From the NCBI GenBank assembly GCA_021513715.1, contig CP084167.1:736001-800000 (forward strand): DNA of 64,000 nucleotides. The letters are read 5' to 3'. This document shows positions 1 through 64,000 of this stretch, in pieces. The notes under the pieces are model-generated. The model was not told where the DNA came from. It saw nothing but the letters and a program-made list of their open reading frames with translations, and searched no databases. Each line of letters opens with the position of its first letter. The stretch's first letter is position 1. The position numbers were made by a program, and so were the translations under genes. The stretch comes from Candidatus Heimdallarchaeum endolithica (GTDB taxonomy: Archaea > Asgardarchaeota > Heimdallarchaeia > Heimdallarchaeales > Heimdallarchaeaceae).

Positions 1-487
1 TCCCAGGAGCTCCTTCTTTTCTTCTTAACTCCCATCCTGTTTGGTAAAGACCTATTACATCACCCAATCCTCCTCCTTCTATCACCTCTGCAATATGTGC
101 TATTTGGAAGATTTTCTCTTTAGACAATCCTAAATCGAAAAATTCATTTAAACAAAAGGACAAACTTAATGCTCCAGCTGCACTTGCTCCAAATCCTGAA
201 GAAAGAGGAATTTCAAAAGAATGTAAAACGTTCACCCCTAAAGTTTGAGCTTCAACATTCAATAACTTTTCATACTGATTCAGGACATTTTCACTAACTT
301 TTGCTTCTTTTTTTTCAACACCATCAAAATAGATGTGATTCCCTTTTTCAGAGTCCTCAATTTCCGTTATCACTCCTCGATTGATCGAAAATCCTGCACC
401 TTTAGAACCTATATATAACGGGTCAGTTTGATTATCACATATTTCAAAAATTCCTGTAATATGCCCAGCTACCCAGTATTTTACCAA
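1..487 (-). CDS. Pantoate kinase (GHMP kinase family), truncated by window edge
   Basis: Not in ORF track. Manual translation from TTG 487: MVKYWVAGHITGIFEI...GSKGAGFSI...EIPLSSGFGASAAGAL...AHIAEVIEEGGLGDVIG, with GHMP motif PxxxGFGxSAA; adjacent to ketopantoate reductase. Confidence 0.9.
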   Translation of the reverse strand, partial: MVKYWVAGHITGIFEICDNQTDPLYIGSKGAGFSINRGVITEIEDSEKGNHIYFDGVEKKEAKVSENVLNQYEKLLNVEAQTLGVNVLHSFEIPLSSGFGASAAGALSLSFCLNEFFDLGLSKEKIFQIAHIAEVIEGGGLGDVIGLYQTGWELRRKEGAPG

Positions 488-527
488 ATTCTATCAATCC
501 TTTCATTATTATCTTTTCATTAACTTT

Positions 528-1535
528 CTAAAGTTTTACAACTGATGGAATGGCTTTTAGTTCTATTATTCCTTGTTCTCTCGTTATTTTCTTCGTCTCT
601 AACTCAATTATTAGGTTTACTAAATAGTTATTAAGTGGGAGAGTTAAACCGAGATTTTTTCCTAAGTGAATTATTGCACCATTGATATTTTCAATTTCTG
701 TTTTTACTCCTTTATTAATATCTTGAAGCATACTGCAATAGTTTTCAGAGGTTGTTTTCATCACATTAAGAACTTTGTCATATGCTTGTTCAAAAGATAT
801 TTCAACAAATTCTTGAGCAACAGGAAGAATCTCCTTTATTATACCTTTAACAACTTTTAGTAAGAATTCATTTTCCTTGATTTTTCCATTTTTAACTCCT
901 AAAATTGCTCCAATAGGATTTATACATGAATTGACTATTGCTTTCATCCAAATCTCTTTTTGAATATTTTTAGATATTTCACAATCTAACCCCGATTTAT
1001 TTAATATCTCTTTCCAAAGAAGTATATTTGTTTGATTAGAATGATTTACAGGACCAATAAAAGTTTGACCTTTTGCTGTTTCTTCAATTATATTACCATC
1101 TTTTCTATTTGAACCTATAGAAGAAACTGCCCTAGTTATTTTCCATTTAGGATTAGCTTTAAAATAAAATTTTTCATTTTCCAACCCATTCTGAAAAATA
1201 AGAATTGAAGCTTCCTCAGATAATATTTCAGCTAAATATGGAGCAAGAATTTTATTATTATAACTTTTTGTGGCCACAATACATTTTGATATTTTACCTT
1301 TAAACTTTTCAGGTAATCTAGAATAAACATTAGGATAATAACGTTTTGGAGCAATATGTTCTGATAATTTCACAGATATTCCTTTTTCTAATGCTAGTTG
1401 AGTACCTCTTTCTGAAGTTAAACTTATACATTTGAAAATACCGAGAGAATCAATCCGAACATAAAGAACACTTCCAATTGCTCCAAGTCCAGCCACTAAA
1501 AGTAAAGGTTTGTTACTCACAGCTTTATAATTCAA
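528..1535 (-). CDS. panE: 2-dehydropantoate (ketopantoate) reductase
   Basis: GLGAIG Rossmann motif, ATKSY, FQNGL, WMKAIVN, SMLQD...KTEIENING. Confidence 0.9.
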   Translation of the reverse strand: MNYKAVSNKPLLLVAGLGAIGSVLYVRIDSLGIFKCISLTSERGTQLALEKGISVKLSEHIAPKRYYPNVYSRLPEKFKGKISKCIVATKSYNNKILAPYLAEILSEEASILIFQNGLENEKFYFKANPKWKITRAVSSIGSNRKDGNIIEETAKGQTFIGPVNHSNQTNILLWKEILNKSGLDCEISKNIQKEIWMKAIVNSCINPIGAILGVKNGKIKENEFLLKVVKGIIKEILPVAQEFVEISFEQAYDKVLNVMKTTSENYCSMLQDINKGVKTEIENINGAIIHLGKNLGLTLPLNNYLVNLIIELETKKITREQGIIELKAIPSVVKL

Positions 1536-1581
1536 TACATAATAAAAAATTTTTATTTAGATACTAAATATTAGTAAAAGA

Positions 1582-3681
1582 ATGAGTAATACTGATGAAA
1601 AAATAGAGATTTTTAATACACTTTTTTTAAAAATCAAAAAACACATACTAGAAAGCAACATAACTATAGAACTAAGATTAAACGAAAGAGAAGTATTGCT
1701 CAATTCATTTATTATTTCAATAAAGACACTTCTTGTTAGAGAATTGTTTTTTAAAGAAGGAAAAGGGGATATAGGAAAAAATATAGACTTATACCTTAAA
1801 TTCAAAGAAATAGATTACATTTTTAGAGAAATATTTATTGATAGTTATATTACAAAAACTGATTTAGAAATCATAAAAGAAAAATCAATCCAGAGAATAA
1901 TAACTCAATATATAGAAAATAAAGACTTGATAGTTCAAGATATTGCCGGAAAAGATCTATTTTCACAAATATATGAAAGAGCTCTCAGCAAAAGTGAAAA
2001 AAATCAGTTAGGTTTATTTTATACTCCAGAAACTATTGTTAACTTTATCTTAAACTTAGTAAAATACAACTCCAATTCAGATATTATAGACAAAAAAATA
2101 CTTGATCCCAGTTGTGGATCTGGAAGCTTTTTGGTTAAAACTGTGAATAGGTTATTAAAAGCGTTAAAAAGAGAAAAGTTGGATGAATGTAAAATATTAT
2201 TTAAGATTATAGATGCTGTTTTTGGAATGGACATCGATCCTATCGCAATTTTCCTTTCTAAAACTAATATCCTATTGCAAATTTTTCCATTATTTCTGGA
2301 ACTTTACAAAAAAAGAACTTTAACCCAATTTCCTTCTTTGAATATTTATTGTTTTGATTCTTTAAACAAAAAAAGCTATAACACTGACTCAATTCCTTTT
2401 AAGATAATAAATCGAAAAAATGAATTTATTTCTGGTTTTGACTTCGTTGTTGGAAATCCTCCTTACATCGAATCAAAAAAGATGAATATTGAAACAAAAA
2501 GAAAATGCAAAGAAAATTTTCCTGAAATTAGCAAAGGAGCTTTTGATATATATATATGCTTTATTCAGTTAGGTTTAGATTTACTTAATTGGAATGGAAA
2601 ATTAGGATTTATTATCCCAAACAAGTTTCTTTCTGCAAATTATTCTAAAGGACTAAGAAAAAGAATTATTTCTGAGTTTGATATTCTACATTTGGTAGAT
2701 CTTTCTTCTTCTAACATTTTTAAAGATGCAAGTGTATATCCAATAATTATTTCTATTAAGAAAAGGAAATTTAAGTTGGAAATAACAACAAATAATATTT
2801 TGATTAGTAAACTTGAAGGCCAAATTAAGAATATTGAAGAAATAAGAGGAATATCAATTGAACAATCTTTTTTTACAAAAACAGTGAACAACTTTATTTT
2901 CTCTTTTCCCAACGAGTTAAAGGAAGCTGAACTTGTTAAACGCTTAATCATAAAAAGCCCTTTAAAACTAGGAAACTTTCTAAAAATTAGATGGACAGTT
3001 TCTTTTCACAAGAAAGGGTTAAGAGAACAATTTGTTTTTACAAGAAATGAAGATGGTACATTTAGAAAAATCCTGGGAGGAAAGAAATTTGGAGGAAATT
3101 CTGAAGTTAAAAGATATATGATCCAGTGGAATGGATATTGGATTGACTATAATAGAGAAAAAGCAAAAGAGATGAATAATCCTTTTCCTCCTTTAAGATT
3201 ATTTAATAATGAAAAAATAATCATTTGCCAGAATAGTAAAAGAATAAGAGCTGTTCTCGACAAAGAAGGCTTTATATGTAAAGATATTTTCTTTGTAGGT
3301 AATACAACACAAAAAGCACATAATTCAGAAATTTCTTATGAAGTCATTTTATCTGTAATTAATAGTAAAATAATGAGTTATTTATATGATCGTATCTTTT
3401 CCAGCACTCATGTCTCTGGAAGATATTTACACTATTTACCTACCTATTTACACTCTCTTCCATTCCCCAAATTGTCTGAAGAGGAAAAAAAACAGTTACA
3501 TGAACTTTCAGAAAAAATAATGGAAAAAGAGATCACTGAAAACGAATTTATGAAAATAGATGAACAAATAGATAAGATTGTTTACAATGCTTTTAGGTTA
3601 GAAGATTATGAAATAGAAATAGTAGAAAAATTTGTTTCATCACATATGACTTTAAGAAAAACAAAAGATATTAGGAAATAA
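1582..3681 (+). CDS. N6-adenine DNA methyltransferase, Eco57I/TaqI-like (gamma class) with C-terminal specificity domain
   Basis: GLFYTP, LDPSCGSGSF (motif I), VVGNPPY (motif IV), GFIIPNKF; TaqI-C-like tail. Confidence 0.85.
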   Translation: MSNTDEKIEIFNTLFLKIKKHILESNITIELRLNEREVLLNSFIISIKTLLVRELFFKEGKGDIGKNIDLYLKFKEIDYIFREIFIDSYITKTDLEIIKEKSIQRIITQYIENKDLIVQDIAGKDLFSQIYERALSKSEKNQLGLFYTPETIVNFILNLVKYNSNSDIIDKKILDPSCGSGSFLVKTVNRLLKALKREKLDECKILFKIIDAVFGMDIDPIAIFLSKTNILLQIFPLFLELYKKRTLTQFPSLNIYCFDSLNKKSYNTDSIPFKIINRKNEFISGFDFVVGNPPYIESKKMNIETKRKCKENFPEISKGAFDIYICFIQLGLDLLNWNGKLGFIIPNKFLSANYSKGLRKRIISEFDILHLVDLSSSNIFKDASVYPIIISIKKRKFKLEITTNNILISKLEGQIKNIEEIRGISIEQSFFTKTVNNFIFSFPNELKEAELVKRLIIKSPLKLGNFLKIRWTVSFHKKGLREQFVFTRNEDGTFRKILGGKKFGGNSEVKRYMIQWNGYWIDYNREKAKEMNNPFPPLRLFNNEKIIICQNSKRIRAVLDKEGFICKDIFFVGNTTQKAHNSEISYEVILSVINSKIMSYLYDRIFSSTHVSGRYLHYLPTYLHSLPFPKLSEEEKKQLHELSEKIMEKEITENEFMKIDEQIDKIVYNAFRLEDYEIEIVEKFVSSHMTLRKTKDIRK

Positions 3682-3830
3682 TTGACTGCAGATAGATACA
3701 AAACATTTGTTCTCATTTTTAAATAAAAAAATTGAATTTACTTTTGATAACTATTTAACTCACAACTCACATAAAACAAACAATGATAGTAGAGAGTTAT
3801 TTATTAAAAAAATAAATTAAGAAAGGGATA

Positions 3831-4881
3831 TTAGCCCATTTCTTTCTTAACTTTCTCTGTAATTTTATCCAAAAATTCTAATAGTGCAATTCCTAAGGTC
3901 ATTTTTTTTTGAGACAGATCAAGTAAAGAGATTGTTCTTCCTAAGGCAGTTTTTAGTATTTCAAGTATTCTAGTTTTTGATATGTTAATTTTTTCCCTAC
4001 TTTGAGACATAGCAAAAGAAATAATACAATCATTCTTGGTTTTCTTTATCAAGGTTTCTAGGTCATTGATTCTTATCTCTCTTTCTTTGTTATTTGAAAA
4101 GTTAACAAAGTAAAGTATTCCTGTTAAATTATCATTAAGGTATTTACTAATATTAAAACTTAGGCTATCTCTTTGTACGGCTGTGACCTTGATATTTGAT
4201 AATTTCAACTTGGTAACATCTTTTTCTCTTTCAAAAAATGTTACTATTTCACTATTAGACTCAAGAACAGTTTTTCCAATTATTTTGGTCATAACCTTGT
4301 CTGTTTCATAAATTAAGATATCAGTCTCTTTCTCTGAATAATTAGCTACATTGTACAATAGTTTTATACTTTTACCTATTACAACATTTGCTTCTTCTAA
4401 TTCTGACAACTTAAAACTAGTTTGTGATTTTATTAAAGATTCTTCAATAATTCTACTTAGATTAGCTAAATCTTTCTTTGAAATCTGATCGACATCTGTA
4501 AATAGAGATACCCAAGAGTCGATATCTTCTCTAACTTTTTCCCTTGCTTTTGCAATAAGAGCATCAAAAGAAGTAGGAAAGAATATAATTAAGAAAGCAT
4601 GAACAAGGTTTTCATGACCAACTACTCTTGAATCTTTTACAGAGTAATTCTTAATAGAAAAAGTATATAAAAAAGCAGGTATTCTGTATGATACGCTACT
4701 GGGAGATGACCATAAAGAGCTCCTTACTCTCACATATATTTAGGATAACAGAATAATAATTGGCAATGTTTAGTAAATCGTGATATGTAATATTTGGAAT
4801 TTTAGGATCGTGATAAACTTACATACCAAGGTCAGTGAAAGTACTTATAACAGAATAGAATTTGTTTCGTATATCTAACAT
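3831..4881 (-). pseudogene. Decayed hypothetical gene co-transcribed with the small GTPase
   Basis: ATG at 4881 (MLDIRNKFYSVISTFTDLGM*VYHDPK...KYM*E*GALYGHLPVAYHTEYLLF); three in-frame stops, then a frameshift near 4670 into ORF 3831..4733. Confidence 0.65.
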
Positions 4882-4886
4882 GTTTT

Positions 4887-5470
4887 TCACTTCCTTACTT
4901 TTACTTCTTCGATTTTACTTATTAACCAGCTCATTGCATCTTCAATGCCATAACCATATTTTGCTGAACTTGGAATAATGTTAAAAATTCTTCCTATTAG
5001 ATTGCTAAGATCATATTGTTCTACAGCTTATTGAACAGTAAGTGGATTTTCTTCTGTTAAATCTTGTTTATTGATAAGGATTAACAAAGGTTTTTGCTAT
5101 CTACTATTGATAGCATATAATCAAAAGAAAAACGAGAAATCTCAAAAGTATCACTATCAGAAGATGGTTTAACTGTTCCATCAATAACATAAATTATTAC
5201 ATCTGATTGAGAAACTCCCAAAGCCCATAAGCTTTCACGATAAAGATCTTGTCCATCTACATCAATTGCAGATAGTTCCCAATCAGCAATCTTCATTGGT
5301 TTTTGCCTAATATCGATACCTAGAGTTGTTCGAGGATTATCAAACACAGGTTGTCCTGTTTCTAAATATCTAACTAAAGTAGTTTTCCCTGCAACTGAAG
5401 CCCCCAAAAGAATAATATTTGCTTTTTTTGAAATGTTTTTCTTTAAAAAAATACTTCACAGCCAACTCAT
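4887..5470 (-). pseudogene. Arf/Sar-like small GTPase pseudogene
   Basis: MSWL*SIFLKK N-terminus, G1 GASVAGKTT, G2 TLG, altered G3 DVDGQ, frameshift in A5 near 5091-5095, then LILINKQD (G4), in-frame TAA, SSAKYG (G5), TGA at 4887-4889. Confidence 0.85.
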
Positions 5471-5625
5471 CAAGCTCAGTTAAAAAATCTAAAACCCTTT
5501 TAAAAACATTCTTTTATTCCAAAATACTACTGAAAAATTTCTGAGGTTACTTAAAATTTCTAAGAGAGTTTTCTTCTTATTTTAATCAGAAAAGGTTAAA
5601 ATTATAAAAAAATAAAATGTAATTA

Positions 5626-7356
5626 ATGTCAAAAAACCAAAACTCCCAACAGACAAACTTTAAACAAAAACAAGAACAAAATAATAAAGATAAAAGTTCT
5701 ACTGAAGAGAAAAGTCAAAAAAAAGAAAAATGGTTCATTAGATGGTTATTTAGTTTTTTGTCAGTTTTTTTTGCTATTATCTCATTGATAGGTAGTTTTA
5801 TCTTATTAATCTATGATATTTTTGTTCCTAGAACATTAAGAGAGCTAGTACCAATCCTAAATATGTTTAGAAAGTATATTCTAGTTGCTGCAGAGCTTTT
5901 TTCAGGTAAAAAAAGTAAAGAAGTAGCTAAAGTTGTTTCAGAACTAGAAGAAATAAAGATGAGAGAAGAAAAAATGATGAAAAACTATCCTATTCGTAGA
6001 GGGATAGGAGAAGCAATTAATCTTGGTTTGCATCCAGTAATCATTTTTGCCATTCCTACAGCGATTTGGGGAAAAAATCTTCATCAATTGTTTGAAGGTT
6101 GGGGAATTCCTGTTTCATTAGGAATCTTATTATTTGGAACAGGACTTTTATGTATTTCTTGGATTGCTACTATATTTGGACCTATTTATGCATTATTTCA
6201 TGAATGCAGTATTTTTATGCTCAAAAGAGGATCATACAGATGGGCAGAGTTTTTTCAAGATTTAGAAAATCTTTTTGCTTTACCTTATTACACTGCAAGG
6301 TCAAGTTTTAGTATTCTTGATGCGCCACCAATATCTGCAGAAACTTTGGAAGAATTTAAGTTAGATATAATGGATGATGTAGGAGAAATAAAAAGTAGGA
6401 TTGCAGATATTCTTTCTCTTGATGCTACTCAAGTCCCAGAAAGGTCCAAACAAATGTTACAAGAACTGCTAATTGAAACTCAACAATCTTTAGGTTCAAT
6501 AGATATATCTGAAATAAAAGAAGTTACTGCAAGACAATTTGCACTCCTCATTTGGAATAAAGAAGGGTCAATGTTTCCTTGGAGAAGAAATGAAGCATTA
6601 GAAGAGTTTGCAGAAAAAAATAATATGTCTGTAAAAGAAGCAAAGAAAACTATTCAACTTATCGTAAAAAAAGCATTAGAAGGATATACATCCAAAGATC
6701 TCTATTTTAGTATAATGATATCTGGAGCTCTAAAAGGAATTGCAGAACTAGAAGAAAAGTATAAGCAATTTATGAGTGACATAGAATACACTTCTACTGC
6801 ATTATCTCTATCTTTGGGAGCTCAACAATACATCTTAGATAGATTTACAGAAAAGCTTTTTTACAAAAAATTACTAAAAGTGATTGCAGACTTTTTTATA
6901 GCATTATTTTTACCATATGTAATGCTATTAATTGTTATTTTTAGATACTTTAAACACGTAGTAACCCAAACAATAAAAAATATAATTAGTATTAAAGATT
7001 TGAAGAAGAAAAGAATATTTAGAAACAAAGTAAAAGAAATTAAGGAAACTTTATCCAGTTCCTATTATTCTATTGGAGATAAAAAATTTAGCCTAAAAGA
7101 TGCTTTTGACATCGATTTTGGAGAATTTTTCAAAAAACTAGGAAAAGTAATAGTGAAAATTATTTTGCTAGTTCCTCTCCTCTTTTGGAGTTTTTTAAAA
7201 GCTATTTACATACGTATCCAGAAATTGTTGAGAAGAAGAACAGAAGAAGAAAAAAGCAAGAGAAAATTTGAGAAAGAATTAGCTACGAAAACTTTGGTTG
7301 CAATGTACGATGAACTTTATGAAAAAATCGTTTTAAGCAACTTGTACTACACATAA
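5626..7356 (+). CDS. Hypothetical multi-pass membrane protein
   Basis: 576-aa ORF with several hydrophobic helices; no family recognised. Confidence 0.7.
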   Translation: MSKNQNSQQTNFKQKQEQNNKDKSSTEEKSQKKEKWFIRWLFSFLSVFFAIISLIGSFILLIYDIFVPRTLRELVPILNMFRKYILVAAELFSGKKSKEVAKVVSELEEIKMREEKMMKNYPIRRGIGEAINLGLHPVIIFAIPTAIWGKNLHQLFEGWGIPVSLGILLFGTGLLCISWIATIFGPIYALFHECSIFMLKRGSYRWAEFFQDLENLFALPYYTARSSFSILDAPPISAETLEEFKLDIMDDVGEIKSRIADILSLDATQVPERSKQMLQELLIETQQSLGSIDISEIKEVTARQFALLIWNKEGSMFPWRRNEALEEFAEKNNMSVKEAKKTIQLIVKKALEGYTSKDLYFSIMISGALKGIAELEEKYKQFMSDIEYTSTALSLSLGAQQYILDRFTEKLFYKKLLKVIADFFIALFLPYVMLLIVIFRYFKHVVTQTIKNIISIKDLKKKRIFRNKVKEIKETLSSSYYSIGDKKFSLKDAFDIDFGEFFKKLGKVIVKIILLVPLLFWSFLKAIYIRIQKLLRRRTEEEKSKRKFEKELATKTLVAMYDELYEKIVLSNLYYT

Positions 7357-7357
7357 T

Positions 7358-8326
7358 TTAATCTGGGAGAAAATCAGGATAATAAACAAGTTCATCTAAA
7401 TCTCTTGGAGGAGCATGAGCTATGAAGCCATCTTGATAAGCTAAAGGGTAAAAGACTTGCACTTTAGAGTAAAGAGTAGGATAATCAATAATCATTACAA
7501 TTTTGTTCTCTTTTGTAAGTAATTTTAGCAGCGAAATAACTTCTCCAATAACTTTTTCAGGACGTCTGATATTATTTAAAAAATAAAGATCTTCTCTTCC
7601 AATTCCATCAATCGCTTCTCTATAACTATCATTTTCCAACAGTAGTTCTCCGTTTTGGGGAATAACTAAAAATCCTTGTTTCTTTGATTTTGCATAATCA
7701 CTGAGTGAAATAACAAAATCAATCATTTCTTCTTTAGCGGTAGGTCTTTCTTCTTCATAATATTCAAAAGCATCAATAATATCTAAATAACAACCATCAA
7801 AACCTGCAGCAATTATTCTATCTAAATAACTCTCATTTGTACCAAAAATGATTTTCTGCCAATCAAGATTCCAATATTTTACTTTATAATTACCCTCCCA
7901 GTCAGGGTTCTCAATATCTAGCCACTCAGGAGCATTATCATCTGGAACTCCATCATTATCTGCATCCCAATTATTATCCCAATAAAAACGATAAGTTTCA
8001 GCTTCTCCTATACTCATATAACTAAGAAGTATTTTTCTTTCATTTCCTTCTCTCATATACGTAACTTGGCTAAAATTATATTCTAGTTCTTCACTTCCAT
8101 CCGCTGAATAATCAATAATAATGAGGTCGTATTTAGAGTTAGAAATTTCATCAATATCAATATTTTGAAGCTGATAAGCAAAATCATTAACAATAAAACC
8201 ATTAACACTAAATTGTGGAGGTGTTTGAGGTTCAATATTAGGAACGTAAAAGAAATAAAAATACAATCCAGTAACTAGTAACAGAGAAACAATCAGAACT
8301 GTTAATAAAATTAAACTTTTTTTCAC
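7358..8326 (-). CDS. MJ1477/TM1410-family putative glycoside hydrolase (GH114-like), membrane anchored
   Basis: AYQLQN, SYMSIGEAETYRFYW, ENPDWEGNYKVKYW, GFDGCYLD, IPQNG; N-terminal TM helix. Confidence 0.85.
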   Translation of the reverse strand: MKKSLILLTVLIVSLLLVTGLYFYFFYVPNIEPQTPPQFSVNGFIVNDFAYQLQNIDIDEISNSKYDLIIIDYSADGSEELEYNFSQVTYMREGNERKILLSYMSIGEAETYRFYWDNNWDADNDGVPDDNAPEWLDIENPDWEGNYKVKYWNLDWQKIIFGTNESYLDRIIAAGFDGCYLDIIDAFEYYEEERPTAKEEMIDFVISLSDYAKSKKQGFLVIPQNGELLLENDSYREAIDGIGREDLYFLNNIRRPEKVIGEVISLLKLLTKENKIVMIIDYPTLYSKVQVFYPLAYQDGFIAHAPPRDLDELVYYPDFLPD

Positions 8327-8446
8327 AACAATAATATGGATAAAACCATTATTAAATTTTAAGAAAGATACTATTAACTTTTTATTATTTATATTTGAAT
8401 TGGAAAAAAAATAAGATATTTTAGATTATCAAAGGAAAGAGAATAG

Positions 8447-9775
8447 TTAATTTAAATTTATGTTTTCAACTTCTTCTGTTTCATAGTTTCCTTCTTTTAT
8501 TAAAAGTAGAAAGAATGTACCTATAAAGTAAATGGAACCAGTAAGGTAAAAAGCTAATTGGAAGTTAAATGGTTTGTTATATTTATTCAAAATTACTCCT
8601 CCAATGGGTTGACTAATACTGTTAAAAGCTGTAAAAGCCAAAGAATCAATAGCACTAAAAGTTGCTCTTTGATTAGAAGGTAAAAGATCCATTACTATTG
8701 CATTAATTAAAGGCCATCCTGAATTCATAAAAGCCTGTCTAAGGATATAGATAACTAGTACAATTGAGAAGGGAGGAATAAAAGCAAATCCAAAAATAAG
8801 TATGACCGCAATAAATTCTAAAAAGAAAACTGCTTTAGCACGTCCAAACCTTTTAGCAAACCTTAAAGCAATGGCTGAAAGAATGGCAGTTATTAAAGGA
8901 GCTAAGGAAAATATTAGTGTAAGTTCAGAAATTGATCGACCATAAATTGCTTCAAAAAAGCGTGGGAGAAAAGGAATAGAGATACCAGCTCCAAAAGCAA
9001 TTAGAAAGTCGGCTAGTACAATTATTAAAGGAGTTCTATAGAAAGATAATTTTTCTCTAAAAGTTTTACATTCTTTGTATTTAGATAGAATTAGAGCATC
9101 TTTTCTTTTTTCTTCTAAGATTTCTTCAGTTTCAATCTGATCTTTAGAGTGAATTGACCTTTTATCATGAATAAAGAAACCTAAAAATGCAGCAACAATT
9201 ATTACTGAAGCATATATCTTAATAACAGGAAGAATAACATCTTCAGAATATAAATCTCCTAAATACCTGTAAATAAAGAAACCTGCAACTCCACCAATAG
9301 CCGTACACAATTGTTGTATAATTGACATAATTGTAAAAATCTTTGTTCTTGTCCCTTTAGTTGTACAATCAGCAACCAAAGCTGAACCTGCAGGCATCAA
9401 TAAGGAATTTGCTAAGGCAAAAAGAAATTGAATAATGTAAAGATAAATGAGAGAATTAGCAAAAAAGTATATAACCATACCAATTATGAAAAGAAAGTTT
9501 GAAATCCAAATAAAAGCATCTCTTCTCCATTTATCAGAAAGAATACCAGAAACAATTAACCCAAGAATACCTACTAAACTAGTTGTCCCAAAAATCAAGC
9601 CAACATCAATATCTGTTCCCCCCCAAACATAAACTAAAAACAATGTAGAAATGTAGAAAGGGGTTTGCACTAATGAATAAATTGCAAATGCTCCGAAGTA
9701 AAGTTTCAAATTTAAATTTAAGTTTTTTAATAATTTAACTTGAGTTCTGAAATTTTCTCTTATCATTACATTCAA
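8447..9775 (-). CDS. MFS transporter
   Basis: ~12 TM helices; GILSDKWRR and AKRFGRAK motif-A-like loops. Confidence 0.85.
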   Translation of the reverse strand: MNVMIRENFRTQVKLLKNLNLNLKLYFGAFAIYSLVQTPFYISTLFLVYVWGGTDIDVGLIFGTTSLVGILGLIVSGILSDKWRRDAFIWISNFLFIIGMVIYFFANSLIYLYIIQFLFALANSLLMPAGSALVADCTTKGTRTKIFTIMSIIQQLCTAIGGVAGFFIYRYLGDLYSEDVILPVIKIYASVIIVAAFLGFFIHDKRSIHSKDQIETEEILEEKRKDALILSKYKECKTFREKLSFYRTPLIIVLADFLIAFGAGISIPFLPRFFEAIYGRSISELTLIFSLAPLITAILSAIALRFAKRFGRAKAVFFLEFIAVILIFGFAFIPPFSIVLVIYILRQAFMNSGWPLINAIVMDLLPSNQRATFSAIDSLAFTAFNSISQPIGGVILNKYNKPFNFQLAFYLTGSIYFIGTFFLLLIKEGNYETEEVENINLN

Positions 9776-9905
9776 CTCTTCGTTACTATAAAAATTTTAA
9801 TTGGTATAAAAATGTGTTTTAATATATGAAGTTTGACTTATTAACCAATTAATTAAAGCTTATAATTTATAATAATGATGACTTTTGCTTGCTCTAATTA
9901 TCCTT

Positions 9906-10064
9906 CTACTTTTGTAACCATATTTCTAAGGCTTCTCTAATAGTATCTAGTGCATCATCAATGTTTTCTACCACTTGATCCCTTTTTTCTAAAAAAGAGC
10001 AACTTATAAACAACAAATTGTCTTCATCTTTTGAAATTATAATAGGTAATTCTTCTAATTGCAT
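9906..10064 (-). pseudogene. HicB-like antitoxin fragment (52 aa)
   Basis: MQLEELPIIISKDEDNLLFISCSFLEKRDQVVENIDDALDTIREALEIWLQK resembles the HicB N-terminal domain but lacks the conserved P/G residues; no HicA partner seen. Confidence 0.5.
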
Positions 10065-10171
10065 ACCATTTGTATTAAATCAAGGTATTTAAACCTAAAT
10101 TAACCTACTCGAATTTGGATAGCCAAACTTAAATATTGTTATCTTTTGTGCTCAAATAACGAGGAATTAAA

Positions 10172-11251
10172 ATGGATTCGAGAAAAGGAGATAAAATCTA
10201 CGGTCCTATAATTGTTTCTGCAGCAAATGCAGCAAGATCTTTTGACGCACCAGTAAGGTATCCCCTTTTATTTAACTCTCCAGATGTATTTGTGAAACCT
10301 TTGGCTATGCCAAGAGCTTCATCATTCATCACTTTAATAGAGCATTTCTTAGGGATATTAATATTGCTACCATTTCTTCTAATAAAAAGAGGTACAAAAC
10401 AAGTTTTTAGCGTTTTCAAAGAGTTTGATAAAAGAGATTGGATTTCATTGATTTTCATTTCAGCAGGTGGCTCAGCATTAGGATTATTTTTCTTTCTTAT
10501 TTCATTAGGTTTAGGGAATCCTACTGTAGCTATATTAATTCAAAAGTCTCAACCATTAATTACACTAATTTTTGCTATTTTTATACTTAAAGAGAAACCA
10601 AGTTTGCGGTTCTATGTCGTATTAATACTTGCTGTAATAGGTATTGGTTTGATTGCTTTACCTGACATTTCAGATAGTGTTCAAACTTTTGAGTATACAG
10701 GACTAATAGCCATTTTGTGCTCACTTTTAGCAGCAGTTTTTTGGGGGGGTAGTACAGTATTTGGGCGAATTCTAACAAAGAAAGTTGATTACTGGAACTT
10801 GACTTTATTTAGATATATTGGAGGATTTTTCTTTTTACTAGTTTTTAATATTATTACTTTTACTTACAATTCTACCTATTTTGGACTGTTAACACAAAAA
10901 ATAAATGTCTTTGGTCATTATGTTGATGGAGCATTTGTTCCTTTAGATTGGCAGTGGATTGGAATCCTCTGTATTCTCTATGCGGCTATTCTTACAGGAG
11001 GAGTGCTTCCGTTAGCACTCTATTATTTTGGACTTACAAGATCAAAAGCTTCAGTTGCAGGATTAGCAGAACTAGCTTTTCCAATTCTATCAATTTTTAT
11101 AAATTATTATTTCCTTGGATTTGGATTAGAAACTATACAAATCATTGGAGCAGTAATACTATTAACAAGTGTTTCAACACTTTCTTATATCAACGCTAAG
11201 GAATTTGAACAAGAACAAAAGATACTCCAAGAACAAGAAAAAATGAAATAA
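10172..11251 (+). CDS. DMT/EamA family transporter
   Basis: ~10 TM helices in two repeats; QKSQP...FILKEK. Confidence 0.85.
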   Translation: MDSRKGDKIYGPIIVSAANAARSFDAPVRYPLLFNSPDVFVKPLAMPRASSFITLIEHFLGILILLPFLLIKRGTKQVFSVFKEFDKRDWISLIFISAGGSALGLFFFLISLGLGNPTVAILIQKSQPLITLIFAIFILKEKPSLRFYVVLILAVIGIGLIALPDISDSVQTFEYTGLIAILCSLLAAVFWGGSTVFGRILTKKVDYWNLTLFRYIGGFFFLLVFNIITFTYNSTYFGLLTQKINVFGHYVDGAFVPLDWQWIGILCILYAAILTGGVLPLALYYFGLTRSKASVAGLAELAFPILSIFINYYFLGFGLETIQIIGAVILLTSVSTLSYINAKEFEQEQKILQEQEKMK

Positions 11252-11307
11252 ATAAATCAAACTATTTTTCTTTCTTTTTCCCCTAACTTTTTTTATGAGT
11301 AAGTAAT

Positions 11308-12306
11308 GTGAAACATATGGAAATCATTCCTTTAGCATGTGAATCCTTAGGAACAAGATCTTTTTCTCATTTAGTCATAACAGATGATACTAAAATATTA
11401 TTTGACCCGTCAGTATCTCTTGCACCTAGAAGATTCAGACTTAACCCTCACCCGTTAGAAATCGCTGCCTCTTGGATTTCAAGAAAAACAATCTTAAAAG
11501 CAGTGTCATTAAGTGAAATTGTTATTCAAACTCATTATCATGCTGACCATTTTACTTTACCAGAGTTTAGGATTTATGAATTTACAAACAAAAACGTTTT
11601 TGAAGAGACTTATTCAGAAGAAAAGATTATTTACGCTAAGGATCCTGAAAACAACATTAATTATAATCAAAAACGAAGAGCAAAATATCTTTGGAGAAAT
11701 AAAAAAAGAAAATTGTTCAAAGCTGAAGGGAATATATTTCAAATTGGAAATACAAAAATAAAATTCTCTGAAGCAGTTTCACACAACATAGATGAAAGAT
11801 TAGGTTTTGTTTTTGAAACTATTGTTGATGACGGAAAAAGAAAATATCTTTACACATCTGATGTAAGTGGTCCTGTATCAGAAAAAGCTACAGACTTCAT
11901 CTTAAATGAAGAACCAGACATTCTTGTTCTAGATGGACCAACTTATTACCATCCAAGAGTTTCTAAGAGAGAAAAGGAAATTGCATTCCAAAACCTAAAT
12001 ATTATCAAGGATTCAATAAAGAAGATTTACATTGATCATCATTTTTTAAGGAAAAAGAATTGGAAAGAAAAGTTAGAAAAAGAAGTAGGTGTCAAGTTTC
12101 CTGCTTTCAGTCAAATAATAGGTTTAGAACCAATAATTTTAGAAGCAATGAGAAAAGAGCTTTTTAAGGAAACAGAAGTTCAAGAGGAGTTTTATTCTTT
12201 GCTTGAACAAGGACTTATTAACACTGATTTTTTTCTTAAAATTTTAAAAGAAAACAAAATAGCGAATTATTGGAAAAAAATTAATGAAAAAATAGAAAAA
12301 TATTGA
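11308..12306 (+). CDS. Archaeal metallo-beta-lactamase-fold hydrolase (UPF0282-like)
   Basis: PLACESLGTRS, DPSVSLAPRRF.L.PHP, THYHADH, DGP, DHHFLR. Confidence 0.85.
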   Translation: MKHMEIIPLACESLGTRSFSHLVITDDTKILFDPSVSLAPRRFRLNPHPLEIAASWISRKTILKAVSLSEIVIQTHYHADHFTLPEFRIYEFTNKNVFEETYSEEKIIYAKDPENNINYNQKRRAKYLWRNKKRKLFKAEGNIFQIGNTKIKFSEAVSHNIDERLGFVFETIVDDGKRKYLYTSDVSGPVSEKATDFILNEEPDILVLDGPTYYHPRVSKREKEIAFQNLNIIKDSIKKIYIDHHFLRKKNWKEKLEKEVGVKFPAFSQIIGLEPIILEAMRKELFKETEVQEEFYSLLEQGLINTDFFLKILKENKIANYWKKINEKIEKY

Positions 12307-12314
12307 TAGAGAAT

Positions 12315-13901
12315 TCATATTTTTGGTTCTAATACTTCACCTTTTGGATACTTAACAATATAAGAAATATTGATTTTTTCTTCTTTTCCAGGTTCTATGT
12401 TTAGTTTCCACTCTAGTACTCCTTGATTCTGTTTTTTAGGTTCAGGAGAGATTTCTTTAGTAACTACCTCAATATTTGGATTTTGAGGATAAGGAATTCT
12501 CTCTATTAGCTTCAGCTTTGCTTTTTCATCAATTTGATTTTTGATCTTTATTTGATAATGAAAGTCTATTTGCTCTTTCCCTTTAGTAATTCCTGCTTTA
12601 GCTACTTCTCGTTTTAGTAATTTTCTTTCTATCTTCAGGTCATAGCTTTCAACTAAACCTACAGTAAATTTATCTCTAGGATGGATAAGATCTAACAAAC
12701 TTTGACTAATAAACTCACCATCTATGAAAATTTTAGCATTACCTTCTAGTAAAAATTGATCTTTATTCTTTAGTTTATGCGTTAGAATAAGTTTCTCATC
12801 AAGTGAACTCCAGTAATACTGCTTTTCTACTTCAACCTTAAAACTGTCTAGATACAATGTTTTGGGTATTTTTCCTGAAGGAATATCATGTTTTCCACCA
12901 AGTTCAAACCTTTGATGACCTACAACACTTGTACTCTTTTCAGATTCAACATAAAGATCATCCAATTTAGCTTCTGGAGCAGGAGAAGGAGGTTGCATTA
13001 ATTCTTTTTCTACAGCAGCCATTGACATAGGTTTCATAGCTCTTTTAGGCTTTACAAGTTCCTTTCTCGATAACTTTTTTGCGCTTACTGGATACACATG
13101 TTCATATAAATAAAGGTATAAAGGATCTACTTCTTCGATAGAAATAGGCCTTCGATTAGCAGTAGAAATCGTAACTTTAGTTTTTTTCCAGTCAATCCTT
13201 GTTCTATTGTAAACTTTAGCTAATCGTTGAATTAAAGCTTCTCCCTTTGTTAATTCAATCATGTAAACAGGCTCCCATGAAGCTTTTGACACAGTATAGC
13301 TCAACTCTAGTTCTATTTCACAATCTTCTTTAGAATCTAAAATAATATTTATTTCGTAGAACTCGTTCTCAAGGTATTGCATCTGATTCTTCTTTTCTTT
13401 AAGAGAATTAAGCAATTTATTTAGCTCAATTATTTCGTGCTCTATTTGTATTTTTTTAGCATTTTCTGCTTCTATTTGACTTTGATAAAAAGAATAATAC
13501 TCTTTGAAGTCATCAACAGTTTTATTTTTTATCATGCCATAACGCCCAAATCCTTCAGCGATGCTCTTAATAGTGGTTGTTAGTGCAGTAATTGAAACCT
13601 TCAGAGATTCTAAACTCAGGTTCTTCTGCTCAATTTCTTTTTCTGTTTTCAATATTTCTTTCTCAATTTCAATTAAATTTTCTTCATCTCGATAGACATG
13701 CTGTAAAATAGGAGAAATATCAACAAGTTTAACTTTACCAGTACCTCTTACTTTTATAGAATCCTCATCTAAATACTCTGATAATTCAGTAACAATTATT
13801 GTTTGTTCTCCTTTTACTAATTTAACCTTCTTCTGTCTTGTTATTAAAGCTCCATCAGTTAAAATAGTTACTTCTTTAATCGGAAGAGTTAGTTTCTTCA
13901 T
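12315..13901 (-). CDS. DUF4139/DUF4140 (MuiA-like) protein
   Basis: EVTILTDGALITR N-domain, coiled coil, SYTVSKASWEPVY, ERIPYP, GVLEWKL. Confidence 0.8.
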   Translation of the reverse strand: MKKLTLPIKEVTILTDGALITRQKKVKLVKGEQTIIVTELSEYLDEDSIKVRGTGKVKLVDISPILQHVYRDEENLIEIEKEILKTEKEIEQKNLSLESLKVSITALTTTIKSIAEGFGRYGMIKNKTVDDFKEYYSFYQSQIEAENAKKIQIEHEIIELNKLLNSLKEKKNQMQYLENEFYEINIILDSKEDCEIELELSYTVSKASWEPVYMIELTKGEALIQRLAKVYNRTRIDWKKTKVTISTANRRPISIEEVDPLYLYLYEHVYPVSAKKLSRKELVKPKRAMKPMSMAAVEKELMQPPSPAPEAKLDDLYVESEKSTSVVGHQRFELGGKHDIPSGKIPKTLYLDSFKVEVEKQYYWSSLDEKLILTHKLKNKDQFLLEGNAKIFIDGEFISQSLLDLIHPRDKFTVGLVESYDLKIERKLLKREVAKAGITKGKEQIDFHYQIKIKNQIDEKAKLKLIERIPYPQNPNIEVVTKEISPEPKKQNQGVLEWKLNIEPGKEEKINISYIVKYPKGEVLEPKI

Positions 13902-13963
13902 AAATTTAACTCTATTTCAAAGTAAATAAAAGTATTGCAAAAAGCCAAAAGATTATAATACTC

Positions 13964-14779
13964 TTATTCTTCTGCAATTGAAAGTCCACCTAAAAAGGTA
14001 GAAATAAATTGTATACTTCTTTCTTCTTCAGGAACACCCTCTTCATCCATCTCTTTCAAAAACTCTTTCTGCAAATCTGTAATTTTTCTATAAAAATCTC
14101 TAACTGTTTCTGCTAACTTTATAGCATGAGAAAATTTAGAAAGCTTAATTGTTCTAACAATCAAAGAAGTTTCTGAACGTGGATAGTTAAAATGCTCTTT
14201 CAAGTAATCCATACCTTTCTTTTTGAGTATTTCTTTTGTTTTTTGTTCTATATCAATAAGCTCATTGGTAATCGATGTTTCAATATTATGAATAAATAAT
14301 AAATATTGTTTAAATGATTGAGAAAAAGATTTATCGCCCTCACTTTTCAACAATTTTTCCAAAACTTCAAGTTCTATCTCTTTTTCAGATAATTCACTAT
14401 ATTTCTTCAATTTTTTATCAAAATCACTTTCTTCTTTAACATAATCCTCTATGTTCTTGCGATACAAAGAAGCAATATATTCATCCAATTTGTAGAATTT
14501 TCCCCATGAAGAAGCAGTTTTTTCTGCATCTACTTCAATCATATTTTCATCTAACAACTGTTTCAAGTACCTTAAAGTAGTGGTCTCAGGTTTTCCTATT
14601 AAACTACTTAACTTTTTTAGATTTAAAGAACCATACCAACTTAATGCTGTAATTATCGCAAATTTATTAGGATCATCCACCCACATTTTTTCGTATTTCT
14701 CTTCTTTTTCATTGATGTTCTTCTTGTCGTCCATCCTTTTCAAATAAACATTATTGCAAAGATATTTAATTTTTTCCAT
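13964..14779 (-). CDS. ArsR-like winged-helix transcription regulator (true start possibly ATG 14734)
   Basis: LNLKKLSSLIGKPETTTLRYLKQL HTH followed by KFYKL wing; divergent from MFS gene. Confidence 0.75.
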   Translation of the reverse strand: MEKIKYLCNNVYLKRMDDKKNINEKEEKYEKMWVDDPNKFAIITALSWYGSLNLKKLSSLIGKPETTTLRYLKQLLDENMIEVDAEKTASSWGKFYKLDEYIASLYRKNIEDYVKEESDFDKKLKKYSELSEKEIELEVLEKLLKSEGDKSFSQSFKQYLLFIHNIETSITNELIDIEQKTKEILKKKGMDYLKEHFNYPRSETSLIVRTIKLSKFSHAIKLAETVRDFYRKITDLQKEFLKEMDEEGVPEEERSIQFISTFLGGLSIAEE

Positions 14780-14861
14780 TATGAAATTATTTCCACAATA
14801 ACGATAGTTTTATATACCACTTTGGTAATAGTATCACAGTTAAAAGAATTCCAAAATGGAG
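14774..14861. promoter_or_regulatory. Three TWCCA-N3-TGGWA-like palindromes around a TATA box in the divergent regulator/MFS promoter
   Basis: ttccattatgaaa 14774-14786, taccactttggta 14815-14827, ttccaaaatggag 14849-14861; TTTTATATA near 14808-14816. Confidence 0.5.
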
Positions 14862-14882
14862 GAAATTACAGGTGGTGAAAAA

Positions 14883-15014
14883 ATGAAAGGAAGGAGAGAA
14901 AAAGGAAGCAGGATTAAAGAGACAAACAACACTATATGGACATTTAATGGTCACTTTTGTTCAGCAAGTTCTTCAAGAATGAACAATTATAAAATAAGTA
15001 GGGAACAGCGATGA
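14883..15014 (+). CDS. 43-aa small ORF translationally coupled to the MFS gene
   Basis: SD-like GGTGGTGA before ATG 14883; its stop overlaps the MFS start (ATGA 15011-15014). Confidence 0.45.
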   Translation: MKGRREKGSRIKETNNTIWTFNGHFCSASSSRMNNYKISREQR

Positions 15015-16426
15015 GTCAGGAGATGGAAGAAGTAGTTAAAAAAAACAGAGCAATTTCACTGCTGAAAAGTTGGGACTTTTCAGCCATTTTTTTTGGAGGA
15101 TTCATAAACAATGTAGGATCATATTTTACAACTATAGGAATAATATTTTTTGCATTAGAACTGACGAAAGATTTACCCAAAGAAGTAGCTACTCAAGAAG
15201 TTGCTCTTTTAACCACTTTCACTTTAATACCTATGCTTTTATTGGGTCCAATAGGTGGAGCAATTGCAGACAGAATTGACAGGAAAAAGATATTATATAT
15301 TACAGATTTAATAGGAGGGTTTGCTGCGTTCAGTTTGTTTTTTTCTTATAGAATTTGGCATTTATATATTTTTAGTATTATCAACGCTTCAGTCAGACAA
15401 TTTTTCTATCCTGCAAAACAAGCATCATTACCCAAGATTGTTAAAAGAGAGCAACTACTCAGTGCTAATGGTTTTATTCAATCTACCCAACAGCTTTCAA
15501 GAATAATTGGTCCTTTAGCTGCAGGTTTTACTGTAGCTGCTTTTGGTTTAAAAATAGCTTTTCTAGTTGATGGTGTATCATATCTAATTTCGAGTCTTAT
15601 GATTATGACTATTAGCACTAATTTAAAACCTAAGAAAAATGGTGAAAGAATCACCATGAATCATGTCTTTACAGACCTTAAAGACGGTTTTAAAATGGTT
15701 ATGACGGACAAAATTCTTCGTTTTATAATAATAATATTCTTCTTCACGATTCTTGCCATTGGTTTTCTTGATCCTTTAATCGTTCCCTATATTGACTTTG
15801 AATTTGGATTAGGAGAAAAAGACTTTGGCATGTTAATGAGTTTCTCTGCTGTAAGTGGTATCATTGCTGCTTTAGCCATTTCAGCCAAGAAAGAAATGAA
15901 GAGAAAGATCTTATTTATGTTGGGAACAATTGTAGTACTTGGATTAATGACATCGATTATTGGAATTGCTCCTTATTTACCAGGTAGTGTAGTCTGGCTT
16001 TTTGCAGGTTTTTCACTTGTAGGGATGATAAATGTTGGCTTTAATGTACCCTTTAGCACTTTACTTCAAAAAATTGTTCGAAATGAGCATTTAGGAAAAA
16101 TAAGTGGCATCATTGATACTGTTCTAACTATTGCCTCTTTACTAGCAAGTGTATTTGCTGTTATTTTAGCAAGATATGTTTCTATCAGTATAATATTTAT
16201 CATTATTTCAGGTTTGATCATTGTTGCAGGTATAACTGGACTTATGATTAGCAAAACTAGCAATTATGATTATATTGCTAATGAGAGAGAGAAAAGTATG
16301 ACAAAAGCATTGATTAAAGAAGAAAAGGAAATTTCAAAGAACCATTTAGACGTAGATAAACTTTTAAATAACTTTTCAGAAGGAGTTAATCCCAACCCTC
16401 TTACTGATACTGTTCAACAAGATTAG
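15011..16426 (+). CDS. MFS transporter (DHA3/macrolide-efflux-like)
   Basis: GGAIADRIDRKK motif A, FFYPAKQASLPKIV, ~12 TM helices. Confidence 0.85.
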   Translation: MSQEMEEVVKKNRAISLLKSWDFSAIFFGGFINNVGSYFTTIGIIFFALELTKDLPKEVATQEVALLTTFTLIPMLLLGPIGGAIADRIDRKKILYITDLIGGFAAFSLFFSYRIWHLYIFSIINASVRQFFYPAKQASLPKIVKREQLLSANGFIQSTQQLSRIIGPLAAGFTVAAFGLKIAFLVDGVSYLISSLMIMTISTNLKPKKNGERITMNHVFTDLKDGFKMVMTDKILRFIIIIFFFTILAIGFLDPLIVPYIDFEFGLGEKDFGMLMSFSAVSGIIAALAISAKKEMKRKILFMLGTIVVLGLMTSIIGIAPYLPGSVVWLFAGFSLVGMINVGFNVPFSTLLQKIVRNEHLGKISGIIDTVLTIASLLASVFAVILARYVSISIIFIIISGLIIVAGITGLMISKTSNYDYIANEREKSMTKALIKEEKEISKNHLDVDKLLNNFSEGVNPNPLTDTVQQD

Positions 16427-16460
16427 TTTTTAATTATTTTTCCCTCTTTTTTTTAATTAT

Positions 16461-17004
16461 TAGTACTTCCGCAATAACTTAGACTATCTCACCTCCATAC
16501 AAATTTGAGCGTAGATACTGTAAGGTGAAATAGAGCGTAACAGGTCTTGAGCGTTTCAAGAGCGGTTTGTTAGACGGTGGAGTGAAAAAAGAAGGGATAA
16601 CAGAAGAGGGAAAACAAACATATAAAGTGAGAACGAGAAGAGAAAAACAAAGATACAAGAACCTGACGGAGGGGCTATTGGTAATTGTAGAAATACTGAT
16701 TCTCTTAAGAAGACGGTAAGAAATTCCAATACCCAATCTATGACAATACTCGTAGATATGTTAGTCATAACGGTCTTTTTAACCTCTTCTTTTGTTTCTC
16801 CTATTTTCCTCTGTCCTTTGAGAGGAATACTCATCTTTCTTATCCAGTGACAAACTTTTATACTTGTCTACTATATTCTCTTGTGAGTTGAAAGCGTTTT
16901 TCTAAAAAACTTTTGACAGATTTTAAGAGGTTGAAGTTACAGAGTTTTATATTATTATTGTCAGGCTTTCAACCCATAACTTTTACAATAATTTGGAAGT
17001 ATTA
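16461..17004 (-). mobile_element. Non-autonomous ISH3-like deletion derivative (544 bp)
   Basis: Imperfect TIRs TAGTACTTCC (16461) / GGAAGTATTA (to 17004); direct repeat AATTAT at 16455-16460 and 17005-17010; fragment TITNSPSVRFLYLCFSLLVLTLYV resembles ISH3 transposase C-termini. Confidence 0.7.
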
Positions 17005-17014
17005 AATTATATAA

Positions 17015-18016
17015 AGCATGTCCAAAAATTCTTTTTCACCAACTAAACGGTCCGAAGGAGTAAAAGGTAGTTGTAACAGAGAAGAGAACTGTACAAGGTA
17101 GAGAGGATGGTGGAGGGTAAACGATCAAGGATTGGGGGAAGAGAGAGTTTAAGGAGACCAAAGACGTGTTCAATACTACTACGATACTCGGGATGATGAT
17201 TACGACGATACAGACCAGGGTAGAGACGATGAGCTTGAACTATTGGTCCGAGGGGAGGAGGAGAGGGATAACGAGCATTACTTTTTGGGGGAATAACAGG
17301 GAAAAAGGAATGTTGGCTAAGAAGTCCAACGATATTTTCTGTCCAGTAGGCACAGTCTCCATAAAATCGCAAGAAAGGTCTCAAGAGTGCAGAAGGAAGT
17401 TTCTGCCAGAGTAAACCGAAGACTTTACTATCGTGAGTGTTACTAGCAGAATGAGCGAGAGAGACTATAGCTCGAGAGGGTAAACCAACTATAAGGTGTA
17501 TCTTCCAGAAAAGTTTAGAGGTTTTCTTTAGTCCTCCTCTTACCCACTTGAGAAAACGCCAAACAGAAGCTTGACGGATTTTAAACCCTGAACTATCCAC
17601 TGCCATAGCTTTCAAGCCTTTTTTCCTCACTATTTCCCTACCTAACTCTATTATCCACTGCTCTAAGATTTTACTTTCTGTCGCTCTCCACACTGCATGA
17701 AAAGTAGATTTAGAAGGAATCTTCTTCATCCACCCCTCTTCTATCAAAAAATCGCATAAAGACAACTTTTCCTCTAACTTCCTCCAAGCTATCCCTTCTA
17801 TTCTAGCAATGATTGCTAAAGCCAGTATCACCCATCTTTCTGCTATTCTCTTTCTCCCTCTCTTGCTTTCTCTCGGTTCCTCTTTCACCAGTTTCTTAAG
17901 GAAAGGTTCATTAATGATTATGAATTCTCTTGCTTTGTGGGGGTCTATGATCTGAAAGAAATTCATACTTCCGACATAAACCCCCACATTAATAAAAATT
18001 AATTTTTGGACATGCT
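17015..18016 (-). mobile_element. IS5-family insertion sequence (1002 bp)
   Basis: Perfect 16-bp TIR AGCATGTCCAAAAATT (17015-17030) / AATTTTTGGACATGCT (18001-18016); 8-bp target duplication TTATATAA (17007-17014, 18017-18024). Confidence 0.9.
17043..17987 (-). CDS. IS5-family DDE transposase
   Basis: PSKSTF, AVDSSG (D), KIHL, HDS, YGDCAY (D), YRSSIEHVFGLLK (YREK-like, E). Confidence 0.9.
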   Translation of the reverse strand: MGVYVGSMNFFQIIDPHKAREFIIINEPFLKKLVKEEPRESKRGRKRIAERWVILALAIIARIEGIAWRKLEEKLSLCDFLIEEGWMKKIPSKSTFHAVWRATESKILEQWIIELGREIVRKKGLKAMAVDSSGFKIRQASVWRFLKWVRGGLKKTSKLFWKIHLIVGLPSRAIVSLAHSASNTHDSKVFGLLWQKLPSALLRPFLRFYGDCAYWTENIVGLLSQHSFFPVIPPKSNARYPSPPPLGPIVQAHRLYPGLYRRNHHPEYRSSIEHVFGLLKLSLPPILDRLPSTILSTLYSSLLCYNYLLLLRTV

Positions 18017-18062
18017 TTATATAAAAAAAATTTAAATATTAAATATTTAAAATATTGTAAGA

Positions 18063-19556
18063 TTGCTTTCGTCATATACTAAAGAATATTTACAACAATT
18101 TAGAGAATCACCAAAAAAAACGATTAATAGATTAAAGTCTAAATTGTCAAAAATTGAAGATGATATCGACAGAATCAACATTCTCTTAACTATTTCCTTT
18201 TTTCACATATCACAAGGTAATTTTCTTGAATCGTTAGAATTTGCGAAAAGAGCTTTAGATCTCTCAAGGAAAGAGAAGGACTTATTTTTGGAAATTCAAT
18301 CTTTTTTATTAATTGCAGAAGCTTACTTTTTCCTTGGAAAATTGAATATTGCTTCTCAAAATATTGAACTAATTGAAATACTCCTTCAAGAAGAAGCTTT
18401 CAAAGATAAAAAAAAGCTTTATACTGAACTTCAAGCTCATTTATGTAAAATTAAGGGTAACATCTCATTTAGTAATAGAGAATATAATAATGCTCTTGAC
18501 TTCTATAAAAAATGTAGCAGATTATATAAAAAAGTTAAAAACAAAGAAGCAGAAGCAAAAATTCTTTCTAATTTAGGTGTAGTAAATCAAAATATTGGTA
18601 AGTATGAAGAAGCAATTAACTACCTAAATAAAGCTAAAAAAATATATGAAGATGTAAATGATCATAGAGGAATAGGAATCTGTTTAAACAACATTGCAGA
18701 AGTTTATAGAATTCAACAAAAATACAAAAAGGCAATTGAATATTACAAACAATCTTTAGAAATAGGAACAAACAAAAATAGTAATTTCATCAGTTTTTTG
18801 GCTTATTTTAATTTAGGTTTAACCTATATGACCATTCAAGAATATGATAAAGCGAAAGTATTTTTTGAAAACAGTGTAAAATTATGTGTTGAAATAGGGA
18901 ATACTAGTTTCTTAGCAATGTCTTACTTTTATTTAGGTAGAATAATTATAAATTCTTCAGACTCAAAAGATGTGAATAAATTCATTTTAGAGATAAAAGA
19001 ACAAGAGTCTATCAACAACTCTTCTGAAATAAAATATGTTCATAAAATCCTACTAGCTTTATTCAAATTAAGTTCAGGGAAAAGAATTGAAAGATGTAAA
19101 GCGATTAAAATCTTTGATGACCTGTTAAATAGCGAAACAAATATTCAAGAATTTTACTTTTACACTGGAATACAACTTTGTAATTTCTTCTTTGAGGAAT
19201 TATATGCATTTGAAAAAAAAGAAATACTGGACGAGTTAAATAGCTTTTTCAACCAGATTCTAGAAAAAATTAATGAACATGAAGATTTTATTTTAGGGTT
19301 ACAAATCATACTATTGTACATCCATTTCCTAGCTTTAATAGATGAAAGATCAACAATGAATAATTATTACAATAAAACAAGAAAGATGCTTGATAATAAG
19401 AATTTAACAAACTTTGAAAAAATAATGGAAGAGTATTGGAAAATTATTCAAGAAGCAATAGAAGACATAAATTGGAGAGAATACACAATTAAAGAGCGAA
19501 TGGAACTACTTGGAATTAAGAAATTACTGGAAAACACAATCGAACGATTTGTTTAA
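18063..19556 (+). CDS. Tetratricopeptide repeat protein
   Basis: Repeated LSNLGVVNQNIGKYEEAINYLNKA-type TPR units. Confidence 0.9.
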   Translation: MLSSYTKEYLQQFRESPKKTINRLKSKLSKIEDDIDRINILLTISFFHISQGNFLESLEFAKRALDLSRKEKDLFLEIQSFLLIAEAYFFLGKLNIASQNIELIEILLQEEAFKDKKKLYTELQAHLCKIKGNISFSNREYNNALDFYKKCSRLYKKVKNKEAEAKILSNLGVVNQNIGKYEEAINYLNKAKKIYEDVNDHRGIGICLNNIAEVYRIQQKYKKAIEYYKQSLEIGTNKNSNFISFLAYFNLGLTYMTIQEYDKAKVFFENSVKLCVEIGNTSFLAMSYFYLGRIIINSSDSKDVNKFILEIKEQESINNSSEIKYVHKILLALFKLSSGKRIERCKAIKIFDDLLNSETNIQEFYFYTGIQLCNFFFEELYAFEKKEILDELNSFFNQILEKINEHEDFILGLQIILLYIHFLALIDERSTMNNYYNKTRKMLDNKNLTNFEKIMEEYWKIIQEAIEDINWREYTIKERMELLGIKKLLENTIERFV

Positions 19557-19616
19557 TAAGTTCATAGTTCTTAAAAATTAAATTTCTTAAAAAACTAAGT
19601 AAAGCATTTAAGATAA

Positions 19617-20450
19617 CTAGAGTTCAATCTCATTACTTAATGACCAGTAGATATTCAGCAACTTAATCAGATTTGTATATACATTCTTTATTTCCTTGTT
19701 TTTTAGAATAACTGGCAATTTAATTTTCAGTTGATGCTTGTCAGCAAAATAGTTAAAGTATAGATAATCAAATATTGGAATATCAATTCTAAAATACTCA
19801 AAATCAATAAAAGAAACCTGATTTTTTTCAACAATTATATTCAAGGGTACAAGATCTCCATGAATGTAACTAATTTTTATTCTTTCAGATTCCATTGATA
19901 GATATAAATTCTTCAAACTATTTCTTATTAGAGAAAATTGTTTAGAAATATGTTTAGGGACAGATAAATTCATTTTTTCATAATTATCCAATATAGTTGA
20001 ATAAAAAGAACTCAATTGTGAATACTGTTCCTTATTTTCCTTTAAACTTAAATTATTATAATTATGAACAAATTCAATAGTTTTTACTAATTCTTCTTCT
20101 ATATTTTTTCTTTCTTCATTTGTCAAATTAATTATTTCTTTTCCTTTAATGTACTTATAACAGAGAATAGTGGAATTATCAGTCCATATTAACTCAGGAG
20201 CAACTTTACCTCCAAAAAGCTCTAGAGCTCTTTTTTCATTTTGCAGTCTTTTTCTTGCTGATATTATAGGATCATTATTATATATTTTACAAACAGAAAG
20301 TGGCTCATCATTTCTGGATTTTATTATGAATTTAGTATTAGAAAAACCTTTTTCCATTTTTATCCATTTCAGCTTTTCTGAAGAATTGAAATGAAAAAAG
20401 ATTCTAACTTTTTTATTTATTAGCTCAATTTGCTTCTCTGATAAAATCAT
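19617..20450 (-). CDS. APH/choline-kinase-family phosphotransferase, candidate thiamine kinase
   Basis: GFSN, HGDLVPLNI, FIDFEY motifs; ATGA overlap with the thiamine ABC ATPase. Confidence 0.75.
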   Translation of the reverse strand: MILSEKQIELINKKVRIFFHFNSSEKLKWIKMEKGFSNTKFIIKSRNDEPLSVCKIYNNDPIISARKRLQNEKRALELFGGKVAPELIWTDNSTILCYKYIKGKEIINLTNEERKNIEEELVKTIEFVHNYNNLSLKENKEQYSQLSSFYSTILDNYEKMNLSVPKHISKQFSLIRNSLKNLYLSMESERIKISYIHGDLVPLNIIVEKNQVSFIDFEYFRIDIPIFDYLYFNYFADKHQLKIKLPVILKNKEIKNVYTNLIKLLNIYWSLSNEIEL

Positions 20451-21544
20451 AACAAAATCACTTTTTCTAAAGATATTTCAAGAGTTACATTTTGATTAGC
20501 TTTTAGAGATTTAACTAGTTCCTTGTCTTCAGTGTCAACTTTTAGATATTCAATATTCTCTCCTTGTATTTCCACTACAATCCTAAAGAGATTTTTTCCT
20601 ATTTCAATAACTGATTTTACTAATCCTTTTTGAACAATATTTTCTTGTTTTTTGTTTTTGCTCTTCTGCAACGTTATAATTTTTACTTCTGATGGTGGAA
20701 TCTTTATTCCTGTAATCTTTTTCTTTATTTTAGAACCTGATAGTGGTATTCTCATTTGACCTATTGTTGTATCGAGTATAACCAAACCATCATTTTCTTT
20801 ATTTATAGAATAGAAGGAAACAGGAAATACATTTAGACTACCCATTATTTTTGCTGTTAGAAAATTTAGCGGGTTTCTGTCTACATCTATGATTTTCCCT
20901 ATTTGCTGTATTTTACCATCGTACATTATTGCTACTCTATCCCCAATTAACCTAGCTTCTTCTTGATTATGTGTAACATATAGAGTTGTTGTTTCAGTTT
21001 CTTTTTGAATTCTTCTTATAGTTAAAGCAAGAGACTCTCTTCCAGAAGCATCAATACTTGAGAGAGGTTCATCTAGCAAAAGTATTTTAGGATTAGAGAC
21101 CATACTTCTTGCTAAAGCTACTCTTTGTTTCTGCCCTCCACTTATTTCGTAGGGATATCTTTCTAGTAAATCTTTAATTTCTGTCAATTTAACGATCCAA
21201 TCTAACTTTTCATTAATCAGATCTTTAGATAGTTTTTTAGCTTTTAGACCAAAAGTGACGTTATCTTTTATTTTCATGTGAGGAAAGAGTATTTGTCCTT
21301 GAGGAACGTATCCTATATTTCTTTTTTGAGGAGAAAGGTGTGAGATATCATTTCCATCAACTAAAATTTGTCCTGTTTCATGTTCTAAAATACCCGCTAT
21401 TACCTTCAATAACGATGTTTTTCCACAACCAGATTCACCTAATATTACAACCAGTTCTCCAGATTCTACTTCAAGGTTTAGATTATCTAGAATGTATTTT
21501 CGCTGATATCGCATGGAAAGATCTTTAATTTCTAACTTTGTCAT
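20447..21544 (-). CDS. ABC transporter ATPase of thiamine importer (ThiQ-like)
   Basis: GESGCGKT, ISGGQKQR, LLLDEP, VTH; TOBE-like C-terminus. Confidence 0.85.
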   Translation of the reverse strand: MTKLEIKDLSMRYQRKYILDNLNLEVESGELVVILGESGCGKTSLLKVIAGILEHETGQILVDGNDISHLSPQKRNIGYVPQGQILFPHMKIKDNVTFGLKAKKLSKDLINEKLDWIVKLTEIKDLLERYPYEISGGQKQRVALARSMVSNPKILLLDEPLSSIDASGRESLALTIRRIQKETETTTLYVTHNQEEARLIGDRVAIMYDGKIQQIGKIIDVDRNPLNFLTAKIMGSLNVFPVSFYSINKENDGLVILDTTIGQMRIPLSGSKIKKKITGIKIPPSEVKIITLQKSKNKKQENIVQKGLVKSVIEIGKNLFRIVVEIQGENIEYLKVDTEDKELVKSLKANQNVTLEISLEKVILL

Positions 21545-21550
21545 TTCTTT

Positions 21551-23362
21551 TTACACCTTCAACTCTATATCACCAAGTTTCTGAATTACAAGAAACGATA
21601 TCACTGTAAGAATTATCAATATACTTGCCATTGTAGCAGGTAACTGAATTGTTTGGGAGATGATTAGTTTGTAAATAGCAATAGATAATGTACCAAAATT
21701 TCCTCTGACTAAAAAGTTTGTTGCCCCAAATTCGCCTAAACTTATAGCAAAGGAGAATATTCCCCCAACAATTAAACTCTTAACAATTAATGGGAATTCA
21801 ATCTTTTTGAAAATAAACAACCTTGAAGCTCCTAATGTAGAAGCTACATTTAACATTTCAACATCTATTCTATTATATGCTGCAAGGATAGAGCGAGTAG
21901 CAAATGGAATGCTAATTAACACATGAGAAAGTATAATCAAAACCCAAACATAGTTAAGATATACTTCTGTTGTTCTATACTTCAAAAATAACCCTAAAGC
22001 TAAAGTAATGGAAGAAGTTGCCATAGGTAGAATAATCACGTAGGAAATGAAATTTTCAACAATTGAATGTTTATAATTTCTTATCTTATTATATTTTATT
22101 CTCAAAATAAGTACTATCAATAATGAAAAAAATAGAGTTATTACTGTTGCTGAAAAAGAAAAGAGGATAGTGTTAATAAGCATTCTAAATGGAGAATTTC
22201 CAAGAATTGCCATATACTCCGAAGAAAGAAGAGTGATGTACCCCCATAGAGGAGATATACCTTTAGTGAAAGGAATGAAAGATTCTATTATTACTGCTAT
22301 CATTGGAGAAAAACTGAAAAACATTACAAAAAGCGTAATCATACTAAGGAAAAGAAAACTTAGTTTTTCCATTAAAGGAGTATTTCTTAATTTGATAGGC
22401 TTTGGTTTAATTCCTTTTTCCTTTCCTCTTGCCATTTGTCTGGTTCTATTTTCAAAAAACAAATAGATTATAATTATCAGAGTATTAATTAATATCTGTA
22501 TAAGTGCAAGTGAAGAACCCTCTGTAAATTTCAGAGAATTTTTTATTAATTTATAGATTCTTACTTCAAGGGTTTGATACTTTACTTCTCCTAAATATAA
22601 TACTATTGCAAAACTGTTGAAACAGTAGATGAAAACAAGTAAAGCAGCTGAAACAATGAAATTAATAAGTTGTGGAAAAACTATTTTCCTAAATATTGTT
22701 AAATTCTTAACGCCTAAAGTTTTAGAAACTTCAACTTGTTCATAATCTAGGTTCATCCAAGCAGGAATCATTAGTCTAATTATTACAGACAAGTTATAGA
22801 AAACATGAGCTGCAATAATTCCTTCCACTGTTCCAAAGATATTAAATAATGATCTATCTGTTTGAAAAATTGCTTTCCAAATAATGTTTAACCACCCATT
22901 TTCTCCATAAGTTATTACAAAACCTAGAAGAACAACAATTGGAGGTAAAACAAAAGGAACAGTTAATAAGTTAAGAACTAGATCTTTCCCTCTAAATTTG
23001 TATTTAGCAAAAAAATAGCTCACTGGGATTCCAAAAGATAAGCATATAATTGTTGATATAAACGCTTGGTTAAAACTGAAAGCAAGAAATCTCATATTGC
23101 TTGATTGAGTAATAGTACTCCAAAAAACAGAAAAAACAGTTGCATCACTTGAATCTCCTTTTTGAAAAGCAAAAGAAAGGATTTTAATCAAGGGTAAATA
23201 AAAGAAGGAAAGAAGAAAAGAGAATAGTGCTATTAAAGCTATTATCATTACCAGTTTTTCTACATGTTTATCTATGCTTCTTTCCATTCTTCTTCTAAAA
23301 GATAGTAAAATAACCACCTTATCTATTTTTCTTCCTTGTGGAAAAGGACACCAATGAGACAA
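21551..23362 (-). CDS. thiP: Thiamine ABC permease (true start probably near 23287)
   Basis: Duplicated permease halves, PFVLPPIVV, AHVFYN, TLEVRIY, SLGEFGAT. Confidence 0.8.
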   Translation of the reverse strand: MSHWCPFPQGRKIDKVVILLSFRRRMERSIDKHVEKLVMIIALIALFSFLLSFFYLPLIKILSFAFQKGDSSDATVFSVFWSTITQSSNMRFLAFSFNQAFISTIICLSFGIPVSYFFAKYKFRGKDLVLNLLTVPFVLPPIVVLLGFVITYGENGWLNIIWKAIFQTDRSLFNIFGTVEGIIAAHVFYNLSVIIRLMIPAWMNLDYEQVEVSKTLGVKNLTIFRKIVFPQLINFIVSAALLVFIYCFNSFAIVLYLGEVKYQTLEVRIYKLIKNSLKFTEGSSLALIQILINTLIIIIYLFFENRTRQMARGKEKGIKPKPIKLRNTPLMEKLSFLFLSMITLFVMFFSFSPMIAVIIESFIPFTKGISPLWGYITLLSSEYMAILGNSPFRMLINTILFSFSATVITLFFSLLIVLILRIKYNKIRNYKHSIVENFISYVIILPMATSSITLALGLFLKYRTTEVYLNYVWVLIILSHVLISIPFATRSILAAYNRIDVEMLNVASTLGASRLFIFKKIEFPLIVKSLIVGGIFSFAISLGEFGATNFLVRGNFGTLSIAIYKLIISQTIQLPATMASILIILTVISFLVIQKLGDIELKV

Positions 23363-24566
23363 AAATCAAACTAAGAAGAATAAAACTTGAAGCAGAGTAT
23401 TCAGTTTTCTTGGTTCCTTCAATAATCACTGTTTCCCAATCAGTTTTCCACTTATCCAAGTTATCATGCATAACAGTAGGAGAAACTAAATCATTTAATA
23501 TATCTACATCATCAGGATTAATAGCTGCATTAAGGAAACAATCAGAAACATATGCATTGTCATTTGCAGGATACATCCATTGATTAAGAGGTATATGATC
23601 TTGTAAATCTGTACTTAAAAACCAATCAATAAACTTCTTAGCAGTTTGTTCATGGAGAGCATTATTTACCAAACCTATTCCTTCAATTTGTAACCATGCG
23701 TTATTCTTTCCTTGCTCATGAGTAACAATAGACTTGGAAGGTTGTTCTACTCCTGGACCTACACCCCATTGAGGATGGCAAACATCATAAGCAGGACTAG
23801 TGCCATAACTTATCATAATTGGCCTGTCTTCACTTTCAGAGTAATAAATGTCAAAAGCTGCCCCCCAGCTAGGAGAAATCCGAAGATCATCAGAAGTCTG
23901 TTTCCACCATTCTCTCCAATCTTGGCCTAATAAACCTGTTAGATTTATTTCAGGATCTCCATAAACAGCTATTGTCCATAGAAGAAAACCTAATCCAGGA
24001 GAACTTAGTGTTGGATCTTCAACTACAATCTTTTTATCTAAATCATTTTCAATTATCCCTTCCAACGTTAAATCTTCTAAAGCTGGAGTAGAACTAGTAT
24101 TTATTCTGCTTCTATCATACCATAAAGCAATAATTCCATAATCGTAAGGTAAAACATATTTTTCTGGGTCTAAATTTTGTACTAGTTCAGTAGAAACATT
24201 AACTAAAGAGGGTGAATCATAAGTTTGCAAAATTCCTTCGTCTTTTGCTGTATGTATTAGAACATTGTCTATTCCTATTAAAACATCTGCAACAGGATTT
24301 TCCTTTTCAAGAGATGCTTGAGTTACAATCGTGTTTGCATCCTCAAATAATACCAGCTTTATCTTATCTTTAGGAATGCCACTGTAATTTGCAAAAGCAC
24401 CAATATAATCAAAACCAGGGTCAGCAAGCAAGGATTCATAAGTGTAAATGACCAAATCATAATCTTCTGCATTAATTTTGTTATATCCATTGGCAGAATT
24501 ACAACTATTAAGTACTACAAAAACAAAGAGCATACTAACCATCAATTTCTTATTTTTTAGTTTCAT
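23319..24566 (-). CDS. thiB: Thiamine ABC substrate-binding protein (ThiB/TbpA) with C-terminal anchor
   Basis: VIYTYES, ADVLIGIDN, PYDYG, DPTLSSPGLGFLLWT, SYGTSPAY, WLQIEG, QWMYPA. Confidence 0.85.
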   Translation of the reverse strand: MKLKNKKLMVSMLFVFVVLNSCNSANGYNKINAEDYDLVIYTYESLLADPGFDYIGAFANYSGIPKDKIKLVLFEDANTIVTQASLEKENPVADVLIGIDNVLIHTAKDEGILQTYDSPSLVNVSTELVQNLDPEKYVLPYDYGIIALWYDRSRINTSSTPALEDLTLEGIIENDLDKKIVVEDPTLSSPGLGFLLWTIAVYGDPEINLTGLLGQDWREWWKQTSDDLRISPSWGAAFDIYYSESEDRPIMISYGTSPAYDVCHPQWGVGPGVEQPSKSIVTHEQGKNNAWLQIEGIGLVNNALHEQTAKKFIDWFLSTDLQDHIPLNQWMYPANDNAYVSDCFLNAAINPDDVDILNDLVSPTVMHDNLDKWKTDWETVIIEGTKKTEYSASSFILLSLIFVSLVSFSTRKKNR

Positions 24567-24682
24567 GATTTAAACTATCAAAGACTATTTAAAAAATATA
24601 TGCTCCCTCTATACCCCCCATATACCCTATTATTCGACAAAAAGCGGAAAAGTATAAATATTGATCAAAGAAAAAAAATAGT

Positions 24683-24973
24683 ATGTCAAAGTCATTAAAA
24701 CTTCCACCATATAAAAAAGAAGCAAGTTGCACACAATTTTGCTTAGTTAGACCAATAATGAACATTTTGTACGGAATAATCGCATTTTTTGTTTTATTCA
24801 TTTATGGGATAATAATAGGAATTACTTCTTTCATTAACTGTTTCACTGTTGTGTGCTCTAAAACAAGATGGGAAACTCATTACAATGTAGTTGCTAAATT
24901 AGCTTTTTGGATAGCTCACTTCAGTATGTATTTATCCAACGCAACAGATGATACACCACCCTTATGTCCATGA
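24683..24973 (+). CDS. Small membrane protein (DUF4389-like)
   Basis: Hydrophobic hairpin ending YLSNATDDTPP. Confidence 0.6.
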   Translation: MSKSLKLPPYKKEASCTQFCLVRPIMNILYGIIAFFVLFIYGIIIGITSFINCFTVVCSKTRWETHYNVVAKLAFWIAHFSMYLSNATDDTPPLCP

Positions 24974-25026
24974 GTTTCTTTTTTATTTTTTCTAAACATT
25001 TAAAACGCTTAGTCTTAGTGTAGTTT

Positions 25027-25719
25027 ATGCAAGAGTTAAAAAAAGAAGAAATTGAAAGCCCTTACCTTGATGATGAGATTCACCTTAAAAAGCTCTCTCC
25101 TCTTCATGTATATTGGGAGTTAATCAAAATTTCTGCATGGAAAAACTTTGCTCATCATCCAACTTGTAGTGTATACAAAAACCACTATTTTAACATTGGA
25201 GGACTAAAACTCTGTGTAGGTTGTACAAGTCTTTATTCAGCTTTATTCATTGAAATGATTCTTTATTTTATTTTTAGAGATATTGTATCAAATTATATTG
25301 TTTATATTACTATTGCTGGACTTATTGGTTTTAGTTCTGCAGTAATCCAGTATTATACTAAACCAGAAAATAAATGGATAAAAGCTATATTCAGATTTAT
25401 TTTAGGACTGGGAATAGGTAGTTATCTGGTAATAGTACTTATCACACCTAAATGGTGGTTAAAACTTATTTTAGCATCAATCCTTATTTTAAGTGGATCA
25501 TTGTATAGTATTATGAGAGGAAAAGCAAATATTCAATATTGTGATATTTGCCCTTTACACAACTCTGAACCGTATTGTGATCCTTTTGAAAATACAAGAA
25601 TTAAAGCAGAAAAAATAAATAAACTAGTTGATGAACAAATCAGATTAATTCAAGAAAAAAAAGCAGAGAAATGGAGAATGAAACATGAAAAAAAGAATGA
25701 AGAAGATAAGGAAGAATAA
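25027..25719 (+). CDS. Cys/His-rich membrane protein (DUF2085-like)
   Basis: FAHHPTC...LCVGC, four TM helices, CxxC...C. Confidence 0.6.
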   Translation: MQELKKEEIESPYLDDEIHLKKLSPLHVYWELIKISAWKNFAHHPTCSVYKNHYFNIGGLKLCVGCTSLYSALFIEMILYFIFRDIVSNYIVYITIAGLIGFSSAVIQYYTKPENKWIKAIFRFILGLGIGSYLVIVLITPKWWLKLILASILILSGSLYSIMRGKANIQYCDICPLHNSEPYCDPFENTRIKAEKINKLVDEQIRLIQEKKAEKWRMKHEKKNEEDKEE

Positions 25720-25740
25720 ATTTACTTATTTCACTATTTT

Positions 25741-26940
25741 CTAATCACTCATCCGATCTTTAACTGTTAACAATGCTAGAACAAAGAAAATTACTATCAT
25801 TCCTGTAAGGATAACAAAATCTAACCATAGTTCTTTAAATCCCCAACCTTTCAGCATTATTCCTTTTATAATATTCACCCCATAAGTTAGAGGAAACACG
25901 TATGATAGTGGTTCAAGCCAATCAGGAAGACTATAAATAGGTATAAGCATCCCACTTACTGCCATTCCAGGAATGATTATAACTGGTGTAAATTGAATTG
26001 CTTGGAACTCATTTTCTGCATAGTTAGAAAGGAATAGAGATAAAAAGATATGAACCATTCCAAATAAAATAAAACTAGTAAATAGGAGTAAGATACTCCC
26101 TCTTACTTCAATACCAAAAACAAATATTCCAAAAATCATTATTGCAAAAATCATCAACAAACCAATTATAGTTAATCCAAAAACATACCCTAGCATTCTC
26201 TCTGTTGCAGTTAAAGGTGTAGAGTATAATCTCGATTCTGTACCACTTATTTTTTCTCTGATCAATGTAACTAAAGAGATAAGAAGAAGCAGGAAAGATA
26301 GCACATAAGCCATTGAAGCTGACATCCCAACCTCTAAACCAGTATATTCTGACCCGCCATGGGCTATAATTTGGTTAATTTGTATTCCTTGGCTCCCCCT
26401 AATTTCTGCTAAAGCATCATAAATAGAGTTTAGAACACTTGCTCTTACATTTGGTTCAGTTGCATCTATATACACTTTTATCTCAATAACAGTACTGTAA
26501 CCCATTGACAATCTGTACATACTTTCTGAGAAATTTGAAGGAATTAATATTGCAGCTATATATTTTCCTTCTTCCACTTTTTGAATATTCTCTTCATATG
26601 AACCTAAACTAACATCTACTCTTGTATCATTTATTAGAAAATCAGTAATATTTGTTCCAATGTCTAGTGAAATAGGACCAATATCAAAACCTTCATCTTG
26701 ATTATCTAAAATTATTGGAACATCTTTAACTTCTCCACTAAAAGCTAAACCAAAAACAACCATTATAATAGAGGGTACAACAATAAGAAGACCTAAAGTC
26801 CTAGGATCTCTCTTAAATGAATTGAGAATCCTAATTGTTACAGCTATAACTCTTTTCCAAGAAAAAGTCTTTATTTCTTGGTTTTTCTTTGCTTTCTTTT
26901 GTTCTTTGTTTATATTTTTATTTGTAACTTTGTCCTTCAT
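25741..26940 (-). CDS. ABC-2 exporter permease
   Basis: RDPRTL, REKISGTESRLYSTP, SGMLIP, FPLTY. Confidence 0.85.
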   Translation of the reverse strand: MKDKVTNKNINKEQKKAKKNQEIKTFSWKRVIAVTIRILNSFKRDPRTLGLLIVVPSIIMVVFGLAFSGEVKDVPIILDNQDEGFDIGPISLDIGTNITDFLINDTRVDVSLGSYEENIQKVEEGKYIAAILIPSNFSESMYRLSMGYSTVIEIKVYIDATEPNVRASVLNSIYDALAEIRGSQGIQINQIIAHGGSEYTGLEVGMSASMAYVLSFLLLLISLVTLIREKISGTESRLYSTPLTATERMLGYVFGLTIIGLLMIFAIMIFGIFVFGIEVRGSILLLFTSFILFGMVHIFLSLFLSNYAENEFQAIQFTPVIIIPGMAVSGMLIPIYSLPDWLEPLSYVFPLTYGVNIIKGIMLKGWGFKELWLDFVILTGMIVIFFVLALLTVKDRMSD

Positions 26941-27683
26941 TTACTTTCCTCCACATCACTTAATTTTATGAATATCTCCTCTATTGTACTTGTATGATAC
27001 TTATCTTTCAGTTCGGAAGGAATACCTTCCTCAATTAACTTTCCTTTTCTCATTAACCCTATTCTGTCAGCCCTCTCTGCTTCATCCATAACATGTGAGG
27101 TTAGAATTATTGTCTTTTCTAGTTCTTTAACCAATGACCTAAAATAATTCCAGAAGAACTTCCGTTGAACTGGATCTATACCTACAGTAGCCTCATCAAA
27201 AAACAATATAATAGGATCATGAATAAGAGCACAAGCAATACTTACTCTTCGCTTCATCCCTCCAGACAAATTTTTAACAACTGTCTTTCTTTTTTCATGT
27301 AAAGAGAGTATAGTTAGTAAATGATCTAATCTTTCTTTAAAGTAAGACTTAGACTGCCCATAAAGAAGTGAAAAGAAACGAACATTTTCTTCTAATGTGA
27401 GTTCATTATAAAGAGAATATTCTTGGGGAGCAATACCTATAAAATTGGCTGTTTTTTTTCTATCTTTTGGAACAATATAATCAAGAAGTCTAACTTTTCC
27501 TGAAGTAGGATAAAGAGCTCCAGTTAGAACATTAATCGTAGTAGTTTTTCCAGAACCGTTTGCACCTATTAATGCGTAAATCTCACCTCTTTTAATTCGT
27601 AAATTGAGGTTATCTATAGCCTTTATATTCCCCGTTTTGTAGATTTTTACAAGATCTTCAACTTCTATAATATAATTACTCAT
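26937..27683 (-). CDS. ABC-2 exporter ATPase
   Basis: GANGSGKTT, LSGGMKRR, FFDEATVGID, TSH. Confidence 0.9.
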   Translation of the reverse strand: MSNYIIEVEDLVKIYKTGNIKAIDNLNLRIKRGEIYALIGANGSGKTTTINVLTGALYPTSGKVRLLDYIVPKDRKKTANFIGIAPQEYSLYNELTLEENVRFFSLLYGQSKSYFKERLDHLLTILSLHEKRKTVVKNLSGGMKRRVSIACALIHDPIILFFDEATVGIDPVQRKFFWNYFRSLVKELEKTIILTSHVMDEAERADRIGLMRKGKLIEEGIPSELKDKYHTSTIEEIFIKLSDVEESK

Positions 27684-27843
27684 GTTGAGTTTTTTTTTAG
27701 AAAATAGATATATAAAATTATTTTAGAAAATTGAAATTTTAGTATCAAATTTGAAAACCAAAAAAATAAACTTTTTCTATCACTCTGAAACAACAAATAA
27801 ACAAATCAATAAAATGATGTAAATTATAAAAAAATGGTAGGAG

Positions 27844-28323
27844 CTATCTTTTCTTAACGTAAATGCCATTAGGAAAAACAGAATAAAAAGCTTCTTTGTA
27901 TTTTTTAGATCTAAAAAAACCCATAATCCTTCCACTACTATGATAAAAATGAGCATAGAATCTAGAAACTTTACGCCTTAATAAAAGGTGAAAAGTCAAA
28001 AATCCTATAGAAGGAGCGAGTATAATTAAACCTAGTAGTTCAGGACCATCACTAAAGAATCCAAAAGTCCAAAGGAAACTTAAAAGTGATAATAACGATA
28101 GTATAGCTACAGAAAAAATAAATCTCAGTTTACCAATATTGTAACAATTTTTACAAATATAGGTTGTAACATTGAGTTTTGCAGATTGAGTTTTAGTGTA
28201 TCCTTGATATTGTGTTTGGCTTAATAGCTGATTCCAAACATATTGTTGTTTAACTAATTGACTTTTATTCTCATTACCGCATCTTACACACATAACTGGC
28301 CAAGACATAAGAAAAATATTCAC
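27844..28323 (-). CDS. Hypothetical membrane protein with two CxxC motifs
   Basis: CVRCG...CKNC plus two TM helices. Confidence 0.6.
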   Translation of the reverse strand: MNIFLMSWPVMCVRCGNENKSQLVKQQYVWNQLLSQTQYQGYTKTQSAKLNVTTYICKNCYNIGKLRFIFSVAILSLLSLLSFLWTFGFFSDGPELLGLIILAPSIGFLTFHLLLRRKVSRFYAHFYHSSGRIMGFFRSKKYKEAFYSVFPNGIYVKKR

Positions 28324-28431
28324 ATAATTATAAAAAGATTGTTAAATATTTATCAATTCAAGAAAAATCAAAAAAAAACACATTTTTTAATGTAAATGTT
28401 TAAATTCCAGAAATTCATATTATCTTAAATT

Positions 28432-28904
28432 ATGAAAGACTTACAAGGTGAAATTAGAAAAATATTGAAAAAAATAACTGGTTAGTTATATCAACTATAA
28501 GTAAAAATAACCTTCCTCAGAGTTCTGTTGTAATGTACAATAGTGATGGTAAAGAAATATACTTTGTCACTGGAAAGAATACTCTGAAAACTAAAAACAT
28601 TCAATTTAATGATAATGTTTCTATAACGATTCCATTCTACAGAAATTTATTTCACAAACTGATTCCTGCTCCTCCGGCAGAAATTCACTTTAAAGCTAAA
28701 GCTCAAATTGTATCTAAACAAGATGAAAAAGCAAGAGAAGTATTGAAAGAAATAATAGAATTTGAAGAAAAAACTGGAACTACAGAAGAATCGATTTGGA
28801 TAAAAGTGACTACAGGACGAAAAATCGCTACTTACGGTGTAGGAGTCAAACTTCTTGATATGAGAAAACCAGAAAAAGCAAGGAATATTGTTGAAATAAA
28901 CTAG
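28432..28904 (+). pseudogene. Pyridoxamine 5'-phosphate oxidase-like FMN-binding protein, frameshifted at A7
   Basis: ATG 28432 MKDLQGEIRKILKK; one extra A in A7 (28468-28474) gives NNWLVISTISKNNLPQSSVVMY, continuing into ORF 28533..28904 (YFVT...K..NI..N.NVS). Confidence 0.75.
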
Positions 28905-28961
28905 TCTTAATGTACGGATAATATTTACTCTTATAAATAACAGCAATAAAGTTGTACTGCC

Positions 28962-29690
28962 TTGCGGATTTCTAAGAATTTATTAAAATTAAAAGAATAT
29001 TCTATTCCTTACTTTATTGAGCTTAGAGATGTAAAATACGCAAGAATAGAAATTTTACCTACTAAAAAAATAAGATTGATTTTTCCAAAAAATTATGAAA
29101 ATATTGACCACAAGAAGATTTTAAATGAACATAAAGAGTGGTTAAAAAAAAGAATTCAAAAAATTGATGACTCACTAAAAAAAATAGGTTTTAGTTGGAA
29201 TAAGATAGGAGAACATGAAATCGTTTTTGGCAAAAGATATCAGCTAAAAATATCCCATAGCTATTATGATTCTGTATTCTTTGAAGGTTCAATCATTTCA
29301 GTATCAGTCAGAGATACTAACAACGCTATAAACTACTTAAGATCAATAATTTATGCAGAATTTTCAAAAAAAGTTGAAACATTCACTAATTTCTTCGCCA
29401 AAGAAATGAACGTAGAAGTAAAAAAAATCTCAATAAAAAAGCAAAAAAGAATTTGGGGTAGCTGTTCTACTAAAGGAAATATTAACATCAACTTTCGAGC
29501 AGCTATTCTAAATGATGAATTATTGATGTTTCTAATTGCACACGAAGTGGCTCATCTTCAATATCCAAATCACGGTTCAGAATTTAAACAACTTCTTTCT
29601 TCTTTTTTTGAAGATATAAAGGAAAAAAATGAGTTATTGGAAGCTTTTTGGTTCATCTCTCATAGTTCCAAAATATTCTCTTTTCAATAA
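28962..29690 (+). CDS. YgjP/DUF45-like zinc metalloprotein (M48-like)
   Basis: QKRIWGSCS..GNININ, AHEVAHL..NHG..F. Confidence 0.85.
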   Translation: MRISKNLLKLKEYSIPYFIELRDVKYARIEILPTKKIRLIFPKNYENIDHKKILNEHKEWLKKRIQKIDDSLKKIGFSWNKIGEHEIVFGKRYQLKISHSYYDSVFFEGSIISVSVRDTNNAINYLRSIIYAEFSKKVETFTNFFAKEMNVEVKKISIKKQKRIWGSCSTKGNININFRAAILNDELLMFLIAHEVAHLQYPNHGSEFKQLLSSFFEDIKEKNELLEAFWFISHSSKIFSFQ

Positions 29691-29777
29691 GTAACTTCTA
29701 CTCTTCATCATTTTAAACGTTAAACCGACAAGTTTAAATAGTTTATAGGGGGCATATATTTACCCGATATAAAGTGA

Positions 29778-31049
29778 GTGAAAATGAGTCCAATTGAGAT
29801 AAAGATTGATGAAGAGAAAAAGAAATTAGTGAAAGAGCTAATAAAAAAATTGCACCAAGGAGAAAATCTACAAGAAGTGAGAAACCAGTTTAAAGAAGTA
29901 TTAAGAGATATGAATGCTTTAGAGATCACACAAGTAGAACAGGAATTAATTAAAGAGGGGATGGACCCAAGAGAGATCTTTTCTATGTGTGACATACATT
30001 TAGAAGTGTTCAAAGAAAACTTAAGTACAAATTTGGATTTAGCTCCACCAGGACATCCAATTCATACGTTAATGCATGAGCATGTAAAACTAGTCGAATT
30101 TGGAGAAAAGTTATTCCAAACTACCAGAGATTTAAGAAAAGTGAAAGATTTCCCTTTTGCAGGAAACATTTTAGGAGCTATTCAAGATATTGTTAACCAT
30201 TTTAAAGAAGCGGAAAAGCATTACTTGAGAGAAGAGAATATTCTTTTTCCATATTTAGAAAAACATGGAGTTACTCAACCACCCAAAATTATGTGGATGG
30301 ATCATGATCGTATTAGAGAGTTAAAAAAGGAAATTTTTGAATTAGTAGAAGGGAGAAAAGTATCAAACTATTCTGAGTTTGTTGAAAGACTAGAAAAAGC
30401 TAGTTTAGCTTTAGCTGAATACCAAAGTGGTCACTTTGAGAAAGAAAATAAAATTCTATTTCCTACTGCTATGCAAGTTATTTCTGAAGATGAATGGAAG
30501 GATATAACCAAAGAATTCAACGATATTGGTTATTGTTGTTTCTCCCCTGCTGAAGCTGTTGAAACTGCTGAGACAGTTGAAACTGCTGAAACTGTAGAAA
30601 CAGTAAAAAGTGAATCTCAAGAAGCTACACTTGATTCTGGAATTGTAGAATTTGAAACAGGAAGAATAGATGTTAAAACTTTGGAAGCAGTTTTAGATAC
30701 ACTTCCTTTTGATATCACTTTTGTTGATAAAAATGACAGAGTTTCTTATTATAGTAACTCAAGTGAAAGATTGTTTGTCAGAACTAAAGCGATTATTGGA
30801 AGAACTGTACAAAATTGTCATCCAAATAAGAGCATTCATGTAGTAAATAAAATCATTAATGATTTTAGAGAAGGTAAGAAAGACAAAGCAGAATTTTGGT
30901 TCAGATTAGGAGATAAATACATTTATATTCGTTACTATGCCGTTAGAAGCAGAGAAGGAGAGTATTTAGGAACTTTAGAAGTCAGTCAAGATATAGCTCA
31001 AATAAAACAAATCGAAGGTGATAAGAAACTTTTAGATTGGGAAGAGTAA
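29778..31049 (+). CDS. DUF438 + hemerythrin-like + PAS domain protein
   Basis: CDIHL.VF, GHPIHTLMHEH, HYLREENILFP, MWMDHD, KENKILFP, DITFVD, NCHP. Confidence 0.9.
   Translation: MKMSPIEIKIDEEKKKLVKELIKKLHQGENLQEVRNQFKEVLRDMNALEITQVEQELIKEGMDPREIFSMCDIHLEVFKENLSTNLDLAPPGHPIHTLMHEHVKLVEFGEKLFQTTRDLRKVKDFPFAGNILGAIQDIVNHFKEAEKHYLREENILFPYLEKHGVTQPPKIMWMDHDRIRELKKEIFELVEGRKVSNYSEFVERLEKASLALAEYQSGHFEKENKILFPTAMQVISEDEWKDITKEFNDIGYCCFSPAEAVETAETVETAETVETVKSESQEATLDSGIVEFETGRIDVKTLEAVLDTLPFDITFVDKNDRVSYYSNSSERLFVRTKAIIGRTVQNCHPNKSIHVVNKIINDFREGKKDKAEFWFRLGDKYIYIRYYAVRSREGEYLGTLEVSQDIAQIKQIEGDKKLLDWEE
30549..30605 (+). repeat. Short in-frame 18-bp repeat encoding (AETVET)x3-like linker
   Basis: gctgaagctgttgaaact/gctgagacagttgaaact/gctgaaactgtagaaaca. 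Confidence 0.7.
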
Positions 31050-31065
31050 AAAGGAGGAAAGAATC

Positions 31066-31296
31066 ATGGTTAAATATAAAATAACTATTAATCGAGAAGA
31101 ATGTATAGCTTGTGGATTATGCTATTCAGAAGACCCAAAACATTTTGAATCTGATGACTCAGATATTTCAAAGGTTGTTGGAGGAGAAACAACAGAAGAC
31201 TTGTCTGAAGGAGAATTTGATGACGAAGAAATAGAAAATGTCAGAGAAATAGCTTCTGAATGTCCTGCAGAGATTATTCATGTAACTGAAGAGTAA
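31066..31296 (+). CDS. Monocluster ferredoxin
   Basis: CIACGLC...ECPA; SD AGGAGG upstream. Confidence 0.9.
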   Translation: MVKYKITINREECIACGLCYSEDPKHFESDDSDISKVVGGETTEDLSEGEFDDEEIENVREIASECPAEIIHVTEE

Positions 31297-31325
31297 ATCT
31301 CTTCAGCTTCTTTAGGTGAATAAAG

Positions 31326-32243
31326 TTGAGATTCCCTTGTGAATATGTTACATCTGAGTTTTTACCTGGATTGAGAATTAGAGTAAGCCATTTGTTACGT
31401 GAAGCAGGATACTCTCAAAATGAAATTGCAGAAAAACTAAGTGTTAAACAACCAGTTGTTGTAAGCTACCTTAAAGCATATGAAAAGAGAATTACTGAAG
31501 GAAAAGAGGACAATTTTCATTTAGACAATTTGGCTAACGAAATAGCTGAAGCAATTTTAGAAGGTAAACCCACATCTTTTTTGATTCGTACCGTTTGTAC
31601 ACGATGTAAATCTCTAAGAGTTGACAGCTTCATTTGTACACAACATAAAAAACTCATTCCTGAGTTAAGCAATATAAAAAACTGTAATTTGTGTATGGGC
31701 TTTCCAGATAAAATGCCTACGATTGAAGAACGTAAACACATTAAAGATGAAATGATAGAGATGTTCAATCTTCTTTCCACATACAAGGATTTTATTAATT
31801 GGATACCAGAAATAGGCTGCCAAATAGCCCATTGTGACGATAGAGCTTTAGAACTAGATGATGTTGCAAGCTTTCCAGGAAGATTAGTAAAAGTAAAGAA
31901 CGAGATAAGAAGATTAAGCGACCCTGAATTTGGTGAATCAAAAACTATGGCTCATCTTCTTATCTGGATAAGAAAATTTCAATCTAATATTAAATGGATT
32001 TTAAGTTTAAAAAACAAACCTAAACTTCAAAAGAAACTCAAAAATCTAGAAATACCTGTTCTTGAAACTCAAGAAATAGACACAAAATGGAAAAAGACAT
32101 TAGGTGATCTTTCAAAAAACCCAGATATTTTTAAATTCAGATTTTTGCTAGATAAAGGGGGAAAGGGATACGAACCTATAGCCTACATCTTTGCTGAAAA
32201 TAAAAATGAACTTGAAGCACTTCTAAATAAGGTTTTAGAGTAA
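31326..32243 (+). CDS. thiR: ThiR-like regulator (HTH + thiamine-phosphate synthase ThiN domain)
   Basis: MRFPCE...GYSQNEIAEKL.VKQP.V.SYL HTH; Cys/His cluster; IPEIGCQIA, DVASFPGRLVKV, PEFGES, DKGGKGYEP. Confidence 0.8.
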   Translation: MRFPCEYVTSEFLPGLRIRVSHLLREAGYSQNEIAEKLSVKQPVVVSYLKAYEKRITEGKEDNFHLDNLANEIAEAILEGKPTSFLIRTVCTRCKSLRVDSFICTQHKKLIPELSNIKNCNLCMGFPDKMPTIEERKHIKDEMIEMFNLLSTYKDFINWIPEIGCQIAHCDDRALELDDVASFPGRLVKVKNEIRRLSDPEFGESKTMAHLLIWIRKFQSNIKWILSLKNKPKLQKKLKNLEIPVLETQEIDTKWKKTLGDLSKNPDIFKFRFLLDKGGKGYEPIAYIFAENKNELEALLNKVLE

Positions 32244-32456
32244 CAAAAAGAAGTTCAAGTAGACAATTCTTCTTTTTCATCTTTTTCTTTATTAGCTAAT
32301 TGAAACATTAAATAGACACTAGACCCAATTATTACAATGATGAGTAAAAACAAGAAACTCCATAATATTGTAGAAATCATTAAATCAATTTTAATACTCT
32401 GTTTATAAAGATTCTTAAAAAACGTTATTATATCTAAAAAAGTTAGCTTTTTGCAT

Positions 32457-33101
32457 ATGGAAGTTGAAATCATTAAAGTAAAGGAGAAACTTGCAGATAA
32501 TGAATTAATACAAGCAATTAGATATTTAGAGCAAGAAAAAACAGTTGTTTTTCCAACTGACACAGTTTATGGTATAGGAGCAGATCTTTTCAAAGAAAAA
32601 GCTGTAAAAAACTTATTCGAAATCAAAAAACGCCCACTGGATAAACCAATTAATGCATTAGTTTCTTCAATGAAACAAGTAGAAATGATAGTAGAAAATA
32701 TTCCTGATTCAGCAATAAAATTGATAAAAGAATTCTGGCCAGGTGGCCTAACTATAATCTTAAAGAAAAAAGATATTGTTCCAGATATTGTCACTGCAGG
32801 AAGAGAAACAATTGGTGTTAGAAAACCCAATAATGAAATTATTCTTCAGATACTTGAAAAATTTGGAAAACCTCTTGCAGCTACTAGTGCCAATATTTCA
32901 GGTTTATCGAGTCCAATAACTGCAAAAGAAGTACTAGAACAACTAGGAGAAAAAAGTTATCTACTTATTGATGGAGGAAAAACAATAGAAAAACAACCTT
33001 CGACTATTATTGATTTATCTTCGAAAAAACCTCAAATTCTTCGTAAAGGAAGTGTAAGTGTAGAAAAAATAAAGGAGATATTACCTTCTATTATAGAATG
33101 A
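32457..33101 (+). CDS. tsaC: L-threonylcarbamoyladenylate synthase (Sua5/TsaC, short form)
   Basis: FPTDTVYGIG, KKRP..KP, FWPGGLT, ATSANISG, PSTII. Confidence 0.95.
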   Translation: MEVEIIKVKEKLADNELIQAIRYLEQEKTVVFPTDTVYGIGADLFKEKAVKNLFEIKKRPLDKPINALVSSMKQVEMIVENIPDSAIKLIKEFWPGGLTIILKKKDIVPDIVTAGRETIGVRKPNNEIILQILEKFGKPLAATSANISGLSSPITAKEVLEQLGEKSYLLIDGGKTIEKQPSTIIDLSSKKPQILRKGSVSVEKIKEILPSIIE

Positions 33102-33141
33102 ATTTATAAATGAAAAAGATAATAATATAGCTTGAATTAAG

Positions 33142-33810
33142 ATGACATCAAGTGAGAAAGAGAAAGTAACAACTATTTTTTGGGATGTTGACACACAGAG
33201 AGACTTTATAGAACCAAATGGAAAACTATATATAAAAAATGCAGAATTGATCAAGCCAAATTTAGAAAAGTTAACACAATATTCAAGAATGGCAGGAATT
33301 AGAGTACTAGGCTCTGTAGACTGGCATGTTATCGGTGATGAAGAGATAGTAGAAAATCCAGAAGAAGCAGATTATGAGAAACATTATCCTCCTCATTGTT
33401 TGAAGGGTGATCCAGGCTCAGAAAAGATAATGGAAACTCGATCAGACACAGCTATTTTTGTAGACTATATTCCTTATAATGAAGAAAGAATAAATGAAAT
33501 AGTAAACAGTAACGCACCGATTTATTTCAGAAAAAAAGAGTTTGATGTTTTCACAAACCCTAACGTATTACCAATCTTGAATAAGATTAACCCCAAAAAA
33601 ATTGTGGTTTACGGTGTTGCAGCAGATGTGTGTGTCAAATATGCAATAGATGGTCTTGCAATGAGAGGTAACGCAGAAATCTATCTTGTTATTGATGCAA
33701 TAGAAGGAATAAACGAAATAGAAACAAAAAGACTAGTTCATGCATGGCAAGTAGTTGGAGTGATACCGATTACAACAGAACAAGTTCTAAAAGGAAATTG
33801 GATTAAATAA
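33142..33810 (+). CDS. Nicotinamidase/isochorismatase-family cysteine hydrolase
   Basis: DVDTQRDF, DWH, PPHC, GVAADVCV. Confidence 0.85.
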   Translation: MTSSEKEKVTTIFWDVDTQRDFIEPNGKLYIKNAELIKPNLEKLTQYSRMAGIRVLGSVDWHVIGDEEIVENPEEADYEKHYPPHCLKGDPGSEKIMETRSDTAIFVDYIPYNEERINEIVNSNAPIYFRKKEFDVFTNPNVLPILNKINPKKIVVYGVAADVCVKYAIDGLAMRGNAEIYLVIDAIEGINEIETKRLVHAWQVVGVIPITTEQVLKGNWIK

Positions 33811-33953
33811 TTTGAAATATTTCACTTTTTTGAAAAAATTCTATAAAAACTATATTTAGTTTACTTTTTTCTCAAAATACCAAAACTAACATTTCAAGGT
33901 ATGCTAGTATGTTCTATTTTCAATGAAGTTTTAAATTATAAAAAAAAATCATT

Positions 33954-35969
33954 CTATTTTTTTCTCTGAATGTAAACCATAGAGAGGGATAGTAAACTTA
34001 GCAATAACACAGAAAAAGCCCATCTTGACCCCAATGGGAATGTTGATGATGTATTAGGGCTAGTCTCTGTAGGAGTAGTCTCTGTAGGAGTAGTCTCAGT
34101 AGGAGTAGTCTCAGTAGGAGTAGTCTCAGTAGGAGTAGTCTCAGTAGGAGTAGTCTCAGTAGGAGTAGTCTCAGTAGGAGTAGTCTCAGTAGGAGTAGTC
34201 TCAGTAGGAGTAGTCTCAGTAGAAGTAGTCTCAGTAGGAGTAGTCTCAGTAGGAGTAGTCTCAGTAGAAGTAGTCTCAGTAGAAGTTTCTGTTGTAGTTT
34301 CATACTCTAGATTATATCCTGCTTGTTCCATTAATTGTCTAGCAAGTTCAATATCATAACTATAAGGTTGAAGAGTTTTGTCAAAACCTATACACCCATC
34401 TGGCATAGGAGAAACTCCTTGCAATCCGAGTCCATCTAAGATTTCATTAACTATGTATTCTCTAGGAACAATATGACTAATAGCTTTTCTGATACAACGT
34501 GCTGCTTCTGCAGTTCCTAGAGGAGTGAGTTCACCTGTACCAATTATAGGATGAAGCATATTTATAGCCATTTCTTGTTCTATTAAGGATTTTGTAAAAA
34601 CCAGATTTGCCTTAACTCCAGTATAATCAGATTCAACTGCACCATATCTAGAATCTACTATATCAACTGCTCCACCTGAAAGAGAATTAATAGCTGTTTC
34701 TTTATCATTAACATAAATGAAGAATAAAGCATCTAGTAAATCATCAGTTGTTATAGCCCAATAAGGATTGGGGTACAATGTAACAGCATCATCATTAAAG
34801 TCATTTACATCTAACATAAATGGACCACAACTAGTTAATAAAGCTTGATCTAAAACTCCCATATCATAGCCATTTATGGCAATGTAATTTTGGACTAAGT
34901 TCTTGTTGATTATATCAAGACTTAAGAGATTTAAAGCTAAGGAATAAGGTTGACTTAAAGTAAATTGAACAGTGTCATCATCTAAAGCCACAATAGAATC
35001 ATTATTCTCAAAGTAGGTTGTTAAATAATCATAATGTCTTGATTTAACTGAAGGTGTCATGTGTAGCTCATAAGTATAATCAACATCATAAGCAGTTACA
35101 GGATCTCCATTACTGAAATAAGCATTAGGATTAATGTCAACAGTAAAGGTTAAGTTATCGTCAGAGATACTGTAACTTTGGGCAATAACTGGTTCCAGTA
35201 AATGGTCGCTTTGATTTCGTTCAAATAAACCATAATAAACACAATTCATCCATAAGCCATCATAATCCGATTCTTGAACAAAGATATTATATTCTGAAAA
35301 TAGAGCTGGTTCAGCATAAGTAATATTGTTTTTCATTGAATTTCTCCATTTTTCTGCTCGATGATTATTCATTTGGACTAACTGAGTGTCTATTCCACTA
35401 ATTGAACTATCTAATCCAAAAAGGCATCCAGGATAAACAATAGAAATGGCAGGTAAATCTTGATAAAGGATAGCTTGCATTTCTTTTCCTATAGCAATAT
35501 GATCAATTTCATCAATTTCAGTATTGTATCTAGCTACTTTTGAGTCATAGGTAAGATTACTATATTGGTACATATTGACTCCAGCAGGAACAATACCACC
35601 TGTATCAAAAAGACCTAAGGGTTCCCAGTCAAAGAACCATGTCCAACCAACAAAAAAGATATCATAACCACCTTCTTCATATGTTGGAATATGATCATAA
35701 TATCCTTCTTCACCCACAGGATAAGAAAATGTACGAGGAAAAATATTTGACCAAGTAGTGGATTCATGATAAGATATTCCTATACCTATTTTTGGAAATT
35801 GTTCTTCCATTAATAGAGCCCATTCATTTCTTTCTGGGACGGTGTTTGGTGATAATAAATTCAAATAAAAAACAGGAATTGGATTTTCACTTGTACTTTG
35901 AGGAACATAAGTAGAAACAAAACTGAAACAGAGTATAATTGAGATTGAGATTAAAAATTTAATTTTCAT
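33954..35969 (-). CDS. Family-5 ABC solute-binding protein (circularly permuted) with Thr-rich stalk and C-terminal TM anchor
   Basis: Signal peptide; FSNGDPVTAYDV, IRKAISH, YDIELARQLMEQAGY; (TETTP)n stalk; C-terminal hydrophobic helix + RKK. Confidence 0.85.
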   Translation of the reverse strand: MKIKFLISISIILCFSFVSTYVPQSTSENPIPVFYLNLLSPNTVPERNEWALLMEEQFPKIGIGISYHESTTWSNIFPRTFSYPVGEEGYYDHIPTYEEGGYDIFFVGWTWFFDWEPLGLFDTGGIVPAGVNMYQYSNLTYDSKVARYNTEIDEIDHIAIGKEMQAILYQDLPAISIVYPGCLFGLDSSISGIDTQLVQMNNHRAEKWRNSMKNNITYAEPALFSEYNIFVQESDYDGLWMNCVYYGLFERNQSDHLLEPVIAQSYSISDDNLTFTVDINPNAYFSNGDPVTAYDVDYTYELHMTPSVKSRHYDYLTTYFENNDSIVALDDDTVQFTLSQPYSLALNLLSLDIINKNLVQNYIAINGYDMGVLDQALLTSCGPFMLDVNDFNDDAVTLYPNPYWAITTDDLLDALFFIYVNDKETAINSLSGGAVDIVDSRYGAVESDYTGVKANLVFTKSLIEQEMAINMLHPIIGTGELTPLGTAEAARCIRKAISHIVPREYIVNEILDGLGLQGVSPMPDGCIGFDKTLQPYSYDIELARQLMEQAGYNLEYETTTETSTETTSTETTPTETTPTETTSTETTPTETTPTETTPTETTPTETTPTETTPTETTPTETTPTETTPTETTPTETSPNTSSTFPLGSRWAFSVLLLSLLSLSMVYIQRKK
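34061..34290. repeat. 15-bp tandem repeat (~15 copies) encoding TETTP/TETTS
   Basis: GTAGTCTCAGTAGGA unit with few variants (CTCTGT, AGAAG). Confidence 0.95.
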
Positions 35970-36180
35970 GTAATCAACTCTTTTATACAGCTTAAATTAA
36001 AGTAAAAGAAGTATTTTAATATTAGTACAACTTTCAAGTTTTTATTGGTGAATTAACAAATGTAATGATAAAGTAGCTAAATAAAGATACTAAAAAATAA
36101 CATGCTAACAAAAAAATTATACCTAAATCTAGGAAGTCACAAACATATAAGAAGCATTATAAAAAAAATAAAAGATTGGA

Positions 36181-38022
36181 TTATCTTTTTCTTGAATTAT
36201 AGACAATAGATGAACATACTAAACTAAGCAAGAATAAAGGGATAACCCACTTAAAATCTAAACTAAATGTTAAGTTTGGATTAGCATTTGTTTCTGTTGG
36301 ATTAGATGTATAAGATGTAACTGATGAGGATGATCCAGTAGTGTTGAGATATTCTGAAGAATAACCAGCTTGTTCTATTAATTGTTTAGCGAGAACAAGA
36401 TCATAATTATAAGGTTTTAGAGTGTTATCAAAACCTACACATCCATCAGGCATAGGTGAGACGCCAGGAGCTCCAACCCCTTCCAAAATCTCATCTACTA
36501 TTGTCTCTCTAGGAACAGCATGGCTTATGGCTTTTCTAATTAACTTTGCTGCATCTGCTGTACCTAAAGGAGTGAGTTCTCCTGTTCCTATGATAGGATG
36601 AAGCATATTAACTGCCATTTCTTGTTGTGATAAATATTTTGTATTTAGTACAAGAGCATCAATACCTTCGAAATCTGATTCAACAGGAGAATATTGAGCA
36701 TCAACAATATCTACTGTTCCATCAGCGAGAGCACCAATTGCTGAGTCTTTTTCAGCAATAAATGTGAATATCAAACTATCTAGTAAATCATCATCTGTTA
36801 TAGTCCAATAAGGATTGGAATGTAAAGTAACAGTACTAGAAGTTGTATCAAAATCATCTATATCTAACATAAATGGACCACAACTAGTTACTAATGCTTG
36901 ATCTAGAGCATTCATATCATAACCATACGTACTTATATAATTTTGAACCAAATTCTTGTTAATTATCCCATAACTCAACAGATTTAAAGCAAAAGCATAT
37001 GGTTCTTTAAAATTAAATTGAATAGTATCGTCATCTAAAGCCACAATAGAATCGTTGTTGTCAAAGAAGGTTGTTAAATAACCATAAGAACTGGATGCAA
37101 CTGCAGGAGTCATGTGTAACTCATAAGTGTAGTCAACATCATAAGCGGTAACTTTGTCTCCATTACTGAAATAAGCATCATGATTAATGTCAACAGTAAA
37201 GGCCATTTTATCTTCTGAAATAGAATAGTTTTTTGCAATAACAGGCTCCATTAAATGAGTATCCGGATTTCGTTCAAATAAACCATAATAAACACAACTC
37301 ATCCATTTTCCATCATAGTATGATTCTTGAACAAAGGTATTATATTCTGTAAACTCTGCAGGTTGAACATAAGTTATACTATCTTTCACCGAATTTCTCC
37401 ATTTTTCTGCACGATGCTCATTTTTAGATAATAGTAGTGAATCAACTCCACTTATGGATTTAGACAATCCATAAATCTGTCTTCCATAAACAATTGAAAT
37501 TGAAGGTAGATCTTCATAAAGGATAGCTTGTAATTCTTTAGCTCTAGCGATACGAACTGTATCATTAAGTTCAGTAATGTATTCTCCAAGTTTTTCATCA
37601 AAAACATGATTGCAATATTGGTACATATTGTCACCGTAAGGAACAATACTGGGTGAAGCAAAAAGATTACTTGGATCCCAGTCTAACCCCCAACTCCAAC
37701 CTACAAAAAGTATGTCATAACCTCCTTCTTCATATGTTGGGATATGATCATAATAACCTTCTTCACCAACAGGATATGACCATACACGAGGCATAATATT
37801 TCCCCAACCAGTAGATTCGTGATAAGCTATTCCAACACCTATTTTTGATAGTTGTTCTTCGATCAACGAAGCCCATTCATTTCTTTCTAGCAGTGTATTT
37901 GGTGATAATAAACTAATGTAGAAATATGGAGTAGTTTCGTCACTATTACTTTGAGGAATATAAGTAGAAGCAAAACTAAAACAGAGTATTATTAAAATAG
38001 AGATAATGAACTTTATTTTCAT
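36181..38022 (-). CDS. Family-5 ABC solute-binding protein paralog 2
   Basis: Colinear, highly similar to 33954..35969; short Ser/Thr linker. Confidence 0.85.
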   Translation of the reverse strand: MKIKFIISILIILCFSFASTYIPQSNSDETTPYFYISLLSPNTLLERNEWASLIEEQLSKIGVGIAYHESTGWGNIMPRVWSYPVGEEGYYDHIPTYEEGGYDILFVGWSWGLDWDPSNLFASPSIVPYGDNMYQYCNHVFDEKLGEYITELNDTVRIARAKELQAILYEDLPSISIVYGRQIYGLSKSISGVDSLLLSKNEHRAEKWRNSVKDSITYVQPAEFTEYNTFVQESYYDGKWMSCVYYGLFERNPDTHLMEPVIAKNYSISEDKMAFTVDINHDAYFSNGDKVTAYDVDYTYELHMTPAVASSSYGYLTTFFDNNDSIVALDDDTIQFNFKEPYAFALNLLSYGIINKNLVQNYISTYGYDMNALDQALVTSCGPFMLDIDDFDTTSSTVTLHSNPYWTITDDDLLDSLIFTFIAEKDSAIGALADGTVDIVDAQYSPVESDFEGIDALVLNTKYLSQQEMAVNMLHPIIGTGELTPLGTADAAKLIRKAISHAVPRETIVDEILEGVGAPGVSPMPDGCVGFDNTLKPYNYDLVLAKQLIEQAGYSSEYLNTTGSSSSVTSYTSNPTETNANPNLTFSLDFKWVIPLFLLSLVCSSIVYNSRKR

Positions 38023-38252
38023 GTTATCAACTCTTTTTTTTTAATTAAGTTGAAATAACTATTTTAATGTTTTTACTAGTTATTAATATTTTTTAATTTA
38101 TTATTATAAATGATAAAACATATCAAGATATTTATAATTCATTAGATTATGAGAACTGAAATGCAAAAAGAGTCTATAAATAAGTATATGCAATAATCTC
38201 TAAGGTATAATCATAACTGAAATCTCAATATAAATTCTGATAAAAAATGAAA

Positions 38253-38296
38253 AATTGTAATTAGAAGAATTGTAATTAAAAGAATTATAATTAAAG
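38253..38296. repeat. Three tandem ~15-bp AT-rich repeats between SBP paralogs
   Basis: AATTGTAATTAGAAG / AATTGTAATTAAAAG / AATTATAATTAAAG. Confidence 0.6.
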
Positions 38297-38299
38297 TTT

Positions 38300-40111
38300 T
38301 TAGATGCCCTTTCTTTCTTTTCTTTTGTTAATTATAGAGACTGATATTACACAAATCAAAAGAACAGAAAGAGTAGAACCTATATCATAGGCTGTTGAAC
38401 TTATATTATCTGTATTTTCACTTGACATTGTTGTATTATATTCTAAATTATAACCTGCTAGTTCCATAAATTGTCTAGCAAGATAAATATCATAGATATA
38501 AGGCTCAAGACTGGCATCAAAACCAATACAGCCTTCAGGCATAGGTGAAACACCTTGTGCTCCAAGCCCTTCTAAAATCTCTTCAACTATAATTTCTCGA
38601 GGGACAGCATGACTGATAGCTTTTCTAATTAACTTTGCTGCGTCTGCAGTGCCTAGAGGAGTGAGTTCTCCTGTACCAATTATAGGATGACGCATATTGA
38701 TTGCCATTTCTTGTGTAGATGTTAGTTTTGTAATGACCATATTAACATCGATTCCCTCAAAATCTGATAGATGAAATGCATATTTAGCATCAACAATGTC
38801 AACTGACCCTCTTTTGAGAGCATCAATTGCCATGCTTTTAGATGGAATATAAGTGAATATTAAACTATCCAGTAAATCATCATCTGTTAAGGTCCAATAA
38901 GGGTTAGAGTGAAGGATTACTGTACTAGAAGTGATATTATAATCGCTTACATTGAGCATATATGGACCACAACTTGTTACTAAAGCTTGATCTAAAACAT
39001 TCAAGTTATAACCATTTGAATCGATGTAATTTTGGACTAGATTCTTGTTAATTATACCATAACTCAATAAACTTAAGCTAAAAGCATATCTTTTTTTGAA
39101 AGTAAACTGAATAGTATCTTCATCTAAAGCTTTGATAGATTCGTTATTTTCAAAGTAAGTCGTTAAGTATTCATATAATATGGAATCAACAGCAGGGGTC
39201 ATGTACAACTTATAAGTATAGTCAACATCATAAGCAGTTACAGGTTCTCCATTACTAAAGTAAGCATTAGGCTTAACATCCACTGTAATGGTTAATTTAT
39301 CCTCTGAAACACTATAATTCTTTGCTATAACTGGCTCCATCAAATGTTTATTTTGACTACGTTCAAAAAGTCCATAATAAACACAACTCATCCATAGAGC
39401 ATCATAATACGATTCTTGAACAAAGATGTTATATTCATCTAATTCTGCTGGTTGAGCATAAGAAATATTGTTCCTTAATGAATTTCTCCAATTTTCAGCT
39501 CGATGAGCACTATCACTTAACAAGAGTGTATCAATTCCACTAGTTGATTTATTCAACGCATATATCTCTCTTGGATACAATATTGTTATAGCAGGTAAAT
39601 CATCATAAAGAATAGCTTGCAGTTCCTCACCTTTTGCAATACGTGCATTCTCATCAAGTTCTGTGATATATTCTTCAAGTTTTTTATCAAATTCTGGATT
39701 GTTGTATTGATACATATTGTCTCCAGCAGGAACAATACTAGCTGAATCAAAACACCATGTTGGATCCCAGTCTAATAACCAATTCCAACCTATAAAGAGT
39801 ATATCATAACCTCCTTCTTCGTATGTTGGGATATGATCATAATATCCTTCTTCACCAACAGGATATGACCACACACGAGGCATAATATTTCCCCACCCTG
39901 TGGCTTCATGTCGAGCTATTCCAATTCCAATTTTTGGTAACTCTTCTTCCATTAGAAATGACCATTGATTTCTTTGAGTACAAGTTATCGGTGACAGTAA
40001 AGTAATATAAAATAAAGGTAGAGGGTCTTCATTTGCTTGTTGAGGAATAGAACTAGTTAAAAAAGTAAAACAGAGAGCTATTGAGAAAAAAACTATTTTT
40101 CTCTTTCTCAT
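38300..40111 (-). CDS. Family-5 ABC solute-binding protein paralog 3
   Basis: Colinear with the other two; start placed at ATG 40111 (MRKRK, SD AAGGAGA) rather than ORF-track 40219. Confidence 0.85.
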   Translation of the reverse strand: MRKRKIVFFSIALCFTFLTSSIPQQANEDPLPLFYITLLSPITCTQRNQWSFLMEEELPKIGIGIARHEATGWGNIMPRVWSYPVGEEGYYDHIPTYEEGGYDILFIGWNWLLDWDPTWCFDSASIVPAGDNMYQYNNPEFDKKLEEYITELDENARIAKGEELQAILYDDLPAITILYPREIYALNKSTSGIDTLLLSDSAHRAENWRNSLRNNISYAQPAELDEYNIFVQESYYDALWMSCVYYGLFERSQNKHLMEPVIAKNYSVSEDKLTITVDVKPNAYFSNGEPVTAYDVDYTYKLYMTPAVDSILYEYLTTYFENNESIKALDEDTIQFTFKKRYAFSLSLLSYGIINKNLVQNYIDSNGYNLNVLDQALVTSCGPYMLNVSDYNITSSTVILHSNPYWTLTDDDLLDSLIFTYIPSKSMAIDALKRGSVDIVDAKYAFHLSDFEGIDVNMVITKLTSTQEMAINMRHPIIGTGELTPLGTADAAKLIRKAISHAVPREIIVEEILEGLGAQGVSPMPEGCIGFDASLEPYIYDIYLARQFMELAGYNLEYNTTMSSENTDNISSTAYDIGSTLSVLLICVISVSIINKRKERKGI

Positions 40112-40273
40112 ACTAATCTCCTTACTTAATAAAAATAAGTAAAAAAACAATATAAGTATTCTCTTTTCTAATTCTATTAATCTTTGATTTTTATATTTCT
40201 GATTTAGAATAAAAAACACTACTGTTTTTCGTTTCCGAAATCTTTTAAATGTGCATAACTCTTTTTTTACAGA

Positions 40274-41716
40274 ATGGAAGATATAATAAATTTTGCATTA
40301 AAGAAAGCAGAATCTAAGAATGTTAATTTTGCTGAAGTTAGAATCTTTGGTTATGACAGTGAAGTGATAGCCTTAAGAAATAGTGAAATTGACCAAATAG
40401 GAAGAGCTTACAATACAGGTTATGGTGTAAGAGTAATTAAAAATGGTGCTTGGGGTTTTGCTAGCTCTGCAGATATAAGTAAAGAAACAATAGATGAAGT
40501 AGTAAATAATGCAATTAAGGAAGCTGAAGCTACAAGTAAAGTAATTAAAAGACCAGTAGAGTTGTCAGAGGAACCAATAATAAAAGATCACTATAAAACT
40601 CCTTTCAAGATTGACCCTTTTGAAGTTGATTTTGAAGAAAAATTAGAGATCTTGAAAAAAGCTGATGAAATAATTGCAGAGAAAGGTGATGTAATTAAAG
40701 TAAGGCAAACAAATATGAGTTTTTATAAAGTATATCTAAATTATGGAAACACTGATGGAACTAGAATAGAACAAGAAGAACTTTTTACAGGTGCAGGTGT
40801 CTCAGCAACTGCAATTGCTAATGATAACCAGAGAAGAGAGATTAAACTTTATGAGATGAGAGGATTTGAATATATTGATATGTATAACTTTGAAGAGAAA
40901 GCAGAGAAAGTTGCTCAAGAAGCAATAGTTCTTGCTACTGAAGCAGTTGCTCCTAAACAGCAAAAAACTGCTTTTATCTTGGAACCCTTTCAACTAGGAT
41001 TAACTATTCATGAAAGTTGTGGTCACCCAACAGAACTAGACAGAGTATTAGGTTGGGAAGCTGATTTTGCTGGAACAAGTTTTCTTACTTTAGAAAAACT
41101 TGGCAAAAACTATCAATATGGTTCTGAAAAGGTTAATCTTGTCAACGACCCCACAATTCCTTATGTTTTAGGACATGAAAAATATGATCATGAAGGAGTA
41201 GAAACAAAAAGATTCTATGTAGTTAAAAACGGTATTTTCAACGATTACCAAACAGATAGGCAAACAGCTAAAATTATTGGAAAAGAACACAGTAATGGAA
41301 ATGCAAGAATTGCAAGATATAATCGAGTACCTCTTGTTAGAATGAGTAACTTGTATCTTGAAGCTGATTCTGAAGGACCAAAGGATATTGATGAATTAAT
41401 TGCTGAAACTAAAGAAGGAATCTATGGAATTAATTGGAAAAGTCATTCTATTGATGATAAAAGAACTAATTTTCAGTTTAGTGTTCAATTAGCTTATGAA
41501 ATAAAGAATGGAGAGTTAGGAAGACCTCTAAAAAACACTATCTATCAAGCAGTTACTCCAGAATTCTGGGGAGGTCTTGATTTAATGACTAAAGAATGGA
41601 GAATCGAAGGTCTTGGACCAAGCTGTGGTAAAGGAGCTCCTCACACGCAAGCAATGTGGGTAAGTCATGGAGGACCTTATGCTCGTTTCCAAGGAGTGAA
41701 TATCTTTTCAGGATAA
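40274..41716 (+). CDS. tldD: TldD metalloprotease
   Basis: GYGVRV..NGAWGFAS, IHESCGHPTELDR, GNAR, RMSN, SCGKG, VSHGGP. Confidence 0.9.
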   Translation: MEDIINFALKKAESKNVNFAEVRIFGYDSEVIALRNSEIDQIGRAYNTGYGVRVIKNGAWGFASSADISKETIDEVVNNAIKEAEATSKVIKRPVELSEEPIIKDHYKTPFKIDPFEVDFEEKLEILKKADEIIAEKGDVIKVRQTNMSFYKVYLNYGNTDGTRIEQEELFTGAGVSATAIANDNQRREIKLYEMRGFEYIDMYNFEEKAEKVAQEAIVLATEAVAPKQQKTAFILEPFQLGLTIHESCGHPTELDRVLGWEADFAGTSFLTLEKLGKNYQYGSEKVNLVNDPTIPYVLGHEKYDHEGVETKRFYVVKNGIFNDYQTDRQTAKIIGKEHSNGNARIARYNRVPLVRMSNLYLEADSEGPKDIDELIAETKEGIYGINWKSHSIDDKRTNFQFSVQLAYEIKNGELGRPLKNTIYQAVTPEFWGGLDLMTKEWRIEGLGPSCGKGAPHTQAMWVSHGGPYARFQGVNIFSG

Positions 41717-41719
41717 AAG

Positions 41720-43102
41720 GTGAATAAAATGAGTCTAGAAGAACAAAAAAATCAAGTTTTGGAACTAACAGAAATAGCGCTTGAAAAAGCCAGAGCTCTT
41801 AATTGCGGTGCTTCAATAAATGTGAGTGTAGGAAAAGAGTATGCTACACGTTTCTCAAATAGTGAAATATTACAGAACTATGTAGATTTAAGAAGAATAA
41901 TGGAGATAACAGTAGTTTATAAAGACAAACAACGTGCTGCTTCAACTACAAACACTTTCACAAAAGAAAATATAGTCAATCTTGTTGAGTTTTTAGCTAA
42001 AGTTGCTAAATCTGTTTCACCAGACCCTGCTTACCCAGGAATAGTTAAAGAAAAACATAATTATCCTAGTTTAAAGTTAAATGACCCTAAAGCATCACGA
42101 GTTGACCCTGATTACATTGCAGATAGAATTGATGCAACTATTAATGCTGGTGAATCAATTGATAAGAGGATAGGAGGAGTATCTGGAAACTTACTTTTCT
42201 CTGATGGTTTTGAATATCACAAGTCTACTGCAGGAAACGAGCTTTTTTATCCTTCTACAGTAATTGAATCAACAATCAATATTAACGCTCTCAGTGGTGG
42301 AGAAGAAAGTAGATCAAACAGTATTTTTGGGAACAGATTCTTTGATAAATTGCCACTAGAAAAAGAAGCAGAAGAAGTAGCAGAAAGAGCTTTAAGAGGA
42401 TTAAACGCCCAATCTATTGAACCGGGCAATTATGAAGTAATACTAGACCACCAAGCAGTAAGTACAATACTATTTTTTGTAGGATATGCAACTTCTTCAA
42501 GATTGATAATTAACAGAGCAAGTTTCCTAAATGATAGAATCGGACAACAAGTTTTTGATGAAGATCTATCTCTCATTAATGACCCGCATAACCCTGAACA
42601 TCTATCAGCTAGGCCAATTGACGACGAGGGATTACCTACAACTAAGTTTCCAGTGATAGAAGAAGGAATTCTTAAGAATTACTCATATTCAAGACTAGAC
42701 GCAGCAAGATTAGGAGCAAAAGCACAAGGAACTGGTTTTTCATTTATGGGTAACGCAATAGGATTTCCATTTGCTGAAACAATTCAACCTGGAGACATGA
42801 AAGTAGAAGAAATGATTGCAGATATTAAAAATGGCTTATTAGTAACTAATTTGCACTATACAAACTTTGTAAACCCACCTGTTGGAAGTATAACAGGAAT
42901 GAGTAAAGATGGATTATTCATAATTAAAAATGGAGAAATCGTTGGTTCTGCAAAAAACATGCGTTTTACTGACACAATCCCAAACATACTCAAAGAAATT
43001 GATGTAGGAAAAGAACTTAAACAACCAGGAGGAAGGTTTGCAAATATAGTTGCACCTATCAGAACTAAAAACTTTAGATTCACAAGTAAAACATCACACT
43101 AG
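41720..43102 (+). CDS. pmbA: TldE/PmbA family protein
   Basis: TRFSNSEI, PGNYEVIL, DDEG, GLLVT..HY, TGMSKDGLF; no HExxH; follows tldD. Confidence 0.8.
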   Translation: MNKMSLEEQKNQVLELTEIALEKARALNCGASINVSVGKEYATRFSNSEILQNYVDLRRIMEITVVYKDKQRAASTTNTFTKENIVNLVEFLAKVAKSVSPDPAYPGIVKEKHNYPSLKLNDPKASRVDPDYIADRIDATINAGESIDKRIGGVSGNLLFSDGFEYHKSTAGNELFYPSTVIESTININALSGGEESRSNSIFGNRFFDKLPLEKEAEEVAERALRGLNAQSIEPGNYEVILDHQAVSTILFFVGYATSSRLIINRASFLNDRIGQQVFDEDLSLINDPHNPEHLSARPIDDEGLPTTKFPVIEEGILKNYSYSRLDAARLGAKAQGTGFSFMGNAIGFPFAETIQPGDMKVEEMIADIKNGLLVTNLHYTNFVNPPVGSITGMSKDGLFIIKNGEIVGSAKNMRFTDTIPNILKEIDVGKELKQPGGRFANIVAPIRTKNFRFTSKTSH

Positions 43103-44106
43103 TTTTTTTCTATTTTTATTTCATTTTTATTTAAAAAATTAAAAAAAAATAAGTTTTTTCAGCTTTTCAAACACTGGGAAATAATCTTATTCTTCTTCTA
43201 AGTATACTTGTTTGATTGTTTTCTCCTCTTCAGCAATTAAATGCTGTATTTTTTCATAGGGTGGAATAGTAAATATTGCTCCTTTTATTTTCTCTTTTTT
43301 CGTCCAATTATCTAATATTTCAATTAGATAATCTATTTCTGTTCTTACGATCTCTTTTGTCTTTAAGAGACCATAGACTTCAAATTCATAAATAATAAAT
43401 CTATCTCTTTTAGAATCGACTGTTCCATCTTCTAACATACTGGACTGACGTTTTACAACATTCGGAATCAGAAGTAAACCTTCAACATTTTTATTATGTT
43501 CAGTGCATAGAACAACTGCTTCTATGGGGATATTTGACGAAATACGCAGATTTTCTACACTTGTAACTAATGACTCAAATTGTATATTCTTACACAATTC
43601 TGCTAGTTTTTCTGCTTTGACGGTTATAGTATGTTCAGGTCCTAAGTGAAATTTATCGAACTGTAAATAATTAAGCATTGGAGCATTATCGAAAATATAC
43701 TCAAACTGGAAGAGAATATGATCTATTTCACCATCTAATTCACATCTAGGGCCTAATGTTGTTTTGTTGACAACTTTAAATCCATAAGGAGTAAGAATTT
43801 GTGTTATTTTTTCTAGTTCCTCTTCTTTGATAGGCATAAATCCTTTTACAAATTGCGCAAAATCATGTCGTTCTTGCTCATTTTCAAAAATAATTACTTT
43901 TCTAGAAAGTTTTTCTTTAGGTTTTTCTGTTGGAATGTATAGAGCAAATTTATATTTTAAACTCTCAATAATTTCATAAATTTTTGAACTATATGTTCTG
44001 TTATAGTATCTTTCTAATCCTTTTATAGCTAAAATAACAACTTTCTTTTGATAGTCACGTTCAAAGAATGAAGCAAGGTTTAAAATTGTTTCTTCTAAGT
44101 ATTCAT

Positions 44107-44869
44107 GGTAGTGTCTAGTTTTCTTCCGACAAAAATATTTGTGGGGACTCTAATAGTAAGATATGAAAACACAAAAACTATCTGCTCTTTTTAAGAGATG
44201 CAGAGTCCCCAAGAAAATAATAATAAAAGCTATTTATGAATATATTGGTTCAAAGAATGGGTTGAGGACAGTAGCATGGAAGAATGGTTTAACGCATCAA
44301 ACATTATGGTATTGGGTAAAGAAGTTCAGGCTCTTTAGGGAAAGTTTACATAGAGTTGTAGCAGAGAGAGGGGGAATACCAGAGATTATAGTAGTTGATG
44401 AAACAGAGATTAGGACCTCTCAAGGCTCAATATATCTGTGGTTCGCGTTAGATCCTTACAACAAGACTTTACTGGGTTTTAGTATTACTAAAGGACGGAG
44501 TAATCTTGAATGTTTACTAACTTTCCGTTATTGGTTCAAATGTTGGGGTTTTAAGCCCCGTATTATCGTTACAGATGCAGGGGTATGGTATCCTGTATTA
44601 CGTCGTCTAGGTATCAAAATCTCCGTTATCAAAGGTGGTTTACGCTCCTATATTGAACGTTTTAATGCTACTCTTAAGAGTTATCGTTGGTTTCATTCTA
44701 TTCTCCACTGCACTTGTCCTATCCGTGCCGTCTATGGTTCTACTCATCTTTCTGGTTTTCTTACTCTCTTTATGCTCCATTATAATTTCGTTCGTCCTCA
44801 TCAGAGCTTGGGACATCCTCCCCTTAGTTCCTTTTTACCTAGGAGGTGGTATAAAAACTAGACACTACC
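44107..44869 (+). mobile_element. IS6-family insertion sequence (763 bp)
   Basis: TIR GGTAGTGTCTAGTTTT / AAAACTAGACACTACC; direct repeat AAGTATTCAT at 44097-44106 and 44870-44879 (8-bp AGTATTCA if the flanking T/A belong to the TIR). Confidence 0.9.
44163..44861 (+). CDS. IS6-family DDE transposase
   Basis: THQTLWYWVKK HTH, VVDET, YLWFALD, IVTDAG.WY, IERFN..LK, YNFVRPHQSL. Confidence 0.85.
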   Translation: MKTQKLSALFKRCRVPKKIIIKAIYEYIGSKNGLRTVAWKNGLTHQTLWYWVKKFRLFRESLHRVVAERGGIPEIIVVDETEIRTSQGSIYLWFALDPYNKTLLGFSITKGRSNLECLLTFRYWFKCWGFKPRIIVTDAGVWYPVLRRLGIKISVIKGGLRSYIERFNATLKSYRWFHSILHCTCPIRAVYGSTHLSGFLTLFMLHYNFVRPHQSLGHPPLSSFLPRRWYKN

Positions 44870-46371
44870 AAGTATTCATAGTCATAACTTGTAAGTGCAA
44901 TTAATTCTACTATTTGTGGGAAAAAGGTTTCATCAATTGAAAATCTAGGATTAGCTAAAACAGTTCGATTGATCAGAGTTCGTGTTAAATCTTTAATTTT
45001 TTCTCTATACTGGAAATTATCTGAAGTATTTGCTAAGCTCCAAATACCTGCTAAAATAAAATGAACTATATCAAAAGTTTGAGCAAAGTCAATTAATCTC
45101 CCCTCAAATTCAAATTCATTAATTTTCTCTAATAAACTTTCATTTATTTCAAAAAGAAAATCTTCGTCTAGTTTCGACGCAAAATCTGCAAGAAACTTTG
45201 AATAAAAAAGTAGAGAACCTGAAACAATAAATAGATTCTTACGTTTTATGAAATTTTGAATAAAGGATAAGACAGTTTTAAGTCCATTTTTTGCAAACGA
45301 AACAAAAACGGGTTTAGTTTCTTTGTCAGCTACTTCTCCTAAATGAAAAGCGAATGAAACCAATGCTGATGCATGAAGTTGAACAGCTTTAGGAATGAAT
45401 TCAACCTTGTACTGAAGTTGAGTTAATATAGTAGTAATTAAAACCATACTAAAGGAGTTGTTAACAACAGTTTCTAATAGAGCTGCACGAGAACCTACGA
45501 TTTTCTTATCTATGAAAGAACTTACTGTGTCAAGAATTTTAACTGTATAAAATTCCAAGAATTCACAAACTAAATCCCTAACATTACGTGATTTTGATTT
45601 ATCGCCAGAGTAAAGCAATATTTCTTCAGATGAAGCTCTCCCTAATTTTTTCCAAACAGCTACTGCAAGAATGGGAACCAATGGAATTATTTTAATGAGA
45701 GAAGTTATATCTTCTTCTCCATTTTCGATGTCAATTTTTTGAATAAGCTTGTAGAATTCATCAACTAGTTTTTCTAGGGATTTAACTTTTTTAATCCCAA
45801 AATAGGAAAAAACAGTCTTTGATGCATTTTTTGAGAGGAGATAGTCTAAAGTAGGATACCATTTCACAGTAGAAGCTAAAAAAAGGTGCCAGTAAGTAAA
45901 GTCAATAGGATACTTTTTTACTTCAAGTTTCTTTGCAGTTAGGATTATATCACTAACAATTTTTGAAAAATATGCATCTAGATGCTCATTTGTTTCTTCT
46001 TTAATTTCAAAATTATCAGAAAAGTTAGCGCTACAATTTAAACAACTAGTAGAAAAACTTTCGATTTTTTCTCCACATAAAGAACAAAATCTTTCAGGAC
46101 TAGCGAGAACAACCCCACAATTAGAACATAGTTGCCCTATTTCGAGTTTCTGATAGTTTGTTGAACCACAAGCTAAGCATTTTGAGACTCTATAAGCACT
46201 ATTCATAGAATTCAAGAATAGTGAAAGAGTTTGATATTTATACTTTACTAGTTTTTTTGCCATAAAATTGCAATTTACTCTCTATTTTTACTCCCTTAAG
46301 TTATATACTTTGTATTTCGCTTGTTTTCGCTTTAAAATTCTTTATATATCTTATTTAGTTTCTTTTTTCTA

Positions 46372-47457
46372 ATGGAGATAAACCGCCTTTATAAAATTGA
46401 TTGTATAAAAGGACTAAAACAATTAGAAGATTGTTCAATCGACCTTATTTTTGCAGATCCACCTTATAATCTACAATTGCGTAACGAACTTTATCGCCCT
46501 GATCAATCCAAAGTAGATGCGGTTAATGACAAATGGGATAAATTCTATTCTTTTGAAGAATACGACAATTTCTCTTTAAAATGGCTGAAAGAATGCAGAC
46601 GTGTGTTGAAACCCACAGGCTCTATATGGGTAATAGGGACTTATCATAATATTTTCAGGATAGGTAAAATTATGCAAGATTTAGGTTTTTGGATACTAAA
46701 CGACATAATTTGGGTAAAAACGAATCCTATGCCCAATTTTAAAGGAACAAGGTTCAATAACGCACATGAGACACTTATTTGGGCTGCTAAAGAAAAAAAT
46801 GCAAAACCAACTTTTCATTACAAATCAATGAAGATTATGAATGATAATAAACAAATGCGAAGTGATTGGTATTTACCTATTTGTATTGGTAATGAAAGGT
46901 TGAAAAATAATGGAAAAAAAGTTCATTCTACTCAAAAACCTGAATCTCTACTCTATCGTATAATTTTATCTTCTTCAAATATTGGAGATCTAGTTTTAGA
47001 CCCCTTTATGGGTACAGGAACAACTGCTGCTGTTGCTAAAAAATTGAGAAGAAAGTATATTGGTTTTGAGATTGATGATTATTACATTAGTGAAGCAGAA
47101 AAAAGAATTGCTAAAGTTTTAACTTTATCCGAAGATCTTCTAGATTACAAAATTGAAAAAAAACCTCCTAAACTATCCTTTGGTATGTTAATTGAGAACA
47201 AATACATCGATCCTGGGGATTTTCTTTATTCTAGAGATTTAAAACACAAAGCAATTGTTAAGGCTAATGCTTCAATTGAATATGAAGGAAAAGTGGGTTC
47301 TATTCATTCTATTAGTGCTTTTATTCTAAGAAAAAAAGCAAATAATGGTTGGGAATTCTGGTACTTAAAGAATAGTTCAGGTGAATTGATATCTATTGAC
47401 TCACTAAGAAAAAAATTCGCTGTTAATGAATGGGGTGAAGAATGGAATGTTGTCTAA
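46372..47457 (+). CDS. CcrM/M.HinfI-like beta-class N6-adenine DNA methyltransferase
   Basis: [83 protein letters not shown]-terminal GSIH...NGWEFW. Confidence 0.9.
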
Positions 47458-47520
47458 AAGAATAACCTTCAAATCACATTAAATGGAAAAGGTTATCATT
47501 AATGAAATCCATTTAGTTTT

Positions 47521-48831
47521 ATGAAGTTATCCAAGGACAAAGTCAACTACCTTATTTTTGAAGGTGGAGGAGGAAAAGGTGTTACTTATATTGGTGCTTT
47601 AGAAGCTCTTGAAGAATTAGATATCCTCAGATACACTGAAAATAAAATAGGAGAAAAGGTTGTTACTCATCTTGCCCCAGATTGCTTGAAAGGAGTAGCT
47701 GGAACTTCAGTAGGTTCACTTTTTGCTTTACTTGTATCTTTAGGTTACAACTCAAAAGAAATAAGAGAGTTGTTAAAAAGCAATTTAACGGATGAGTTTC
47801 TAGATACTATCGAATTTGGTTTCATTCAATCTATTTATAGCCAGCTTAGTGAAAAATCTTTTGTTAAAGACCCACAACTAGAACTATCCACAAATTTCGT
47901 TGAGAATAAATGGACTTCTTTTCTTCAAAAACAAGAGAAATCATTCAAAGATTTGTTTTCTTATCCTCTAAAGATGATTAAACAGGCAAATTATTATATT
48001 CTCTCAATGTTCATTAAATTTCTTCTTTATTATGAATCAAGAAAAATAAAGAATGAAAAATCATATAACGAACCAGAATCTACTTTTATTCCCACATTAC
48101 GCGACTTTGTACAATCAAAAACTCTAAAAAATGCTATCGATAAAATTTTGGATAAACCAGCTGATGCACTTAATAGTCTTAAATATGAATTCGGTTTTTT
48201 CCTTGGTAATGGGGCAAGAGAAGTTATAGATAGGTTAATTGAAAAAAAAACAGGAATAAGAAACTGTACTTTTAATCAATTTTATAACTTTTTAGGAATA
48301 GATCTTGTTATTACTTCTTTTGATTTACAAGCAAAACAAGTTGAATACTTGAGAAAAGGTTCTAAATGGGGAAACATCTGTGTAGCTGATGCAGTAAGAA
48401 TGTCAATCTCTATTCCACTAGTCTTCAAACCTGTAGTTATTAACATGAAAGACAAGTTCATTCTTCCAATTACAAATGATGTTTCTTATGCTCATTATTT
48501 CATTGATGGGGGAGCAGCTAACAACTTCCCCCTTCATGTTTTTGACAATGGAGAAGATAAACTAAATCCCAACGTTCTAGGATTTACTCTAACATATAAG
48601 AGACAATATAATCCTTTTATTGAAGAAATTACTTTCTTTGAATATTTAGAAGATGTTTTCCTTTCAGTTCTTAAACAAACAACATACTTACAATTCAAAA
48701 ATAAAGAAGAAAAAGAACAAGTAATAGAACTTAATCCAGAGTACGTAAAAGTACTTGATTTTTCATTTGATGAAATCCCAGAGGATATTATTCAAAATGC
48801 AAAGAAGAAAACCTTAGAATATTTTAAATGA
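47521..48831 (+). CDS. Patatin-like phospholipase
   Basis: EGGGGKG, GTSVG, RMSISIP..F, DGG..NNFP. Confidence 0.9.
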   Translation: MKLSKDKVNYLIFEGGGGKGVTYIGALEALEELDILRYTENKIGEKVVTHLAPDCLKGVAGTSVGSLFALLVSLGYNSKEIRELLKSNLTDEFLDTIEFGFIQSIYSQLSEKSFVKDPQLELSTNFVENKWTSFLQKQEKSFKDLFSYPLKMIKQANYYILSMFIKFLLYYESRKIKNEKSYNEPESTFIPTLRDFVQSKTLKNAIDKILDKPADALNSLKYEFGFFLGNGAREVIDRLIEKKTGIRNCTFNQFYNFLGIDLVITSFDLQAKQVEYLRKGSKWGNICVADAVRMSISIPLVFKPVVINMKDKFILPITNDVSYAHYFIDGGAANNFPLHVFDNGEDKLNPNVLGFTLTYKRQYNPFIEEITFFEYLEDVFLSVLKQTTYLQFKNKEEKEQVIELNPEYVKVLDFSFDEIPEDIIQNAKKKTLEYFK

Positions 48832-48848
48832 GTATTTTTTCTTTTTTT

Positions 48849-49525
48849 TCACAGATGAATTTGAATCTTGCACACGTCTCCTCCATTCATTACTGATTCT
48901 ATTACTTCTACTTTAACTGAACGCTGAAGAATTGTTTCCCAAATATTTTGGTAAAATCCTGCACCACAATAACAATAAATTTCAAGTAATTTTTTTCTTG
49001 ATTTATAAAAACATCTCTTATTCTAGGACAATGACAATAAATTTGCCTTTGTTTGTTTTTGTCTTCTTCTTCAAACCAATTTGTAATATAAGCGCTTTTT
49101 GGTATTTTTGTAGCTATTATACTATTGTCTTCCAAATTTCCAGCTAATCCCATTTTTCTTTGTAATATTTCTTTCTTGTATCTTTTTTTAATATTCAAAC
49201 TGAATAAAAACTGATCAAATTTTTCTCGCAATTTTTTATGTACAAGTTTAATATCTTTTGTTTTAGAGTATAATGTCTTTAAATCATCAAGATCGCTTTC
49301 AGGATAATGACAAGCACAACGTAGCATTATACGTTTCTGAGTTTCTTTATCAACAGTTTTGTGAAGTTTAATTAAAGCGTTTTCAGTCCATTTAAACACT
49401 TCTTCTCTACTTGAATATTCGGATAAATCGTCACTTCTGTCTAAAATATCTTTCTTTTTTTCTTCTGTAACTTCAGATTCGACACTTGTGGAGAACTTCT
49501 TGAACCAATATTTTTCAAAATCCAT
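48849..49525 (-). pseudogene. Cys-rich DUF6144-like protein, frameshifted at A7
   Basis: CACHYP, YCHCPR; one extra A in the coding-strand A7 (48990-48996) restores LLEIYCYCGAGFYQNIWETIL...ESVMNGGDVCKIQIHL*. Confidence 0.75.
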
Positions 49526-50132
49526 GAAATAATCAATCTAAAAGATAATCAAGAAGAAGAGTAATAGAAGAATTCTCTTTATCTTTAAATAGTGAATTCA
49601 CTGTAGGTTAAGCATGGTTCTAGAAGATCCAGAGAAGGATAATATTATAGAAACAATCATCTTTAACACTTTTTATGCATTCAATTCATTCGAATAGTTT
49701 TCTCTTTAATAAAATAAAAGTTTTTTCTTAAACTAAAACAACTTTTGTTTTCCTTATTTTCTTCTTTATTTGGTGTTTACTTATAATGAAAGGGTGTGGA
49801 ATATACTTTTCTTTGTATATTTAAATTGATGTAACAGATTTCAAGTTCTGGCTTTTAGTCTGATTTATTATGATATCCTCAAATATTGTTACAATTTTAA
49901 TACAATTTTCCTTCCAAAAAATTAAAGCAATTTTTATAGTTCTAATCTCTCACTCATCAATTCTCATATTTTCTGGAATTTATACGTTTTTCTCTTAAAG
50001 AAAATGTAAAACGATATCAATTGCAATAAAATGATTTTTATCTTCTCCTTGATGCTTAACGTTCTCAGAATTCTATTATTGATATTTTTAAAAGAAAAAA
50101 AGAAAAGAATGGGTATGATTGAAAAGAGTTTG

Positions 50133-51539
50133 TCACTCTTTTTCAATGTATTTTAGTTTTAGTTTCCTAAAAACAAAACTACTTATGATAAAAATCAAAA
50201 TTGCCCACAAAACAACGAGAATAAAGTCAAAAAGTAAAATAGTGATGTCCCCATTTTTTCCTAATAACAAAGCATTTTTCATAACAAGGAACGCTGGTCT
50301 AACAGGAAATATATCTAACCAAGTAAAGTTTTTCTTCAAAAAAGTAAAAGCAGGTTTAACTTGAAAGAAATATTCTCCTACAAACATAGCAAGAATAGAA
50401 CTAGAAAGGACTAATATTGGAGTTGCAGTTCGAGGTTTAATGAAACTTGTCACAAGTAAGGAAACAGTTGCAGTGATGAAACCAAGAAAAACTAAGGTCA
50501 AAATAGTCATCAACCAAGCTAATGGACCAACAGAAAAACTGAAGAATCCGAGCACAGCAGAAACAGTAATCAAAAACAGACCTTGAAGTAAAGCAATAAC
50601 TCCCCAAGCGAGAATTATACTTCCTATATATCCTCCAGCAGTAAGATTAGTCAGTTTTAATCGTTTTAAAATTTCTTTTCGCTCTTCTATTTCTGTTAAC
50701 CAAATTATTGAGATTGAAGACATTAGTATGCTTTGTATAATTTGCCCTGGGACAATATTAGAAAGGTATTCCTTTCTAAAGTTTGTAACTAAGTCTCCTG
50801 TTCCAGAATCAACAACGATAATACTATAGGTTATAGAGTTTTGAGAAGAATCATTAATTGAAGAAGAAAAATTAAATGATAAGCTGAATTCATTCTTGAT
50901 AACTTTCCAAATCTTCTCAGTATAAGAAAGAGTTGTGTTTTGAATATAGTCGTTAATTACTTGCCAAAGAACAGAGTAAGAAGTCATAGCTGTGTCGATT
51001 GCTATATTACCGTAGAAAAGTAGAGATAAATTAGCTGTTTCTTGAAGATAAGATGAAAGAGAGTTGATAGCTGCAGAAATATTAGCTGATTCTGATTCAT
51101 AAGTATTAAATTGTCTCCCAAGGAAATTAACTAAAATAAGAGAACTGTAAAACTTTGATATATTAAGCATTTGTTCAGAAAAATCAAAAGGGACTACAAT
51201 CCCTCCATCTATTTTTCTGTTGTTGATATCATTTTCCAAAGAATCAACTTCTGTATAGTTATGTATCTCGAAAGTTTTAATTTTATTTTCTAAATAGTGC
51301 TTATTCAAGAAATCATAGAATACTTCATCAAACATTATTGTTTCGTTAATGATATTATCGCTAATTCCTAGATCTTCAGAAATGTATCCAATAGGAATAG
51401 TTGTCGTTTTTTGTACCCAGCTTGTACTCAGAAAACCAAATAAAATTAAGAAAAATAATGGAAAACCTATTACATAAAAGTAAAACTCTTTTTCTCTAAT
51501 TATTTGTTTTACTCTAATAATGGTAAGGTATAATATCAT
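50133..51539 (-). CDS. ABC-2 exporter permease
   Basis: N-terminal TM, large external loop, five C-terminal TMs, ILKRLKLT. Confidence 0.8.
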   Translation of the reverse strand: MILYLTIIRVKQIIREKEFYFYVIGFPLFFLILFGFLSTSWVQKTTTIPIGYISEDLGISDNIINETIMFDEVFYDFLNKHYLENKIKTFEIHNYTEVDSLENDINNRKIDGGIVVPFDFSEQMLNISKFYSSLILVNFLGRQFNTYESESANISAAINSLSSYLQETANLSLLFYGNIAIDTAMTSYSVLWQVINDYIQNTTLSYTEKIWKVIKNEFSLSFNFSSSINDSSQNSITYSIIVVDSGTGDLVTNFRKEYLSNIVPGQIIQSILMSSISIIWLTEIEERKEILKRLKLTNLTAGGYIGSIILAWGVIALLQGLFLITVSAVLGFFSFSVGPLAWLMTILTLVFLGFITATVSLLVTSFIKPRTATPILVLSSSILAMFVGEYFFQVKPAFTFLKKNFTWLDIFPVRPAFLVMKNALLLGKNGDITILLFDFILVVLWAILIFIISSFVFRKLKLKYIEKE

Positions 51540-52516
51540 TTTCGCACCTCCAGTAAAAAATTAGAGTTGTTCCCATTCTTGTAAATTTTATTTGTAATAA
51601 AGAGAAAAGCTTCTTTTAGAGAACTTTTTTTGATGTTAATTTCATAGATGTCTTCGATAAATTTAGACGAAGAAATTACTTGCATAAGCTCTTGAACCTT
51701 TTCTCCTTTGAAGAAAAATGTTTGTTTAATTCGAATATAATCGGTTTTTTTGAGAGATTTGACTTCTTTATTAATGAAATCTTCGAATTCAGCATTTCTT
51801 TTTAAACATCCTACTTGTAGGACTTTATCTCCGATAAATTTATTAATTATATTCTCTATTTTTCCGAAAGCAACTACTTTGCCTTTGTCAATGATTAAAA
51901 CTTTTGAAGCTAGTGATTCTGCTACTTCCATTAAATGGGTGGTAAGAATAATAGTTATTCCTTCTTCTTTCAACTTTTTCAGATCTTCAGTTAATAAAGT
52001 TCTTGCTTCAATATCGAGTCCTGTAGTTGGTTCATCTAAGAATAGAAGTAATGGATCATTCATCAAAGACATAGCAATTGATAATTTCTTTTTCATACCT
52101 CCAGATAGTTTACTAGCAAGTTTATTTTGATGTTCAATCAAATTAAAATCAGTCAAAAATTTGTTTGCTTTTTCTTCAATTTGTGCTTTCTTTAATCCAT
52201 AAAGTTTTCCCATTAGAAAAATGTTCTCTTTTACTGTTAGATTGTCCCAAAGAAGATCTGCTTGTGGAACATAGCTGATACGTAATTTGTATTTACTCTC
52301 TAATAGCGACTCAACATTAATGTCAAAAATTCTAGCTGTTCCGCTATCTTGTTTAATTTGTCCTGTAAGAATCTTAAAGAGAGTTGTCTTTCCAGCACCG
52401 TTAGGTCCAATTAATGTAAACAATTCACCTTTTTTGACTTGGAAGGAAAGTTTACTTAGAATTGTTTTTCTGTTGTAAGTTTTTGTGAGATTTTTTACTT
52501 CTATAATATTTTCCAT
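51536..52516 (-). CDS. ABC-2 exporter ATPase
   Basis: GPNGAGKTT, LSGGMKKK, FLDEPTTGLD, TTH. Confidence 0.9.
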   Translation of the reverse strand: MENIIEVKNLTKTYNRKTILSKLSFQVKKGELFTLIGPNGAGKTTLFKILTGQIKQDSGTARIFDINVESLLESKYKLRISYVPQADLLWDNLTVKENIFLMGKLYGLKKAQIEEKANKFLTDFNLIEHQNKLASKLSGGMKKKLSIAMSLMNDPLLLFLDEPTTGLDIEARTLLTEDLKKLKEEGITIILTTHLMEVAESLASKVLIIDKGKVVAFGKIENIINKFIGDKVLQVGCLKRNAEFEDFINKEVKSLKKTDYIRIKQTFFFKGEKVQELMQVISSSKFIEDIYEINIKKSSLKEAFLFITNKIYKNGNNSNFLLEVRK

Positions 52517-52689
52517 TTTTATCTAAAAAAATCATTTAATCTAAATTATTTAAATATAACCGTATTAGGTGATGTTTATTTGATATAATTTATCAAGAGT
52601 GCTCTCATATGTTGAAAAAGAAAAAAAATTTGTTTTGAATATCTAAAAAATAAGATAATTTTTTAAAGAATGATAATTGTTTATTTCTA

Positions 52690-52941
52690 ATGAAGCCCCC
52701 AATTTGCGTTATATGTGGAAAGAGATTTTCACCAGGAACAGGAGATATTATCTATTTCAAAGAAACTGAAGAAGTTAAAGAATGGAATAAAAAAATGGAA
52801 AGAGAAGGAAGGGTTGGTCATCCAATAAATGCAGAATGGTTTTGTAATGAACATTTAGAGCAAGCTTCAAAACTCAGAGATTTACCTATTCAAGAAGCTA
52901 TGGCGAAGTTAAAGTTAATTTACTCTTCGAAGGAAAATTAA
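52690..52941 (+). CDS. Small putative zinc-binding protein
   Basis: PPICVICG...GHP..EWFCNEH. Confidence 0.65.
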   Translation: MKPPICVICGKRFSPGTGDIIYFKETEEVKEWNKKMEREGRVGHPINAEWFCNEHLEQASKLRDLPIQEAMAKLKLIYSSKEN

Positions 52942-53004
52942 GAAAATCTTACTTTTCTTTCAAACTTCAAATAAAAATTTTCATTCACTAAATTAGTTTA
53001 TCTG

Positions 53005-53943
53005 TTATCTATTTAACCCATCAAATTTTTGCATTAATCTATCCATCTCTTTATCTATGTCAACATAAATTGATTGATCTATCAGCATATAATTACCTTT
53101 TATGGTGACATTCTTCAAATTTAAACCTAAAATCCACTTTTCTAGATTCATTAATTCATCAAATCCAAGAAATATAGCTAGTTTTGAAAGCTTGATCGAT
53201 ATGTATTTTTCTAGTATTTTTTTGAAAATTTCATTTCTTTGAACTTTCAAGTTTTGTTTTTTAATTTCTTGGAAATAGTATCTTAATCCACTTGACAATT
53301 GTTGATATTTTAAGTAGGAAACATCCCAGTCAGCTACTTTTTTTTCTTTTTCAGATATGTATAAGCGAACCAAATTTCTAAAACCAAAAATAGGAGTTAA
53401 ATCTAGTGATCTGAAATTATTGTTTGAAATATCTAGTTCTTTGAGCGCAACACAGAAAACTATCTTTTTTAAGTTTACAGAGGTAAGACTATTATTAGAA
53501 ATATTAAGTGTTCTTAGATTTGGGAAGAGAGAAAGAGGAGAAAGACCTATAGTTTCTAAATTATTGAAAGATAGATTTAGAGATTTAATCATTGTACAAG
53601 ATATAAGGGGAGACAAGTCAATTTCAGTAATTTTATTACTCGATAAATCCAGTATTTCAAGATTTGGACAATTTCTTAGAGGTTCTAACCTGATTTTTGT
53701 TAAATTGTTGTTTGACAGACGGAGAGAGGTTAAATTAGAACAATTTTCTAAAGGAGTTAAATCCAATCTTGATAAATTATTGTTGGATAGGTTTATTGCT
53801 TCCACGTTTGGTAAATCTTTTAAGAAATCTAAATTTATAGTCATAAGATTCATATTTGATAAGTCAATTACATGATGACTTTTTTTAATTGAAAATTCTT
53901 TTTCACCCTTTGTAGTATTAAGTTTGATTTTCATATTTGTCAC
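53005..53943 (-). CDS. Leucine-rich repeat protein with C-terminal winged-helix-like domain
   Basis: ~7 22-aa LxLSxNxL..LDLxPL repeats; tail ISIKLSKLAIFLGFDELMNLEKWIL. Confidence 0.85.
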   Translation of the reverse strand: MTNMKIKLNTTKGEKEFSIKKSHHVIDLSNMNLMTINLDFLKDLPNVEAINLSNNNLSRLDLTPLENCSNLTSLRLSNNNLTKIRLEPLRNCPNLEILDLSSNKITEIDLSPLISCTMIKSLNLSFNNLETIGLSPLSLFPNLRTLNISNNSLTSVNLKKIVFCVALKELDISNNNFRSLDLTPIFGFRNLVRLYISEKEKKVADWDVSYLKYQQLSSGLRYYFQEIKKQNLKVQRNEIFKKILEKYISIKLSKLAIFLGFDELMNLEKWILGLNLKNVTIKGNYMLIDQSIYVDIDKEMDRLMQKFDGLNR

Positions 53944-54789
53944 CTAAATCTTTTTTCCTAAACCAAGCTCTTCATATTCTTGGAATTTGTCAAGTAGTAT
54001 GGAAATAGCAGAAACAATATCTGAATCTTGTTCTGCTTTGTTAATAATAACAATTTCATCATCTATCTTAAACAACTTTGTCGGAAGATGCAATATCCAC
54101 CTTTCTAATTCTAAAACATCATTAAATTCTAAAAGAGGAGCAAGATCATGAAGAAGAATTTTTTCCTTCTCGTAAATTATCTTCTTCAGTATTTCTTCTC
54201 TTCTTCTTTTAAGATTCTCAAGAGATTCTTGAAATTGAATCCTTTCTAACTGAAGATCTATCTGTGAATCTATTTTTGAAAGAATATTGGATGTTGAGAG
54301 TAGTTTTCGAATTATTAACTCTGTCTTTTCTGAGTTTAACAGAGTGAAATATTCTCTATTTTCAAGAAACCAATCTGTAAAAGTTCTTAAAATAGAAATT
54401 AGTTCTTTTGATTCATTTTTTTGAATATTTAGTTCTTCAGTTAATTTTTCTATTGATTCGATTTTTGGATCAAAGTATTGCAAAGTTACTATTTTTTGTT
54501 GATTCTTCGAAATTATCTTAATAAGACATTGATTCAACAGAGATAGTGAATCAAGATACTTTTTTTCACCGTTAGCAAAAGAGTAGTTTAATCTTAATTT
54601 TTCTCTCTTAGCTTTAAGTTTTTTGTTGGAAAATTTTTTAGAGAAAGACGAATAAAATTGGAAAAAATAGTTTCTAAAAATCGTTAAAATCTCTTTACTT
54701 CCCATTTTTTCATTATTAAAATCATTTATTCTATTTTCTAAATCTGAAAAAAGGCTATTTAGTTGTAAGTCAATATTTTCTTTTTTCAT
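53944..54789 (-). CDS. Hypothetical protein sharing the C-terminal domain of the adjacent LRR protein
   Basis: ILLHDLAPLLEFNDVLELERWILHL...ISILLDKF. Confidence 0.7.
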   Translation of the reverse strand: MKKENIDLQLNSLFSDLENRINDFNNEKMGSKEILTIFRNYFFQFYSSFSKKFSNKKLKAKREKLRLNYSFANGEKKYLDSLSLLNQCLIKIISKNQQKIVTLQYFDPKIESIEKLTEELNIQKNESKELISILRTFTDWFLENREYFTLLNSEKTELIIRKLLSTSNILSKIDSQIDLQLERIQFQESLENLKRRREEILKKIIYEKEKILLHDLAPLLEFNDVLELERWILHLPTKLFKIDDEIVIINKAEQDSDIVSAISILLDKFQEYEELGLGKKI

Positions 54790-55136
54790 TGTTCTTCTAC
54801 TCCTAATAGAATCTTCTTTAGTAAAAATAAATTTTTCGTGAGTTATTGGCCATTTATTGTATCTGTGTAAAAAAAACTATTTTTTCTGTAAAATGTGCAA
54901 TCAAGAAGATTATACAAAATATTTTAAAATAGTTGATGAAAAAAAAATTTATTCCATTGCAATGCCATTTTTAGCTGCTGTTGTATTCTTCATTCTAGAC
55001 TTGTTTCCAATAAGAAAAAAAGTTGAATCTCACGTAAAGTGGCCTATTTTTCATGGTTCAATGTTAACCAGTATTAGTGGGTTAACTTATGCATACATTT
55101 TACAAGAAAATATGATCTTTCATGATATTAAACTCT

Positions 55137-55385
55137 CTACATAATATCACTTAGTATTCCATAAAAAATAGTATCTTGAATAGTAGAATTTCCTGTACTA
55201 TTCTTACCAATAAATACTGTATATTTTATAAAATCAAAAGAATGTTCATCATACCAACAACGGATATTTTGAATTTTTATATTTTTAATTTGCGGAAAAA
55301 TCCCTTCATTATTATTGTTATAATTCTTTAAATACAAATAAAAGGATTTTTTCTCTCTTCTCTCTCTCATAATTTTTCTTAGCAA
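55137..55385 (-). pseudogene. Remnant N-terminus of an SMC/OLD-type ABC ATPase
   Basis: IKNIKIQNIRC...TVFIGKNSTGNSTI (Walker A with K>N), then stop. Confidence 0.55.
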
Positions 55386-55513
55386 TGTTAATTCTCTTAT
55401 TATCTTCTTGATTATCTATCAAACTGATAGTGTTAGATAACTCCAAATCCCTTTTTTCTTATTCAATTAATTTAGAGGGAAGAAACAAAAGAATCAACTT
55501 TGGACTTTGGATA

Positions 55514-56641
55514 TTACCAATTTAATTCAATTTTTGTAATGTAAGCTGTGCTTCCTCCAGCATTAAAGGGTAAAATTTTTATTTTTCTTAAATAAATTTG
55601 TTTCTTTTTGTCATCAAGATAAATCAAATGATCTTTAAGAAAACCAAACCATTTATCTTCATAATACAAATAAGGTGCTACTGTTTTTATTTCTTTCTTC
55701 AAACTTGGATTTTTCTTTACAGGATTTTCAAAGATAAAACCAATAATTGATTTCATATGGTGTTCTTTCTCATTTAGTCCAAATTGGTTTAAAATCAAGT
55801 CAATTGGTTCTATGATAATTTTTCCTTCTTCAAAACCAATCCCCTATTTCTTAATTTCCCTATCATCAACATAAGAATCCAAGCCACAAATTTCACATAA
55901 GGTGTCAACTCGCTTTTTTACCCAACTGGTATTATGATCTCTATTTATAAGGAATGTTGGTTCAAATTGCCTGAAGTGAAATTTTTGAATATTTTGATTT
56001 TTTTCCACTAATCTGGAATAAATCTCAAGAATAAAAAATGAATTAGTTGAAAGTAAAGGTTCAACAAATACTAGATTTTCACTTGAATGGCATTTATTTT
56101 TATCAATTGAACTATACCTTTTTTCTTGTTCCCTGAACGCCTTAATAAATGTATCTACTCCAAAATCACTCCAGTTTATTGATTCTTGACTGATACCGAA
56201 ACTTCCTTTAGCTGAAAAACCAAAAATATAATTGTAAACTGATAGTAATTTGTTCAACTTTTCTGGACAATATTTATGTTCAGTGAATAAAGTTATAGTT
56301 TCATAATCTTCATTAAGAAGATACATCGGAATAAAAACTACTGTATTTGAAACTCTTTTCTTTGGATGTGGATTATGAATAAAATATTTTAACTTTTTAC
56401 CGTTAGAGTAAATTGGCATATTCATAATTATAGGAGGTTTTAATTGTTCTAATGTTATCTCTCTATCCTTCCAAAAGGAAATTTTCCTTTCTTGCAACAT
56501 CCAAAGTTTTTCCCATAATAATTCATCTAAACTTACTTCATCATCAAGAACTGCGCAAATGTCTGACTTATCTATTAACAACAAACTTTTGTCTTGACTA
56601 CTAATTGCGTCCTCTATCGCTGGATTAGGAAAACTACTCAT
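55514..56641 (-). pseudogene. Hypothetical protein split by a frameshift near 55850
   Basis: After DDREI a one-base shift gives EIGIGFEEGKIIIEPIDLILNQFG, in frame with ORF 55514..55798. Confidence 0.55.
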
Positions 56642-56723
56642 TGAAATATTTAAAAAGGTGATATTATTAATCAATAATGATAAAAATAACTGGAAAAACA
56701 ATTTATGGGACAACATTTATTAA

Positions 56724-56847
56724 AAAAATAGATGGAGAAGCAGAAAAACCTACAAAAACAAATTGATTCTTGGGAAAAAATAATTAAAAAACTAAAACAA
56801 GTAAAATATGAAATACTTCAAGAATCAAATAGGAAAAACACATACTT
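56724..56847 (+). repeat. Left arm of ~115-bp imperfect inverted repeat
   Basis: Perfect 31-bp core CTTGGGAAAAAATAATTAAAAAACTAAAACA at 56769-56799. Confidence 0.85.
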
Positions 56848-56924
56848 AGTTAGCTTTCTACGATAAAATTATTTTGAGTTTTAAACTCTGATATTTTGAA
56901 AATATTAAAGGATTATTCTGAATC

Positions 56925-57884
56925 TCATTCATTTTCCGATTTTTCATTTTTTCTTTTTAATACAACTAAAAAGAGTATACCAAAAATAATTAATGAAAGA
57001 GAAAAACTCAAATATATTTTACTTTGTGTTGAAATGTTAACCCATTCTTTCAAGAAAAGAGCGGCATAAATTGTGGGAAATAATAGTACTGAAGAGTGGT
57101 AAATCGGAACAGTGACAAGTGCTTTTGCTTTTTGATAAGAAATTTGCATCAAAATTGTTGCAATATTCGCTAAAAAGGTGTTTAACCCCCCAAGCAACCA
57201 AAATTTATAATCAGTGAGATCTATATGAATTGGTGTTGAAAAATATATACTCCAACCCTTCATTGTTATTACAGCAAGAGACATAAATATTCCAGCAGTT
57301 AAAGTATTAGGAATACCACTATAAGCAGGGTTTAAATTAAGCGAAAACTCTACAATAAGAAGTATTAAAGCAACAAATAGGAGAGAAAATTGGAATAATA
57401 CAGAAGTTCTAAAAGTAAAAAGAGACCAAAATTCATCTACAGTAGATTGAGTATTTGTTTTTGAAGAAAACAAACCAGATAAAACTACTCCTATTATAAT
57501 TAAAATGAAACTAATTACCTCTTTTAGATTCAATTTCTCTTTTAAAATAAAATATGAAAAAATAGAAAGAAACATTAAGCCAGAACCATTTATACTAGCA
57601 ACTAAAACAATATTTCCATAAGCATAAGCAAATATTGATGCGACTGTAGAAAGAAGAGTTAAAAATAAGCCTGTTAACCAAATAGGATTAGTAAGAAAAT
57701 TTCTAATATTCTTTTTTAATTTTGTTTTTTCTATGGGATCCATTTTTACAATAGCTTTCTTCTGTAAAACGTAACCTAACATTACAGAAGCATTTCCAGC
57801 TAAAGCTATAGGGATCGCTAAAATGGAAACATTAATCATAAAAAAAGTTATGTAAAGAAAGTTAAAAGTGTTTTTAAAGTTCAA
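56925..57884 (-). CDS. DMT-superfamily membrane protein (NIPA/Mg-transporter-like)
   Basis: GYVLQKK, NPIWLTGL, FILKEKL, ~9 TM helices. Confidence 0.75.
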   Translation of the reverse strand: MNFKNTFNFLYITFFMINVSILAIPIALAGNASVMLGYVLQKKAIVKMDPIEKTKLKKNIRNFLTNPIWLTGLFLTLLSTVASIFAYAYGNIVLVASINGSGLMFLSIFSYFILKEKLNLKEVISFILIIIGVVLSGLFSSKTNTQSTVDEFWSLFTFRTSVLFQFSLLFVALILLIVEFSLNLNPAYSGIPNTLTAGIFMSLAVITMKGWSIYFSTPIHIDLTDYKFWLLGGLNTFLANIATILMQISYQKAKALVTVPIYHSSVLLFPTIYAALFLKEWVNISTQSKIYLSFSLSLIIFGILFLVVLKRKNEKSENE

Positions 57885-57929
57885 AAGGCTATATTTTGCT
57901 TTTCTTGGATATGAACAAAGGAAAAAATG

Positions 57930-58046
57930 AAGTGTTCACCATTTTGATTCTTGAAGTGTTTATATTTTACCTGTTTTAGTTTTTTAATTATTTTTTCCCA
58001 AGTACCAAATTACTGTTGTAGTTTTTCCAGAGTTTCCTCTATTTTT
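57930..58046 (-). repeat. Right arm of ~115-bp imperfect inverted repeat
   Basis: Reverse complement of the core at 57972-58002. Confidence 0.85.
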
Positions 58047-58319
58047 TCCTTACTCGTTGTACTAAACAAAATATATTCTCTGTCTACAGTTATAGCATAC
58101 TCTTCAGGAAACTGATATAGCCAATGTAAAAAAGCGTCTTCATTTGTAAACCCTAATAACGAGATAACTTCTCTATAGCTATACTCTTTGTACGTTTTAT
58201 TACTTGTTGAAGTGTTTGTAACCTCTCTTATTTAAATTTAATTCTTATATAATGTTTATGTTCTTAATAACTGAATTAGTTTTTTCGCTTTCTTGTTATT
58301 TTTTTCAGTTTATTTCTGT

Positions 58320-59162
58320 TTATTCTCTAACTACCCTCTTAACCTCTGGGTCGATTAAAACGTCCAACAGACCTTTATCTATAAATTCTTTCAATGGTGT
58401 AAGATCAATTTCTTGCAAACAATTGAAAGACAAATCCAATACCGATAAACTTGTACATTTCTCAAGCGGAGTTAAATCTATTTTTTCCAACTGATTTGAC
58501 CATAAATGCAACTTGTCTAGGTATTTACATTTTTTTAGCGGGGTTAAATCAATGTCTTTCAATTGATTATTGTCTAAATACAATTCTATTAAATTTATAA
58601 ATTTTTCCAGTGGGATTAAATCTATTTCCTTTAGCTGATTGTCTGATAAAGATAAACATGTTAGATTTTTACATTTTTGTAGAGGGTTTAAGTTAATGTC
58701 TTGTAATTGATTGGAAAACAAACCTAACCATGCTAGATTTGTACATTTCTCTATGGGGCTTAAATCTATTTTTTTCAACTGATTATCGTTTAAAGAAAAA
58801 TTCATCAAATTTGTACATTTTTCTAATGGAGTTAAGTCTATTTTTTTCAACTGATTATTATTCAAAAACAAAATTGTTAGGTATGTGCTTTTTTCCAAGG
58901 GAGTTAAGTCTATTTCTTTTAACTGATTATTATTCAAAAACAAAAATGTTAGATATGTACATTTTTTCAAGGGAGTTAAGTTTACTTCTTTCAACTGATT
59001 ATTTGCTAAAGACAAAAATATTAAATTTGTACATTTCTCTAGAGGAGCTAAATCTATATCAACCAACTGATTGAACGCTAAAATCACCTCTTTTGCATCT
59101 TTATTTATTTCTTTAACAAATGTTGTACCATCAGTTTTTTTTCCTCTTATCTGTATTGTCAT
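58320..59162 (-). CDS. Leucine-rich repeat protein (about ten 22-aa repeats); C-terminal domain decayed downstream
   Basis: NQLKEIDLTPLEKCTNL repeats; broken downstream frames give ERLQTLQQVIKR...LLGFTNEDAFLHWLYQFP. Confidence 0.9.
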   Translation of the reverse strand: MTIQIRGKKTDGTTFVKEINKDAKEVILAFNQLVDIDLAPLEKCTNLIFLSLANNQLKEVNLTPLKKCTYLTFLFLNNNQLKEIDLTPLEKSTYLTILFLNNNQLKKIDLTPLEKCTNLMNFSLNDNQLKKIDLSPIEKCTNLAWLGLFSNQLQDINLNPLQKCKNLTCLSLSDNQLKEIDLIPLEKFINLIELYLDNNQLKDIDLTPLKKCKYLDKLHLWSNQLEKIDLTPLEKCTSLSVLDLSFNCLQEIDLTPLKEFIDKGLLDVLIDPEVKRVVRE

Positions 59163-59210
59163 TATCAGTTAGTCTTATATCTTCTTTTCTTTTAAGTTTT
59201 TTTTAATTAT

Positions 59211-60482
59211 TTAAAGAAATATTTCCTTAGTCTTTTTATTCATTGAATATACTAGAGTTGACCAACCAAAAGATTTAGCTCCCATACCTTTCCCTGTAAA
59301 TGGATTATAAAATTCTCTAAAACCACTTTTTTTAATTATTGCTATAGTTCTTTCAGCAACTTTGCCTGCAAGTTCGAACTCTTTTTGTTTATTTAATCCT
59401 AACCAAATTAAAAAATTTGTATTTACCCACGTTGGACCTCTCCAAAGAAGTTTGTCTTCAGTGGGAGAAAAAGTTGATTCATCAGCTGCAACAGAAGGAA
59501 TAGGATAAGGAAGCCAATATTCACGAGGATTGATTAGATGTTTAATAAGCGAGTTTTTAACAACTGCTGGAATATCTAATAATAGAGGAGTAAGAGAACC
59601 AACAGTTTTTACTTCAATCTGTTTAAACTTGTCTGTTCGTACATCCAAATCAAAGAATATTTTCTTATCATTGTTCCAACAATACTTAATTAGACTTTGT
59701 GTTATTTCACTTGATTTTTTATCGTATTGAAGCGCCAAATCGTCTAAACCCAATTTTTTAAGTACTTCAGCATAATTTTTTAAAGAAAAAGCTAATAGAG
59801 AATTAGTAAGTACGTCTTTAATTCTGAAAGAAGAATACTTGCAAATTTGTTCTTGTTCCCAAAAATATCGCTTTTTAAAGTCCATTAATAATTTCCGAAA
59901 TCGTAATCGTGCCTTGAGTCCGAAAAAAGGTTTATCTTTAAGTTCTAAGTCATAGCTTGGAAGGCTGTCAAGTCCGCTTTCCCAAGGATGAACAATACTA
60001 ATTAATCCTGTCTTTTCTGGGTCTCTTGTTTTTAACAAATATTGATAATGCTGATTTGTATTAGTAATTAACCTATCTTCCTTGTTAAACTCCCAACCAT
60101 TTTTACTTAAAATAAAAAGTGAATAACCGATTATTGGGGGTTGAATAAGTTCAGAATATTGTTTAGAGGGAAATAATCTATCTGTAAAAAACCACCATTT
60201 ATCCTTTTTCTGCTTCCAAAAGATCATATGAGGAAAAAATTCTTTCTCTTTTTTTCCAATAACTAAACTTTCCAACTCAGCTACTGCTCTTTTGTTATAT
60301 CCCATATTACTCCAAACAATAGAATGAAAACAACTATCCCAAAACCATTGTTGGTTGTATACTCCGGGACCAGGAGCAGTAAATACAACTTCATACTTTC
60401 TATTATCTGTAGATATTATTTTTTTAACGGAGTTTGTTGTCAAAATTTCTTTAACTTTAGAAGATAAATCAAAAGAGATCAT
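59211..60482 (-). CDS. GH63/trehalase-like (alpha/alpha)6 glycoside hydrolase (mannosylglycerate hydrolase-like)
   Basis: YNQQWFWDSCFH, IQPP, HPWESGLDS, WRGPTWVNTN, GFREFYNPFTG.G.GA..FGWST. Confidence 0.85.
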   Translation of the reverse strand: MISFDLSSKVKEILTTNSVKKIISTDNRKYEVVFTAPGPGVYNQQWFWDSCFHSIVWSNMGYNKRAVAELESLVIGKKEKEFFPHMIFWKQKKDKWWFFTDRLFPSKQYSELIQPPIIGYSLFILSKNGWEFNKEDRLITNTNQHYQYLLKTRDPEKTGLISIVHPWESGLDSLPSYDLELKDKPFFGLKARLRFRKLLMDFKKRYFWEQEQICKYSSFRIKDVLTNSLLAFSLKNYAEVLKKLGLDDLALQYDKKSSEITQSLIKYCWNNDKKIFFDLDVRTDKFKQIEVKTVGSLTPLLLDIPAVVKNSLIKHLINPREYWLPYPIPSVAADESTFSPTEDKLLWRGPTWVNTNFLIWLGLNKQKEFELAGKVAERTIAIIKKSGFREFYNPFTGKGMGAKSFGWSTLVYSMNKKTKEIFL

Positions 60483-60555
60483 TTCATTAAATCAAAAGAT
60501 AAAAGACGTTTAAGTTTTTTTACATTTAAAGAAAAGCAAGGAAGAAAAAGTAAGT

Positions 60556-62232
60556 TTATTTTATAGGAATTAATTCCAATAATTGAATATTTACTCCAGT
60601 ATAAATTTCTCTAGGTCTAAAATTTCCACCGATTATTGGAGCATAAGACGGGGTTGTCAGAAAATTTGGAGGAGGAAAAATATGACCAACTTCGTTTTTC
60701 GTTGTCAAACCAAATGCATAAGGTAAAAAGATGTTCCACTTTGTTGGGTTATATGGATTAAATGGAACTTCTGAATTAATATTTATTCTCTTAACTACAT
60801 AAAACGGACCTGAATACTTTTCTAGAATTGCAGTATAGTTAGAACTAAGATATATTTCCAATTCAAGAACATACTCTACCCAGTATCTCAAATCGGAATC
60901 AACATTTATTATCACTCCATCTTTGCTAATTAAAGCTGGAATGAGCTTCTTTATCTCTAACAGTTCGAGATATTCATCTTCTGTTATTGTAGGACCCATA
61001 CCACTTGAAAAGAAGAAAGCACTAAGAAAACCAGATAAACCAAATAAAATCACTAGAGAGTATGAAAAGATTTTTTCCTAGCCTTCTTTTCTGTTTATCT
61101 AATGAAATGTTAAAGTTAGAGAAAACTAATTTCACAAAATCTTCAAGAATAATTAAACTACCAGGAGTTATAAGCGAAATAGGAACAAAAGCGAGAAGAA
61201 CAAATCGCATTCCCCATTCACTTGGAATAAAAGGTAAGGTAAGGAAAAATAGGATTACAGCCATAGATAAGACTAGAAGAGAAGAAAAGAAATATTTTCG
61301 AAATGTTTCAAAAAGAGATTTGTTTATGTTTTTAAGAGATTTAGTGAACATTTTGATGAAAAAAATAAGTCCAAAAATGTAAGGAAAAGTAAGAAAAATA
61401 ACAAAATTTGCTCTTGTTTGTTGAGTTGTAATTGTTGATGACGAAAAAAGATCCTTGATGAAACTTCTAACTTTATTGAAAGTATAAAATGTAGTAGGAA
61501 AAACAAAGTATAGAACTGTTAAGACAATCACCGTAGTCAATAGAGAAACGATAAGGATAAGACAAGTCTTTTTAGAAATTGTTTTCTTTCAATTATTACA
61601 AAAGAGAAAAGACCAATAAAGAGAAGCACTATTCCAAAAGCAGCTGTATAAAGATGAGTTGCAATGGTTAAAATAAAAGAAAAAAATGCAAGAAATACAT
61701 TTTTTTTCTTCATAAAACTTTCTTCAAGAGTAAGAATAAAGAAATAAAGAAAAAATAATAAAAAGAACACTCCAGCTAGATTTTACATAAAATCCTCGAT
61801 CATTCTAAGATAGTACCAATTAAAAACAGATAGAAAACTCCCAAGCAAACTAAATATTGTGGAATGGCTGTGCTTTTTTTCTAATATGTGATTAAGTATC
61901 AGAAATGTAGGAACAGCAATGAGAGAAGAGATTAAACTCATTGCAATCTTTATACCAAGAAATGAACCAAAAGTAACAACAAAAGGAACCATATAATAAT
62001 AAACAAAGGGGGGGTCATTAGAAGCAGTAGAACCTGTTTGTAAAATATTTTTTACTTGAATATCATAGTAGGGACCATCACGTCCGTAGGAAAGATTATA
62101 CTTAGTTAATAGTATCAAATCGAAGATAAAGGAGAAAATGACTAAAATAGATAAACTTATCCATTTATACTGTAATAATTTTTTTATATTTGATTTTTTG
62201 TCTGAGAACGAACCACTCTTGCTAGATAGCAT
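60556..62232 (-). pseudogene. GT-C-like polytopic membrane protein in four fragments
   Basis: GRDGPYY...DPPF N-terminal loop; in-frame TAA at 61783, frameshifts near 61545 and 61055 link four ORF-track fragments. Confidence 0.7.
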
Positions 62233-62332
62233 GCTTTTTTTTTAATTATAACTCTTATAAAGTCTTATGTACCTTTGGTTTATAGTGAAAAAGCGATAAG
62301 AAAGGAAGATATGTTGATAGAAGGATTTTCTA

Positions 62333-64000
62333 CTAGGTGTTTTCATTACATTGTGGAACCTTTATTTCAAAAGTCACATTCCCTTCTTCGTTTGTTACTA
62401 AATCGATAGTTCCATTTAATTGATAAAGCAGTTTTCTTGAGATCAATAAACCCACACTATTATGATTCTCTTTCTGAAAAGTCTCTTTAAATAATAACTG
62501 CACTATTTCGTCTTCTATTTTTGAACCATTGTTAGATATTTTTAAAACACAATTTTTGTTTCTTGAAAAAATTTGGATAAAAATTTTGGTTGCTTTTCCA
62601 TGAGTTGAAATTTTACGTAATTTCTTCAGGACTCTCCCCAACCAACCAACAAACTTAGCGAAAGTTGTGAAGACTGGATTAAGAGAACATGAAAGACACA
62701 GTCTTAATTAAGTTCTCCAAGGGGTTCATCTCCTTACCCCGGGCACTCATAACTCCCAAAGGGAAGCCCGGGTGTCGTAGGAATGAAACCTACGTCTTTA
62801 AGCATCTAGCTCAAGACACTAGATAAATGAGAATTAAATATATAAAGATAGCTGAAAAGTTGTGACACTCCCTAATATCTTGTATGTATTCTTTATTTAA
62901 GCAAATGTGTTTCAGGTTGTTATTGGTCTAATAACTCCACAAATTAAAAATTTAGTTTTTTACGTAAAAAAGTATCTCATGCTTGATAGCATTAGAAATC
63001 ACATTATAAACGACAGAAATTAAGGTTCTATTTGCTTTTGCACAGCAGTTTCCTTAAATAATAAATTCTGTTTTAAATTGTTTTTTCAATTTATGTATTT
63101 CTTTTTTGAGATTGATAGAATAAGATGAAGCAACAAAGTCTTGATTAATCAATGCTGTAAGATTTTCAAGTTCAATGGAAGCAATATTTAAGTTCTCTTC
63201 TAAATTATCACAATATTTGTCATCCCTTTCCAGTTTGTATAATTCTAAAAAACCAATCATTGAAGTTATCCTATTAGTTAAATCATGTTTAATTATTGAA
63301 TAAATAGCTTGAGAAGTTTTATTTAGCTGTTCTACCTTATTCTTTGTTGTTATTAATTCATTTAAGATTAGATTGTATGGTTTCATTATTCCTTCTTTAA
63401 TCAAAATGTAGAAGAGAACTGATACACTCAAAAAAGCAAAAAAATGGCCGAAAACATTGGATATTCCGTAAACACTTACGTAGAAAGTAAAGAATAGTTC
63501 ACTTAGTGCCAAAAAGAATAAGTGAAAAAAGAAAAAAATACGAATGTTTTTTGCAAAAAAACTCCCTTTATAGACAAAGTAAGCCGATATAAGAAAAATA
63601 GATGAAACAAAATATTCACTAATTTTTTTGAAAACCGTTAATCCTACTCCTTCTATATAACATACAGGAAAATATCCTGCAAAAACTAAATATAGCATTA
63701 TTCCTGTAAATACTGTATAAAGAGAAACAAAAACTGTAGAGTTAATATCTCGTTTATAAAATATGAATAACAAAATTAGAGTTAAAGCATCAATATATCG
63801 TGCCAAGATCCATAAACAACTAGGTAAATTAGCATCATAACTTGGAAAAATATTCATTCCCTTGTACGCTAGTGTATGAAGGAATTCCACTAGACCAACA
63901 AAAATTTTTGATATCCCTAGAAGAACAACTAGATAAGAAGAAAGATAATTTTTACTAGCCAAAGCAATAACAAAAACAAAGATAAGTGTTACGATTATTG
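62333..64000 (-). pseudogene. MASE3-domain sensor histidine kinase, disrupted (5' end beyond window)
   Basis: HTLAYKGM..WILARY MASE3; KHDLTN H-box; in-frame TAA at 63054; VISNAIKH N-box resumes as HGKAT...ISNNG...GL after a 375-bp insertion. Confidence 0.85.
62603..62977. mobile_element. 375-bp non-autonomous inserted element with subterminal inverted repeats and GC-rich hairpins
   Basis: CATG duplicated at 62599-62602 and 62978-62981; ends AGTTGAAATTTTACGTAA and reverse-complement AGATACTTTTTTACGTAA; excision restores NAIKH-GKAT. Confidence 0.85.

Follow-up and report, generated by a model that had tools for sequence, protein, structure and literature searches.

A protein-less element in Candidatus Heimdallarchaeum endolithica is very probably an omegaRNA-only derivative of a TnpB transposon

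Protein-less omegaRNA elements are already known as a class. The Spu-1 Fanzor ghosts of Spizellomyces punctatus (Saito et al. 2023, PMC10432273) are bounded by inverted repeats and keep an omegaRNA without a protein, and the PATEs of IS200/IS605 (Meers et al., bioRxiv 10.1101/2023.03.14.532601) have no open reading frame and share their ends with TnpB elements of the same genome. The element analysed here is like both in these respects, and its ends are unusual. Cutting by TnpB followed by repair from filled copies has been shown for IS605 (bioRxiv 10.1101/2023.03.14.532601) and IS607 (10.1101/2023.11.20.567912). Both Heimdallarchaeum genomes and their many repeats were described by Wu et al. 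2022 (PMC8813620), and a term search of that paper for the element's ends found no mention of them.

The genome analysed is a single 3.33-Mb contig, congeneric with Ca. Heimdallarchaeum aukensis PM71, and by the window we mean the whole 64-kb stretch of it that was studied. A histidine kinase gene on the minus strand (62333..63962) is interrupted there at its N-box, and excising the insert in silico restores the motif (NAIKH|GKAT), in agreement with the exact split that the first-pass annotation, made from the sequence alone, had described. This kinase is a pseudogene that also has a second in-frame stop at 63054-56, unrelated to the insert. The whole element, with both AT cores counted, occupies 62600..62980 and is biologically on the minus strand; the mobile element formerly given as 375 bp is real and multicopy, and the net insert is 379 bp. 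Both of its junctions are marked by CATG (62599-62602 and 62978-62981). The motif ATG-N8-TTTTACGTAA occurs exactly twice in the window, once at each element end (chance expectation 0), which agrees with the subterminal match 8 nt inside both ends that had been pointed out. The left subterminal inverted repeat, TTTTACGTAA, lies at 62960..62969 on the minus strand, +11 to +20 from the core, and is common to the solo TnpB elements of the genome. A further match of the ends at a terminal AG holds in the window copy and is not kept by sister families. The element has no open reading frame. The earlier suggestion of mobilisation in trans appears right. Elsewhere in the window, a leucine-rich-repeat (internalin-like) gene at 58320-59162 belongs to a multicopy family of the genome, and a membrane protein gene at 61022-62232 is apparently split into two or three frames (61022-61540, 61537-61770 and 61783-62232).

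The BLASTN comparison with this and other Asgard genomes that had been advised revealed 16 near-full copies here, with identities of 85-97%, as well as two 365-bp variants and about seven fragments. The sister genome, Ca. H. aukensis, gave 11 matches, and BLAST against 39 other relatives gave none. The closest copies are 1-2 bases apart, which indicates that the element moved recently.

Target sites were then compared across all copies, as had also been proposed. Empty sites defined against the sister genome retain one AT: eight sites of this genome, orthologous to insertions in Ca. H. aukensis, have a single AT each, and these targets include T-AT-C, C-AT-A and T-AT-G. In three families, the 4-mers at the left and right junctions do not agree with each other in 5/18, 3/13 and 10/10 copies. 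Since these 4-mers are unlike and the empty sites have a single AT, only AT is common to both junctions, and CATG is a preferred target, C-AT-G, and not a 4-bp duplication. The CATG flanks that had been described are therefore found at both junctions with their outer C and G being target bases, and the fallback offered at that time, a DDE MITE with a 4-bp CATG duplication, is ruled out as stated because AT alone is duplicated.

In the orientation of the RNA, the left AT is preceded by C in 43/43 junctions, and G follows the right AT in 32 of 41 (12% background), which makes the target palindromic. Family A, whose own end reads TCAT, avoids T before CAT (2/33 against a 35% background, p 1e-4), whereas family B, whose own end reads TGAT, prefers it (9/10); the difference between the two is marked (Fisher p 9e-7), and the same flank pattern was found in other genera (11/11 and 10/10). 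Every filled family-A site contains CAT and the guide, so self-cutting would be prevented by a TAM that does not admit TCAT. Read in this way, the flank bias is as expected from a TAM by which each family would leave its own end uncut, predicted to be (V)CAT in family A and TCAT in family B; in the window copy the predicted (V)CAT would be formed by the left AT core (62979..62980), the flanking C at 62981 (minus strand) and the preceding base, here G. The bias could also come, wholly or partly, from a preference of the integrase instead of TnpB.

The terminal base next to AT varies (G, A or C), and inverted subterminal repeats are present in all families with motifs that differ between families. 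An internal CATG at 62688..62691 is a secondary breakpoint that yields right-end mini-elements of 91-93 bp: four independent truncated copies end exactly there without an internal repeat, and one of them rejoins the host sequence in register. The metagenome scan yielded more copies, one truncation and one inversion only. The inversion, on a metagenome contig (L119:1778-2155), turns exactly the segment from the right-end AT to an internal AT, and is either a genuine recombination product or an assembly artefact. Taken together, the palindromic 2-bp core, the variable terminal base, the truncations at the internal CATG and the AT-to-AT inversion suggest conservative recombination at the 2-bp AT core; the junctions alone fit a 2-bp core and a 2-bp target duplication equally.

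By sequence homology, the minus strand carries a TATA promoter and a putative TnpB omegaRNA homologue of about 220 nt. The TATA box that had been noticed is present at 62839-62846, about 26 nt upstream of the start of the omegaRNA homology; its core, TAT.T, is conserved across 14 copies with its spacing retained, and the layout from TATA box to RNA is identical in protein-less ghosts of other genera. A sigma-70 promoter scan is uninformative for archaea. The spacer between the left end and the promoter (62851..62959) is poorly conserved, with a mean identity of 74% as opposed to 92-95% in the ends of the RNA, and falls to 48-56% in the oldest copies. The predicted scaffold spans 62600..62818 and so reaches the element's end, which replaces the structured RNA of about 100 nt first proposed. 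Its first hairpin (62794..62818) is a decayed remnant of the last TnpB codons, VLSQWLQT in relatives. A central stem at 62738..62772 holds an inner hairpin and an AUGAGU bulge (62745-62750). The GC-rich stems listed in the first-pass annotation are all present; the 7-bp CCCGGGC stem is perfect mainly in the window copy, and its conserved part is the 5-bp CCCGG/CCGGG. The AAGGAGA that had been taken for a Shine-Dalgarno sequence belongs, together with ATG, to a conserved omegaRNA motif, GGAGATGAACCC, at 62722..62733, and is not a ribosome-binding site. A terminal hairpin (62607..62624) overlaps the right subterminal inverted repeat (62611-62620), and the final scaffold bases, ACUCAU (62600..62605), contain the right AT core (62600-62601). 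Positions 62584-62599 would, on the model of TnpB omegaRNAs (PMC10097598), be the guide, read on the minus strand into the flanking kinase gene.

The homology was recovered in both directions. TnpB homologues in other Heimdallarchaeaceae have 3' regions with the minus-strand motifs of the element, ending in AACTCAT. An nhmmer profile built from 22 TnpB 3' regions of other genomes only found 18 loci here, all of them element copies, and its match to the window copy has an E value of 8e-8. A covariance model of the structured region, which had been recommended, was built from element copies only and found TnpB 3' ends at 10 loci (E 2e-7 to 3e-5). Its strongest matches elsewhere are parallel ghosts of about 355 bp in four other genomes, in which the TnpB promoter is fused straight to the codons of the last TnpB residues, followed by the whole RNA. 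The homology of the window element starts at 62818, the same point as in these ghosts, with the decayed form of those codons. Conservation among the 22 related TnpB ends stops immediately after AT. An Rfam search of the element showed no family near its gathering score.

The minus strand folds more stably than shuffled sequences do (z = -3.5). RNAalifold predicted a 6-bp long-range pair, AUGAGU:ACUCAU, in 13/13 aligned RNAs with one double-sided change, and the equivalent pair of the local TnpB elements is AUGAUU:AAUCAU. This pairing of the internal AUGAGU with the terminal six bases resembles the pseudoknot of the ISDra2 omegaRNA (PMC10097598). Across the copies of the element, pairing holds in 97% of the cells of the proposed helices, compared with 35-50% in slid controls. 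Covariation within the element copies alone is weak (4 double-sided pairs, reached in 7/500 shuffles).

Ends of the TTTTACGTAA type also bound about 12 solo TnpB elements of 1.85 kb in this genome, whose only gene is TnpB. In these proteins the aspartates of RuvC-I and RuvC-III are present, glycine takes the place of the usual RuvC-II glutamate, and an alternative glutamate stands ahead of the zinc finger; a rearranged RuvC-II site of this kind has already been described (PMC10530073). Local TnpB genes lie, for example, at 1568860-1570311 and 709214-710722. The closest scaffolds to the element RNA are those of TnpBs from other genera, proteins about 45% identical to the local ones, and the local TnpB 3' ends match the element covariance model weakly (E 0.004) or give no match, so that a cognate TnpB may be absent. 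No close cognate TnpB was found in either closed genome, and 96 related TnpB loci included no autonomous element. We also inspected orphan left and right ends, all repeat families and 19 further end-like sites of this genome, and found no autonomous parent and no transposase between ends.

Family B has TTTTGTACA in the position of TTTTACGTAA and includes its own TnpB elements and protein-less copies of about 357 bp. These omegaRNA-only copies (699973-700328, 396404-396760, 2204200-2204556 and others), with TTTTGTACA ends, come from a TnpB element with a canonical RuvC, and have TGAT at the right end and TCAT in the left flank. In one related genome (G001; L019:297-2051) a family-B TnpB element sits in the internal CAT-A site of a family-A copy, the remainder of which is lost. 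Another genus (L080-L101 and L102-L110) has larger TnpBs, of 520-570 aa, with the same kind of omegaRNA; they are preceded by 3' pieces, variable in length, of a HerA-like ATPase gene, and show no recognisable left end. At 2006471-2008201 of this genome (1.7 kb), a 460-aa open reading frame with a possible nuclease-like C-terminus lies between a left end like that of family A and a right end like that of family B, and is either cargo or chance.

As an explanation of the whole locus, we consider it very likely that a TnpB transposon of Heimdallarchaeaceae gave rise to the element, which would be a non-autonomous 'ghost' of the omegaRNA-only kind. It retains the left end, the TATA promoter and the complete omegaRNA, and the protein gene is lost. 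The earlier idea that a deletion had left a non-autonomous derivative with its structured RNA was sound, and so was the proposed tie to an RNA-guided system. Given the homology to TnpB omegaRNAs, what the RNA would lead to the empty site is a nuclease and not a recombinase. In the mechanism that we propose, transcription of the RNA would start at about 62818 and run past the right end into the flanking DNA, and a TnpB encoded elsewhere would load the transcript. The complex would cut the empty site, (V)CAT plus flank, and spare the filled site, which reads TCAT, and repair from a filled sister chromosome would restore or spread the element. Movement itself would be a conservative recombination whose crossover spans the 2 bp of AT; this is the weakest step, and as the enzyme acting in trans we favour a serine recombinase by a small degree.

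As for the enzyme, an IS607-type TnpA from outside this assembly is possible but rather unlikely. The HTH-serine TnpA of IS607 is absent from both closed genomes and from the surroundings of the 96 related loci. IS607 elements of related genomes were considered as the source and rejected because their left ends differ. That the mobiliser is one of two short serine recombinases encoded by the host is a speculative proposal, which we also rate as rather unlikely. Each closed genome has only two serine recombinases, both short, with a catalytic and an LSR-type recombinase domain and without a zinc ribbon; here their genes lie at 316728-317480 and 405348-406097, minus strand. They are syntenic, stationary host genes in 23/25 Heimdallarchaeaceae genomes and were found in 0/225 others searched. 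The closed Ca. H. aukensis genome has no tyrosine recombinase, and the short enzymes might replace XerA in chromosome dimer resolution. They became candidates by elimination of other enzymes, but this argument is weakened in that kin show both traits as well. Also counting against a hijack, the host recombinases are strongly conserved, yet the subterminal end motifs vary more between families. A scan for a host dif-like site with two end-like arms, resembling a circle junction, gave nothing above shuffled controls, and no extra paralogue of the short serine recombinases was found inside AT-core ends among the loci listed. We would put forward only very tentatively that TnpB and omegaRNA-only elements without a transposase hijack one of these host serine recombinases, maybe the stand-in for the missing XerA. 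If true, elements that exploit Xer would have a counterpart based on serine recombinases, in which movement is coupled to retention by the RNA-guided TnpB.

Other enzymes were also considered. No serine recombinase or Y1 partner accompanies any of the 96 related TnpB loci; aCas1-like partners occur at 20 distant related TnpB loci, mostly of Thorarchaeota, and this genome has no aCas1-like gene. A tyrosine recombinase does not fit as mobiliser. A 33-copy IS5-like element, a DDE element of about 1 kb (e.g. at 219979) with AAGCATGTCC terminal repeats and AT-rich targets, was rejected as unrelated: it has CATG within its own terminal inverted repeat, but its duplication is longer and variable. The only IS200/IS605 element with a Y1 gene (923870-925960) has its tnpA interrupted at the start by a copy of the element studied here.

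Two alternatives keep the omegaRNA ghost or its RNA and change the enzyme. The same ghost might be moved by a DDE transposase that duplicates 2 bp, AT, of its target, a reading that we regard as unlikely yet serious: DDE elements typically have inverted ends and a palindromic target, IS630-linked TnpBs with symmetrical ends are known (PMC10691335), and the fungal Spu-1 Fanzor element has inverted repeats, a conserved upstream CA and ghost loci with no transposase found (PMC10432273). Nevertheless, five genomes gave no match to IS630 (PF13358) or DDE_Tnp_4 (PF13359), the IS5-like, IS6-like and IS481-like elements of this genome bear ends of their own, the bases beside AT are not fixed, the repeats are subterminal, and the internal CATG is used exactly without an internal repeat. 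An IS200/IS605 PATE, moved as single-stranded DNA by a Y1 (HUH) enzyme, in which CAT would be a TAM that is not duplicated and TCAT the element's own end, is less probable still, and we hold it to be quite improbable. It would suit the junctions, which by themselves fit the order TAM|element...TEM|flank, the terminal hairpin at the right end, and the fact that PATEs often encode omegaRNAs, and the genome has one Y1 gene. That gene, however, is the one that a copy of the element has disrupted, the closed sister genome lacks Y1 despite its 11 element matches, the left ends of related elements lack hairpins, and the G preference after the right end together with the left and right inverted repeats points to symmetric recognition of double-stranded DNA.

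The remaining alternatives concern the RNA. An ordinary MITE that carries the RNA region as a non-functional relic would agree with the lack of a close cognate TnpB in either genome and with the youth of most copies, for which high identity is expected; we judge it improbable, since the ends of the RNA are conserved at the level given above while the spacer has decayed in the oldest copies, the TATA spacing is kept, the ghosts of other genera retain the same promoter-RNA fusion, and the flank bias agrees with TAM logic. The first-pass annotation had favoured a derivative of IS110/IS1111, in which the RNA would be a bridge or seek RNA guiding recombination, and the subterminal inverted repeats, the 2-bp core and the non-coding structured end do form an IS1111-like layout. 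This assignment proved wrong, and we give it hardly any weight: searches gave no match to PF01548 (DEDD) in this genome and none to PF02371 (Tnp) in this genome and four relatives, and the RNA is homologous to TnpB omegaRNAs and begins with a TnpB C-terminal remnant. A ghost derived from a TnpB transposon is the reading that we keep.

The family represents a natural library of stand-alone guide RNAs with predictable targets, for a clade of Asgard TnpBs that is uncharacterised and whose active site is rearranged. Genomics alone gives testable TAMs, (V)CAT for family A and TCAT for family B, with a built-in rule that spares the own end. The enzyme that moves solo TnpB and Fanzor-like elements bounded by inverted repeats is narrowed to a short list of candidates in two closed genomes. 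Should the host serine recombinases be responsible, this would be a new mode of movement for RNA-guided selfish elements, in the archaeal lineage closest to eukaryotes.

Comparison with the described systems places the element as follows. It is like the Spu-1 ghosts (PMC10432273) in that conserved base(s) upstream of the left end are part of the TAM, the transposase was not found in the genome, and the nuclease has a rearranged RuvC-II; it differs from them in its Asgard host, prokaryotic TnpB, short subterminal repeats, shared AT and RNA of about 220 nt with its own TATA box. As in the PATEs (Meers et al., bioRxiv 10.1101/2023.03.14.532601), an omegaRNA would be used in trans and the TAM is slightly unlike the own end; unlike them, it has no Y1 partner, its relatives lack a left-end hairpin, its ends are inverted repeats and its target is palindromic. 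With IS607 (CboIStron, bioRxiv 10.1101/2023.11.20.567912) it shares a 2-bp core at both junctions, a scarless empty site, short subterminal motifs and a TAM that extends the core upstream, and it differs in having AT rather than GG as the core, clear inverted ends, which IS607 is described as lacking, and no IS607 TnpA. The nearest relatives of the TnpB clade, at 33-39% identity, are the Asgard aCas1-associated TnpBs of Thorarchaeota (Cas1H-Asgard; Altae-Tran et al. 2023, PMC10691335). These Thorarchaeota relatives (L121, L125 and L195-L229) lie head-to-head with aCas1-like genes of 1,600-1,900 aa and have the GTTCACTCA motif as in PMC10691335. Unlike those loci, which do not match this omegaRNA model, the genome studied here has no such gene. 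On the features tested, the element fails membership of IS110, IS607 and the Y1-moved PATEs, and it resembles Fanzor ghosts and omegaRNA PATEs with IS607-like junction chemistry.
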